Shown here: one piece after another, positions 1-64,000 of the stretch
Numbering within the stretch: position 1 is the stretch's first letter
How the letters are laid out: every line of letters starts with the position of its first letter
Assembly: GCA_001643675.2 (NCBI GenBank)
Contig: LSRY02000015.1
Span: 930,001 to 994,000 of the forward strand
Length of the DNA: 64,000 bases
Origin: Monocercomonoides exilis PA203
Taxonomy: Eukaryota; Protista; Preaxostyla
Direction of reading: 5' to 3'
Notes under the pieces: generated by a model
Seen by the model: the letters and a program-made list of their open reading frames with translations, nothing else
Database searches by the model: none
Told to the model about the DNA's origin: nothing
Translations under genes and position numbers: made by a program

Positions 1-220
1 CAAAGTAAATTTTTGATAAAATTTGAGATTAATGTAATTTGAAAGCATTGTTTTTTTAGCTTTTTTTGATGTTTTGAAAATTGTGCTAATTTTTTGAAGT
101 TATGTTGTTTGATAAGCAATAACATTAGAATATTTAAAAAATTATTTTTTCAACCACCATTTGTTTCATTTAAAAGTGCTTTTTTAAATTTTTTTGACAT
201 GCCCCCTAATTTAAATCCAA

Positions 221-1909
221 ATGACTCCTTTGTTTTGGATCATTCTAATTTTGTTTGGAGATGTTGATGCAACGAAACACAAGGCGAAAAAAGAATCTAA
301 AAAAAGGTACTTGAGTTTACCACAGATGGATAATTATTGGATGGAGCTGGGATTTGTTGTTGTGATTGGAGTATTTCTTGCTTTTTACTTCTGGGGAAAG
401 CGTAGAAACGAAGAAATAGCAAGTGAGGTGTTTCTTGAAATGCAAAGTATTCTGCAAGAACAATTTGCACTTGTTGGAAACAATGTAGACATAAATGTTT
501 TCAAGGTATTTCAAATTCGAATTATCTTTTTGTACATTTTTCATTTATTCTTTAGGAATCGCATAATGAATTTCATATTTATGGATCAGGAAGGAAAAAT
601 ATACAATCTTTTGATTTGTTCCTTCAAGTTTGCAATTATATTCGATCTGAGTTTTAAAAAATATCTAACTTTTCGATATAGCTTCTTCCAAGACAAGATC
701 TCATTGGATTTATCTTCGCAAAATTTTCATCTTTAACAGACAAAATTGTATTTATTTCTTCTTATGTGTTAAAAATTCGTTTAATGATATTTTTTACCAT
801 CTTTTGTTATTTAGACATTTAATACACAATTCGATGATAACGTTGCACCATTCATTCTTCTTATTGCACGCAGAGGAGAGGAAGCTAAATTAAGAGAAGA
901 AAGACAAGAAATTCGCCAATTTACTCCAGAGCCGCCTTCATTGGATGAAATAAAAGCCGAAACCAATTCCTCATCAGCTTCTCGTTCATCTGATCTTCCT
1001 CCTTCGTTTCCTCCACAGATGGTCTCCGCCCCAGAGCATCCGCTATTACTGCGAGAGATGATGAAAAGAGGGTTTGGAGCAATTGGAGATGAAGGAATTC
1101 ATTTGATAAGATTCTTGTGCACAGATGATCCATTCCATGCTCGTTACACCGTAATGAAAGCAAACGAAAGCCAGCAAAATCCAACTTCTGCATCATCGTC
1201 TTCCTCTTCTTCAGCACAAGATGCAGAGAAAGAGAATGCTAAAGAAGGCGAGAAGAAGGATGTCCCGAAGCCTCCAAGCGCTTTTCCTCAGCGCCTGAAC
1301 ATGGAGCTTACAGTTCGTTTGCCAGTATACATTCTTCATTCACACAGAACAAGAGAACTCGCTAAGGAGCTTGCAAAACAAGCAAGACAAGCTAAAGAAA
1401 TGGCAAAAGAAAAGAAAGAAGTGTCAAATGAACAAGAAGAGAAGAAGGAGAAAACAGATAAAGAACAAACAAACGATGCAGAGGTTTCATCGCAATCACC
1501 TGCTCCTTCCTCTTCTCCCTCGCCATCACCTTCTCCTAATCCATCTCCATCACCTTCTCCTTCTCCGTCTTTGCTGTCTGCGTCATCCAAACAGAATAAT
1601 GGTGGTCATCTTGTGACTCGCCTCGCTTCCATCTTTCTGTCACTTGCTGATTCAATTGCTGAAAACCCACTTCCTCGTGACATCACAGCAAGGGCGTATG
1701 CAAACAGACAGATTGCGAAGGAGCAGCTTAAGAAAGACGAAGCTAAAGCGAAGGAGGAAGAGGAAGAAAAGAAGAAAGCAGAGAGAAAGAGGAGAGAAGA
1801 TGAGAAGTTTATGAAGCTGTCGCCAGAAGAGCAGAGGAGAAGAGAGGCGAAGATGGCAAAAAGAGAAGCGAAAAAGAACCAAGTCATGAAGATGAAGGCT
1901 TATTCTTGA
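221..1909 (+). CDS. CCDC47: PAT complex subunit CCDC47 (DUF1682) homologue, 4 exons
   Basis: Exons 221-505, 556-627, 682-747, 815-1909 join in frame across GT-AG introns of 50, 54 and 67 nt. The product has a signal peptide, a TM helix followed by GKRRN, then ESHNEFHIYGSGR, LLPRQDL and a C-terminal KLSPEEQRRREAK coiled coil, all typical of CCDC47. Confidence 0.85.
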
Positions 1910-3386
1910 CTGTGACAATTCATTTTTTTCCAGAAACTGTTTTATCAAAACAGGATTATTCAATCTTCTCTTTCGATTGCTTCATCAAATAAATAAATAA
2001 AAATATTTTTCAAAATTGAAAAAAAAAAAAAAAAAAAAACAGAAGCTTATATTTTTTTGCGAGAGTTGCTCATAATTCAATAAATTAGTCACTTCAAATT
2101 GAAAAAAGAAAAATTGGTGTAATGAAAATCAAATTCGAGAACACATTGAAGCGTGCTTGAAAATTAAATAACAATTAAATAAAAATTTAACAAAAGAAAA
2201 GAATAGAATAGAATAGTAATAAATTCGTCGGTTTGAAGTTTCAAATTAAATTAAAAAAACAAAAATAAAATAAAATAAAATAAAAGAATTGCTTTCCTAA
2301 AAAACAGGAATTAGACCAGAGTAATTGACAAATATGGAGTGTCACTTGCAAACGATACATGGGGCAAGCTTTTGGAATACAACACATAACATAACACTAC
2401 TTGACATGAACTGTGAGTTATGAATTATGAACTGTGAACCGTGAATGGGCAAAGATTTGACAAATGAATGTTTCCCCCATTATCAGGAGAAGGTTCTAAC
2501 AAGGACGTTAGAATTTAGATATCACACATAACAACATTTTGATGAAAAAAAAAAAAACAGATTAAAATCGCAAAAACAATTTGAAAAAAATACCTCTGAA
2601 AAATTCTGTTGAAAAATTCTGTTTGAAAACATGAAATTCAACGAAATGAAAATGGAACAATAAAATACATTTGCAAGCAACAACTCCAAAAGCAAAAGAA
2701 AAAAAAGATAAAATTCCCAACAATTTTATTTTTGATGATGTGACATTAGGCAAATGAAAAATGACTTCATCCTTTTTCAGTAAAGAAGAGTCTGTTGATT
2801 CAAAAAGAAAAGAAGAAGAAGAAGGAAGAAGGAAGAAGAAAGAAGAAGAAAGAAGAAGGAAGAAGAAAGAAAAAGATAAAAAATAAAGTGAAATTAAAAA
2901 AACAGAAGTTTGAATGAGAAGGATGATAATCATCAGAAAACACAATCCGATAAAAAATGGCAACTTTTGAGCAATATGAACGTTTTTTTTGAATTTCTTC
3001 AAACAAACGAACGAATGATTGGAAAAGGAAAAAAATGGGGGAAAAATGTAATAAAAATAAAACACAAGTTAAAATAAAAACAAAAAATGAACAGCAAGCC
3101 TTCAAATATCTTAAAAATTTGGAAAATACAGTTATTTCAAATAAAAACCAATAAAAAAACAAACACGACGAATGAAATAGTGTAGTCGTGCTAACTTCAA
3201 CAAAGGAAGTAGCAGACAGAGAGATAATGGAGGCAACAATGAAAAAATAAAGCAAAGAAAAATAAAATAAAATATTAAATTAAATAAAATTAAATAAAAT
3301 GATAGGACAAATGACAAAGAAATAACATTATCAGCCAAAAATATAATTCCGTTTGCTTTCGCTTTCAAAAACTTTCAAAAGCCATA

Positions 3387-4885
3387 TTATGCACCGAGAG
3401 AGCTAATGAACAATAGAAAAAAATGATAGAAAAAAAAGTGAGAGAGAAATGATAGAAATAAGAGAGAAATAAAAGAAAGAGTGATAATATTAAAACACAT
3501 TAAAAACAAAAGAGTTTTTAAAAAAAATAATATAAAAGATGAGCAAAAAAAAATGTTTCATCTTTTTTTTGTCAAAGTACTACTCTCAAAAACAATTTTC
3601 ATTCTTTCCTTTTCTTTCCTCCGCTCCCCAACCTCAAACTCAAAACTTTCTCCTTCTCTCTCTCTCTTTTCCCCATCACATACGATATCGACCATATCAA
3701 AAACACAGCTGTAATCAACAGAGAACACGTGACCCACTGCATAGAATTGAAGAAGTTGGACAGCTGATCCATCGTTTCTGTGCCTGTCAGGGCAGACGTG
3801 ATGCCCAGCGCAGCAGTCACGCCAGCAATGAAGAGAATGATGTAGAACAACAAGGCGGACACGAAGTCAGATTCTGTTAAAATAAAATTATTAAAATATT
3901 AAATAAATAAATAAAGAAAGAAAGAAAGAAAAGAAAAAATGGAATTTGAAATGCGGATGCGAAGAAGAAATACAGAGAATGAGAAGTTAATTATAAAAGA
4001 AAAGCAAAGCAAAGAAAAGAAAAGATAAGAAAAAAGTTCAAAATATTGTTTGATTTTTGAAGTTATGAAAACAAATTGACAAATAAATGAATACAAATTT
4101 GAGCACAAAAGGAAATAAAATTTTCTTTAGCATACGTCTGAACAGATCGTTATGTGCGCCTGCTGCATCTTTCTCTCCCTTTTTGGGCTTCTTTTTCTTT
4201 CCTGGTTCTTCCTCTGAATACGAAGAACTCAAACTGTTGGAGCTGCTAAATTCACTGCTGGATGAACTTTCACTTTCAGACGATGAAGATTCCGCTTCCT
4301 TTTTCCCCTTGCCTTTCCCCTTTCCTTTTCCTTTCCCTTTTCCTTTCCCTCCCTTTTTCCCCTCTTTTTTTCCTTTCTTTCCTTTCTTCCCTCCTTTCTT
4401 TTCTTCCTCTTCCTTCTTGTCTTCTTCTTCTTCTTCTTCTTTCTTCTTCTTCTCATCTTCCGGCGGTTCCTTCACCGATTTCCCTTTAACTCCTTCCTCC
4501 GCTTTCTCTTCAGCCGCACTGCCAGCAGCACTAGCACCAACAGCAGTTGCAGCAGCAGCAGCAGCATTAACAGTCGCAATCGTCGCAGTTGTCTCCTTCG
4601 GCTTCACCATCTGCGTCGACGCCAACGTTGCTGTGAGCGGGCGTGTGCCTGTCGTTGCTGTCAATGGCAATGTGCTTGTGCTTGCACCTGTGCCTGTGAG
4701 TGTTGTCGGAGCCCTGCTTAGCAACGATGACTCAGTCATCGCAGACGAGCGGGAATCGATTCCTCCTGCTTCTCGCGATTCTGCATCCAGGCCTAAGCCT
4801 TGATACTCATCCAACTCCGCAAAAGTTGACGCTGGCGGATTAAACTGCACCTGTTGGGTGGCATTTGCAGCCAATTCATCTACCG

Positions 4886-4944
<59 letters not shown>

Positions 4945-5639
4945 AGAATCATCTCACTTAGTGTTATGAAAAATAATAAAAAATGGAAACCTGCTCTCCA
5001 TGCTTCGGAGCTTAATGGCTCAATGTACCAGGATGTTATCCATTCTTCAGTGTGAACAACAACATTATGAATATGAACTCGCCTCGCTACAAAAATAGAA
5101 AATTGATGCATTCATAAGTTAAATAAAAATAATCAAACTTCCAATTGTGATTCTTCGCTCATCTGTGAAACTTAAGGCAGTCTCAATATCATAAACTTGA
5201 GAGGAACGTCCTTGCAACCAAGGATCATCATTCGGTTTTTCAAACAGTATCTAATCGAAACAAAAAAGTTAAAACAATTAATCTCTTTTCGTTAACAAAA
5301 TAGTTGTAACATGCTTTTCCATAGAATGTTTCTGGTGAGTAAACTCTGCAAGCTTTCACAATCTTTGCTGCTGCTGCTTCTGTTGGTTCTGTTGAAAAAT
5401 CTAAAAGCGAGCTATCCAGCTGCAAATCTTTTGTATTAAAAATTTTTTATTTTTATTTTTTATTTTTTTTTTAAAAAATTATTGTGCAATCAAACCAGGC
5501 AGGCAATATGAAATATGTGACAAGTAAAATTGAAGTCTTCTGGGACCTTCAAGTGAAGCATCTATTAATAATAAAAATCATTGATTTCAATTTTCTCTAA
5601 ACACAGCACAACACGAAAAGACAAACCAAAAACATCCAT
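3387..5639 (-). CDS. Hypothetical multi-exon protein with Lys/Glu/Ser low-complexity middle and C-terminal transmembrane helices
   Basis: Manual splice model: MDVFDASLEGPRRLQFYLSHISYCLP-DLQLDSS...FYGK-ILFEKPNDDPW...-RRVHIHNVVVHTEEW...-VDELAANA...DLFRR-..SALLFYIILFIAGVTAALG... The 3' end is uncertain; exon-like stretches may continue to ~2311. Confidence 0.55.
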
Positions 5640-5941
5640 TGGTAAAAATTATGGGAAGTATAAATGAATCAATGCAAAAATGAGTGATATTTTGAAAACA
5701 AAAACAAAAAAATTATACAAATTGTAATAATTAAATAAACATAAATGCGCCAGATAATCACTTATTAGCTAATTTAAACTAATGAATCACACAAAAAAAT
5801 AATAAATCGAAAAATTTTCATAATTTTGAAAGTTCAATTTTTCCGATATAAATACAGTTCATAAATAAACAAAACAATACAAAAGACTTTTATGAACGAA
5901 AATTTCCTCAAAACCACAGCAATTAAATAAAATAACGAAAT

Positions 5942-8175
5942 TCAATGTTCTGATTCAGAGTGGAAAGGTAAATACGTTATGGATGCCCTAACAGATTGAA
6001 AAGGAAGAGAAGAAGAGGAAGAAGAAGAAGAAGAAGGATGTGAAAGAGGAAGTGAAGAAGAAGAGGAAGAGGAAGAGGAAGAAGAAAGCGAAGGGTACAT
6101 GTCAGTTGGAAAAGAAGAGAAAGGAGAAGGATGTGACTGGACAGCTGGAAGCGAAGGAAGGGTGGTGGGAGGATGAGACAGGGAATCCGGAAAAATTGTT
6201 GGCGGATAGGCAAAATTGACAGGGTGGCGGTTGACAACAATGGGCGATGACTTCATTGGATCTGAAGAGGAGGAGGAAGAAGAAGAATTTATAGAAGAAG
6301 AAGAAGATGACGATGATGATGAAGAAATCGGTGGAAGATACGAAGAAGAGGCATTCGAGGCGCGGGAAGAAGAGAAATACGGATGGTGAAAGAGGCCAAT
6401 TCCTGATCCATCGTCTGTTTCAATGTCACTTTCGCTCATTCTCTCATCATTTGCATTCACTTTTGCCATCTGCTGGTTTTGATGCTGATTTTGATGTTGA
6501 TTTTGATGCTGAAATGCTTCTTGTGTCATCACATTCTCATTTGTCTGCTCGTTTTGCAGCACATTTTCTCTTAAATTCTGCATCTTGCTGCCTTCGCTCC
6601 TTCTCTCTCCAATGCCGGCAAAATTCATTACATTATTATTATTATTTATATTATTATTATTCCCCTTCAAATTCCCTCTATTTCCCTCATTGTCTTCTCT
6701 ATTCGAAAGAGAAGAATCAAATTCTCTTGTTTTTGTTGAGATAAAACCAGAACGGCGGGTTGGGTCGTTTTCATCAGCGGTTGACTGTGAAGACAGCAGT
6801 GCAGCTGAAGAAGAGGTGGCAGAAGAGACAGAAGGAAGAGAATTAGAGAGAGAAGTGAGGGAAGAAAGAGAAGAAAGAGAAGGAAAAACGGAGGCGCCGG
6901 CAGCGGGGAAAGGTTTGATTGGATTGGATGATGAAGATGAGGATGGAATGGAAGGACCTGTTGATAATGGATTATCTGAAGAAGATGCTGAAGAAGAAGA
7001 GAATGGATATGAAGAAGAAGAAGAGGAAGAGGAAGAAGAAAGAGGAGCATGAAGCGATTGCAGAGAAAGCGGAGGCGGGAGGAAAGAAGGCGGAAGCGAA
7101 GAGGACCTGCCGCTGACCGCCGATGAAGACACAGCAAAATCAGAGAGATATTTTGGATGTGCACTTGATGAAGCAGATACACTGACTGTTTCTGAAACGG
7201 GCGGTGTTGGCAGGGCAGCAGGGCGCTGCTCAGAAGAAGGGCAGTGGAATATAAATAACGGGCCCCAGCGCTCTGGCACTCCCAGTGATCGGACAAACTC
7301 TGTTTCGTGCTCCAATACTTCACACTTTCGAAAAATGGACAAAGTGAATTAATTCAAATAAATACAAGAGAGTGCGCATAATTTAATTAGGAAGAGAAAA
7401 AGAATAAATAAAATATGCTTATGAAATATATAACTTGAATTAGAGTTCACACATTATCATCCATCTTCATGTTCAGCCATATTTTCTTTAGATCATAGTA
7501 CACTTCTCGATATGTCTCTGCAGTGACAATTACAGAATAATCAATTTCCTCGAGAAACAATCTTTCCATTGCAGCAAGTTCGGAAAGAGAAAATTTATCC
7601 TTTCCACATCTTCCGAAGCTTCGAGTTGAACAAGAAATGTCATCCCACACTTTTGAGGCAATCATAATTCCAACAAAAACGATTCTTTCCCAGTTTTCTT
7701 GAGTAAGATGCATCCATGGGACAGATGAAAGCAATCTTTCAACATAAATAAGGCAAGCGATGAGACATTCAGGCTCAACTTGCGCTCGACGAAATAAAGA
7801 ATGAATGAATTTGTAAATATCAAAAAAGCTTGGAGAAAAACGCTCAAAATTCGATTGAAGATTTTCCATGATATCATTCGGATGATTTGCAGGCTGCTGA
7901 AAAATTTCCATTCTCTTATCCGGGAAAACAAGAGGAGGAGATGATTCAATTTCTTTTGATGTTTTCAAAAGAATGCCATAGAAAGCAGCGGCAACTCCAT
8001 GAACAGTTTGATTTAAGCTCTTTTGATTTTGCGGATGTGGAGGATCAGTACCAGCCGTGTAAAAGGTGGTCTTCCTCATGCGAAAAACCTTGAAAACAGA
8101 AAACTGTAATATTGATAAGCTAAATGCATAAATCAAAAAAAGATACTGTTCAACTTTAAAAAAATCCGAATTCAT
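5942..8175 (-). CDS. Cyclin Y-like cyclin with long Ser/Pro-rich C-terminal tail
   Basis: ORF 7447-8175 has a cyclin-Y-type box (LFRRAQVEPECLIACLIYVERLL, NWERIVFVGIMIASKVWDD, MERLFLEEIDY...YREVYYDLK). It is probably spliced (donor ~7452, acceptor ~7328) to ORF 5942-7342. The start could be 8079 or 8175. Confidence 0.8.
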
Positions 8176-8526
8176 TGGGTGTGCGGAAAATTAGTCGCGC
8201 AGGAACATAAAATACTCCAGCATAAAAATTAAATATGCGCATCTTGATCAGATTTTTTTAATGAAATCCAAACCACAAAGAACGACATTTCACATCAGAC
8301 AAATAATTACAAACAAGAAATTTAAACAATTGTGTATTGACTCTCAGGCATTTATGTTTTCGCCAAAAGCTGAAAATGTGCTTGTTTGAGATAATTTAAT
8401 TCTATTTGTTTTTTTCTTATTTCTAGTATCATTTATATGTAAATATAGACAAGCTAATGTTATACATTTTTAGGTTAAAAAAAATAACTGCTTGTTAAAA
8501 AAGTTTACAAATTGATAAATCCTTGA

Positions 8527-10647
8527 TTACTGCTTTGAGACTGGCTCAAACTGCTGATACAATTTTCCCAATCCCACCGACAAGCCGATGTATTTTGAGA
8601 ATGAAGCGTGTTCGCGCACCCACTGTTGTGTTGCAGGAGAACCATATTTGTACATATTGATAAGGATTCCGAGACCAACCTTGTAAACATTCAGATCAGA
8701 ATGCCTAATAATTGAGAGGAAGAAGAAGAAGAAGAAGAAGAAGGGAAGAATTGTGAGTTAATAAAAACAAAAATTGAGTTTATATGAAAATAAAAATCAA
8801 TGTTTATCAAAGAAAATAATAGCAAATCAAACTCCAAATATCCCAGAATGACTTTGTCAAATCCATCGCTCAACAGCAGCTTGTGATTCTGCTCACACAT
8901 AAACAGCCCACTCAGCCCTCTAAGCGCATCATTTCTTTCATATTCACTCAAAGTTCTGTCTTCAATATCAATTTTCAGCTGCTTCACCGCTGGAACGTAT
9001 TCACTCGTGATCGGCTCAGCTGACTGAATCTGCATCAGCAGCTGCATCGATCTGATCCTCAGCTCATTCAACTCCACATCGTTGCCAATCAGATCCTTGA
9101 TGATATAAAGCAAAAACGTCTGCGCATAGAAGTAGTTCATAATCTGCCAGAAGCAGAACTTCCCTGTCTTCTCTCCCACGCACCCTTCGACGGCTTTGCT
9201 CAGTACAAGCAGCCCGTTCACACAGTCCTTGTTGACTGCCCAGCCGTACCTGTCCAGCCCACAGCAGAACGCCTGCACCACATTCGCCTCCAGAATCTGC
9301 TGCAGCAGCTCTCCCCGCCTGTCTGTCGCATGCTGCCCGATGCGGCACACGTTGAACAGAAGGCGGAAGGACCACATATCCACATTGGGGAAGGCGTGTG
9401 TGTGAGGAAGAGAAGTCAAAGAGGCTGCGACGGCGGGGATGCCGCTGCTCAGCACCTCTCTGAGAGACACGAAGCACTTGTACATGAGCGTATTCACCAG
9501 CTTCATGCACGTGTTGATGATGCGGCAGACAAGCGGTGCTGGCTCAGGGATGCGGGGAAGTGTGGCTGTTGGGGAGAGAACGGCAATTGCGGCAGTTGGA
9601 GAAGAGGAAGAGGGAGAGGTGGACGATGAGGCAGAGAGAGAAGATGCGTTTGTGGGAATAACAGGGAGATTCTTCACTCCCATTGAGGATGGATCTTCCT
9701 CTCTTTCTCTCTGCTTTTTCCCTTTTCTTTTTGGCTTGGCTTTTGCTGGAGCTGCAGCTTTTTCTTTTTCCATTCTTTCCTTTTCGGCCTTTTCTTTTTC
9801 AATTTTCTCTTCCTCTTCCTCTTCTTTTTTGGTCTTTGCTTCAAATCCAAAAGGTACCTTTGGCAATGGTGGTACAAATCGCTTCAATGTGCTCGCAACG
9901 CCTTTAAGCAATCCTTTGTTCAACAACCACTGAATAATTGCAGCTGGCTGTGTCATAATAGCTTGATCCAGAATGCCCAATGCAGTATCCACATCTTTTG
10001 CTGGAGCCTGAGGAAGGCTAAGAGCTTCGAGACATCTCTGAGGCGGCCATTGTTTTTTCAATTCGTCTTTCATCTCAAACACAGGGAAAGACAAACGATC
10101 GGCTATAGTTTTTTTGGGTGGGGTTAAATCTACTGGCCTTGGTATTGTTGGTCCTGGAACGTACAATGGAGTGTTAGAAATCGGAATAGCAGCATATGAT
10201 GGAGCATTTGCAGTCTTATGAGTTTTTTCAAAAGGCACGTATTGTCCAAATACAATTCCGCTTGCACAGAATGCAATATCATCTGAGTCATGACTGACAA
10301 ATTGAATGATGGATTTTTTGAGAGAAATCAGAGAAGGACGAAGAGAATCATTTTTCCACAATGCTTTTGTTAATTGAAGTAATTTAGAAATTTTCTGTTC
10401 TTCAGCTTTGCTTTCTTCAATAAGTTTTTTAAGTACTTTAATTCCATCCGACTTTTTGAGCATATTTAAATTGATTTCATTTGTGGCTATCAGATCGATC
10501 AATTTTTCAGATGCATTTGAAAATTCGTCTTGTTTCTATAATAATGCAAAAAGTGCGAAATTTCATAATATGCAACACATAACAAAGATGGCAAACTTGC
10601 AATTTATTAAGAAATTCACAAAATAATTCAGTTGTTTCTGAACTCAT
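8527..10647 (-). CDS. Armadillo/HEAT-like helical repeat protein, 3 exons
   Basis: Exon 1 MSSETTELFCEFLNKLQ|gtttgc splices in frame to the 603-aa ORF. The last intron (ga|gtttga...tag|g) gives the terminal exon HSDLNVYKVGLGILINMYKYGSPATQQWV...SKQ*. The leucine-rich amphipathic pattern suggests an ARM-like fold (inference). Confidence 0.6.
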
Positions 10648-10868
10648 TCCCTGTTCAATAAAAATAAGTCATCGATTAATTAAATCATCAAATAAAATAT
10701 AACATTAAAAAAGCAATTTGCTAAATGAAAATATTCATTAAAAAAATTTATTCACACTATTAATTAAAAGGAAAAATCTTTTTTCAAGATCATCAAAATA
10801 TTATTTGATTTTTTTCTTTAAAAAAAGAATGTTGTTCTTGTTCATATCATTTAATTCACACACTGTGC

Positions 10869-11276
10869 GGTATATTCACAGAGAACGGGGCAAAAAAATT
10901 TCAATGAAAAAAATAATAAAAAACACAGAAAAAAAGAGCTTTGGCAGGAGTCGAACCCCCGACCTTTGACCAACGGAATATCAATGGTCGAGGTAGCTAC
11001 CGCTTGCGCTACTCGAGCCAAAGCCCAGCTTTATTTACTTATGACTCAACTTAAACCTGGCTAAACCCTAACCCTAAAAATCCAAAAAAGATCAAGTTTT
11101 TTTGAGTGCTAACTCTAAAATGAAGAGCGGGAACATAACCCTAAACCCAAGATCTGTTACGCTAACCTTAAAACCTAAACCAATCAATTAATACAGTGAT
11201 TATTTTGGAATTTTTACCCTAAAAATAAAAAAATACTTGGTCAGATCAAAACTGCCCCGTTCTCTGTGAATATGCC
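10869..11276. mobile_element. Non-autonomous Merlin/IS1595-type MITE (408 bp) carrying a tRNA-like gene
   Basis: 24-bp TIRs: GGTATATTCACAGAGAACGGGGCA (10869-10892) versus 11253-11276, 1 mismatch. Perfect 8-bp TSD CACTGTGC at 10861-10868 and 11277-11284. GG termini plus an 8-bp TSD are Merlin hallmarks. Confidence 0.85.
10936..11026 (-). ncRNA. tRNA-like Pol III transcription unit (non-canonical cloverleaf)
   Basis: The minus strand has an A box TAGCGCAAGCGG (11000-11011), a B box GGTTCGACTCC (10947-10957), a 10-bp terminal stem GGGCTTTGGC/GCCAAAGCTC and a GACCA/TGGTC arm with a 12-nt loop. A T7 run (10929-10935) follows immediately. Confidence 0.7.
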
Positions 11277-11524
11277 CACTGTGCATTGCGTACAAAACAA
11301 AAAAGTTAAAAAGATTTTGTTAAAAAAATTCATGTAGCCGAGTATTTTTTCATATAAGCTGACGGCTCATCAACTGTTTTTCAGAAAATTTCTAATAAGA
11401 TTTATATTGTCAATGATTGTTTTTGTCAGTTGAAAATGAGCAAATTTTTATATTTCCGCAAAATAAAAACTTGTTCTCGATTAATGAAAAATGGGTGCCA
11501 GAATTTTCATTTTGTGAAAAATCA

Positions 11525-14076
11525 ATGTTTGATCGCTGGTCTCAGCAACAAGGACCTTCTATATTTCTTCCATCCCAAGGAACTGTCGAACCAAGAAGAA
11601 GAGTATTTTAATATTTGTTTTTAGATATGTTGCATTTAACATATGTTCTCGTAAATTTTTATAGATTCCGGGTCCAGCTGGAATGATTCTGACTGAGGAA
11701 CTCGAACAACCACAACAAGACGAAGTTGAAGAGCAAGAAGGTTCATTAGTCTTTTGCAGTTTGCTTTCAAAAAGATACAAATCAAAGCAACTTACTATAA
11801 AGAGAGACCTTGCTGTTCCTGAAAGAAGAAGAGTGCTTCAAGGACCTTGGAAGCGTATGTCAGATGCATATAAAGCAACGGAGGATGTTGTCGTTGCTGG
11901 TATGTTTGGTCAAAACGTGAAACATATTTTGGATGAAATGCCTGCTGATAAGCCAATTCCTCATCTTGCAGCAATGATAAAATCATTTGAAAGATCAGAA
12001 CTGTTCATACCTGGAGTAACAAATAGGCTTGCTTTGTTTTCTGATGCGACTGGAGAAATATTGGGAACTGTTCAATACTCTGTTATAACTGAACATTTTC
12101 CAAATTTTGTACCAAATGCAGTTGTAGTTTTGCGAGATGTACCAATATTTCATCGAACTAGATTTGGAAAACAGCTTCTTATCGGAACATCATGCATAGA
12201 AGCAATTTTTCCTCCATGGACAGAAGATCAAGCGAGACTTGAAGATCCAGAAAAACAACAAGAATCCTCAACATCTGCACAGCAGAGGCAGGAACAAGAG
12301 CAAGCAATTGAAGATCAAGAATATGATGAACGGGAATTTGGAAATTTAAATCAATCACATAGTTTTCCAGAAGAGCAATCTGTATCTAATCAACGCGAGA
12401 AAGAGAAACAAGTTGTTCATGGAAATACTCCTGAAGACATTGACATACTGGATGATCTTGACGAAGAAAGAAGAGAAGGAGATGAAGAACATGCTAGACA
12501 GGCACAAATCATTACAAGCGCTATTAGTTCGGCTTCTGAGTCATTGTTTGATACAAAAGTTACACCAAATGAACATCAATCACCTTTAACTCTCTCTGAA
12601 AGACAAGGCCAAGGAATAAATCAAAGAAAAAATGAAGATTCAGATGATTCTCAGAATGAAAATGAAAAGGAGCAGAAAAAGAATCCTGCAATTGAGAGGA
12701 AAAGTGACAATCAGCCTCAAAAAGAAATTTCGACATATGAAAATGTAGCGGATAAAAACAAAAAGCTAAAGCTAATGTTTCAACAATTTAAAGCAAACGA
12801 TAAAGCTTTGAAAGCTGATCTATCAAATCTCTCAAAAAAGAGGAGACTTGTTTCATTGGATGGGACAGATAATGAGAGGGAAAATGGTGAAGAGATAAAT
12901 AAACAGACAAATAAATCTAACTTGGATGAAGACACAACAATGCAAAAAGATGAAAATGATGACGAAGACGAAGACGAAGAAGCATTTTCACATCTAATTC
13001 CTCGATCCCCACTTATGAGGACTTCTCAGACAATCTCAACTACCCAATCTGATCAGAATTCTTCTTCTTCCTCATCCTCTTCGCTTTCCAATTCAAAATC
13101 TGTTGTTGATGATTTTTCATCGTTACAAACTTCATCACCATCATCAACTAACTCTATTTTTTCTTCTAATGTTCCAACTCCTCCATCTGGTTATTTCGCC
13201 TCTGTTGGCGATACATCTTCTTCTGCATTGTCATCATCATTAACACCTAACATTCCTTATTCTTCTGTTGGAAGCTCTCCACCAATGTTGCAACAGCCGG
13301 TGTCATCTTCTCCTTTGCGCTCTTCATCAAACACTGAGCCCTTAAATATTCTTGAATCATTTCGTTTTAATAGCAAGCATCCTGCCCCCAATAAAATCCA
13401 AAATACATCTCCTCCTTCATTTCATTTGATTATGAAAAACCCTCTTCAAAATCCAACTTCACCACAATTGGATTCTCTTCACACTCCTTCCTCTTCTTCT
13501 CCTCTTCCATTGACGTCTTCTTTGCTTCTGTCATCGACTCCTTCGCCTTCGCCTTCCAATGCACCATCTCATTTGCCTTCTCTTATATCAACCCCACCTT
13601 TCCAGTCAACAACTACTTCAAATCCTGATCCTCTTGAGTTGGCTGATTCGTCTCCTCTGGATAAGCTTGAAAGATTTCGAATGAATGCAGACAAATCAAA
13701 TAAGTCACCGCAGCATTTTTCTCCTCCTGTGAATCGTAATGCACCGTTTCCAGCCACTTTACCTCCTTACAACTCAAATGTTATCACTACACATGTTTAT
13801 AAGCCTAATATGAGCGTTAAAAGAGAAGATTCTGCAGTTGATTCTTCAAACAGCTTCTTAGAATCATTCGCTTACTCATCAAGCACTTCTTCAGAGCGTC
13901 TGTTTTCCAATGAAAATAAAAATTTCCAGGGTGCTACAAATTCTTTTTCTCAAGATTCATCAAGTCAACAACTTTCTTCTCAATTTTATTCACTGCCGCA
14001 ATTAACTCCACCAGGCAAACAAAAATCAGAGCTACAAGATATGGATTTACTAGACGATGAAGATGATGAAATGTGA
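11525..14076 (+). CDS. HROB: HROB/MCM8IP (C17orf53, DUF4539) OB-fold protein homologue, 2 exons
   Basis: Exon 11525-11602, intron 11603-11664, exon 11665-14076 give RRRIPGPAG...GPWKRM...IPHLAAMIKS...FSDATGEILGTVQYSVI...AVVVLRDVPIF...LLIGTSCIEAIFP. This matches the HROB motif order (IPGPAG; DPTGEMxGTxH; VLLLKxVxVF). A long disordered tail follows. Confidence 0.75.
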
Positions 14077-14428
14077 CGAAAAAGTTATTTTTAAAAAGTG
14101 TATTTAAATTTTAGTTTTTGAAATTGTTCCCATTATAATAAATATACAATAATCACATTTAATTTTTTACACAATTTTTACTGTTTTTAAAGTTTTTATT
14201 CTCATAAAAGCAAATTGTTTTCTTTAATAAAAATAATAACTATTAACAAAGCATTTATGGACACAGCTTCATCCCAGTTGAATATGTCTCATCAAGGTTT
14301 TACTTTCAATTTTTGTTTTGAAATTTTGAATGCATCAACATATTTTTATTCAATTTGGTTTAAACAAATTTCATATTTTTTGAACATCAGAGTTTTATGC
14401 TATTAAATCGAATGAGAAAGAGCAAGAA

Positions 14429-17400
14429 ATGAGATTTCATAAAATTCCGTTATCTCCAAGACAATGCCAAATTTACAAATCTCTCGGAATTGAAGTTAAC
14501 GAAGGAACGTATTACTCAATGCCAATTTCTTCTTTTGTGCTGGAGAAGAGAGATTTAAGTCCTGGAATGCCTTTACCAACTCCTGTCATTTCATCTGATA
14601 TCTACGCTTTGCCTCAAATGAAAGAAACGCAAAAACTTATAAATTCATTCTTAACCGAAACACAAAAATCAGATTTTGTTTCGTCCTATTTCGAGGATGA
14701 AGAAATTAAGTGGAGGAGCAAAATTCCATCGATAGATAGAAATGAAAGGCAACGGATTCTGGAAAAAAGGAAGAATGCTAAAAAATGTAAAAGTGAGCAA
14801 TCTAATTTGCTTGTAAAAAGGATTGAACAGCATAGACGAATGCTTAAAGAGCAAGAAAGAAAATATTGTAATACTCCGAATGATCAACCACATCAAGTTG
14901 ATCTTTGGAGAATAAATCAATGGAAGCAATTAGAAAGACAAAGACTAAAGCAAGCACAGGATATGAAATGGCTGGGATCTCCTGATAAGCCAATGAAGCT
15001 TAGAAATGAGGATAATAAAGAGGATAGCTTTGAAGAAGAATCTCCCAGCTTGTTTGACATATTGTACAAGCCTAAACTTTCTGAGAGAATGAAGCAGGCT
15101 GACAAAGATGAAATAATAATAGAAGATTTGAAAGAGATTGAGGCTCTTCAGACTGACATTGTGAATAGCACAGAAAAAATTGCAGAGGAAACAGGAAAGC
15201 AAAAGGAAGAAAAAGCAATAGAAAATATTGAAGAAAAGGAAAGATTGAATAAGGAAACAAGCAAAGAAAATCAAAGCGAAAAGGAAAGGAAATATTTGGT
15301 AAACGATGAAGAGAAAGAGAGAGAAAGAATGCTAAGAGACGAGCTTTTGTGCAAAGCAGAAGAAGAAAGGCAGAAAAATAAAAGCCAAAAACAGAAAAAG
15401 AGAGGGAAAAAGAGGCTTCAAGAGCCGAAAAGAAAAGAAGAATCAACCAAAGAGAAAAATGCTAAAGAAGAAGGAGGAGGAGAAGAAGAAGACAAAAATG
15501 ATGCAAACAAAGAAACAAGACTTTCTGAGGAAGAAGCGCAAAAAAGGGAAGAAGAGAGAGAGAAAATTGAAAGTGAGATTCGAATGGCAGTTGAGTCAAT
15601 ATTAAACAGGACAATAGACGAAGTCTATGAAAAGCGAAGAAAAGAGAAAATTGAAAGAGAAAAAGAAGAAAAAGAAAAAGAAAAAGAAAAAGAAAAAGAA
15701 AAAGAAAAAGAAAAAGAAGAAAAAGAAGAAAAGGAGGAGGAGGAAAAGAAGAAGAATGTGGAGATGTTAAAGAGGAGAGAGGAAGAAAGAAGGAAGAAGG
15801 AAGAAGAAGAAAAGAAGTTGGAGAAAGAAAGGAAAGAAAAGATTGAAGCAGAACAAAAGAAACAGAAAGAAAAAGAAGAAGAAGAAAGGCAAAGACAAGA
15901 AGAAGAAGAAGAAGAAGAAGAAGAAGAAAAGAGAAAGATCGAAGAATTAAGGATTCGAAGAGAAAATGAAAGAAAGCAAAAGGATATTGAAGAGAGAATA
16001 AAAAAGGAAGAAGAGGAAAAGAAGAGGAAAGAAGAGGAAGAGAGGGAAAAGAAGGAAAGATTGAGAAAAGAAGAAGAAGAAAAAGAAAAAGAAAAAGAAA
16101 GAAAGAAGAAAGAGCTGGAGGAAAAGAAGAAGAGAGAAGAAGAAGAAGAAAGAAAGAGGAAAGAAGAGGAAGAGAGAAAAAGGAGAGAAAAAGAAGAGAA
16201 AGCAAAGAAAGCAGAGGAAAACAGAAAGAGAAAGGAAGAAGAAAGAAGAAGAAAAGAAGAAGAAGATAGAAAAAGGAGAGAAGCGGAAGAGAAGAGACAG
16301 AAACAAGAAGAAGAAAGAAAGAAGAAAGAAGAAGAAAGATTAAAGCGGGAGGAGGAGGAGAGGATGAGAAAGGAAGAGGAAGAAAGGCTAAGAAAGGAGG
16401 AAGAGGAACGACTCAGAAAAGAGGAGGAAGAGAGGAGGAAGAGGGAGGAAGAAGAAAGAATAAGGAAAGAGGAAGAAGAAGAGAGGAAAAGGAAAGAAGA
16501 GGAGGAAAGGTTAAAACGGGAAGAAGAAGAACGATTAAGAAAAGAGGAGGAAGAAAGGAAGAAAAAGGAAGAAGAAAGATTGAGAAAAGAAGAGGAGAAG
16601 AGAAAACGAAAGGAAGAAGAAGAAAGGAAGAAGAAAGAAGAGGAAGAAGAAGAAGAAGAAAGGAAGAGGAAGGAAGAAGAAGAGAAATTGAAGAGAGAAC
16701 AAGAAGAGAAGATGAAGAAAGAAGAAGAGGAAAGAAAAAAGAAAGAGGAAGAGGAAAGGTTGAAAAAGGAAGAAGAAGAACGACTTAAAAGAGAGGAAGA
16801 GGAGCATTTACAGCCAGTTGCAAAAGAATCCGAGACGAAGAGAGAGAAAGAAGATGATTCAAAGAGCAGCACAACACCTGCTTCTGAAGAAGAGCCGAAA
16901 AAAGACGAAAATGCAACTGAACCGAACGAAGAGCAAAAAACAGGTAAAACTTCTATGAAAATGGCTGATCGATCATTAAGCCAGGGAGTTTCAGAGGAAG
17001 GTAGCATAACTCTGGTTGCTGTGCCGTTCCATTTCGTTCCCGAGGCAAAAGACGTCGGCGTCTGCGGCGGTTGGGACGGGTGGCAGTCGATCTATCCGAT
17101 GCAGAGAGACGAAGAGAAGCAGGAGTGGGTGTGGAAGGCGAAAATGACAGACACGCTGAAAGGAAAAGCGCCTGCTGCGCAGGGAAAGAAGGCAGATGGC
17201 AAAGAAGGCGAGAAGAAGAAGAGGAAGAAGAAGAAAGCGTCAGCAGCAGAAGATGAGAAAGCAGAAACAAAAGCAGAAGCAGAAGAAGATGAAATATCTG
17301 TTCCGATAAGCACGCTTTTGAATGGGTCGAAATATCAAATGAGATTCTGGATTGACGGAAAGAGTGTGACTCTGCAGCATCTTCCGCGTGTTGGCAAAAG

Positions 17401-17839
17401 CGGAGAGGAAAACAATGTTGTGCATTTTTCTGCAGATGGCAGCCATGTTAAGCAGTTTTATGCCTCTTCAAGTGAAAAAGGAGGGAAAAAACGCAAACAA
17501 AACAAAAAATCTGCATCAGCTTCGAGCAGCACAGCACTTGAGAATTCATCCTCCACCACGCCAGCATCAACTCTTCCGCTTCAATCAACAAGTGGCAGTG
17601 AAGCGATTGAACATGAAAATACAAATGATAAACTTGTTGCTGATACCTCTGAAAATTCCGTAAAAGACACTCCGAAACGGTCTTTCACAATCAAATTAGT
17701 AGCATCTGCTACTGTTACACCCTCACAAAATCAGAAAAAGCAAAGCACATCATCTTCACCTTCAGCATTGCCGAGCAGTTCTCAAAGGTCTGTTTCTCAG
17801 ACTTTATCTTCAAAAAAGAAAAAATCAAAAAAGAATTAA
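14429..17839 (+). CDS. 1136-aa protein with long E/K/R charged helix and C-terminal AMPK-beta-type CBM48 domain
   Basis: Single intact ORF with ~400 aa of EEEERKRK-type repeats. Near the end, VPFHFVPEAKDVGVCGGWDGWQSIYPMQR...WVW...KYQMRFWIDGK matches the AMPK1_CBM/CBM48 pattern. Confidence 0.75.
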   Translation: MRFHKIPLSPRQCQIYKSLGIEVNEGTYYSMPISSFVLEKRDLSPGMPLPTPVISSDIYALPQMKETQKLINSFLTETQKSDFVSSYFEDEEIKWRSKIPSIDRNERQRILEKRKNAKKCKSEQSNLLVKRIEQHRRMLKEQERKYCNTPNDQPHQVDLWRINQWKQLERQRLKQAQDMKWLGSPDKPMKLRNEDNKEDSFEEESPSLFDILYKPKLSERMKQADKDEIIIEDLKEIEALQTDIVNSTEKIAEETGKQKEEKAIENIEEKERLNKETSKENQSEKERKYLVNDEEKERERMLRDELLCKAEEERQKNKSQKQKKRGKKRLQEPKRKEESTKEKNAKEEGGGEEEDKNDANKETRLSEEEAQKREEEREKIESEIRMAVESILNRTIDEVYEKRRKEKIEREKEEKEKEKEKEKEKEKEKEEKEEKEEEEKKKNVEMLKRREEERRKKEEEEKKLEKERKEKIEAEQKKQKEKEEEERQRQEEEEEEEEEEKRKIEELRIRRENERKQKDIEERIKKEEEEKKRKEEEEREKKERLRKEEEEKEKEKERKKKELEEKKKREEEEERKRKEEEERKRREKEEKAKKAEENRKRKEEERRRKEEEDRKRREAEEKRQKQEEERKKKEEERLKREEEERMRKEEEERLRKEEEERLRKEEEERRKREEEERIRKEEEEERKRKEEEERLKREEEERLRKEEEERKKKEEERLRKEEEKRKRKEEEERKKKEEEEEEEERKRKEEEEKLKREQEEKMKKEEEERKKKEEEERLKKEEEERLKREEEEHLQPVAKESETKREKEDDSKSSTTPASEEEPKKDENATEPNEEQKTGKTSMKMADRSLSQGVSEEGSITLVAVPFHFVPEAKDVGVCGGWDGWQSIYPMQRDEEKQEWVWKAKMTDTLKGKAPAAQGKKADGKEGEKKKRKKKKASAAEDEKAETKAEAEEDEISVPISTLLNGSKYQMRFWIDGKSVTLQHLPRVGKSGEENNVVHFSADGSHVKQFYASSSEKGGKKRKQNKKSASASSSTALENSSSTTPASTLPLQSTSGSEAIEHENTNDKLVADTSENSVKDTPKRSFTIKLVASATVTPSQNQKKQSTSSSPSALPSSSQRSVSQTLSSKKKKSKKN

Positions 17840-18434
17840 CAAGTGTTCGATATTAAACTTTCATATGTTGCACCGAAATTTCTTGAAGTTTTTGATATTT
17901 TTAATATTATAAACTTTGATGATAACTTTGCAATATCAAGGTTTTTTTTTTGATATTTTCTTTTTAAATTTGAAAGATAACAACATTTTCTCGAACAATA
18001 TGTTAGACTATGCTTAAGTAAGATTTAAGTAGTTGTAATAATAAATGAAATGGCATTCTTGCCATTCTTCTTTTTTTTTAAAAAAAATTATCAAAAAAAT
18101 ATTTAGAAGGCTGATCCTTTTTGAAACCATACTTATTGTGAATTTTTAGCATTAATAATTGATTACAAAATAAAGTTCTGACTTTTTTCATCAATCATTT
18201 TTTGAATACTCTTCCATTTCAATTCATAACAAAAGAAAAGAAAAGAAAAGAAAGAATGGATGAATGAAATAATTTGGAAAAAATATTTCTTTAAAGCATT
18301 TATTTGTTGATTTTCCATTTATGAATGCGAATAGTCATTTTTGAAATCATTTCATCTATTTGGGTGTTGTTAATGAAAAGGCTTTCATTCATTTTGAAAA
18401 TGGATTTCTTCTTGATGATAAATTTTTCGGAATA

Positions 18435-18831
18435 CAGTTTGTGCAAAAAATGCCGGACATCGCACAAAATACCGGACAAGATCGATTTCACAATAACTGC
18501 AAGAGGAAAAATTCTGACTATTTTTCTCAAAATATATCTCATTAATTCAAACTCATTTGAAAAGTCAAACTTTCAATACTTCCTCGTTAGTGCTCAGAGT
18601 AAATTATTTTTTTAATCTCGCAGAAATTGGTTTTTGAATTTCTCCGAGATTTATATATATCTATTTTTCTGAGCTAAAGCGAAGCTGTCCTTAAAGTTTG
18701 ACATTTCCTATGAATTTGTATTGATGAGATATATTTTGAGGAAAATAGTCAGAATTTTTCCTCTTGCAGTTATTGTGAAATCGATCTTGTCCGGTATTTT
18801 GTGCGATGCCAGGTATTTTTTGCGATATCTG
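18435..18831. mobile_element. Fold-back MITE, Tc1/mariner-like (CAG...CTG, TA TSD), copy 1
   Basis: About 140-bp imperfect inverted arms containing CCGGACATCGCAC and CCGGACAAGATCG motifs. TA flanks at 18433-4 and 18832-3. Confidence 0.75.
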
Positions 18832-19298
18832 TAATTCCAAAAGCCAAAGAAAGAAAAGAAAAAAATCAGATGTGTTATTTAGGCTCATTCATCACTTTTC
18901 AATGTTCATTTTTGAATATTCAATTTAAATATTCAAACAGAAATATTTCTTAGAAAATTTTTTGATTTCGAAAATAAAAATCCACTTTTGCTTTTAATGT
19001 CGAAAATTTTTTGTTAAGATCCTTTTGTATAATTTTCAAAAAAAATAAAAATTTCATATTTCTATCAAACTTCTTATTCCACTCACCAAATTTCTCTGTC
19101 ATGAAAACAAATTTTCAATAATGTTAGGATTATCATTTCAGGGAAGTTTCGTAAGAGGGAATAAAAATTTGATCGATGAATGAAATTTTCATTTAATTTG
19201 AAAATAAGACAAAAGGAACTATGCAAAAAAATAAAGACAAATGCGAACATGAAAAAAATTCTTTGAAAAAATTTCAGTTCCTTCTCATCATGTTTCAC

Positions 19299-19303
<5 letters not shown>

Positions 19304-19329
<26 letters not shown>

Positions 19330-19370
19330 CAAAACAAAACAAAACAAAACAAAACAAAACAAAACAAAAA
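19304..19370. repeat. (CAAAA)n pentanucleotide microsatellite
   Basis: Direct reading of the tandem repeat. Confidence 0.9.
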
Positions 19371-19602
19371 CGAAAAAAAAAAGATGTCAAAAAACGATCA
19401 ATTTTTTTTAGCATCTTTTCTGTTTGGTGAATCCGAACAAATAATTGTTCAAAATATGCTGTTGTTTTTTTGCCAAATTGTGTTTGAAAAAAGTTCAAAT
19501 TTTGAAAAACATTTTGAAAAATGTTAAAAAAATACTGGCTTTCTTGTCTTGCAAGCATTAATTACGAAAAAATATTGTTTTTTCATAACTTCAAAATATA
19601 TA

Positions 19603-19861
19603 TAGAAGATAATTTTTGAAATCATATTTTTTTCATTCAAATATTTCGTTTGAAAATTCACTTTTGAATATCACTTGAAGAACACTGAAAAAAGAAAAGG
19701 ATTATTGAAGACATTGTCGTTTTTTATTCAGATTAAACATTTGTCAAAAAAAATAGTTCTGATAATTTTTTGCATTTTTGACAAAATCTCTTCACAGTGA
19801 CATGCAACCTTCGATAAATCAACACTCCGAAAAAAGTTATGATTTCAAAAATAATCACACA
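19603..19861. mobile_element. TGGG...CCCA MITE family type I (~257 bp), degenerate copy
   Basis: Ends resemble TGGGTGATTATTTTTGAAATCATA and its reverse complement. The interior aligns with the copies at 32286 and 62796. Confidence 0.65.
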
Positions 19862-19995
19862 TTTTCAATCACAATCAGATCAAGTTACAAAAAGTTGTGC
19901 AAAATCCAATGACATTATTTTCCTTTTTTATTATAACTATTTTCTTTTTTCTTTCTTTTTTTAATCACTTCCATCTTTTTGTATTTATTATTGGT

Positions 19996-20095
19996 TTTTA
20001 TTTTATTTTATTTTATTTTATTTTATTTTATTTTATTTTATTTTATTTTATTTTATTTAATTTTATTTAATTTTATTTTATTTTTATTTTTATTT
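19996..20095. repeat. (TTTTA)n microsatellite
   Basis: Direct reading. Confidence 0.85.
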
Positions 20096-20471
20096 TTTTT
20101 TCCTTCATTTATTTATTTCAATTCCCACATTCCTATATCTGTCTTTCTTTCTTCCTTTCTCTTCTTCAATGGTTATAAAAAATTGTGTATTATGAACATT
20201 TCTTTCAATAGCGAAAATTTTAATTGCTCTATCTCACTGTTTGTTGCTATCAGTCTTTCCGAAATTTTCTTGCATCCAGATTTGCCCTTTTCAACCTTCT
20301 TTTATCAAACAAGATCAATGAAAATATAAAACAATGAATGATTTTGAAATGTCTTTCACCCCCATAATAAAATACTACGTTAAACAAAGTCATTAGTTTT
20401 TCGATAGATTTCAATTTCTAAGAAAAATTAAACGAAGAGTTCGCTTTCATCTTAGTTTATATTATTGAAAT

Positions 20472-22080
20472 ATGATCAATGATGAGACAAAATGTGTTGA
20501 AGAGTTTGAAGGTGTGAGCTATTTTGAATACGTTTTCTTGCTTATTTCGAGAGCTTTCCACCATTTTTATACTCTAAGATATGTGCAGACAATTATTAGA
20601 TTCAGAAAAAGACGATCAGCTTATAATTATTAACAAACTGAATACGTTTGTTAAGAACATGGGAAAAAAGGAGCTATCTGCTGTTTTTTCAACAAAAACT
20701 TTTGACACAGTTGGTGAAATTGTAAGTGAGGAATCTCTGCAAAAACAAGGAAGGCAGCACGACTTAGAGGATGCTTTGCTTATTATTATCCCATTCTTAA
20801 AACAAATAGGATTTCAAAGCATCATTTGCGATTTATTCAAAAATCCACATCCTTTTGAGTCTTCAACTCTACAACCTTTTATTAGTTGGTATATATTATG
20901 TACAGATTCAAATTTAAAGATGTGTGCAGACAATGAAAAAAAAGCAATTTTAAAAGCAAAATTATTACAGCTTTCCATTGTTTATCACGTTCTACATTCT
21001 GAAATGACCATATTTTCAACGGATATGGCAAACATTACTGTCCCTACTCTTTTGGAAGAGATTGTAACGCATGTGAAATCGAATGGTCAAAGCCATCAAG
21101 TGGAAGAAGCTCTGATGGCTCTCAGTCAAATTTTTGTGCGATGTATGTTCTTTTTTGTGAATTTTTGCGCTTTAAACGCATGCGGCTAAATTTTCTCGTA
21201 TACTTCGCTATCAGATAACGTAGAATTTTTGAAGGAAATGAATCTGCTATCAATTATTGTGAAAAGATTAGAATGCAACTCATCAAATCACAATCTTTCA
21301 ACAGCGTCAACATGCATTGCGTGGAAAATTATGTGGAGCGCTCGTTGGATCTCGAAAAAACAATCATATGAATACTTCAGAAACCATTTCCTGGATTCAG
21401 TTAATGAAATCTTGCCTGCCCTTAGTTCATTTTCTATTGATGATTCTTTGGGCAGCTTATCAGATGTTGATAAGTACTTGTTAAGAAATTCGAAGAAAGG
21501 AGATGAATGCTTCCAAAAGAAAAGGGAAGATGAAAAAGGCACAGAAAGTGTTGAGTGCAATTGGCGATTGAATGAATGGGCACGAAAACAACTTCTTTTT
21601 CTTTTTAGCGATTTTATTTATGAAGGAAAAGAGGAAAAATTTATCAGTCGAGTTTGCCAAGATCGTTTCCTCCTCATGCAAATGGATAGGATCACCCTCG
21701 AAATGCGGAATGAAACAATCCCGTCACGATTTCGCATCGCTAACATTCAGCGCTTGCTATTTTCATATGGAACATTGAAAGATGTGGAGCTTCTGTTTGC
21801 AGGAGGACACGTTTCTCTAATTGTGAAGCAACTGTGCATGATTGATTCTGCGGAGAACATAACGTGGGAAAGAACTGGAGCCATTGAAGATTTAATACAA
21901 CATTTCTGCTCCATGAGTGTTCGATCCATTCAGAATTCGGTGATGGATGACATTGAGACGTTTCTTACAATTAGAAAAAAGCTTATGGAAATTTGTGAGG
22001 AGGAGGGACTGTTGGATGTGGTATGGGCAACTATACACAGATTAAATGATTGCTTTTCACAACTTACAGAAAATCTGTGA
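20472..22080 (+). CDS. Lineage-specific helical protein, divergent member of the expanded '...EEEG..D' family, 3 exons
   Basis: Exons 20472-20511, 20579-21142 and 21215-22080 join in frame across GT-AG introns. VPTLL...QVEEALMALS, AW and a terminal CEEEGLLD parallel the family member at 24106-25577. Confidence 0.65.
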
Positions 22081-22380
22081 TTGATGTTTTCAACAGTTGA
22101 TATAATAAAAAGAACAAATTTTGATGCATTTTCTCAATTATTCATGAAAGTCTACATTTCAACAAAAGTTTGATAATTTTTCTCACATTTATCAAAAGAG
22201 AAACAAGAATATCTAAATTTATTTGAAAAACAAAACCCCATTCCTTAATTGATTTTTATAGCTGTCAAAAATATTTTGAAAAACGAAAACAATTCTCTTT
22301 CATAGAAGTCTTATTTTAGACAAGATCACAATAATATTAAATAATCTTTTTCTCTTTCCGTCAAGGATTTGAAAAGAAAT

Positions 22381-23157
22381 ATGCATCTTATCTTAAATTG
22401 TGGGCCACCGGCATCTGGGAAAACATCAGTTGCTACGGCTTTGTCAGAGCATTTCAATGCAAAACAATATAAAGTTACTGTTGTGAACGAAGAAACGCTC
22501 GGACTTGACAAAACAGAATCGTACAAAGGTAGGCTAAATTAAAACTTAATATTTTTCAAATGCTTAATAATGATTAATTCAGTGTGTATTCTTATTTATT
22601 TTAAATCTCGTTTTTTATCAACCATTTTCTATTTCCTTCAAAGATAATTATGGAGAAATGAATTTACGTTCGTCCCTAAAAACAGCTGTATATCAAGCTC
22701 TTTCAACGCCTGGAACAGCCTCACAAGCAGCAACACCTTCTAGCGCTTATTTTGGTTCCGATGCTCCTTCCGAAAAGCCAAATGCTCAGACATCCCCGAT
22801 TTGCATATGGGATTCATTGAATTACATTCGTGGCTTTCGTTGTGAACTGTTTTGTATTGCAAGACAGTTTTTGACAACATTTTGCTTGGTGTATTGCACA
22901 GTCCCAATGGTAGAAGCATACAAATGGAACATCTCAGAGGAGCGTGAACAAGCAAATATTCACCCGAAATGTTTATTAACCTCACTTTTCGGTTTGAGGT
23001 TTCAAAAGAAGATAATCATTGGGAGCGACCATTCTTCAAAGTTCAGCCAGCTCCTCAGGATGTGTACGACGAATACCAACTGCTTCGGAGCACTTGCAGG
23101 AGATACCAAAAATCAAGAAAGAAAAGGCTCACACACGCGAACAAGTGTAAAGAATGA
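22381..23157 (+). pseudogene. KTI12: KTI12 (Elongator-associated P-loop protein), frameshifted and apparently truncated
   Basis: MHLILNCGPPASGKT (P-loop), intron 22529-22643, DSLNYIRGFRCELFCIAR, then a 1-nt frameshift near 22955 into YSPEMFINLTFRFE...HWERPFF. No recognisable C-terminal KTI12 domain follows. Confidence 0.75.
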
Positions 23158-23673
23158 AAAAACGAAAGTTGAAGAGATATGGCAAAATTTGAAAATGAAA
23201 AGCAAAATTATGAAAATCAAGAAGGAGACAAATTGCATGTTCATGGAAAGAGCGGAAAAGAGGAATTTATTGATGAAAAGGAAGAAGAAGATTTTGATTA
23301 TCAAGTTGATGAAGTTCATTCGATTGAAAGTTATTTGATAAGCCCGATATTTCTGATGTTTTTAATGAAGAAACTATTTCTTTGGTATAAATCGGAATAA
23401 TATGCAATTTGGCTTATCATTTTGAGAAGATTCGATTTACGTTGTTTTACTGCTTCTTCCTCCCAGCAAAAGAAGAGGAAAAGAGCAAAATGCAGTCGCT
23501 TTCCCAATTTTTGTGAGCGAAAAGACAGAAAAAATGTAGAAGTTATTGTCATTTTTAGGATTATCAGTTTAATTATAGTTGTGACTTTTATTATTCTTGT
23601 TCTTGTTCTTCTCCATCCTCTTCTGAAATTCTGATTCCGTTGCAGTCAGAGGAAATTCATTGGGATTGGAGAA

Positions 23674-23777
23674 AGAAGAAGAAGAAGAAGAAAAAGAAAA
23701 AAAAATGAGAAGAAGAAGAAGAAGAAGAAGAAGAAGAAGAAGAAGAAGAAGAAGAAGAAGAAGAAGAAGAAGAAGAA

Positions 23778-23809
<32 letters not shown>

Positions 23810-23905
23810 AGAAGAGGAAGAAGAAGAAGAGGAGGAGGAAGAAGAAGATGAAGATGAAGAGGAAGAAGAAGAAGAAGAAGAAGAAGAAGAAGGAGAAGGA
23901 GAAGG
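23674..23905. repeat. (GAA)n trinucleotide tract
   Basis: About 30 uninterrupted AGA units at 23709-23800 inside a longer purine tract. Confidence 0.9.
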
Positions 23906-24105
23906 AGATAAGATGAATGAAAATGAACAAGAGTAAAGGAAAGACGTTAAATCAAATTGAAGGAATTATTTTTCATTATTTTTTTTTTTTAAGGAGGAAA
24001 AAAATAAATAAAAAATTTTCAGATGACTGTTTTCTTTCTCTTTTATGTGATGCAATAAAGAAAATTAAAGATTCAGAATTACAAAATTCAAGTTGTTTCG
24101 TTTTA

Positions 24106-25577
24106 TCAAATATTCACAAAGAAATCAGTTAATATTTTTGATAGTTTAATATAATATTTTCCGTTAAGAAAATTTATAATTTCTAGAAAGCTTGCAATTG
24201 AATCTTCAAATCCCTCTTTTTCCATCTTTTCAAATATCTCCATTTTTGATACCTTTCTAACCGCTTCTTCAATTTTGTGATACTTCTTTTCTTTCAATCT
24301 TTCTGAAATATTCGAAAAGAAATACAGATATTCATATTCAATTCCATCTTGAAAAGTTGATTGTTTCATTTCCTCCAAAACAGCATCAACAGCTCCACCT
24401 TTCAGCAAGCCAACCATTTTCACGCATTCACTTTCCGCCGCTTTTCTTAATGTAAAAATGCATTCCTGGCAAACTTCCAGATAATTGTCCCTTGATGCTC
24501 GAAAAATATCAGCAAGTCTGCAGATGAATCCAGCAAATTTTTCGTTCCGAAATCTGCACGAGTAAAATAAATAATTAAGTGTTTTGAACCATTTCAATAA
24601 AATAAGTGCGTCTTTCGTTTCTTTTCCTCCTTTCCACCCTTCTTTTCTCTTCCAATCAACACATTTCGAGAGTTCTTCCAGTTCTCTTCTTGCTTCTCTC
24701 GCAAAATGTAGTTTATTCACAATAGCAATATCCAAATTCTTATCGAAAAATAATCTTTTGACAAAAAACTCCCAAGCTGATTGATAGGCAAGTTGCGTCA
24801 GATTGTGATGTTCTTGATGATATTTCAAAACCTCCATCATTTCATGAAAGAAAAGTTCTCTTTCAATTCTCTATTCAAAAATTTTCAAAAATTTTAATTT
24901 ATGAAACAAAAACTATTCAATAAACAAACAAGCTAAAATGCGCATACCACCCCGCTCCAAATGTCGCTCAAAGTCAGCAAAACCATTTCCACTTCCTCTT
25001 GAGCTTCCTCGTTTCCCTCTTTCTTCAAAGCAACTTTCAGAAGACAAGGAACACAAATTGAAAGCAAATCAGATGAGAAGAAGCTACTTAGCAAAAGATA
25101 GCATTTGCAAAGATCAGCGAGAAGCTTTTCATTCTTTTCTTCCTTCTTCTTCTCATTTTCATCAGCAATCATCTTCTCAAATTTTCTGTTTAATGAAGAT
25201 TTCACAAAGCTATAAATATATATGTTTTTCAATATTTTGATATGTCCAATGCACTTCAGCAGCAAAATTGAATTATTCATCGACATTTTCTTTTCTTCAA
25301 TCAATTTGTTCATTTTATCAAACAGTTCGGTTGTGAAAACAGTTTTGAATTCTTTTTCATTCATTTCAACTATCATTGCATTCATTACTTCAATATTCAG
25401 TTTTTGTTTTGTTTCATCATACTGCTCAAACTCGGAAAACAATTCTTCAAAAATCATTGATAAATAAAGGAATCGAGCTTTTAAGGAAACAATCAAATTA
25501 GACAAACCAGAAACTTTTTCTTCCAAAGACATATCTCGCTTCCTGCAAACAGATTTATAACCACAAGAAGCTTTCAT
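24106..25577 (-). CDS. Member of the Monocercomonoides-type expanded hypothetical protein family (possibly a pseudogene)
   Basis: Family motifs recognised from memory: ICVPCLLKVALKKE..EEAQEEVEMVLLTLS, KYHQEHHNLTQLAYQSAW, HFAREARRELEELSKCVDWKRK, KMEKEGFEDSIASF. Two ORFs are separated by an intron-like gap at ~24850-24945. Confidence 0.75.
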
Positions 25578-26018
25578 CCGATTTGTTGTTGATATTACTC
25601 TATTTGTTCAAAAATTGTTCTTTGCTTGAAGAAATAAAAGATAAACATACACACATTTGATTTTCTTATACAGAAAAAAAGATTACAACAAACTCAAATA
25701 GTTTTTGCTTCGGAAAAACAGGAGTGCAAAAGAATGGGTAATGAAAATCCAACTGTCGATTGTATTAGCACAGAATGAAATCTTTCTGTTTGTTTTTGAT
25801 CCAACCAATAGATAATCTGAAGAATTCAGTTTTTTTTTTTTTTTTTCTTTTTCTTTTTTTTTTTTAAATCTTTATTTTAGACCTATGCGACAAGTGACAG
25901 TAAGAGTGGACTCAACTGACACCCTGGAATTGACATATATAATCATTTTTCCAACATATTAAATGATTAATACTAAAAATATTCTAATTTTTTTTGAGAA
26001 AAATAGCTGTTTACAAAT

Positions 26019-29000
26019 TAAGCCTGGGTTACGGATCGAAAAATCGATGCTTACGTCAGTCAGCAGAATTTTTTCGCGTCAGAATGTTTTTTTTTTTTTT
26101 TTTTTAAATCTTTATTCAAAAAGGCTTTCAAACATGGATATCTTTTCATTGAATTTGTTCAGCTATTTTTTTCTATGATGAATGACTTTGTTATTGGTTC
26201 AGTTTCAAAAAAATGAACCATTATTCTTATTATATTTATTCTGAGAAATGTTTTTTTCTTTTCAACTATAAGCTTTCAATAAAGGAAAGTTTTTAGGTTT
26301 GCATTATTAAAAACTTGCCTATTGATAGGTTTTATGTTTTTTCAGGATAGGAGATGAAAATGAATGAAAGTTTGATATCTCGTTATGCAGGCCGACCATG
26401 GAGTTGGGAAAGCGAATTCATATGGAAAGTGCCCAGGGTGAAGGGATTGGGAAGGGAATTGGAGATGATATTTTCGGACGAAAAACAATGATATTTTTCA
26501 ATGAGAAAGATGAAATTTGAGCAGAATGCATAAATCTCACATTTTTCAGAAGAGCAAGATATCGATGCACTTGATGGAGAAATGACATATGGAAAGGATG
26601 GTTGGGGAATCAGATGATGAAACACATGAAAAAGGAAGGAATAATGAAATTGATAAAGAAAACAGGTTCCAACGGAATAAAATATAGACATTGGCTTAAA
26701 AATATGTTAAGAAGGTTTGTTGTTGTTATTTATTTTGAAGTAATTATTATTTTGTTTTTAGAATGCTGAAAGAGCGAAGGATAAGATGATTTTGAAGAAG
26801 AAAAAGAAGAAAAGCAGGGAAGGAAAAATACAGACAGACAGATGAAATTCAAGATATTTCGAAGATGCCTGGCGTTAGGCTTTGACAAAGAATTATTTTT
26901 GAGGAAAGATGATTTGAGTGAAAGAAGAAAAGCGAAAAAGGAAGAGATGGAATGAAAAAGGAATTGCTCAATATTTCCTATTTTTAGATGAAAAGAGAGA
27001 TAGAGATTGAGCTGAAAGTGAAAAAGGATTCAGATGTTTCTCCTCTGCAGAAGAAGGCAAAATTCAGAAGAAGAGAATTTCAATGAATTTCTCCGTTGAT
27101 ATTTATTGAATCTCATCTCTCATTTTTCAACAATTAATCATCTCATTCAATTCGTTCATCATTATATTCTTCTTCTTCTTCTTCTTCTTCTTCAAATATA
27201 TCAACAACATTTCACACAGCTTCTTCTTCATTATCATCATTCACATCATCTGATTGGATTTCTTCATGATTTGTTTCATCTTCAGAGATAAAAAGAGAAA
27301 GAAAAAAAAAAACTGATCAATTATACAACCAAAGGAAATATTCAAAAATTAATGAGAAGAAGAATGAAAGAAGAGGCGAAAGAGAAAGAGAATGAGAATG
27401 AAGAGACAATTTTGAAGGGGATTCAGAAAGGAAATAGAATTGAGAAAATGGAAGAGATTTTTTGAATGAAAGGAAGAAAATATTTGAATATGAAGTTTGA
27501 CTTGGAAGTCGAATTTGAGTAAAAATTAAAGAAAACAAGAGAGATAATAAGAAAGTGAGATTATTAATTTGTTCAAAAGAGAGATAAAAAAACTGCAAAT
27601 AAAAGAATAATTATTAATATTTATTCTTTTGAAGTTGATTTTTTTCATTTCTTCCTAATCAAGTCTTGTCAATACAACATTACAAGTTTTGAAATGGAAA
27701 TCTTTGATGTTTTGAAAGATTTTCAATATGAAAAAACAATAATGTTCTTTTTATTATTATTTTTTTTTATAAAAAAATGAGATGAAAATTTGTTATGAGA
27801 CATTAACAAGGAATTAAAGATAACTGTCAAATAAAACATCAATTGTTTTGAAAAGCACAATGGAACAATTGTTATTCTGTTTCGAATAAAATATTAAAAA
27901 AGATCTTGAAAATTTTGTGTTTATTCAACAATGGGAATGCTTATTATATCTTCTCTTGTTGTCACAAAATTTCCTTTTTATTAAACTGTTCTTTTTGCAG
28001 GTTCATTCACTTCAAGATTACTAAACTTCTGCCCTTGTATCATTTGATTTCATCTCTATTAACCTTGGTCTGTTTTGTAATAGACTATAATCCAAATTTG
28101 AACCTTCTCTCAATTTCTTTTTATCTGTTTTTTCCCCTCCTCCTTTTATCTCTATGGAATCGTGTTCATCTGAGCAAATCATTTCTTCGAAATAAATTTC
28201 TCACATTCTTCGTTCTTCTCCTTTAAACCTTATTGGTTCACGTTCAATGTAACATACAGATCTTAACTTGTCAGTTCATCTTTTTCAGTCAAAACAAAGC
28301 AGTTTGCAAGGCAATCCAAGATGATTAATTTCATTTTACAAACCTCACAACACCAGCAATAAGATGTTCTTAAAATTGCATTTGATTTTGGCAACTTTCT
28401 TTTTTTTATCAAATTCAATGTTTAGCTCCCAAAATCAACATTGATAACTTCTTATGAAACATATACAAGGCTCTGGTTTGTAAAATGGCTGTCCTATCCA
28501 ATGTTTGTGCACTGCCTAAGCCCAATTCTTTTCTGCTCTTGAAATTTCTCATTGAAAGCCATCAGATGGAGAAGAACTGTGCACTTCAGGTTCCACAGAA
28601 TGCTGTTTGTCTGCATCGGCTTCAGTATCAGCCTCATCCTTTGCAACTGCTTTCACAAACCTCTGACGAATCATTCCAAGCGCCTCCACAACCAGCGGTG
28701 ATATCGCTTCAACCTGCTTTCCCTGATTCTCTTTGATTCTCTCCACAAACTCTCTGTACGCTGTAGGATAGTCGCCTTTCACTCCATTTCCTCCTTTTTC
28801 CTCGATTTCTTCTCGCTCTTTTCCTCCCTTTTCTCCTTCCTCTCCCTCTTCGCGCTCCTCCAGCGCATCCAGCGCAATCAAAGCAGTGAAATTTTATTGC
28901 GTAATCCAACATTGGCCATGTCCCATTATTCGCAATTTATGCAATTTATTCTGCACTTCACAATGTAAGCACTTCGCATTTCGCTTCTTTGAGTTGTTTT

Positions 29001-31017
29001 TTCGACTTGGAGTGTTGACTTGAGAGATAGCAAGGCTTGCAGAAAAATCTTCGTTGTAAACGGAGACTGAGAAAATTGATAAGATGATCAACAGGAGTAC
29101 GTTTATATTTTCCGCAATGAAGATCAAAAAACAACTGACTTTTCCTCCTCCAGTGCTTTTATCAATAAAAGCGAACAAAATTGCAAAACTCAAAATGCTC
29201 GCAGAGTAATTGCAAATATTCTTCAAAGATCTTTCTCGATGAATAATATGCTACCTTGTAGTTATAGCTCATCATGTTGCAGACACGTCGGAAGGGCTGA
29301 TTTCTCGAGTAAACATCAAAGATAACAATGACTGCTCATCTCCTTCTGCCTCTTCTGTATTCTTCTCTTCTCTTCTTTGCATTGAGAATGAAGAAGAAGA
29401 GATATATATCGTTTCGGTGAAAGAAGATAAGTATATGAAAAAGATGAAGACATACCTCAAAGATAAAATAACTGTATTGTACCAGAAACAAAAAGCATCA
29501 ATAAAAACACCTCGTCGCATTTGTCCATATAATCATTGTCAATTAAAAAAATAGTAAAAACATTCGGAACCAAAGGGTCAATCAGTTGCTGCAGTTCATC
29601 GTTTTAAAAAGATGAATAACGATAAAAATCAAGTCTATCTGTGGATGAATGAAAAAGTTAGAAGAAAGTTCAGGAAGGAAAAGATGAAGAAGATAGAAAT
29701 AATGGATTGATAGTGAAATACATAAATGATGATGCTAAGAAGAGAAAAGGAGAAGAGGAGGAGGAAGAAGAAGAAGAAGAAGAAACGATCTATTGAGGAT
29801 TTGATTGTAACGTGGTAAAAAAGACTGTTTCTCGAAGTTGAAATAAATCGATATATCTTGAATTGAAATTGCAAATTTAATTGTTTTTGAACAATTAGAA
29901 CTTGACAGATAGGCTATATAAAATAGAATATTTTATCTATTGCAATTTTTGATGCTCTCAACCTTCTTATGATAGATATGAAAAAAATATGAATAATAAC
30001 TTGAAGAATGAGGATTTGCGCAAACACGAAAAAAATATGCTCCATTATAAAGATAAGTTATTGACACATTTTGATCGATAAGTGTTGATATTTTGTTATT
30101 TTCCTTCTTCATCGATTAATTGTACATAAGAAAATCTTCAATGGAGTGCTTTCTTCCTGTTCTAAAAAAAAAACGGAATTATTGTTAACTTGTTTTTTCT
30201 TTATTCCTTTCAGCTTAACAAATAATGCGAATATGAAAAAATAAAAGAGAAGATAATCAAAGAAGAAACAAACTTGTTGAATTGCATTTCAACGATCACA
30301 CGTTCAAGAATATCTTTTTCTCTCATGATAATATTTTCCATCGAAATAACTCTTTAAGAGTTAACAAAGATTTGAGTTGAAGTTATAAGCGCAAGACAAA
30401 GCCCAGAACAGACTGTTTGCAGATCTTCATATGAAGAAAAAGCGTAAAAAAAATTTTCTGCATCTTCTTCTACAACTTCTGAAAAGATGTTTTTCAAAAC
30501 AAATCTGAAACATATTTTAAGTTTTCACATTTTTCAAGATAAACAAATAAGCAATGAACTTTTTTTCGTTAAATATAACTTTTTCCGAATGCATCAGCCC
30601 TGAAATATGTCATTTGAAATTAATCAGAATTAAAAAAAGAAGATCAAACGATGAAGATATCAATTAGGCTGTTTTCCGATTCTTCTTTAATTTACATTTG
30701 TTCTTCACCCATTGAATACTTTTCTGTGACACTGCCAGTCACTGACTCCATGGGACGTTTTTTGATCAAATTTTTCCACGTTCGTCAGTTCCGTCAGTTC
30801 CCCATAATTAAAAAATCGATTAAAAAGTTTTCGAAAACTATGATCAATCGTTTTTTTTGAAAAAATAATTAATTAGAATTAACAAGCATATTGAAAATAT
30901 TCTATTATTAAAAATACAACAAATATCGCATATAATATTTCTGACGGGATTTTTTCCCCTCGCGTCAGTCAAATTTATCTATTTAACAAGTCAAAGTCAG
31001 TCAGTCACCCAGGCTTA
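26019..31017. mobile_element. Non-autonomous hAT-type element (4999 bp) enclosing decayed gene fragments
   Basis: TIR TAAGCCTGGGT at both ends and a perfect 8-bp TSD TTACAAAT (26011-26018, 31018-31025). CGTCAG/TCAGTC motifs cluster near both ends. No transposase motif is visible inside. Confidence 0.75.
28549..29520 (-). pseudogene. Decayed host-like gene fragment inside the hAT-type element
   Basis: Broken ORFs 29272-29520, 28894-29226 and 28549-28881 are GC-richer than their flanks and have Glu/Lys-rich coding texture. No family recognised. Confidence 0.45.
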
Positions 31018-31121
31018 TTACAAATATTTTAAATCATCTCTTTCTTATTATTAATTTACAAAAAAATCGGATTTTCTAGGAAAACCCTAACTTTTTAACC
31101 TTTTCTCTCCCATGGCAAATA

Positions 31122-31776
31122 CAGATATCGCATCAAATACCGGACATCGCACATAATACCGGACAAGATCGATATCTCAATAACCGCAAGAAGAAAAATT
31201 CCGACAAATTTCCTCAAAAAATATCTCATCAACACAAACTCATTTGATATACAAGACTTTTTTTATAGCCTCTTTTGTTTTCAGAATTAATTATTTTTGA
31301 ATTTTCGGAGAAATAGGATTTTGAGTTTTCCCGAAATTTCGATATTAATTTTTTCTGAGCACAAATGAAGCTGTCCTGAAAGTCTTGTGTATCAAATGAG
31401 TTTGTATTAATGAGATACATTTTTAGGAAAATGGCCAGAATTATTCCTTTTGCGGTTATTGAGAAATCAATCTTGTCCGGTATTTTGTGTGATGTCCGGT
31501 ATTTGATGCGATATATGGGTCATTATTTTTGAAATCATATCTTTTTTCGGGGAATTGATTTTTTAAAGATTGTTTGTCATTGGGAAGTGCTTTTGTGTTC
31601 AGATGATAAAATTATCACAACTATTTTATTAACAAATGTTATTTCCAAATCAAAAATAAAAATGTCTTCAATAAGCCTTTTAACAATTCAAAGTTCATTG
31701 GTTAATATTCAAGAGAAATTTTTGGACCGAAATTTTTGAATGAAAAAATATGCTTTCGAAAATAATCACCCATATG
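31122..31776. mobile_element. Fold-back CAG-MITE copy 2, right TIR interrupted by a TGGG-MITE
   Basis: Same arms as 18435-18831, with TA|CAG at the left end. Removing 31516-31772 and one TA restores GCGATATATG|TA, versus GCGATATCTG|TA in copy 1. Confidence 0.7.
31516..31772. mobile_element. TGGG...CCCA MITE type I (257 bp), TA TSD
   Basis: TGGGTCATTATTTTTGAAATCATA...AAAATAATCACCCA flanked by TA/TA. Confidence 0.75.
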
Positions 31777-32285
31777 TAAAATGCGAAAACAACTAGTCAT
31801 ATAACACTAAAAAATCTTCAATTCAGAGCTTGTTTGAGAAAAGAAATAACATGAATTTAAATATAATGGGCGTGATCAAAATAGTTGTCGATTGATTTCA
31901 CTTTAACTCAAGTGACAAATTTTACCACCTAGTGACACATGTGACCGACTTGTTCACAATTGTCTTTTGATCACAAATAATTTTTTAGGAAATCCAATTT
32001 TATTTTCCTCATTTTTTCTAAATTTGGGGCAAAATATTTAACTTCAGGCATTTTCATTGGAAAATTTTACATTTTTGATCAACATTTTGTGAATAGAAAT
32101 TATAAACAAAATGTGTTCGTTTTTATTCAAACGGATGAGGTCACAAAATATAATGTTATAATGTCAATTGCGTTAGTATACAAATCAGAAAATCGAATTT
32201 TCTTTGAAATCTGAGTTCGTTTTGTGAAGTTCTGAGTTGAATAAAAATGAAATGCTTCGTGTAAATAAGCTTGAAATCTTGTATT

Positions 32286-32528
32286 TGGGCGATTATTTTT
32301 GAAATCATATTTTTTCATTCAAAAATTTCCCTAAAATATAAATTTGTGATCACTGAAAAGTGAAAAGACTGATAAAAGACATCTTCATCTTTATTTCTGG
32401 ATTTTCATTAGTTTTTTAAGCAGTTGTGATGAGTTTAACGTTTGAATACAGAATCTCTTACGAACAACAAACAAACTTTAATAAAACAACATCCCGAAAA
32501 AAGTTATGATTTCAAAAATAATGACCCA
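32286..32528. mobile_element. TGGG...CCCA MITE type I, TT flanks
   Basis: Same termini and interior as 31516-31772, in the opposite orientation. Confidence 0.7.
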
Positions 32529-33360
32529 TTTTCCCCCATTTTTTGGAATAATGTTCATCATTAATGATAAAGTTGTTTTGAAAAAGAAAAGATCATATTT
32601 GGAATTTAAATAATATAGAATAAAGATATGAGAACAAAGTCAATTATGGTTTTGTGACAAGATCAGTGAAACTTGGAATAAAATAAGCCACTGGAAGTCA
32701 CTGCTTTCGCTGACTTGACATATTGTCACTGATTTGAAGTTGGTGGAAAAATATGCAGATCAACCAAATGACTGATTTATCTCCAGAATTATCAATAATT
32801 TCATTTCGTTGTGTAAATAATCCATTATTTTTTTTTCAATTTTAATCATCCGTTTATTTCAAATGAAAAAAAGAAATACACTTTAAAAAAGCAATCTCAG
32901 ATTAATAATTAAAAGACCGCATCATTTGATGTTTGAAGGAAATTTCTTCGGTTTGTTCTTATCAAATTTTAAATTATTTTTGTTTATTTTATTCATTATG
33001 TCACCAAAGAAAATCATTTATTGAAACCTCGAGATTTTTGTATTTAATATTCAAGAATAACATTCCATGCTTTAATCGTATCATTACTGAAGTTCAACGA
33101 AGTTGATTGCGCAAATGTCAAGTTTCAAAAGATAAGACCAAAGTTCACAACTTGTTTTGTGAAAAAGTGGTTTTGCATTTCACGCTTGTCGAAGAAAATG
33201 CAACGGATTTGTCGAATTCATTTCATTAATTGAACAGGAATTGCAGAATTTCTATTGTTCGAATGAAGAACATCCACATGATTAAAATACAATGAAACTT
33301 TTTTTGTGTTCACCTGAGATGTGCAGTTTTTCATTATTGTGACGACTTGAAGATCCGGGT

Positions 33361-33411
<51 letters not shown>

Positions 33412-33511
33412 ATATCATAAAAAATAACGAAGTTTAATCATAAAAAATTTTCTTAAAGGGTGAGGTTGAAAAGATTTATTTTATTTGAAATTGCAAGAAA
33501 ATACAGATCAA

Positions 33512-36500
33512 TGGATGAAATGCGAATAAAAAGTTTTTATTCGAATGATCTGACTTTATTCGAATAAACCCCCTTATAATTGAATGAGAGGCTGTTTATT
33601 CAAATAAACTGCTGTTTTCTCGAATCAACCATGAAAGATTCGAATTAAAAACAAAAGGATGATATAATGGAAATATTGCACATGTTTTTGATGTTTTTCT
33701 TGTGTTATTCTCTGTTCATAAATTATTAAAAATATATGATCAAACATTTTTTTCATTAAAAATCAAAGAAAAACTTTTTTATGAAGATTTACAATGAAAT
33801 TTTTCATGATTCATAAATAAACTTGTATTATTTTTCACATGTTTAAGAGGTTTTTTGTGGAATTATCATTTTTGACAACTTTGATCATAACGTAAGTTGG
33901 AAATATTTCAAGAAAATGTAGATTTCTTCTTCTTCATGCATTGGAACGATAATTTCAAATAGAAAATGGAATGCACCAAAATGACTGATAATGTATATTT
34001 ATATAACCTTCTTTATTTTGCACTCATCTTGTTTCACAATCTTTATTTTTTGATACTGATTTTTAGAAATTATTATCCTTTATTTTTCGATTATGATAGT
34101 TATTTAACAAAAAAGCCGTTTGCATTTTTGCATGCTCGTCCAATTGCTGGCTGGTGAGCAATGATATTTCTTTTTTGTTTTCAACGTTTGCATGAAAAAA
34201 AAATCAAAAAGAATTTATAAAAATTACACATTCCTTAAACATTTTTGCAATTCAACGAAAATAATCGTTTGAAAACTTCTTTCGTGAAAATATGAACATG
34301 TTTATTGTTTATTTGCTTTGATTCATTTTTTTTACATTGCGAAAATATCCTTCATATTCTTTCACCATTGCTTTTGATTTTTGCAGACTTAGAATCACAT
34401 TTTATTTTTCTGTCGACTTTATATTCCGATACACCCAGCCACTCATTCTCGTTCCAGTGAAATTCATCCACCGGATCAGTGCAGAGAAGTAATATTTTTC
34501 CTATTATTAGCTGCTCAAATAATTATTCACAGAACCGCCATTTTCTGCACTGCTCGACACACACCCCTCCACATTTGTCTTGTTCACAACAACTTCCACC
34601 CCACCTTCTTCCCTGCTTTTAACAACTGACGACTTGTTCGCTGTTTGCAAAATACCTACCTATGCCGATCTGAAGATGGTTATTGATGAAGGGTGATTGG
34701 GAGAGCTGTTAGTACTGCTTGCTGCTTCGACAATGGAGCATTTGGACAGGCTGCATGACGAAATTCGATGGAATCGAATGTGCTCGAAGATCCCTCATAC
34801 AGCAGTAACATCGACCACATGAGATCGGTATTTGTTAACTCAAACAGCGTTCAGATTAAATTTCACCATTCCACAACAGCAAAGAAATAAGCACCCAGCT
34901 CGGCGACATTTGTGTGTGGCTCAAAAGCAAACTTGTCCAGAACCAATGAACTCTGATTGCTGAGAATGATTGCGCTAACTTCGTAAATGTACCCATCTGA
35001 TAATTGGATGGAGATCCCTGAAAGAAGGAAGCTCCAACTGCTCAGAAGGAATGGATCGGATCCCTGGCTGTCTTCCTGGAACAGCATCACTGACTGCGCT
35101 GCTTCCTCGCTGGGCAACGACTGGCAGGTGAAGTTCGACAAGTCTGCCGGAAAGATGAAGTGTGCTGGGTAGCTAATGCAGATCGTTTTGTGTTCACCCG
35201 ATGCATCCATGCGCTCAAAGCCAGTCACAAAGGATCTGCAGGAATCGATCGGTGATCCGCACCGAGCAATGTCAAATCCGTAATCAGACAGGTGGATCTC
35301 GCTGGATGTGAATGGAACAAAAAAGCGCAACAGATCAGTATCGATTAATGTTTGGTCACTCATCACAAACGCATTCGGATCGTAGACAAACAATTCATTC
35401 TGAAAGTGGAAAGAGGATGGTGTTGCACTCGTACTGATGTTGAAGCAGTCCTCATATATGAATATGCCTTTTGCAGCATCGTTATTCGCAAAGGTAACTG
35501 ACTCAAAAAGGAATGGCTGCATAGCTGGATCTGCTTCTGTGCTCTTCACATACTGAGCATTTCTTCTGTCTGTTTTCTCGTTTCACTATCCATTGTTGAA
35601 CTCGCACCCAGCAGCCTTAGATGGCGGTTGCTCGAAGGAATCACTTTTATCATCCCACTTTCATCGCATCACAAGGCATGGCTTTCTTGAAATACGCTTG
35701 TGTTCATCTCCACAGATCTTCAGATGCGCAGGAGAGATAATGAGGGAGCAAAAGCATTGATATGCACTCTTCCGTCTGTACGCTACCCACTCAGACAAGA
35801 ACAAGAATACCTTCAATCTGAGGAGTGCCAGCTGGAGCAAACGAGCAGTTGCCGAACAGAAGCTGGCCTTGAGGCGTGGAGGAGGAGATGAGCTCGGAGT
35901 GGCGAAGAAAGGCTCCTCCAGCAACAGAAAAATCGAGGCGGTTAAAACTCAGCCTGCCTGTGCTGAGAACAACACAACTGCGGGTGCTGTCCAGAATGGC
36001 TGATGCAAATGTCATTGTTGCCTTTTCAGTACTGCTGCTGGAGGCGACTGTGCAGGATATCAGGACAAACTCGTTTTGAATGAGTGCATAAACCCTGATG
36101 GAATGCGTATAGTTGCTTGAGCCTGGATTGATGTTCAGCATGCCTCTCCAGAACGATGCACAAAGATATGTGCCAGAACGGCACATCAGGATATCTAAGC
36201 CGTTTGGAGAGATGCAGGAGCTGGAGAACATGTCATTTCACATTCCATTTATAGCTGAATAGCATTAGAAAAAATGAGAAAAATCTCATTTGGTTGCATT
36301 TATCAGAGTTTTCCCAGCTATTCTTCAGAATTCAACACCTCCGTTTTAATGACACTAACCAAATGTTCATTTTTTTTTTAAAATAATAATTTTTCACTCA
36401 AAAAATTCTTTTAAACTTATGTTCACAAACGTGCATTTGAACACATATTAAAGCCAGTTATTCGTCATATGTTTCGTTCTATCAATAGGGAATATTTCTT

Positions 36501-36855
36501 TTTGGAAAACTATTCTTTAATTTTTTTACTATTTTTAAAAGGAGCTAACATATTTTTCTTTTCCGATTTTTCTAATTTTTTTAAAGTGAATACGCAAAAT
36601 GAAATGTCAAATGAATCAAAATTGTAATAATAATATTCAATTCTCATTTTAGAACATCTTTGAAATATCAAAATGTTTTGTATTTTTTTGCTTTTTGATC
36701 GAAAAATCCCATAATAATATATAACTCAAATAAAGGGCTCAGTTCTCAAATAAACATGGTTTATTCGAATAAACAGCCTGTATTTGAAATAAAGGCTATT
36801 TATTCGAATAAACTATCTTTATTCAAATAAAAATGTCTTATTCGAATTTCATCCA
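33512..36855. mobile_element. TIR element (3.3 kb) enclosing a surface-protein gene fragment
   Basis: About 110-bp diverged inverted repeats (TGGATGAAAT... / ...ATTTCATCCA) built from repeated palindromic TTTATTCGAATAAA motifs. No clear TSD. Confidence 0.6.
34440..36240 (-). pseudogene. Internal fragment of a large beta-helix/pectin-lyase-like surface protein family gene
   Basis: ORFs 35791-36231 and 34863-35549 are separated by stops and frameshifts. Repeated G-x-D-x3-C-G-x4-C-x-S motifs (GLDILMCRSGTYLCASF; GFDIARCGSPIDSCRSF). No signal peptide or TM end is present. GC is higher than in the flanks. Confidence 0.55.
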
Positions 36856-37469
36856 ATATATTATTATTATTAATTATTTGTTGATTTTAATTTGTTTCCA
36901 ATTGTTTTTATTTCTTATTTTGAAAAAAACATAAAAAATTATCTGAAAATATCGATAATTCAATAATAGAATAAAACAAAAGTTCACTGGTTTGGAAAAC
37001 ATAAAAACAATAATAACAATATTTTATCAATAAATTTTTTATATAAATATAAGTTTTATGATGTTATTGCAAAAAAATTTTTTAATTGATAAAGAAGATC
37101 TCAAAACATTTGTTAAATTTTATCAATTCACATTAACACTTACGCAAAAATATAATAGTAACATAAGACACTCATCAAGTGATCAACTGTTTGTTGATAA
37201 ATTTGTTTGAAAACAAATAATCTTAGAAATATTTAATTGTTATCAAAATATCAAACAAAGTTTAAGATAAATAAAGAAAATATAAGAAAATGTGAAGAAA
37301 TTCGTTAATTTTTGCATTTTATTTTTTTATTAGCTTTTATCGCACGAAAATCATTATTTGATACCTCCCTTTGCTTATTTTCTGATTCTCTCTATCTCCT
37401 TCTTATTAATTATCCATCCATCCAGATATCTGCCTCCTCAAATGATCTGTTTTTGTCTTCCTGTTCGTT

Positions 37470-38420
37470 TTGAGAACAGATATGTTATTAACCAGTTCCA
37501 CATGTGAGGATATGAATAACAAAATAGTGAATGAATCTCAAGCGCAGAATCACAATCCCGGTTTCATTGTCGTTCCCCTTTCTCCATATCGCTTCTGCGT
37601 CCCCTTTCGTGGAACTCGCATCTCTCCATTCACTTTCTCTTTGCTTGTTGGACCTGCCTCTCGTGTTGCCATCAGCCCATCTGTTCTAGCTGACTCCGAT
37701 GATTCTGGGCTGCCTGCTCCAGGATCCAGAAAAGTCTTCGCTTTGGACTCTGCCTGCATCACCTTTCACCGCGCTCACCAGATATTCGTTAACCTACACA
37801 ATGGCTTCTCTTTCCATCAGTGTGGCTCCCCGCCTTCCTCCGCGCTTCTCTCTCCATAGTCGTCCACCACATCTCCCCTTCCATCGACAACATCCTCTGG
37901 ATCTGATGCTCCTCCTTCTTCGACGCCCTGACCTCCCTTGCAAACATCCGATCCGAGTTCGAACAGTAGAGTCTTATTCTTGTTCTTTTAAACATTATCA
38001 GTTGGCTACAGATGCATTTCTCAATGGCTGTATCATCCTTAAAGTTATTCCTCCCTTTATTTCTCCCCTTGCATTCTCCCTCTTTTCTCTTTCTTTCCAT
38101 CCATTCCTTTTTCCTTCTCTTCTTTTCTCTCATCCTCCTTGTCCAGATCTCATCCTCTCTGACTTCCAGTCCTTTTATTCCTTTCTCAGCTAACCTCAGC
38201 TCCTGAGGATATTTCTGTTTGCAATCCAAAATCCCCACTTCTTCATTTTACACAAGCTTCTCAATGCACCGTCCATCAACAGACAGTAGCAATACGTTGT
38301 CTTCCATTGTGCTTCTCCGCCAGTATTTCTCAGCACATCCGACCCAGTGGTGGAGAAGAGAAGGAAGTGTGAAATGGAGCGAGCACTGTATTTCTTGAAG
38401 AACAAAAGAAGAAGAGGAAG
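37470..38420 (+). pseudogene. Decayed gene fragment of unknown family
   Basis: GC-richer, coding-like texture with overlapping broken ORFs and in-frame stops. Confidence 0.35.
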
Positions 38421-38449
38421 ACGAAGAAACAGACGTTATAGAAAGTGCA

Positions 38450-41400
38450 ACTACGAATGAATGTGGAGAAGGTTTCTAAATAGTCAGTCGAATTTATGTT
38501 GAAAAAGATGGAAATTATTTTCCATCTGGTTTCGAAGAGGCTTTTAGATGAGAAGTCATGATACCATTCGGCTGATTTTCTGCATCAACTTCGTTTTCCT
38601 CGTGTGATGTTTCAGGAGAACTGTGAGTTGTTGCATTTTTGGCTTCATTTTCGTTTTTATTTTTATTTTCATTTCATTTCTCAGATTTCTATTTTGAAGA
38701 AATAGAATGGGAGAGCAGGATTGATGAAAATGGAGATGAGGACAATGAAGATGAAGATGGGGTGGAAAAAGCAGTGGAAGAAGATGGAATCAAAGAAGAA
38801 GGTGATCGAGACGAGTTCCTCTTCTGACTTGAAGTTGGCTTCCTTTTCTGTTTTTTAATTTCAGCTGCATTTTGCGTGAGAGTTGAGAATGGATATGTTA
38901 TAGAGATCGGTTTGAGGGTGTTGCTACTGTGTTTTTTTATTTTATTTTATTTTATTTTATTTTTGATTGTGTGTGAGTGGTTGGCGGCAATGAAGAAATT
39001 GTTTGAAAACAGATGCATTTTGAGAGGCTGACGAAGAAGATGAAATAGAAGAAGATGATGATGACGACGACAATGATGAAGCAGTTGGTACAGCTGTTGA
39101 GGAAGGAGATAAGGTAGTTGTTGATGAGCTGGGTTTTGAATGAGATGACTTTGAGGAATGAGAATGCGGGTGAGGCTTTGAAGAAGAAGAAGAAGCAGAT
39201 GTGCTTGGAAATGGCAAATAAGGCTGCGAAACTTCAGCTTCACCACTATTAGCAGAAGAAATTAAAGAAGAAAGAGAAGAAGAAGCTTCTTTAATGTTTT
39301 TTGCTGTGTTTGACGATAATCTTGTGAATTACAAAGAAAACTTACAAATAGTGAGTTTTTCTTATAAGGATCAGAAGATGAAAAAGAATAAGTTTTGAAA
39401 TCAAACATCTTCAAACACATTCATATTTTCACTTCGCTTTGGCTCCGAATGTTTTTGTTTTTTTTTGGAACATAATTTTCATCTTGCTTTTTTTTTATTA
39501 TTCTTTTGATGTTCTTTTGAAGGAGACAAGTTTTCTGAAATATTATCTTCCCCTTTTTCTTTAGATAGAAATGTAATTTTGTTCTGAATGACATCTGCAA
39601 AGCTTCCATATTGAACAGCATGCCAGAAAAAATTATTGATCTTTTCGAATCGACAGCGCCTTCATTATCCAAACAACTGGAGGCGATTCGAAATGCTCAT
39701 TCATCAACATCTTCCTCTTGTACGCTTTGCTTTTAAAGTTCAATTCACTTCTTTCAATCTTCATCTTTTTCAGATACGAAACAAATACCTCTTTCTTCAT
39801 CTCAGCCTGCTCCAGTGTCTTCTTCTGCTAGTCTTCGAGCTTTTCACGTTTTTTCTCGAAGTACTCATTCTCATCCTCCAGCTGCTCCTTTGTCTCCTTC
39901 TCTGCCTCTTCCTTCTGTATCTTCTCTATCTTCCACTGTGTCGCTTTCTCTTCCTCAATTCTATCGATGCGGCTTGGAATGGCTGACAATTTTGGCTCAG
40001 GAAAGCACAGTGACGAAGTAGGAACAGACGCTGTGAGGCAGAAGAAAGCGATGAGGGAAGAGAGGAAGAAGGAACAGGATGCCACATTTGATGGGTGGGA
40101 GATGGGGTGCTGGTGGGAAAAGGAGATAAAGAGCACATAGAAAGAGGAGGCGAAAGAGATGATGGTGAAGAAGGCAAAGCATTGACAATCTGATAGTTAT
40201 CAGATGAAATTGGTGTGGATGGTGAAGAAGAAGATAAGATGATGAGAAGGAAGAGGAGGAAGGAGAAGAAGAGAAGGATGCTGATCTAGTTGATTGGAGC
40301 GTTGGCTGAAGAGTCTGATTTGGTCCATTTAACGTTGTGTTAACAGCATTTTGCTGGTTTAAAGGTAAGTTTTTCATTCTTTCTGCTTCTCTTTCTCTTT
40401 CTTCTCTCAGCTACCTTTCTTTTATTCGCCTCAATCTTTCATTAAATTTCTGTCTCGCCTTCATTCATTGCTCCTTTCACCACATCCCATCTTTCACTTC
40501 CTCCTCAAACAACTTGTCATCTAAGAGCGCAATGTGACAAACAATTATCAGAGTCGGCATCCTTTCGCTAATCAGCGACGAATACAGCGAAAGAATATCT
40601 GTATTCTTTTTCTCCTCTTTCCTCCTCTTCATCCCTTCCAATGAAGCATGAATGCTGCTTCGTAGATCCTTTGCGTATTTGTTGAAACATTGTGGAGGGA
40701 TCAATAAAGAAATCTGAGGGATAGACAAAGCAGAGGATGATGATTGAGAAACAGATGGGGTCAAAGCTTTGATAGCAGTTGTATTCTTTGACATAAATTA
40801 ATCATCATCTTCTTCATGAAGCAGAACCTTGTTATCTTTGCTGCATTTCTTCCTTCAAGCTGCCTTTTTTTTGTCTTTTCCTTTGGATCACTGAAAAACG
40901 TTTTGACGCTCTGTGAATAAGAAGATAATGATGATGAAATCACTGAATATGTGTCACGAGCATGCCTGCCTTTCAACGAAGCTGATTTCGACACTTCAGA
41001 CTCACTTCCGTTCAAAACACTCTGCTCGCTTTTCCTTCTCTCTTCTTCCTCTTTGTCTTCGACAATAAATTGCCCCTTTCCTCTTATGTTTTTCCTCATT
41101 GCATTCTCCCCTGCTGCTTCTGCTTCCTGCTTTTTTACAATTGAACATTAAAACTCTTTCTCTGATACGACTTTTCCTGACAATTGTTATTCTTCGAAAC
41201 ATTGAACTCTGAATGATGTTCTGCTTCCATCAAATGACTCCAAATTGATCATTCTATCAACTTTTCAATTTGAAGTTCCATCTTTCTCTGTTTTTTAATA
41301 AACCTTATAATCAATTCTTTTCTCTTTTTCTTTTTATCATTCATTCATTTGTTCATTCTCGTTCATATTCTTCATTTTCTTCATGTTGACCTCTTTTTCT

Positions 41401-43011
41401 TTTCTTCCCAGCATCTGCCTGAAGAACTCCACATCAAACAAAAGGGCATCCGCATAACAGAAGAACGATGGATGGAAAAGCGGTGTTAACGAAGGAGAAG
41501 AACACATCAGAGTGAATGGGTGAGCGCGTGGGTGTGTTACAAAAAGAAGGCGCGCATTTTGATGAGTGAGGGAGCTGAGAAAGAGGCAGCAGAGACAAGG
41601 GTGGAGTCGGGAGATGGAAAGCAGAGAGGAAGAAGAGAGAGGATAAGGAATTGTTTGTGTGATTGAACTGAGGCATGGCTCGCTGCTGTCAAAGGAAGTT
41701 TTCACAGAGGTAGCTGAAGAAGAAGTCGATAAAGATGTTACTGTTTGGTTTGCAAAAACATAAGCAGAACTTGACGATGATGAAAAGAAAAAAGATGCAT
41801 TTAAATTCATTTCAAATGTTGTTGTTTGAGCATTTGCTGCTTGAGAAATGTATTGACTTTTGAGGGAATTCAATTGATTCGTGATTGTGGGGACAATCAT
41901 CACTCCTCTCTCTTCTCTCTCTCTTTTTTTTTCCTCTTTCTTTCTTCACAGTTATTCAAGTCCAAAAAATCGTCTTGAGTGACTGAAACATCATAGCTCA
42001 GTTCGTTTTGTCTTCCTTCTCCCTTAATACGCAAAGCAGAAACAGAAGAATGGCACACCAGCGAAGAACAAGGTGATGAATTTTCAGTCAATTCTTGTTC
42101 TTCCATTGCATGTTGGTCTTTGCTGTTTTATCTTTGTTCTCTGTCAGCTCTTCAGCTTCTCTCTTTCTGAGATCAGATCCTCCAGCGACTCAAAGTTGAT
42201 GAACATTTCTCTGCCCCACTTCACTCCACAAACATGATTGAATAAAATATCGATGCTGGAGTGAATTAGATATTCTATGAAGAAATTTGAGATTGTTCTG
42301 TTTCAGAAGAAAAAAAGGAAGAAGAAGAGGAAGAGGAAGAGGAAGAAGAATTGGAAGGATAAGAAGAAATCGAAGATGAAACAGAAGAAGGAGAACAAGA
42401 AGATGAAAATGCAGAGGAAAAGAGATAAACCTGAGGTATATCATGAGGAGCAAAAGAGTTGGAGTGATGAAGATGGAGATGATGACTTCATTTTCGATGA
42501 GAAAGATGAGAAAGATGAGAAAGATGAGAAGAATTGGAAGAAGGAAGGAAGAAATCAGTTGAGGTGTTGTTGGGGTATTTGTTTGAGGAAGAAGGATAGG
42601 AATAAATGGAAGAAGAAGAAGTAGAAGCAGAAGAAGAAGATCATAACGAAGATGAAATTCCTGAAATTCCTTGATATTCTCCATGCTTCTTCTGTTTGTT
42701 TGCATCATCATTCATTCTGTTTGAAGATAAATTGAAATTCTGCTTGTCTGGAGAAGGAAGAAGATGTGTTTCTTCTCTTTGAAAAGAGCGATGGGGAAAG
42801 GAAAAGATATTGGATTTGAGACGATCAGATGAAGAGGAGGAAGAAGATGATGAGGAAGATGATATAGAAGAGGAAGAGGAAGAGGAAGAGGAAGAGGAAG
42901 AGGAAGAGGAAGAGGAAGAGGAAGAGGAAGAAGATGATGATGAGTGATGCAATTTTTGAAAAAGGAAATAAAGTTGACTGAGTTTAGGGTTATCATTGAA
43001 CCAACAAACAT
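38450..43011 (-). pseudogene. Decayed large Ser/Glu-rich gene
   Basis: A chain of same-strand broken ORFs (42641-42952, 41900-42106, 41337-41903, 40761-41099, 40477-40794, 39997-40377, 38957-39217) with poly-Ser tracts like those of the intact genes at 1-18 kb. Confidence 0.45.
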
Positions 43012-44439
43012 TTTGTTGTTATTTTTGAATGCTTCAACAATTGAAACATTTATTTGATAGATATGCCTTGAAAAATATCACTTGGATTGCGTTCAATGAA
43101 ATAACAATTTGGAATTCGGAGTGATTGAAACTGTTTCCACAATTTTTATTGACATTTTTAAATTTTGTTAAAAGGTATTATTATTACTAATCTGTTCATT
43201 TTATAAATAAAAAAGCTATTATAATATGAAAAGTTACTGGTAATGAACAAATGAAAACAATTATCTTTCATATTTTACTGAAAAAAGGAATTAATTGAAA
43301 ATGAATAAATCGGAACATATCAAGTGAACTTAAAAAAAAGTTTTAATCTTATAAAAAATATTCATTATCAATAGTGATCGTTCATCACTGCTTAGGTGAA
43401 TAGAAAACTAATAAATAATAACAAAAACATCCTTAGAAATTTAATGAAGCAATGTGAAGGCAGATCGAGTTAATTTTGACATGAAATCACCTGCATATAA
43501 AAGAAAAAATACAATTGGTAAAGATAACGTGATGTCATTAAACTTAGACGTTGTGCAAAATAAAATAAGAATAATTCTTATTTTTGAATAATAAAAATAG
43601 TATTGTGGGATTGATCAAAAAAGTTTGATTTTTCTATTTTTTTTTTATGATTTATTTTTCAAAATTTAATTAATGAAATAAGAGTATATAATAATTTACG
43701 ACCTGGCATCAGGTTTTTATTTCGAAATTATCAATTTTTATTAAATTTTTATAAAATTACTCAGACTTATGGGTGATTTTTCAAATAGATATTTCTCAAG
43801 GATCAAAAAGAATTTCAAAATTCTGGTCCTTTCAAATGTTTTATTATTAAATATACTTTCTTTTTATAATAATGCTTTAAAGAATAACCAAGCGTTGGGA
43901 ATGTACCTTAAATACACCTATTCCAAATACCCAACCACGCATGCAGGCAGCTTTATCGGTGGCACTAGCACAACATTCACATTCCAATCACAAATCCCGT
44001 TCAGCCATAAAAGATCTTTTCTTTTGAGTGGCTGGAAATGAATAGAACAGTGTTTCCTTGACCGAAGAGCTGAAATGAGAAGAAAAGGATGAATAAAAAT
44101 TCAAACGAATAGTTGAAAGCTACGAAAGATATATTTCAATGATTGTTTCAATACATGAGGTACTATTTTCTTTTTTTAAAATGCAAAACGTCAATTAAAA
44201 TAAAAAATTATGTTTTTTTCTTCGTTATGAAATAATAATACTGATGATTGCGCCTTGAAAACAACTTTTTTTTTATGTTTCAATTGCAATGAGAACTGTT
44301 TCGATGTAAATTTCCCGTTTTGAAACTTGTCGAAAAAAAATCTCCAATTCATGCTTATTTAAATTTATTTGTGTTCCTATAAATAAAAATACAGAATGCA
44401 AGAAAATAAGAATAATTTCAGAATGAATTGTCGAACATA

Positions 44440-44681
44440 TGGGTAATTATTTTTGAAAAGTCGCAAATGTTTAATTTTCGAATAAATTAAAAATTTCATA
44501 TCTTAATCAAATTTCGCTTCCCGCTAATGGAACTTCACCAAAGTGGAGGATATAACTTGACAATGCCATTCAACACATTCCTGTGAAATTGCATGAGCGG
44601 GAATCGAAATTTGATTAAGATATGTAATTTTTAATTTATTTGAAAATTAAACATTTGCGACTTTTCAAAAAGAATTACCCA
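44440..44681. mobile_element. TGGG...CCCA MITE type II (242-bp fold-back), TA TSD
   Basis: About 85-bp inverted arms (TGGGTAATTATTTTTGAAAAGTCGCAAATG...) flanked by TA/TA. Confidence 0.8.
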
Positions 44682-44989
44682 TATGAAATGAAAACCAAAA
44701 AACAATTGTATTTTATTGTTAGTCTCAAATAAAAAGAAAAAGAATAAAAGTCAACACTATTTGAATTAAACATTGAATTAAACTTGTGAAATCTGTATTA
44801 TTGCAAGTAAATTTTTGTGGATAAGAGTCAAAAAAACAATATCAGATAATTTTCCTTTTGTTATAAGAACGGAATGATCAACATAATTTGATCATTTTTG
44901 ATCTTTTGTGTGATATAATTAAAGTCGAGGTACTTTGCAAAAAAACATAGACAGGTTAATCACAACTTAACGTGACATTCAGAAACTCG

Positions 44990-45081
<92 letters not shown>

Positions 45082-45082
<1 letters not shown>

Positions 45083-46576
45083 AATTTTTGTGATAGAATG
45101 ATTTAATATCAAATAATAAAACATGCTAAAGGTGAATTTTCCATTTTTAAAATATGTTTTTCAATGAAAAAAAATAAAAAATGAAATTTTTATGTGGGTC
45201 TGATCAATTTGAACACAAAATTTTCAAAATTCAATTAAACTTTTCACAAATATAATTCATTGTTATGATCAAAAAAGTTTTCATTTCTTCATCAAAAAAT
45301 AGAAATGAGCAAAGTTGTAAATTTCAAAAAAGATATTCATGCAATTCTCAGAATTTATTAGGATAACGATTCGACGTTGGATTGGATTTCACATTTTCAG
45401 CCATATCGATTCACAAAAAAATGTCCAAAATGAAGGAAATCAATGAAATTTGGAGAAGGTTGCTAAGATTCGTAGATGGAGATGTAATGGCTCCTCTAAA
45501 CATCAAGACATATTCAGTGGAACTCCTTTTTTCCATTGTCACATTAAATTGAAAAAGGTGATTTTGATTCTACAGTATTATCACATAGGACTGCATATTT
45601 ATCAAACAAGCCTTATAAACAAACATAAGTGAAAATTCGATCGGGTATATCTATTCTGTTGCAAGGTCAAGTCTTTCCACTTTGGCTGTTGAAGAATTTC
45701 GAAAACTTGGAGGAATTAACACCACTGTTGAAATAGATGAAGCGATTCAAAGAAAAAGAAAATTACACAAAGTAAGAAAGAAAGCTCTAATATGGATTTT
45801 AGGAATGATCGAACAGTCGGCGGATGGAGAAAAATGTAAATGCATGCTGATAAGAGTGAAAGATCGATAGAAAAACACTTTAATTCTAATTATTCAAGCG
45901 AATGTTATTGAGAGAACTATAATCTATTCCGATGAACGGAAAGCCAATTCGTGCTTAGAAGAACTAGGATATACTCATAAAACAGTTTACCATAAATACA
46001 ACTTCAAAAATCCCACAACAGGAATATTCACATATTTAATTGAAGGAACCAAGAGCAAACTGAAAAAAAGCTAACTTTGATTTGGAATAAGTGAAAAATA
46101 CATTGATAACTATCTTTTGAGCTGAATGAGCAAAATAGATAAATAATTGACATAGAATAATTATTGTTGACTATTTTCAAATAAACAATAAATGAAAAGG
46201 AAGAAAATGATTTGTTTGAAATCGATAAAGAAGAATATTTGGAAGAAATGGGTGAAAAAAATAGATGAAGAAACAGAAACGGAAGATGAAGATGTCCCAA
46301 TTATTGAGCATGATAATAAATCAAATGATGATATTGATTCTCACTGAGCAGGAGATGGTAAAGATGCTTCTTCGCATGAAGATTAATACGTTTTTTTCTT
46401 CTAATAACATTTTTTATCATATTATTGAATTTTTGAAAAATCGAAAAATATGATCAGACCCACAAAAAAAATTATTTTTTATTTTTTTCATTGAAAAAAA
46501 AAGTATTTTAAAATGGAAAATTCGCCTTTTGCATGTATTGTTATTTGATATTAAATCATTCAATCACAAAAAACCC
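45082..46576 (+). mobile_element. Merlin/IS1595 (ISXO2) element A with pseudogenised transposase
   Basis: About 125-bp TIRs (TTTTGTGATAGAATGATTTAATATC...GGGTCTGATCA). The broken transposase at ~45305-46386 has LGGINTTVEIDEA, WILGMIE, IYSDE and HTYLIEG, with many stops. Confidence 0.85.
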
Positions 46577-46996
46577 AAAAAAATTGCAGAAGATGGGAAT
46601 TGATAAAAGAAAGAACGGAAGTAATTTATATATAACTGAAGAAAAAGAAGAAGAGCTAGTTCCCAAAGTCATAACTTGGAGCGATGTTTCTTCTTAACGA
46701 ACATCCTGAACGACTTTTCAATTGATTTGCGACAATACTCTTAACCTGATATAATCACATCGGATATTATCAAAATCGTCTATTGTCTCATTTTTTGATG
46801 CACCGACAATTTTTTGCTAATTATTCATTCATTCTCCATCGCATTTAATCGCAGGGCTAAATGTATATATTCTCATTTTATTTTATAATAAGTTCATTTT
46901 TCATTGAAAAATCGATTTTCTGGTCAATAATTTCAATTTTTGGATTTTTCAAAATTTGTTTAAATAAGTGAAAAAAATGTGTATAATGATAAAAAT

Positions 46997-48479
46997 GGTT
47001 ATTGCACAATATACGACCGTTTTAAATTCTGTCAAATATAGCAAGGACATGATACATTATATCATTCTCGTACAATATTTATTTCAGATTCCTTGCGGAA
47101 AGGCGAAGATTTTTTATTACAAAAAAATGATCAAAATCCCATTTACCTAAAGAAAAAGATAAAAAATTTATTTTTTCAGTATTTATTATGTAAGGTATGA
47201 TGCGAATAATGAATGATGAGCAAAAGAAATTGTTTTGAGTTTATTCTGGCTCATATTCAGAATGTTCAGCCACGTCACTAACTTCCAAAAAATCTTCAGA
47301 AGTTTCTTCATCTTCAGTCAACATTACAGAAACATCTTCTTCTTCATCATTTTCTTCATTGTCTTCCTCCTCTTCTTCAATAAACTCTTCTGGTTTGTAC
47401 CTGCAAATGGCTTTGATAGTTCCCACAAATGATAGCTCTCGCGTTTTGCCAAAAACAAATGAGGATATATAATCGTCAATAAATTTTTCTCTAAAACAAT
47501 TTTTTGGAATTTCCCTTCGAAACTGACTCCAAATGCCTTCAATCATATTCGTTCAAATTTCGCTTTCTGCATCACGAAGGTGACACTTGTGACAAACAGT
47601 TTTATGTGTATTCCCTATCTCTTCCAGAGATGCATAAGCTTTCCATTCATCGCTATTAATTGTCGTTCCAGGCAAAAAATTGGCTTTGATGATAGGTATT
47701 AGTGTGTTTTTTTTCCTATTTGATACGCGAACGAAGTAAAAATTTCCTTGTTTTCCTTCAGGATTTCTTTGAACTGCTCCAAATAACCTAATTTGCTTTT
47801 CCAAACGTCCTTTGTGAAATTTCCTTATGTGCAAAATTACATCGTCAATTTCCACGAATGAATTCAGACCACCAAGAGGTTCAAAGGAATTAACCACAAT
47901 TTTGGACATGGAAGCTGCAGCCAAAGAATGACAAAAACTGATAGTGTTTCTGTGAATTCCAAGAAGAAGAGAGGTTTGTGTTATTGATAATTTAATCCAT
48001 TTATATAACAAGATGTGCATGATTTTGTTCAATCCCACTTTTTGATTATCAATGGATAAACCTGAAAGCAAACGAATTGTTCTGTCACATCGGTAGCATC
48101 TCCATTGTCTTGAGTTAGGATTTCTTTCATATGAAGACATTTCTCTTCTGCATTGTCTGCACTCTTTGTATCTTGCATCCAAAACATCCCTTTGAAACCA
48201 ATCCCATGCATCATCAGCGCTGTGGAACATCTTGTTCAGATGATGTGTTTGCATTTCATGATCTTCCATTTCCATTGAAAACAATTGTGATTTTGAAAAT
48301 GTGTTGATCAAAAAATTTGTTCATTCCCACTAGACATATTTGTATTTGATGATTTCAATTTTATTTTTTTATGAGTTTCCGCATTAATTTACACGTTTTT
48401 GATAGTGTCCATGTTTATATTATATATTAATAAACCTTTTCATGAAATATCCAAGCCGGTCTTATATTGTGCAATTACT
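46997..48479 (-). mobile_element. Merlin element B; transposase 47241-48311 with one in-frame TGA
   Basis: CxxC...CxxC zinc ribbon, LGGLNSFVEIDD, INSDEWKAY, TVCHK, I*TNMIEGIW and an acidic tail. Short degenerate TIRs contain TTGCACAATATA(C/A)GACCG. Confidence 0.85.
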
Positions 48480-48559
48480 CCGATTTTGACTGTATTTGTT
48501 TTTAAAGGACTTATTAATTATTAATTGAAAACAAAGGTTTTCAGAATACGAATGCAAAG

Positions 48560-49120
48560 GAAAACCGAAACTGAGGAGTTTGTTGAAATACCAAGTGTGA
48601 AATGGGCTTGAAATTATTTAAATTGATATAGGCAATTAAATACAATCAATCCAATAAATTTAGATATAACCCAAGTGAGAGCTTCAGCAGAAACAAAAAT
48701 AAGATCGTTAAAAAGCAATCTTCGACGATTAATATTAACAAGAAAATATCATCCATCTCTTATTTTTCAACCCGACGAAACAAGTTGTCAGACGGAAAAG
48801 AAAAACAAATAGAAAAAAGTTGTATCACAAATGAGCAAATTTCTGCCAGTGCTGGAAGTCCCTCCACTTAGGCATTTGAAGCTTTTATTTCATTGTCTTT
48901 GCCGATGGAGGGCATCTTTCAAATCATCTCATCCTCACTCCAAAATATGAAAATGAAATAAATGAGCAATGGTACGATGATAATTTCATATTGGATACAA
49001 CAACAAAAGGATGTGTGATAGCAGAATTATTTGAGCAAATTATATTGAACAATGTTATGCAAAACATCACAACACAAGGAAGAAAAATAGAAAAAATAAA
49101 TTGTCATATTCTAAAACATC
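48560..49120 (+). pseudogene. pogo/Tigger-like (DDE_1) transposase remnant
   Basis: YHPSLIFQPDETS, FADGGHL and KGCVIAELFEQII correspond to the IxNxDET, ADG and GWxTxExF motifs. Stops and frameshifts are present. Confidence 0.55.
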
Positions 49121-49267
49121 AATCTTTAACTTCAACAATTCGTTCTGAACACATAAAACCAAAAAGACAATCAAACATAACTAATTTGACAAACAACTCA
49201 AATGTTTCATTTATAAATAAATTTTAAAGACACAACGCTTTATCTTTTTATTCACTTTCAATAAATA

Positions 49268-49418
49268 GCGAGATATCACCTCCAGAAAAATGCAATTTCG
49301 AAAAATAGGATATGTTGAACATTTCTTTATGTCCAACTACTGTTTATAATATTTGTTGCAAATAGCGAACCTTCTTCTTTGTTAAAAAGAACATTTTTTG
49401 AAGGAAAAAATTTGTAAT
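49268..49418 (+). mobile_element. Solo relic of the element-D terminal sequence
   Basis: Aligns with 57139-57290 (GCGAGATATCACCTCC...GCAAATAGCGAA...GGAAAAAATTT) with scattered mismatches. Confidence 0.75.
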
Positions 49419-49434
49419 GTGTGCAATTCTTTTT

Positions 49435-50184
49435 GGTATAAGGGAACAACATGGTCATGTGAGATTTTTCATTTTTTCATCATAAAGGCAATTCTCATTA
49501 ATTATACTGTTGTTGTGTGGTGTTTTTATTCAACGGAAATTGTTTGCAACAAAAATATAATTATTTGAAAAATCTCACTTTTTCATATATTTATGGGTTT
49601 GATCGAAACAAAAAAATGGAACTTGTTCCTATTAATTTTGGAACCGAAAGCATATCTGATCAAAATAAGGTATTCTACAATGAGTATTCAATGTGGATTT
49701 GGTTTCTCACTCATATTCTGGAAAATAAAGTCCCTATATGCCCAAAACATCGAATCCAAAAGAATTGTTATAAGACAGTATCTAACTACAGATTTTGGAA
49801 GTGCCCGAAATGCACAGAAAAAACATCAGTCTACAACAACACTTTTTTTGAAAATATGAAGACTCCGTTAGGAACAACATTCTTAATTTGTTTGTACTAC
49901 TGGCTAAAAATTCCAATTACAACGATTTCAACTATACTTGGCGTTGGTAAAAAGACAGTGGGATTTTAGGGAAGCGTTATTCGTGTGTGCTGTTCAAAAT
50001 TATGGAATTCTACACAGCGAGTTGTTGGTGGAGAAGGAAAGATAGTTGAAATCGACGAGGCGATATGGAGAAAGCGAAAATATGGAAGAGGGAGAAAGAA
50101 GGATCAGATATGGATTTTTGGCGGCGTTGAAAGGCTCGAAGGCGGAGGGGCAGGATCTCGCTTTATGACCATCGTGCCGAATAG

Positions 50185-50221
<37 letters not shown>

Positions 50222-50948
50222 AAATTGATACCAATAATCCATAATTCCATTCTGCAGAAAACAATGATCATTTCAGACGAATGGACAGCATATTCATGTT
50301 TGGAATCGATAGGATACGAGCATCAAACCGTCTGTCATAAGAAAGAATATGTGAACAAAGAGACTCATGCCTGTACAAACACGATTGAAGGCCTATGGTC
50401 ACATTTTAGATCATCTTTTCCACGTTTTGGAACCAGAAAAAAGTTTATTTCTGATCATATCGCAATGTATTTAGTGAAATCTTCGATGAAGTTGAGCTTT
50501 TTGGAACTTATGAAGCATGTTTCAAAATATAAACCAGAAAAAGAAATTGAAGAAAAGGAACAACAAGAAGAAGAAGAAGATGATGATGATGAAATTGACG
50601 AAGATGTGCCTTTTATTGAAGATATTTTGGGAAATGATGAGAATGAAACAGATAAAAAATTAGAAGAAGATGATTCAGATGGTGCTGGATATGGAGATAG
50701 TGCTTCGGAATATTCTCCATAATAAAAAATATATTTATCTTTCCATTAAATTTTTAAAAAATATTATTTTTCATATCAAAAATTTCATTGTCCCAATAAT
50801 AATATTAGAAAAAATATTTTTTGTTTTTTTGTACATAAATAAGTTTCCGTTCAGAACAAACAACAAACTCATGCTTTGTTTGATATTTCCGATGCATCTT
50901 TAACAAAAAATATCAAAAACTCACATGACCATATTGCACCTTTATGCC
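49435..50948 (+). mobile_element. Merlin element C (1514 bp); transposase ~49617-50722 with one in-frame TAG
   Basis: About 30-bp TIRs (GGTATAAGGG...CATGGTCATGTGAG / CTCACATGACCAT...TTTATGCC) and a perfect 8-bp TSD TTCTTTTT (49427-49434, 50949-50956). Motifs VGGEGKIVEIDEA, WIFGGVER, ISDEWTAY and CTNTIEGLW. TAG at 49967-49969. Confidence 0.92.
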
Positions 50949-51789
50949 TTCTTTTTGATAAGTCGCAAATGAAAAATAATCAAAAAAAAAAAAAAAAAAA
51001 AAAAAATCGAAAATTTCACATTTAGCTCAAATTTCTGTTTCCGCTCACTAATCTTCTAAAGAATGTTTGAAATAGCATCACAGTTAGTGTTAATAATGGT
51101 GGACACATTCAATAACTGTGGACAGTGGAATAATAACAACAACAATTGAAAGTTGTATTTCATCAATAAACCCAATTATTCACTCGATGAATGTGAACAA
51201 ATACGAATCATTTTTATTATTCATTCAACTCAATGAAATTATATAATAATAATTTTTGTTTTCAAAGAAACTTGGAGAAATAAAATATTCTTGTTTCTCC
51301 GTAAAAAGAAAATGGGTGATTTTTTATAAAATCATAACTTTTTTGGAGTATTGATCTTTAAAAGGCATTTTGTCTTTGAAGAGGATAATTCTATTTGAAT
51401 GAACAACACATAACAATTGTTTAAAAAGACAATGTTTGAGATCACACAAATAAAAAAATTGTCTTCATTTGGAATTTTAACTTAAAAGCATTGAAATATC
51501 AATATGAAAAAAGTATCCTCGAATCGAAATATTTTACTGAAAAAATAAAAATGCAAAACGTTTGAGTTTCTGAAACAAGTATCGGTATCGCGCATAAAGT
51601 GATAATTTGCAATTTCTTTGAGAATGGGATTATACAGGACATTCTGTTAACACTCGATCGTTAATTTATTTTAATGAGATATATTATTTGAGTTATTATT
51701 GAAAAATATTTTTCAATTTTCCAGTTGGATCCAATTTTGTTTTCGATAATACATAGTTGTGACATTTTCTCTATTTCATGGAATTCACA

Positions 51790-52200
51790 TCTCACTGAAT
51801 TAATCTTTATCAGAGCTATCCGGTTTCAAAAAAATCAAATAATATGAAAGCTTCTCTTTTATTCAGTTTCTGTTTCATGTCTTGAAAATGTATTTGCTGA
51901 TGATAAGTGAGCATCTTACGGTTTAAAATTAGCTCCATTGTTTCCACATCTCTTTTATCCAAAGCTTTTCTAACTGATTTCTAAGTTTCCCTTTTTTTGA
52001 CAAGTGATTCATATTTTTCACACAGATCGCATAAATCAGTTCTTCTTTTTGCTCGTTAGAGATGTGCTATTCGTTTATAAAATGTACTAGCAGACAGTTT
52101 AATGTTCAGTAATTTGAATTTTTCATATAATTTTTTCTTAGGGATGTTGATGAGCCTTGTTTGAGGTTTTGCATTGGCTGCATCATTGCCATTACACGAT
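51790..52200 (-). pseudogene. Sola-like DDE transposase remnant 1
   Basis: KKKLYEKF...STFYKRI...RAKRRTDLCDLCEK...ILFDFFE, paralogous to the remnant at 53800-54600. Confidence 0.45.
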
Positions 52201-52829
52201 ATGAAAAAAGAAAATTGGTTAAATTGTTGTTCTTCAGAATAGATATGAGAAAATGAATGTGAATGACTTGTTTGAAATGAAATGTTATTGTTGCAAAATC
52301 AATCGGAAGATGATGAATTTCCAGCCTTTTCTCCTTGATTATTTTCCGATATGTGAAGCTGAATCGGACGTTGATACTGAAGTGAGCTTTGAAAAATATT
52401 TGATGATTGTGAAGAACCAGTTATTGTTGAATCATATGTGATGTCAGATGTTAAGTGTTTTTGTTTGTTGTTAGAAGATGAGGAAGGAATAACAATATCT
52501 GTATTGAGAATGATATCAATTTGCTCAAATGGGGACTCATTGCTTTGATATAAGTTTGAAATGTTTGAATATTGTGAAGTGTTTGCTTCTTCGAAGTGAA
52601 AATCTGAAGTGTTTGAATATTCAGTTTATTTATCTTTTGTTGTTTAAAAAAAAAAACTAATTTGGAGATTCTGGATCATTCACAGGATTATTTTCTCTTT
52701 GACATAATTGAAAGTTTATGGATAGGGGTGGTTTCAATACATTTGAAATTTGTTCGCCTTTTCCTTCACAAAAGCAAAGGAAAATATGGACTTTCAAGCT
52801 TTTCGTGAATAAAAAAAAGTGTCAATAAA

Positions 52830-53615
52830 ACAAAAAAATAAAAATTGTTTCACTCATAACTCATTCTAACTTTTTCTGATTGCAAAATAAATAGTATTTT
52901 AAAATCAGAAGACAAATGCAATTGATATTAAAAAATAAAGTTTTGTGATCTCAAACAAATTTCTGAAAATGAACCAATTTTTTTAAGTATTTTTTGATCT
53001 CAAAAGAGAATGATAAGTGCATAATTATAAAATGAAAGAGCTTGAAGTTTCACATATTTCGTCCCATTTAAAAGTGACCTTGTGCATGCATCAGCATACA
53101 AAACATTTTCTTTTTCAATCCTTATTTAATTTCATGTTTGTTGAAAATAAAAAAATTTTCTTTCCATTATCAACTTTTTTTGTTGGATCAAATTTTTAAT
53201 TTCTGAAGGAAAATCAATTAAGTTCGAAAATTTTTGTTATTGATATTATTTCTGAAATAAAAATATATAACAAATAAATGTTGATTATGGAATGAAAATT
53301 TTATAATTTTCAACAAACATGAAATTAAATAAGGATTGAAAAAGAAAATGTTTTGTATGCTGATGCATGCACAAGGTCACTTTTAAATGGGACGAAATAT
53401 GTGAAACTTCAAGCTCTTTCATTTTATAATTATGCACTTATCATTCTCTTTTGAGATCAAAAAATACTTAAAAAAATGGGTTCATTTTCAGTAATTCGTG
53501 AAATGACACAACACTTAATATTTTGATTTCAACGATGCCTGTTTTCTGATATGAAAAAATAACTTATTTGTAAATCTGAGAAAGCGAAATAAAGTTGTGA
53601 ATTACTAATTTTTTT
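52830..53615. repeat. Long inverted repeat (hairpin) with a perfectly matched ~170-bp core
   Basis: 52981-53148 matches the reverse complement of ~53307-53473 with no mismatch seen. The inner and outer extensions are alignable but diverged. Confidence 0.9.
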
Positions 53616-53799
53616 GGGGGATTTGTGTTTTCATTTTTCATGCGGGGGAAAATACAGACTTTCAAGCTTTTTTTATGTATTGTTATAGAATGTTGTTTCA
53701 AAGAAAAAAATGAAAAAGGAGATAAAAGCTAAAAACAATAAAGAAACATCATAAAACACAGAGGCTTTAATCTTTACGAAGCACTGAATGAATCAAACA

Positions 53800-54600
53800 A
53801 TCAGAATGGAAACACCAAGAGCTCGAATAAAGAAAAAAATCGAAATCTTTTCTCTCAAGTTAAAAAGCGAATCATTGAAAAAATTTAGAAATAAATGCAT
53901 CAAAAATTATATCAAAAGACAGGTGTGAAAATGCCATATTCAACTTTTTGTCGCAAATCAAAGGATTTCAGAAAAGCAAAGAGAAGAATAGATTTTAGTG
54001 ATGTCTGCGAGAAGGGAGAGTATTTGAAAAGAAAAAAAGTTGAAATGAAGAAGAAATCGATAAGATTATCAGAATCTGAAGAGAGTGACCAGAATCTGAT
54101 TCAAAAGCACAATATTACGGTAGAAAATTAACGAGAGTATTTTCACTGTGTGATATATAATCTGAAAAGAATTAAAGTTTTGATCCTAATGGATTTTAAG
54201 GAAAACTGGAGCTTACCGATTTCAGATCGAGAAACTGGACAAAATTTTCAAGATAAAAAAAGCAAACTATTCATTTCCGCTATTTTGTTTTTAGTATAGA
54301 TGATAATTGTTATTTAAAAAAAAAATAACTTTTCTTTTTTTTCTGATGTTTTCAATCATGCTTATAAATTCTTATGTGAATGTTTGAAAAAACGGATTTG
54401 TCGTGATATTTTTTGAATGTTTTTTTTTTTCCATTTTCTCAGCAACGATGAACTTCACTTTCATAATGCAGGTGTTGTGTGTTGCCACTTTTCTTCTGTC
54501 TCACAGTCGTTTCCAGGGAAAAGGAATTATTGCTCTTTCATTTCCAAGCACAATTGGATGAATGAGTGCTATAGCGAATTTGGATTTCTCACTAACTTGT
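53800..54600 (+). pseudogene. Sola-like DDE transposase remnant 2
   Basis: YSTFCRK...KAKRRIDFSDVCEK, VLILMDFKENW, FLSNDELHFHNA and FISKHNWMNECYSEFG resemble the Sola2 motif series CxxC / DFxEN / SDxxxQF / FxxxHGKxxCD. The family assignment is inference. Confidence 0.5.
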
Positions 54601-57600
54601 AGAATAGTCATTAAAATAATTTCGAATTAGTTTTTATTTATGATTTTTATCGAATTCTTCTGTGGGCAGTTGATCTCATATTTAATTGGAGAAGAGAATA
54701 ATTTATCAAACAATTTATCTTCCTTGTTCATTACACTCAACTGTTCTGCAAATAAGATGTCCATTCACAGAGAATAATCACATCAAAGAGTAATCGAAAG
54801 ATAACTGATTCAAGATTCTTTTTTTTAAATGCTATATTTTTTTTAGTATCCGTCCTTGTATTTTTAATATAAATTTCTTTTTTCAATAAGTGATTTTATT
54901 TTTATTGTTTGAATTCATATGTTTATTCAAATATCAGCGTGGAAACTGTTTCATGTGGTTAGAAATGGTAGTGAAAGGAATGAAGAAATACTTGCATTAT
55001 TTCAAGGAAAATAAAAAACTTTATGGATCTGTATTAAACAATAAAATAACATCCATAACTTTTCAACTTTCATTCACAGAAATAGTTCAAGAAGATTAAA
55101 AAGAAAAGATATTTTTTGACAAAACTTCGAAGAATGATATAGTTTGAAACATTCGAGGAATGATGTGAAAAAGAGCGTGAAAAATCATCAAAGAAAGATT
55201 ATTTTTAATAATTGAATAAAAAATTAATAATGAACAAAGCAAATTTTATTAGAAAATTATTTTTGTTAAAATTTTTTTATCACAATATCGAATTGCTTTT
55301 TTCCTAAAAACAATTCTCATTCAAGAAATTTTTCAAAATATATTTATCAACTGACAACACATGTTTGCTATTTTTTTCTGTTTATTCATTAATTCTTTTT
55401 CAAAAGAATTTTTGCAGTACAGAACAAGAATTAATTCATCCATTCATTTTATTATCTTCAAATGGTTTTTTTCGCATTGCTTTAATTAAAAATAATTTCT
55501 CCAAAAAAGTTAAAAATAATATAAATGAATGAAAGTGTTCGTTTTCTCAATGAAATATTAAAACATCATTGATGCCAAAGTCATATCAGTCCTGTTTTTA
55601 TGATTTTTTGATAAATCACGAAAACTTGCGGTATTTGGGATCAGAAATGGTCTCCCAAGTGAACTATCATTTTTTAATTGAGATTAATTATCAAAAAACG
55701 TAAATTTGGATATTGTCAAAGATGTGTTTTTTAAAAAAGAAAAAACCGACACTGAATAAAAAAAACTGACTGATAAAATAAAAAAGAATTTCAATTTGTT
55801 GGTTGTGCAATTTTTTGAAAATGAAAAATTCTCTCAATTAAAAATTTGTTGAGAACAACAGTTATCTTTTTAAGTTATCGTTGTGCACAATAAAATAATT
55901 TATGAATGTCAAATTTATCTTGAATTTTCAGCGCATGCTCCATGTATCATTCAATAAAGCGAATTCAAATTTTTTGAAAACAAAAAAACAAATTGTGTTT
56001 TTGTTCAAATTATTCACCTTATTTATTTAATTTTTCAAAAATGTTTCATATCTCAAAAATTCATTGATACAAAAGGTTAATATGAAAAATAAAAGCATTG
56101 CATGCATTTATCAATGTATGATAATCCTAGAATTTTTATTTAGTCAAAATATGTCAAATTTCTCGGTAATTTTTCAAAATTGATTTTTTTCTAGAGAAAG
56201 AAACAATTAAAAAAAAAAATTCGTCCACCCAAAAGGTTATATTTATATATATCGAATATTTGATCATTTTGCATATTGCAAACAACACAAGTTGCAAAAA
56301 AAATGGAGAAGGTTTTTATTCCAATATCATTTATCTGATTTTTCTCTTTTTTTTCATAGCATATTGAAGCTTTGATGAAAATTTTGTGAATATTTGTAGT
56401 CGGTTCAATTGTATTCCAACGTATGTTCATGAAAATTTAAAAGGAATTATTGGTACATAAGTTCCCTTGAAAAAATAATTATGCAATAAAACCAGAATGT
56501 TTGGAATCGCATCGCACCATTCGACATCTTTGAATATTCGATGTTTTGATAAACTTATTCGAAATGTTACAGATTGAATTTGAACCGGAAATTCTTGACA
56601 CAAATTTGAATGATAATTCTCAAAAAAACAAGTGCTGTTTGTATAATAGATAAAGAATGACTTCTGTTTTCATTATATTTATAACTCATCCAATTCCAAC
56701 AGCTTTTCTTTTCCGATCACGTCAAACTTTTTTCTCACGAATGAACATATATGGAACAAGCAGTGCCATCTTGTTGCAACAAAAGCAAGAACGGCCTTCT
56801 TCAGAATTGATCTGTATGTTTTCGTATGGGATCTTTCCGAAAATTCCAAAATAGAATATTTTATTTTCGAAAGAAATTTTGTCTTGCTGAATGATAAAAA
56901 AATAAATAAGTTCGTCAGTTTGCAACAGCAGCAAGTTAAAACAGGTTCTATTGTTGGAGTTACACTAAAAGAGGAAAGTTCAATAAAACTTTGTTGAATT
57001 AAATAATTAATAGCTTTTAATTGTGCTGCAAACCAATCTGTGCTAAAACTTCTTAAAATAGAAATAAAAAAAAAAAAAAAAAAAAAAAAAAAACTTTTGT
57101 TAATTTTTGAAATAAAAGCAAATAATCATCTGCTATGGGCGAGACATCACCTCCCTGAAAATGCAATATCGAAAAATCGGATATGTCAAACATTTCTTTA
57201 TGTTTTGCTACTGTTTTTAAAATTATTTGCAAATAGCGAATCTTCTTTTTTGTTTAAAAAAATATTTTTTAAGGAAAAAATTTATTATGGGCATTGATCA
57301 ATCGCGTAATTTGTTCATTTTCATTTCTCATTAAATAGTGAAAAGTTTTATTCAAATACCTCGGTTTGCATTTTAGATTTTGTTTCTGTTTCATGAAATA
57401 TTGCGTGCTTATTGAAATCTTTTTTAATTAACAAAAACAGTGACGTGATCTTCAAAGTTAACAATTCGAAGCAATGCTTTTAAATTAGTTACAAGCTAAG
57501 TCAAAACTGTATGTTATATTTTGTTATTATTAATATCTCTCTTTCATTTCATTAAATAATCTTTAATATTCATTATATTTTTGATAATAACTTGTGTGAT

Positions 57601-57660
57601 TTCAATTTTCTCTCATTATTGCATTGAATTGAAATCGCAAAGCGTATGCAAAGAAAGATG

Positions 57661-57820
57661 CTGGGGGAAGCAGCGCAAAGCAGGGGGAAGCTGGGGGAAG
57701 CTGGGGGAAGCTGGGGAAAGCAGTGCAAAGCTGGGGGAAGCTGAAGGAAGCTGGGGGAAGCAGTGCAAAACTGGGGGAAGCTGGGGGAAGCAGTGCAAAA
57801 CTGGGGGAAGCAGCGCAAAA
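57661..57820 (+). repeat. 16 x 10-bp G-tract minisatellite in the left arm of D
   Basis: CTGGGGGAAG units interspersed with CAG(T/C)GCAAA(G/A). Ten units carry G4-G5 runs. Confidence 0.9.
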
Positions 57821-58042
57821 TGATTTATAATGTAATTTTGACACATTAGTTGATTATTAGTCAATAAAAATGAAAATTGAGGAAATCGAGATGAGAGAAG
57901 TGAGAAGAGAGAAGAGAGAAGAGAGAAAGAAGACAAGAAGACAAAAAATGAATATATTGTTATAATTTGTTTTGCTTTTTTTAATTTATTGTTTTTTGTT
58001 AATAAATAAAAAATAAAACATTGAACAGCTCTTATTTTTTAT

Positions 58043-58936
58043 TTAATTATTTAATTTGATATTTGCAAAAATTGTTAAAAATTTAACAAATGAGTTGGCT
58101 GGATTTCTTTGAAATGTGAATGCATCCAAATATTCTTCCAAGTATTTTTTTCTGACTCCATAAGGAGGAAGATATTTTCTTAACAAACTCCACGTACTTT
58201 CAATTCGTTGAGTGTGAGCTTTAGTTATCGGATCAACAAATCTTTTGCTATGGTTGACTGTTTCGTGAAGATAATCCTTTTCGTTGATTCCGTTATAACC
58301 CTTCCAGCAATCTGTAAATATCTTTGTCTTTTTTGAAACATGCTCCTCGATTGATGAATGAAGAATTTCACGAGTTCTCTTTAAGACTGGCAATAAAAAA
58401 AGCTTTGATTTTTCTCCTTTTTTCTTTGGCCTCTCTATTCCACCCAATATCCAATTTTGCCTTTTCCCTCTTCCTCTATTGTATTTTCTCTTTGGGAAAA
58501 CGGCTTCATCAATTTCAACTTCAACATTTTCTCCTCCAATTTTTTCCTTATGTTTCTTTTTGTAGAGCGAAATTGTCTGTCTGAAATTTGCAAACATTTT
58601 GCTAACTGTAATTGGAGATTTTCCAGTGATAAAAGAACAATGTTTTTGAGACATTCCTGTCCAAAAACACAATGACATCAAACAAACACAAGAAATTCTC
58701 ATTTTGAATTGGCTAAAGTGGTTGTTGGCCTTAATGTTAATTTGTTTGTGTCTACAAACAAATCTTGTTGCATTATCTTCAAAAACATACAATTTCATAT
58801 TTCTTTTGCATTTCCAGCAATATTTGTTTTTTTCTAGTATCATATTCTCCAATAGCCAGTTGACTGTATCCTTTTCTGTTGAAAAGATTCGAAATAACTT
58901 CTTAAAGTATGTTCTCGATTCTTTTTGATTTTGCAT
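58043..58936 (-). CDS. Intact Merlin/ISXO2 DDE transposase (297 aa from the ATG at 58936)
   Basis: Uninterrupted ORF with CWKC zinc ribbon, IGGENVEVEIDEA, KRKYNRGR, WILGGIER, IFTDCWKGY, TVNHS and HTQRIESTW. The D-D-E triad is intact. Confidence 0.92.
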   Translation of the reverse strand: MQNQKESRTYFKKLFRIFSTEKDTVNWLLENMILEKNKYCWKCKRNMKLYVFEDNATRFVCRHKQINIKANNHFSQFKMRISCVCLMSLCFWTGMSQKHCSFITGKSPITVSKMFANFRQTISLYKKKHKEKIGGENVEVEIDEAVFPKRKYNRGRGKRQNWILGGIERPKKKGEKSKLFLLPVLKRTREILHSSIEEHVSKKTKIFTDCWKGYNGINEKDYLHETVNHSKRFVDPITKAHTQRIESTWSLLRKYLPPYGVRKKYLEEYLDAFTFQRNPANSFVKFLTIFANIKLNN

Positions 58937-59270
58937 AAGAAATATAAATTGATCAGCGTTTAAACAACAAAGCAAAAGTTATGGAAATCCAGCCAACTCA
59001 TTTGTTAAATTTTTAACAATTTTTGCAAATATCAAATTAAATAATTAAATAAAAAATAAGAGCTGTTCAATGTTTTATTTTTTATTTATTAACAAAAAAC
59101 AATAAATTAAAAAAAGCAAAACAAATTATAACAATATATTCATTTTTTGTCTTCTTGTCTTCTTTCTCTCTTCTCTCTTCTCTCTTCTCACTTCTCTCAT
59201 CTCGATTTCCTCAATTTTCATTTTTATTGACTAATAATCAACTAATGTGTCAAAATTACATTATAAATCA

Positions 59271-59430
59271 TTTTGCGCTGCTTCCCCCAGTTTTGCACTG
59301 CTTCCCCCAGCTTCCCCCAGTTTTGCACTGCTTCCCCCAGCTTCCTTCAGCTTCCCCCAGCTTTGCACTGCTTTCCCCAGCTTCCCCCAGCTTCCCCCAG
59401 CTTCCCCCTGCTTTGCGCTGCTTCCCCCAG
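59271..59430 (-). repeat. Mirror copy of the 10-bp G-tract minisatellite in the right arm of D
   Basis: Reverse complement of 57661-57820. Confidence 0.9.
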
Positions 59431-61503
59431 CATCTTTCTTTGCATACGCTTTGCGATTTCAATTCAATGCAATAATGAGAGAAAATTGAAATCACACAAG
59501 TTATTATCAAAAATATAATGAATATTAAAGATTATTTAATGAAATGAAAGAGAGATATTAATAATAACAAAATATAACATACAGTTTTGACTTAGCTTGT
59601 AACTAATTTAAAAGCATTGCTTCGAATTGTTAACTTTGAAGATCACGTCACTGTTTTTGTTAATTAAAAAAGATTTCAATAAGCACGCAATATTTCATGA
59701 AACAGAAACAAAATCTAAAATGCAAACCGAGGTATTTGAATAAAACTTTTCACTATTTAATGAGAAATGAAAATGAACAAATTACGCGATTGATCAATGC
59801 CCATAATAAATTTTTTCCTTAAAAAATATTTTTTTAAACAAAAAAGAAGATTCGCTATTTGCAAATAATTTTAAAAACAGTAGCAAAACATAAAGAAATG
59901 TTTGACATATCCGATTTTTCGATATTGCATTTTCAGGGAGGTGATATCTCGCCCTGCTATGTAACATGGAGGAAAAATTACCCCCCCCGCACCCAAAAAA
60001 AAAAAAAAAAGGATTGATAATAAAGATAATTGACAAATAGTTACAACTGTATACTGTTTATGGGCTACAGATGCACCGTCAACCATTTCACATAATCCAC
60101 AATTCGTAATATTTGTCTTTCGTTCCTTTTCCACTTTTGCTTTTTCTTTCAAGACTGAATTTGATACCTTTCTCCTTGTTAAATATGAAAAAATAGATTC
60201 TGTGTTTGCTGTGGAATAGGCTTGTCCAGCTCGAATAAGTGATGAATAAAATACATTTGATTCTTTTGATGAAGCTGATAAAAACGAAATATTGCATTTT
60301 GTGATCATCGAAACAAATTGCGTTTCTAACGTCTCGTGTATCGGTATTGATGGAGATATGTGATTGTTTTGTTGAGAAACTGAATAATTATTGCTCGCAG
60401 CTTGTCTAATTAGAGTTGTAATAAAGTGAGTTTTTAGTAATTCGCATTTGAAACTCACAATTGAATAATGCTTTTTCTATCGCATATTCCATAGCTAATT
60501 CCATCTTTGCAAACTGGACAAAGATTATATCGGTGAAAATGTTTTTTGCTTGCAAAGTCTTCTACAACTTTTACCAATGTGATTCACAAATAATTATTGC
60601 AGTTAATGAACGCTATTTTTGAAATGAAATTGTTCTTTTTAATTGGATTCTCGTTAACAAAAAGAAATTTTGTTTCAATTCAATTGTTTATAATATATAA
60701 AATGTATAAAATGAAAAGCAAAACCTGTGTCAAATTTTGTTTCACAACGCTTTGAAATATTCATGAATTGCGGATTCGTTTCATTTAACTGTCCGAACTT
60801 GTCTTCATATGCTTTTGCTTGAAAAAAATAATGTTATTAATAATCGAAAAAATCATAGGAAAAAAACAACAACAAATAATGAATTTGATAAAGAAATTTT
60901 CAACTCATAAACAAGTTTGGCTTTCTTTTCATCACATATATTTTTTCAACTTGACAGTGAATTTCACTGACTTCACTGACAGTCAGTAGATCATAAAATT
61001 CCATTAAAGACTTCAGTGTCAGAAGCGCATGAACAGTCAATTTTGTTAAATGAAAAATAGTCAATTTGGAACAAAATATTTGAGTTCACGCATTTTCATA
61101 GAAAAATAATACATCTTCGATGAACTTTTTGTGATCAAAAATTAAAAAAAAAAGTTTATTTTTTGAAATACATGTGACATCACAAAACAATTTGTGATCA
61201 CATCAATAACGTTTGTTTGCAGTTATGAAAATCTTATTAATTTTGAAATTAGATAAAGATTAATAATGTAATAAGTGAAACAAATATTTCACGCTTTGTG
61301 CATAATAAGCTTGAAAGTCCTTATTATGCTTCATGAAAAAATTTCTCTTGAAAAATTAAATATTTCAAAAAGTTCACTTAAAAAATTTATTATTAATGGA
61401 AACGTAAAATCAGTTAGTTTTCATTTATTTATTTATTTTATTTTGGGCAATAAAGAATTTTTATATGTTCAAATATTTCCATTTTATTGTGTTGTCAAAT
61501 ATT

Positions 61504-62003
61504 TGGGTGATTATTTTTGAAATCAAAACTATTTTCGGAGTGTCGGTTTTTCAAAGTTTTTTGTCAGTGAATAGAGATTTTGTTTTCAAATTGTCAATAT
61601 ATCTCTACTGTTTCAAAAACGAATATTTGGGTGATTCTTTTTGAAAAGTCACAAATGTTTAATTTTCAAATATATCAAAAATTGCTATTTTTTGCTCAAA
61701 TTTCTGTTTCACCTCACAAATCTCCTCAAGAATGTTTGAAATAGCATTTTCAAGAAATAGATTCCATTAAAGTTAAGTTTGATATTTGTTAACAAATTAT
61801 TTAGCATAATATGCAATTTTTGATATATTTGAAAATTAAACATTTGTGACTTTTCAAAAAGAATCCCCCATTTAGCTTTGATAAGCATGTGGATGTCTCT
61901 GATAAGCCTTATCATTTTTCAGAGTTCATTTGTCAATATTCAAGTGATAATTTCAAATCAAAAACTATGCTTGAAAAAATGTGAAATAAAAAATAATCAC
62001 CCA
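61504..62003. mobile_element. TGGG MITE type I with a nested type II copy (61628-61870, TT/TT flanks)
   Basis: Outer TGGGTGATTATTTTTGAAATC...AATAATCACCCA encloses a 243-bp fold-back related to 44440-44681. Outer minus inner is about 257 bp. Confidence 0.75.
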
Positions 62004-62795
62004 TATACAATGAAACATTTGTAGAAACAGTTGTTTTTCTTTTATCATAAGAATAATATTAAGAAAAGTTCTTTTGATTAAAGTTTTCGTATTTCTTTAT
62101 TTGTTTCAACATAAGTTGTTAAAATGATAACGAGTGATTGATTGTATTTTTTTTTTTTATAAATTGGCTTTTACAATATATTGTTTGCTTTCCATTATAA
62201 TTTCATTTTCTGGAAATTTTATCTTTTTTTCATGTTTAGCACGACTAAAGAACATCGAAGCACACGAAAAAGACTGATAAAATCTAAAGCTATAGACATC
62301 GCTGATATTTTTAAGAAGATGCCTTACGAGCGCGCTGTCTTGTTATTAAAAGCTTTTATGCTTGAAGATGAATTTGGAAAACTTCTTTTCCATGATTTTA
62401 TTAAATCATATGACTGTTTGAATATTTCTTTTTGATTTTATTTGATAATTTATTTTTTTTTTTATTTTCTATAATTATATATTTAAACTATTCATTTTAA
62501 ACAAATAAAAAATGCGAACTTTTTTCTAATTTTTAATCTTCGGTTTTCGAAATTATTTGTGAAGTGGAAAAAACAATGCAAAAGAAAAATTCGACATAAA
62601 CATTTCCCTCTTCTTCTCCTTATATCCTCTCAGCATCCACTCATTCATTTCAATTATTTTCTTCTCCCTCTTCTTCTTCTCCTTCTCCTTCTCCTTCATT
62701 TTTTCCTTCTTTTTCAAAATTCAAGTTTGAATTGGAGTTGCGATATACCTTCCTCAAAATGCATTGAAATATAATTAAAGCTATTTTTGATCATT

Positions 62796-63053
62796 TGGAT
62801 GATTATTTTTGATGTCATATTATTTCAAATTAAAATTTCGGTTTGAATATTTCTCCTTTACATAAACAAAATAACACTTAAAAGAAAAAAGGTTCGAAAA
62901 ACATTATCATGATTTTTATTTCTGCTTTAACATTTGTTTTTAAAACAGTTGTTATAAAATTTTCAAATAGAATGCAAAATCTCTTCCCAACGACAAATGA
63001 AAATGAAAAATTGACACCCCGAAAAAAGTTATGATTTCAAAATTAATCACCCA
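62796..63053. mobile_element. TGGG MITE type I (258 bp)
   Basis: TGGATGATTATTTTTGATGTCATA...GAAAAAAGTTATGATTTCAAAATTAATCACCCA. The interior is like that of 19603 and 32286. Confidence 0.7.
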
Positions 63054-64000
63054 TATGGACGATTTTGAATCTCAAGATACAAACAAAAAAATGAAAGAGA
63101 GCAAAAAATATAACATAAAAAAGAAAAAAAAAATTGATTTTTCCATTGGTTCCCATCATTAAAATGGAGTTGTATTTATTTAAAACAAATTCTTCTATCG
63201 AATCAACTTATTCTTTATTTTTAAGTAATGAAAAAGAAAAAAAGAAATACATGAAGAATTTGAATTTTTCTTCAAAAATTACAAAACTATCAAAAAAACA
63301 ACATTCATAAACATTTTCTTCTTCTTTTTCATTATCTTCGAATGAAAAATCGAGATCCTGCGTTATCATGCTTCTTTCTTCTCAAACAGGCTTGAAAAGC
63401 AATGGCAGTGTGTGCCCTCTTTCTGCCATTTGTCAATGCATGGCTTCTCTTAGTCTAAAATTAAAAGACATTTCTTCAATAACCAGAATGCAAAAAACAT
63501 TCATGCATCTGTTTCATCTTCTTCGAATCTCTTCGTTTAATTTTAATGTGTGGGATGGAGGACAAATAAATAAATTTTACGACACTTATCTTGGAGGGAA
63601 GAATCAGCCAAAAGAACTGTCTGTTGATTTTGAAAGACTTCTCAAAGTTTTTTCTAAATATTGAAATGAAATAAATGATATGTTTTCTATCATTTCACAA
63701 AATGTTTTAATGTGTGCTCATTGTAATGATTACTCTTTTTCAAGAAGGAATGATCAGTTTTTTGTGACAATAAGATTATCAAATGTTGTTTCATGTTTTC
63801 AAGATTTATTAACTTGTGATTCTTTTTTTATTGAGAAGAGAGAAGGAGAGTGTGTTTCATATCACAGAGATAGACAATTTTTGAAATATGTTCGTTTTTT
63901 TGTTTGAATATTGTAAGTGTTTTGTGTTTCTTGTTTCTTTAAACTCAAAGAATTTAATATTAGTTGTTTCAAGAACAACTTTTCACACACCATTAAAATC

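Follow-up and report, generated by a model that had tools for sequence, protein, structure and literature searches.

Merlin transposons of at least three homologous families in the genome of Monocercomonoides exilis carry, beside one of their terminal inverted repeats (TIRs), a small tRNA-derived unit with the signals of a Pol III gene, and each new copy of these elements becomes a landing pad for Harbinger-like and pogo-like transposons. We consider it likely that the unit carried by the Merlin MITE studied here functions as a Pol III gene or as a docking site and is dispersed together with the element. New to the present analysis are the recognition of three homologous Merlin families, the rejection of a DDE_Tnp_4 protein as the transposase of the MITE, and a contrast in sequence conservation among its young copies.

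The Merlin MITE of the window and its unit

The window, by which we mean the whole stretch of 64,000 nucleotides analyzed here (G000:C9:930001-994000; G+C content 32%), belongs to an 82.3-Mb assembly of 101 contigs, and this assembly was the genome that we searched. Public databases assign the proteins that these repeats encode to Monocercomonoides exilis. The element is placed in a gap of about 1.2 kb between two long open reading frames (ORFs) at 8691-10502 (minus strand) and 11683-14076 (plus strand), the second of which encodes an HROB domain. In the initial annotation, it had been read as a 408-bp Merlin-type MITE with near-perfect 24-bp TIRs and an exact 8-bp target site duplication (TSD), and each of these features is present in the DNA (Table 1). 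The two TIRs start with GGTATA and GGCATA, respectively, and the unit sits about 60 bp in from one of them.

Table 1. Positions of the MITE and its parts within the window
Feature	Positions	Strand	Remarks
MITE	10869-11276		408 bp, TIR to TIR, Monocercomonoides exilis
Target site duplication, left	10861-10868	.	8 bp, CACTGTGC; exact direct repeat of 11277-11284
Terminal inverted repeat, left	10869-10892	+	24 nt, GGTATATTCACAGAGAACGGGGCA; 96% complementary to 11253-11276
T7 run	10929-10935	-	Abuts the 3' end of the unit; Pol III terminator-like; points to the left TIR
tRNA-derived Pol III-type unit	10936-11026	-	91 nt
Terminal stem of the unit	11017-11026 with 10936-10945	-	10 bp
B box	10947-10957	-	GGTTCGACTCC, perfect
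A-box-like motif	11000-11011	-	TAGCGCAAGCGG; 54 nt upstream of the B box
5' flank of the unit	11027-11040	-	Empty in the window copy; transposons inserted here in other copies
Internal non-coding region	11063-11257	.	Telomere-like CCCTAA motifs
Terminal inverted repeat, right	11253-11276	-	24 nt
Target site duplication, right	11277-11284	.	8 bp, CACTGTGC

The Merlin superfamily, which employs an IS1016/IS1595-like DDE transposase, and its MITEs were reportedly described by Feschotte in 2004. A genome search with the Pfam profile PF12762 yielded at least 150 matches to Merlin-type transposases, among them that of an autonomous copy of 1,508 bp (G000:C10:32740-34247; L081:1017-2524) that possesses a TIR pair identical to that of the MITE, is flanked by the TSD TAACATAA, and contains an intact ORF for a DDE_Tnp_IS1595 protein of 355 aa (86.7 bits with PF12762; cut-off 27), whose database relatives all carry PF12762 as well. 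C21 contains another copy of the autonomous type. The MITE and the autonomous copy overlap only in their first 43 bp and their last 194 bp, and the unit lies within the 194-bp end; the internal region of the MITE is missing from the autonomous copy. The autonomous copy carries the unit too, 215 bp past the stop codon of the transposase gene and on the same strand. The assignment to Merlin made in the initial annotation is borne out by this relative with the same TIRs, by its IS1595-type transposase, by the 8-bp TSD and by TIRs that start with GG. The element itself is short, non-coding and multi-copy, is bordered by TIRs and a TSD, and has autonomous kin to which it is related at the ends only. 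Judged by these features, it is a non-autonomous Merlin transposon (MITE).

All of these properties are shared with Merlin elements and their MITEs at large, in which an IS1595-type transposase, 8-bp TSDs and TIRs with GG are likewise found together with short derivatives that share the termini only; it is the tRNA-derived Pol III-type gene beside one TIR that sets the present clade apart. No B box was found in four other Merlin loci or in the two Merlin copies of the window; in one of the latter, located at about 57137-59954, the sequence begins with GG and the TSD measures 8 bp. Since these other Merlin loci lack the unit, it is a feature of one clade, and Merlin elements in general do not require it in order to transpose. 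The closest foreign Merlin relative, P0011 (41% identity), shows neither a unit nor a B box on its 2.1-kb Logan contig.

Read on the minus strand, the unit extends from GGGCTTTGG to CCAAAGCTC and is directly followed by the T7 run. Its B box is the sole match to the pattern GGTTCGANNCC in the 64-kb window; with one mismatch allowed, 3.3 matches are expected by chance, so that a B box taken alone is within chance. With an A-box-like motif, a suitably spaced B box and an oligo-T stretch behind them, the unit has the sequence make-up of a type-2 Pol III gene. The A box, B box and T7 run listed in the initial annotation could all be located, the first of them as an A-box-like motif. The non-canonical tRNA-like fold proposed there holds up in the sense that the 10-bp terminal stem and a D-region stem of 9 bp with one bulge can be drawn; the predicted minimum free energy (MFE) fold is a rod and not a cloverleaf (-38.4 kcal/mol; z -3.4). 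The recognizable cloverleaf that marks a functional tRNA gene is missing from the unit. ARAGORN called no tRNA in the whole window, and the Rfam tRNA model (RF00005) gave no match at E <= 10, even when the search was confined to 116 nt.

The top Rfam match of the unit was Vault RNA (RF00006; 12.2 bits, E 3.3), a score that falls short of the gathering threshold of 34 and does not make the unit a member of this family; the other Rfam matches were some snoRNAs, all below threshold. Vault RNA and other Pol III RNAs of about 90 nt resemble the unit in their length, in their oligo-T end and in possessing internal A and B boxes together with a panhandle-like terminal stem.

Local alignments of the unit with 25 host tRNAs gave the highest scores with tRNA-Trp (37), tRNA-Pro-CGG (36), and tRNA-Thr and tRNA-Lys (35 each), as compared with a mean of 25.4 ± 3.3 for the maximum obtained with shuffled sequences. 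This likeness exceeds chance and resides mainly in the D-arm/A-box and T-arm/B-box regions. None of the host tRNAs shares the T-arm and acceptor of the unit at two or fewer mismatches. On the strength of these alignments, the unit is tRNA-derived, and no single parent tRNA stands out.

Copies, families and conservation of the unit

Genome-wide, about 19 copies of the element were found, which we refer to as family 1: at least nine full-length matches of 407-410 bp (89-100% identity), one more at 75% identity, and several split copies. Exact 8-bp TSDs, all mutually different, flank 11 copies (nine MITEs and two copies bearing insertions), and many copies with distinct TSDs are in keeping with the cut-and-paste dispersal that the initial annotation had proposed. 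The pair of copies in C30 has identical flanks and represents a segmental duplication. The TIR produced 39 genome matches, nearly all arranged as inverted pairs, and the unit produced 18, each of them (18/18) located in a family copy, one of them a relic in C51 in which the TIR persists. The unit is thus not single-copy, and its position is fixed in every copy. MITE copies without it, a contrary case raised in the initial annotation, did not turn up; all family copies, the autonomous ones included, carry the unit. Nor was the second such case encountered, a free-standing SINE: nowhere in the genome does the unit occur outside Merlin TIRs, and it has no poly-A, simple-repeat tail or TSD of its own.

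A comparison confined to the six youngest copies shows variation at 2 of the 91 sites of the unit versus 34 of 269 sites elsewhere in the element (Fisher p 0.002); in this set, the unit varies about as little as the TIRs do. In the old copies C58, C53, and C2, the B box has been lost at the neutral (general) rate, and individual copies are therefore not kept by the host. The T7 run is retained across the alignment of family-1 units, with one or two interruptions in some of the older copies. The conservation contrast is the pattern that would be expected from a unit constrained in the source lineage and not in individual insertions. When both a cloverleaf-like fold and the MFE rod were tried on family 1, two to three compensatory pairs were detected, a number within the control range.

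Two further Merlin families possess such a unit. Family 2 consists of roughly ten copies of a 394-bp MITE with the TIR GGCATGATTTAAGAAAGGTGGGCA and 8-bp TSDs. Its unit (about 86-90 nt) differs in sequence from that of family 1 and occupies the same place in the same orientation; its B box is GGTTCGAACCC, preceded at a distance of 53 nt by an A-box-like motif, the terminal stem has 10 bp, a T6 run follows the unit, and the predicted MFE is -43.3 kcal/mol (z -5.7). The internal region of the family-1 MITE (Table 1) is 82-87% identical to that of this second MITE family. A search of the genome by TIR pattern revealed no autonomous family-2 element, and the 3.1-kb insert in the family-2 copy C34 contains no transposase ORF. 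Family 3, which was reached from a Merlin locus, is autonomous (about 1.49 kb; TSD AGTTTCAT; roughly ten copies) and encodes a PF12762 protein of 271 aa; a related unit, predicted to fold with a 10-bp terminal stem, is located downstream of the transposase gene on the same strand.

The units of families 1 and 2 align with a score of 50, as compared with 24 ± 4.7 for shuffled sequences, and within this genome the block GTTGG..GTC...GGTTCGA..CC was encountered in them and nowhere else. Because they align far above shuffled sequences and share this block, these units are homologous and do not go back to separate captures. Their terminal stems are unlike in sequence, with 10 bp in both, and each has retained the B box and the T-run, while the TIRs of the two families are identical at 14 of 24 positions. 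RNAalifold was uninformative across families, as MAFFT misaligned the two unit types. That three diverged Merlin families have homologous units in the same place suggests that this Merlin clade maintains the unit.

These data might also be viewed as the legacy of a single event, in which an ancestral Merlin captured a tRNA gene or a tRNA fragment that has since been carried along as a neutral passenger, attracting homing transposons through its remaining likeness to a tRNA gene and playing no role for either Merlin or the host. The restriction of the unit to one Merlin clade, its free decay in old copies, the loss of the cloverleaf, and the covariation within the control range in family 1 would all be compatible with such a history, but it does not sit well with a position and orientation common to three families that have come down to about 58% identity in their TIRs, or with a B box, a terminal pairing and a T-run that have been kept in all three of them. 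The MITE, moreover, retains 194 bp of the unit-bearing end versus 43 bp of the other, and the young copies concentrate their variation outside the unit. We therefore regard a passenger without function as possible, yet rather unlikely.

The location of the unit on the transposase strand, 215 bp past the stop codon in family 1 and likewise downstream in family 3, invites a different thought, namely that RNase P or RNase Z cuts Pol II read-through transcripts at the tRNA-like fold and in this way provides the 3' end of the transposase mRNA, much like the mascRNA of MALAT1; the MITEs would merely have inherited this signal. However, a fold that is not a cloverleaf should be a poor substrate for either enzyme, and such a role accounts neither for the fact that, of all parts of the unit, B box and T-run are preserved best, nor for its conservation in non-coding MITEs. 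We consider an RNA processing signal of this kind to be improbable.

Transposons inserted at the 5' edge of the unit

The short 5' flank of the unit, empty in the copy of the window, is a site at which other transposons have inserted. Six copies of family 1 have insertions at MITE positions 152-165 or the same site, which corresponds to the 5' edge of the unit. C19 and C43 contain nested Harbinger-like elements of 3.2 kb that encode a DDE_Tnp_4 protein of 389 aa and are 88% identical to each other; C13 contains a different element of 969 bp, C21 an element of 994 bp whose end matches that of an element beside a tRNA-Phe gene, C91 an element of 5.3 kb, and C41 a pogo-like DDE_1 element. At least five independent events have thus occurred among about 19 copies. 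The same edge is occupied in three of the roughly ten copies of family 2, in C37 by a Harbinger-like element whose 3-bp TSD (AAT) is clean, in C38 by a pogo-like element, and in C45 by a stack that was read at its two ends, which resemble a pogo-like and a Harbinger-like element. It is likewise occupied in three of the roughly ten copies of family 3, by a pogo-like element in C8 and by Harbinger-like elements with the TSD AAT in C17 and C14.

Taken over the three families, 12 loci have an insertion no more than about 15 nt away from the 5' edge of the unit, and at least 11 of these insertions are independent if those in C19 and C43 are counted as one. Only two breaks were noted elsewhere, a break point near position 295 in C6 (family 1) and an insertion near position 250 in C34 (family 2). 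By rough arithmetic, which considers a 15-nt window in a 400-bp element, the clustering at the edge is many orders of magnitude beyond chance.

The DDE_Tnp_4 protein of C19 and C43 has more than 100 relatives in the genome, and ARAGORN identified genuine tRNA genes in 8 of 30 loci of such relatives. The Harbinger-like elements concerned are about 2.35 kb in length, have the TIRs (AC)TAGAAC...GTTCTA(GT), and end 3-12 nt upstream of genes for tRNA-Val, Gly, Tyr, Ala, Arg, Thr, and Phe. Head-to-tail stacks of them are frequent beside tRNA genes, and a tRNA-Pro gene at the end of a stack in C22 shows the same arrangement.

In C19 and C43, the TIRs and TSDs of the MITE flank the DDE_Tnp_4 ORF, and one could take the 389-aa protein for the MITE's own transposase, these 3.6-kb copies for its autonomous form, and the element as a whole for a member of PIF/Harbinger. 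We rejected this assignment and rate it as very improbable: the ORF lies within a nested element that has TIRs of its own (AGAAC...GTTCT), relatives of about 50% identity adjoin real tRNA genes and are not enclosed by Merlin ends, and close copies of this transposase are also encoded at places where there is no MITE. The 8-bp TSD of the MITE, as opposed to the 3-bp TSD of the nested elements, does not agree with PIF/Harbinger either, and a true Merlin autonomous copy has been found.

The insertions at the edge of the unit imply, albeit indirectly, that Pol III factors would assemble on it in vivo. The simplest cue common to two unrelated homing superfamilies would be host TFIIIB, TFIIIC, or a Pol III complex present on the unit, although homing could in principle read DNA motifs directly instead of bound Pol III factors. 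In this way, the view of the unit as a portable Pol III/TFIIIC site, put forward in the initial annotation, has gained indirect backing, both from the edge insertions at 11 or 12 loci and from the Harbinger-like kin that adjoin real tRNA genes.

Possible roles of the unit and its relation to known mobile elements

The following sequence of events would connect these observations. Merlin transposase, supplied in trans, would move the MITE and create the 8-bp TSDs. The unit transported in this way may be seen as a rearranged tRNA-derived gene that has lost the cloverleaf and kept the A-box-like motif, the B box, the terminal stem and the oligo-T terminator. TFIIIC and TFIIIB, and probably Pol III, would then assemble on the unit wherever the element lands, and if such a complex is assembled, the unit is probably both occupied and transcribed.

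As to the reason why the unit has been kept, this Merlin clade may retain a Pol III gene of its own as a working module under selection at the level of the transposon, and may have done so in at least three families, a view that we regard as possible but less likely than not. The module might act as a TFIIIC/TFIIIB-bound chromatin opener or insulator next to the terminus, or as the source of a regulatory or decoy RNA of about 90 nt. The most likely benefit, speculative as it is, would be that a neighboring terminus or promoter is held in open, insulated chromatin. As a side effect, mobile landing pads would spread the tRNA-homing transposons to new chromosomal sites, and the resulting composites of a Merlin vehicle and a Harbinger passenger may move together.

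tRNA-derived mobile units are normally retroposed SINEs, and the unit resembles them in being a tRNA-derived sequence with A and B boxes that has been spread by a mobile element. SINEs, however, propagate through reverse transcription of their own Pol III transcripts and have 3' tails, variable TSDs and no TIRs, whereas the present unit moves as DNA inside TIRs, with TSDs fixed at 8 bp, and never alone. That an ordinary SINE with a tRNA-like head once landed inside the MITE can practically be dismissed, given that no copy exists outside Merlin TIRs or possesses a tail or a TSD of its own, and that the position is fixed in every copy of three families.

A Pol III-type gene spread as DNA by a Merlin transposase would be an unusual cargo for a transposon. 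In a literature search of incomplete coverage, we found no Merlin element or MITE carrying a Pol III gene and no tRNA homing of the Harbinger type. Reviews of Pol III-targeted elements describe retrotransposons, for example Ty3 and TRE5-A (PMC5911963). Dada DNA transposons insert inside tRNA and snRNA genes, and the paper on these elements notes that targeting beside, and not inside, tRNA genes is known for retrotransposons (PMC3706591). Like Ty3, the Harbinger-like and pogo-like elements of M. exilis insert just upstream of the gene, at a distance of a few bases and with a preferred orientation, and form stacks; unlike Ty3 and TRE5-A, they are cut-and-paste elements. They also differ from Dada, as they are found beside tRNA genes of many identities and do not depend on one intragenic sequence. 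In comparison with Pol III-targeted elements generally, the Merlin unit plays the opposite part: it is the target and not the homing element.

The units represent a natural experiment on homing, since sequences of about 80-90 nt that possess A and B boxes, a terminal stem and a terminator are targeted without a cloverleaf or a recognizable tRNA identity and in arbitrary chromosomal contexts. The homing cue would accordingly lie in the Pol III factors and not in the tRNA sequence or its neighborhood, and the unit offers a compact candidate target with which the homing mechanism can be tested.

Host-derived sequences are also carried between the termini of Pack-MULEs, Helitrons and transduplicating hAT elements. 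In all of these DNA transposons, the cargo consists of fragments of protein-coding genes that differ among copies, whereas the Merlin elements described here have kept a small Pol III gene in three diverged families.

Merlin families 2 and 3 and their Pol III-type units

Besides the family-2 MITE listed in the table, about 10 other copies of this element were found. The Pol III-type unit that it carries is homologous to the family-1 unit, yet strongly diverged. Homing transposons had inserted at the 5' edge of the unit in three family-2 copies, and insertions at this edge were likewise present in three of the approximately 10 copies of family 3, whose autonomous element carries its unit downstream of the transposase.

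Coordinates of the Merlin-associated features and related repeats (G000, genome assembly; C, contig; L, fetched stretch)
Feature	Position	Strand	Remarks
TTAGGGTTAGGG motif, telomere-like/telo-box-like	window 11063-11080	minus-strand sense	equivalents in L026 and L078
Family-2 Merlin-type MITE	L026:1325-1718 = G000:C47:385369-385762		394 bp, 8-bp TSDs
Family-3 Merlin element, autonomous	L078 = G000:C1:756568-759951		271-aa ORF, TSD AGTTTCAT
Family-3 unit	L078:925-1002	(-)	related unit
Repeats with CCCTAA-rich 150-nt stretch	G000:C24:302158-302318, C56:147444-147604, C56:149712-149872

Two MITE copies on contig C30 (603818-604224, L007; 610247-610653, L006) lie 6 kb apart in inverted orientation. 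Their flanks and TSD are identical; this pair is a segmental inverted duplication of one copy rather than two separate insertions. Within the window, a further Merlin element (57137-59954) has its transposase region between 971-bp terminal inverted repeats that are 100% identical, with the TSD CTGCTATG.

Telomere-like motif and CCCTAA-rich region

In the family-1 and family-2 MITEs and in the family-3 autonomous element, the unit is preceded by the TTAGGGTTAGGG motif at a distance of approximately 25-50 nt; the family-1 autonomous copy lacks this motif. The motif could act upstream of the unit as a promoter element or as an insulator, or its presence could be due to shared ancestry alone. A 150-nt stretch of the CCCTAA-rich internal region of the MITE also occurs, with 83-86% identity, in other repeats. 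These are located within approximately 0.4-6 kb of genes for tRNA-Glu and tRNA-Gln and possibly belong to a homing element.

Transposons adjoining tRNA genes

Harbinger-like DNA transposons (approximately 2.35 kb; DDE_Tnp_4; TIR TAGAAC...GTTCTA; 3-bp TSD) terminate 3-12 nt upstream of a tRNA gene at loci L048, L050, L059, L061, L064, L066 and L068 (contigs C12, C34, C37, C21, C22 and C1), and the tRNA genes concerned have many different identities. They also form head-to-tail pile-ups, with stacks at C22:113-126 kb and C62:192-236 kb, and they are adjoined by pogo-like elements (DDE_1; TIR TAGTCGGGGAGG...). The gene at L050:398-483 is called tRNA-Ser(AGA) by ARAGORN in bacterial mode; its sequence corresponds to a tRNA-Tyr(GTA) with an 11-nt intron 3' of the anticodon.

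Follow-up and report, generated by a model that had tools for sequence, protein, structure and literature searches.

The terminal inverted repeats of a Merlin transposon in Monocercomonoides exilis are nearly 1 kb long and take in the 3' end of the element's own transposase gene, an inverted copy of which begins 47 bp upstream of the ATG. It is very probable that the element is jointly explained by a single inward extension of the arms in a family ancestor, a build that can be transposed, a transposase kept under selection, and recurrent arm-to-arm gene conversion. The element lies in a stretch of 64,000 nucleotides (the window), to which all bare coordinates below refer. Its features are as follows.

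57130-57137, no strand: left copy of the target-site duplication (TSD), CTGCTATG; empty paralogous sites have exactly 8 bp in common.
57138-59953, minus strand (that of the transposase): whole Merlin element, 2816 bp, with tips GGCGAGA...TCTCGCC.
57137-58107, no strand: left arm, the 3' arm relative to the transposase, 971 nt, from inverted-repeat detection; one mismatch, at 57145.
57643-57829, no strand: tandem array within the left arm, about 18 units of 10 bp of the GCTGGGGGAA / GCAGTGCAAA types, from repeat detection; its mirror image lies at about 59262-59448.
57990-58044, minus strand: polyadenylation motifs of the AAUAAA / AAAUAA type, at or just past the stop codon and all within the arm.
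58043-58936, minus strand: intact transposase ORF, 297 aa plus stop (ATG 58936-58934, stop 58045-58043), a DDE_Tnp_IS1595 protein with D143, D209 and E246 and an N-terminal CxxC...C.
58043-58107, minus strand: final 65 nt of the ORF inside the left arm (about residues 278-297 plus stop), ancestral coding sequence whose tail aligns in relatives.
58108-58983, minus strand: single-copy loop, 876 nt, shorter than the ORF.
58937-58983, minus strand: the only unique sequence 5' of the ATG, 47 nt, which may hold a core promoter or leader.
58984-59954, no strand: right arm, the 5' arm relative to the transposase, 971 nt, from inverted-repeat detection.
58984-59048, no strand: inverted copy of the ORF tail, derived, at the inner end of the 5' arm.
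59954-59961, no strand: right copy of the TSD, CTGCTATG; empty paralogous sites have exactly 8 bp in common.

The two 971-nt arms, with 876 nt between them, differ at a single position (57145, C versus T at the mirror position), a match far beyond chance. Positions 57137 (G) and 59954 (C) are compatible with the TSD and with the repeat alike. The anatomy proposed in the initial annotation was recovered in full: inverted repeat makes up 69% of the element (2 x 971 nt in 2816 bp), the last 65 nt of the ORF lie with the stop codon in the left arm, the sequence between the inverted copy and the ATG is unique, and the 8-bp TSD is exact. Polyadenylation motifs of the type found here have been described in M. 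exilis (PMC8767320).

The element belongs to the cut-and-paste DNA transposons and is a Merlin (IS1595-type DDE). The transposase matched Pfam PF12762 (DDE_Tnp_IS1595) with E = 2.4e-18 and 67 bits against a cut-off of 27, over profile positions 6-153 of 153, and the same domain was present in 688/688 homologues. In an alignment of 66 relatives, conservation reaches at least 90% at D143 (VEIDE), D209 (FTDCW) and E246 (RIESTW) and also at Cys40, Cys43 and Cys61. The earlier assignment to Merlin with an intact DDE triad is supported. Merlins have TSDs of 8 or 9 bp, with which the exact 8-bp TSD agrees, and all copies have GGCGAGA... tips, with the terminal 5'-GG-3' that is conserved in Merlins (PMC8101967). 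The TIRs, 971 nt in the window and 926, 860 and 1018 nt in sibling copies, lie outside the published range of 24-462 bp (PMC8101967, citing Feschotte 2004), which is descriptive and not a defining Merlin trait.

Insertion at this site is independently proven, because the flanks (56690-57137 and 59954-60420) adjoin each other, sharing exactly 8 bp, where paralogues of the host repeat lack the element, at five sites (C21, C15, C57, C46 and C40). Two truncated copies lying head-to-head were considered and rejected: the element as a whole is enclosed by one 8-bp TSD, and the same unit is found intact at other sites. A palindromic or chimeric Nanopore read, or arms equalised by short-read polishing, could in principle have produced the structure in the assembly, which was made with Canu followed by Nanopolish and ten rounds of Pilon (PMC8767320). 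Ten Pilon rounds could erase a few true arm differences, so that counts of zero mismatches may be slightly flattered, and no contig was found to span the whole element among the Logan contigs of one sample, in which de Bruijn contigs crossed the two inner junctions by only 9 and 13 nt. Against such an artefact, the same architecture is present at four loci with different sequences and flanks, the TSD is exact and the five empty sites fit to the base, and contigs from the 2016 and 2022 runs cover the loop and both junction edges and also branch from the element tip into the flanks of other copies. Nor can polishing create the 67-127 co-substitutions described below. An assembly artefact is accordingly given almost no credence. 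A single contig skips exactly 2824 nt; as an empty allele it is ambiguous, as its shorter side is 21 nt long and the flanks belong to a repeat family at 84-89% identity.

The family is small and comprises, besides fragments, four full-length members: the window copy, C25:1760543-1763268, C7:1479770-1482363 and C35:477844-488324. An alignment of their eight arms gave an identical switch point in all four, and a 24-nt motif across the 5' junction occurred at these four loci only in 82 Mb searched (0 matches for a control pattern). In a fragmentary fifth copy, on C91, the alignment also runs straight across the junction. The search for sibling copies with the same junction at other insertion sites, which the initial annotation had proposed, thus succeeded on C25, C7 and C35. 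The TSD is exact in the window copy and 7/8 in the C7 copy, and none was recognisable around the junction-bearing C25 copy. Since four full copies at different loci have the same junction, it arose once in the family ancestor and has been transposed since. That one end of the window copy alone was recently rebuilt, as a one-off rearrangement, might be suggested by its arms differing at one base only; it is contradicted by the identical junction in the three other full copies and one fragment, 8-13% diverged from the window copy, and by dS = 0.18 between two junction-bearing lineages, which makes the junction old. We consider such an isolated event extremely improbable. The earlier proposal that one end had been rebuilt from the other holds as to the rebuilding, of the 5' side from the 3' side, but not as to an event private to this copy or recent.

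Between the window copy and the junction-bearing C25 copy, dS was 0.18 and dN 0.018 (ratio 0.10), so the transposase has been kept under purifying selection in elements with this build. This ratio, together with copies of the same build at different sites, is indirect evidence on transposition by the encoded protein. The window element is apparently still functional. Only one of the four full copies, that in the window, has an intact ORF (the C7 ORF is frameshifted), which limits the case for present-day activity. A Pfam search with two ORFs from the loop of the C25 relative matched no family.

The C-terminal tail encoded in the arm is coding sequence that relatives have conserved, and it is therefore the inverted copy 5' of the ATG that is derived: alignments to in-genome relatives (69% nucleotide and 60-64% amino acid identity) include the stop codon, and conservation of the tail was seen across 66 homologues, with F286 82% identical. 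Very probably, arms that were already long in the family ancestor were extended inward once. The 3' region, with the last 65 nt of the ORF and its stop, was copied in inverted orientation onto the 5' side, displacing the spacer that had been there and leaving 47 nt of it ahead of the ATG. This would most likely have happened during repair of a break: the 5' arm would have paired with its 3' counterpart and primed synthesis beyond the former arm boundary, after which the new end would have been rejoined. The resulting build can be transposed as a unit and has been compatible with a selected, functional transposase. Recurrent arm-to-arm gene conversion, perhaps in place and perhaps during transposition, has since kept the arms of each copy nearly identical. 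The 10-bp arrays in the arms may provide extra transposase-binding sites.

The arms evolve in concert. In the eight-arm alignment, copies differ from one another by 67-127 substitutions, always in both arms, whereas mismatches between the two arms of one copy number only 0-18 (1/970, 0/924, 0/971 and 18/859 in the four full copies), and no side-specific shared sites were present. The C7 copy has a 120-nt deletion in both arms, which removed the 10-bp array from each. This pattern of co-substitution indicates that arm identity is the product of recurrent arm-to-arm conversion and not of a single recent event, and the idea that the likeness of the arms dates from one rebuilding had to be abandoned. 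Very recent insertion of each copy could also make arms alike with no conversion between them, and the window copy, with its exact TSD and intact ORF, would suit such a history. Differences that appear in both arms at once among lineages mean, nevertheless, that the arms changed together along each lineage, whatever the insertion times. The C7 copy is moreover old and broken, with its imperfect TSD and frameshifted ORF, yet the outer 686 nt of its arms are identical beside an inner 175 nt that is ~10% diverged and contains all 18 mismatches. Recent insertion alone is thus a very unlikely account of the arms, and recurrent conversion is retained. In the palindromes of the human Y chromosome, chromosomal arms are kept alike by arm-to-arm gene conversion. 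The Merlin arms resemble these in co-evolving, in having substitutions in both arms, and in an identity far above that expected from age; they differ in that the palindrome in the window is a 2.8-kb mobile element, and in that the one informative copy, C7, was most recently homogenised in its outer part and not on the loop side. With more than 100 co-substitutions against none or one unshared, the family shows concerted evolution of inverted repeats on a small scale and with unusual clarity.

Published Merlins, including the more than 100 copies in at least seven families (F1-F7) reported from Monocercomonoides sp. PA203 (PMC8101967), share with the window element the ~300-aa IS1595-type DDE transposase, 8-bp TSD, GG tips and single ORF, and F1-F7 the host species; the window element differs in its 971-nt arms, which contain tandem arrays, overlap the 3' end of the ORF and evolve in concert. 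The 14-nt tip of the window element had no match in the accessible part of the supplementary text of that paper. The earlier remark that the TIRs are unusually long for Merlin stands against the published maximum of 462 bp, which they exceed about twofold, but not within M. exilis: ~1-kb arms are general among the Merlins of this genome. Other Merlin families (loci L021-L027) have arms of at least 0.9-1.08 kb, lower bounds as the arms extend beyond the loci compared, and in these the arms are clear of the ORF. Long arms were missed in the published description of M. exilis Merlins, in which TIRs of 23-29 bp were given from a fragmented 454 assembly (PMC8101967). The range of Merlin form is thereby widened to arms about twice the published maximum that reach into the transposase gene and are still transmitted when the element transposes, its transposase remaining under purifying selection.

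A literature search, which included Mcmar1, returned no description of a TIR overlapping a transposase ORF. The nearest precedent is Galileo, a P-superfamily element of Drosophila, which has recruited spacer sequence into its TIRs (PMC3573991, PMC3688188). Like the window element, Galileo has TIRs of dynamic length (0.6-1.2 kb) with internal tandem repeats; unlike it, Galileo is of another superfamily, its transposase is of the THAP/P type and its TSD is 7 bp long. Extended TIRs were confined in D. mojavensis to non-autonomous Galileo copies, and no copy had an intact ORF (PMC3573991, PMC3688188), whereas the Merlin extension covers coding sequence of a transposase gene that is intact. The Galileo arm pair cited is 95.2% alike, against 99.9-100% here. 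According to the accessible part of PMC3169594, Foldback elements and Tm1 of root-knot nematodes also consist mostly of composite long inverted arms with short tandem motifs, and Tm1 has a transposase-bearing member, Tm1-A; these elements differ in having Mutator/Phantom-type transposases and a 9-bp TSD, and that part of the paper describes no overlap of arm and ORF for them. The window element is fold-back-like in its long, internally repetitive arms, which make up 69% of it with ~18 10-bp units in each, and its transposase is of IS1595/Merlin type, not MULE/Phantom or P/THAP. The resemblance to Foldback, Galileo and Tm1 is structural only. That the window element is an intermediate toward fold-back elements is a conjecture.

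The overlap of arm and ORF might act as built-in copy control: transcripts starting in the 5' arm would fold into a panhandle, the mirror of an arm promoter in the 3' arm would give antisense RNA, and the resulting dsRNA would feed RNAi and limit the family. A hypothetical transcript from 59130 to 57960 folds with a perfect 147-bp stem closing the ORF, unique sequence 5' of the ATG amounts to only 47 nt, and the family is small, with four copies, one of them intact. Self-silencing by dsRNA would be feasible given the Argonaute and Dicer-like genes of this genome, in which Piwi domains occur at four or more loci and a pair of RNase III domains in one ORF. Low copy number has many other possible causes, however, and the dN/dS of 0.10 indicates that the build did not prevent use of the transposase. 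Promoters of metamonads can be very short, and the 47-nt leader may suffice as one. Furthermore, a panhandle needs transcription to begin far into the 5' arm. Since 5' UTRs in M. exilis average 62 nt (PMC8767320), a typical start site would place only about 15 nt of arm in the mRNA. We therefore consider copy control of this kind unlikely. Slightly less likely still is a working autoregulation in which expression from the 5' arm would necessarily yield panhandle mRNA, mirrored antisense RNA from the 3' arm or both, so that the element would throttle itself via RNAi, and in which cuts by the transposase at the tips would start arm-rewriting repair that would occasionally run outward to seed kilobase palindromes around Merlin copies. 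If panhandle or convergent transcripts were real, the element would be a natural case of a self-limiting transposon architecture.

Fold-back copying that pivots on Merlin arms does happen in the M. exilis genome. In C35 and at C25:773727-779414, mirror symmetry extends beyond the Merlin tips by 3.7 kb and 4.7 kb, and the flanks are reverse complements of each other, with no TSD. The window element fits this wider pattern, in which long Merlin arms serve as pivots for fold-back duplication of adjoining DNA.

The inverted repeat in the window and the element that it forms were measured again, and all figures that the initial annotation had given for this long-armed Merlin were reproduced. The features are as follows.

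57137–58107 and 58984–59954: inverted repeat, 971 nt per arm, 876 nt between the arms
57138–59953: Merlin element proper, 2816 bp, tips GGCGAGA...TCTCGCC
57130–57137 and 59954–59961: target site duplication (TSD), exact 8-bp direct repeat CTGCTATG
58936–58934 (ATG) to 58045–58043 (stop), minus strand: transposase ORF, 297 aa

The arms differ at a single position (C at 57145, T at the mirror position). The final 65 nt of the ORF fall within the left (3') arm, and the ATG lies only 47 nt downstream of the start of the right (5') arm. The protein matches DDE_Tnp_IS1595 (Pfam; 67 bits, cut-off 27). Aligned to 60 homologues from databases and five in-genome relatives, the protein has D143, D209 and E246, the DDE triad previously described as intact, and three N-terminal cysteines in columns conserved to 90% or more. 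Merlin is known from M. exilis PA203 (>100 copies, 7 or more families), its TSDs being 8 bp long and its TIRs given as 23–29 bp in an older 454 assembly; TIR length across Merlin generally is 24–462 bp (PMC8101967), which agrees with the claim that Merlin TIRs are usually shorter than the 971 nt seen here. The element has every defining Merlin feature examined, and its sole departure, arm length, is from a descriptive range. In a non-exhaustive literature search, neither kilobase arms nor an overlap between arms and ORF turned up in any described Merlin.

The element is hosted by another repeat family (flanks 56690–57137 and 59954–60420), of which at least six further copies exist at 84–89% identity (C40, C21, C15, C57, C23 and C46, contigs of the same genome). 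In five of these paralogues (C21, C15, C57, C46, C40) the left and right flanks adjoin and share exactly 8 bp. This is how an unoccupied site with a single target copy is expected to look, and the window Merlin is a true insertion. Contigs from public 2016 and 2022 runs of one sample cover the loop, extend to both inner junction edges and fork at the element tip into the flanks of sibling copies. One contig omits exactly 2824 nt (2816 + 8), but it is ambiguous, its shorter side being 21 nt and the flank repetitive.

A search of the whole genome (82,301,135 bases, 101 contigs) yielded three further full-length relatives, all of them long-armed.

C25:1760543–1763268 (C25a): arms 935 nt at 99%
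C7:1479770–1482363: arms 765 + 131 nt
C35:477844–488324: two nested insertions in the interior, at window-equivalent positions 58213 and 58763

When the eight arms were aligned, the switch from paired to unpaired sequence occurred at the identical base in all four copies: past ...GGATTTC, the 3' side continues as TTTGAAATG and the 5' side as CATAAC. A 24-nt motif spanning the novel 5' junction was found genome-wide at only those four loci (control pattern, 0 occurrences), and a fragment on C91 aligns uninterrupted across the same junction. Flanks differ among the copies; the C7 TSD matches at 7/8 positions, and no recognisable TSD was found at C25a. Siblings with the same junction in different flanks, which the initial annotation had suggested looking for, thus exist at all three loci, and the long arms of C25a and C7 run counter to its alternative of a one-off rearrangement among short-TIR siblings. 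As to its proposal that one end was rebuilt from the other, the junction common to four loci makes the event ancestral rather than private to this copy; the direction of copying stands. More distant in-genome Merlin ORFs (69% nucleotide, 60–64% amino acid identity) align through the stop codon; as for the arm-encoded tail (about residues 278–297), 97% of the aligned homologues have residues there up to position 289, and F286 is 82% identical. This conservation shows the 3' copy to be the ancestral coding sequence, whose inverted counterpart ahead of the ATG is derived.

Among the full-length copies only that in the window has an intact ORF; the C25a ORF carries two in-frame stops (codons 33 and 186) and that of C7 has frameshifts. 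Compared with C25a, the window copy shows dS 0.18 and dN 0.018 (ratio 0.10); the two loops are 94.6% identical, and the arms diverge by ~13%, near the synonymous divergence. Since both lineages carry the junction, the ratio indicates that the transposase was under purifying selection once the arm had come to include its tail. The overlapping build is compatible with transposase function.

Independent evolution of the arms after the origin of the common junction would predict within-copy differences of about the between-copy level, roughly 8–13%. In contrast, copies differ from each other by 67–127 substitutions, each present in both arms, whereas within-copy mismatches number only 0–18, as listed here.

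Window: 1/970
C25a: 0/924
C35: 0/971; in addition, the 10-bp array differs in length by 47 columns
C7: 18/859

No side-specific shared sites were found among the eight aligned arms, and the 10-bp array is missing from both C7 arms. The Nanopore assembly (~82.3 Mbp, 101 contigs) was made with Canu, then Nanopolish and ten Pilon rounds (PMC8767320); short-read polishing may conceal a few arm differences but is unable to generate the co-substitution pattern. We conclude that the arms are homogenised in this family. All 18 mismatches of C7 fall within the innermost 175 nt of its arms (~10% diverged), and no difference is seen over the outer 686 nt. The frameshifted ORF and decayed TSD of C7 mark an old, dead copy, and the pattern is indicative of in-place conversion; in this single case we infer that the tract began from the tip side. 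In large palindromes homogenisation is reported on the loop side, the opposite polarity.

Long arms are general to Merlins of this genome: at six loci of more distant families they measure 0.9 to >1.08 kb (lower bounds, as the arms extend beyond the excerpted loci) at 94–100% identity, around loops of 1.58–1.75 kb with the ORF about 400 nt from either arm. The Merlins of excerpts L021–L027 (C8, C23, C35:20901, C17, C36, C32) have apparently intact ORFs of 290–320 aa and ~30-bp tandem repeats in their arms. Peculiar to the window family are the short loop and the arm-ORF overlap. Such an arrangement most probably arose from a break in the former 5' spacer: the 5' arm would have paired with the 3' arm, synthesis would have run beyond the old arm border, and the new end would have been joined 47 nt upstream of the ATG. 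Breaks at the tips might also trigger conversion between arms. Mirror symmetry extends beyond the Merlin tips at two loci.

C35:474097–492069: 18-kb palindrome, arms 474097–478861 and 487354–492069
C25:768987–784152: 15-kb palindrome, arms 768987–775362 and 777779–784152

Their flanks are mutual reverse complements up to the tips, the TSD is absent at both, and they look like fold-back duplications pivoting on Merlin arms; the type of event required for inward extension therefore does occur in this genome. The inner arm parts at C35 are the arms of the window family, and the outer parts (3.7 kb each) hold a broken, distant Merlin transposase ORF (38% amino acid identity, 2 stops); over their whole length the palindrome arms differ by 8 substitutions plus the 47-column array-length difference. 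The 6.4-kb C25 arms are 99.7% identical, each with one 565-nt end piece of the window family, tips outward; in the 2.4-kb spacer, ORFs of 197 and 248 aa lie next to each other (L031:2825–4171 in the excerpt), neither with a Pfam match.

In Galileo of Drosophila mojavensis, TIR extension occurs solely in non-autonomous copies and takes in spacer, not coding sequence (PMC3573991, PMC3688188); here, in contrast, it takes in coding sequence of an intact transposase gene. By analogy with Galileo (same sources), the 10-bp arrays may be extra binding sites. The initial annotation also regarded the overlap as a dsRNA self-silencing device, a hypothetical but possible role. A transcript from 59130 or beyond to near 57960 would form a perfect 147-bp closing stem, and, with Piwi domains at four or more genomic loci and two RNase III domains in a single ORF, dsRNA processing is conceivable. 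However, with a mean 5' UTR of 62 nt in M. exilis (PMC8767320), only ~15 nt of the arm would enter the mRNA. At the stop and just 3' of it, within the arm, lie poly(A) motifs like those that the same study describes for the species. The family provides a clean case of heritable inward TIR growth with concerted arms in a superfamily thought to be short-ended. A solo 146-nt end fragment of it at 49268–49413, ~85% identical to the outer arm and with no partner arm close by, begins GCGAGATATCACC.
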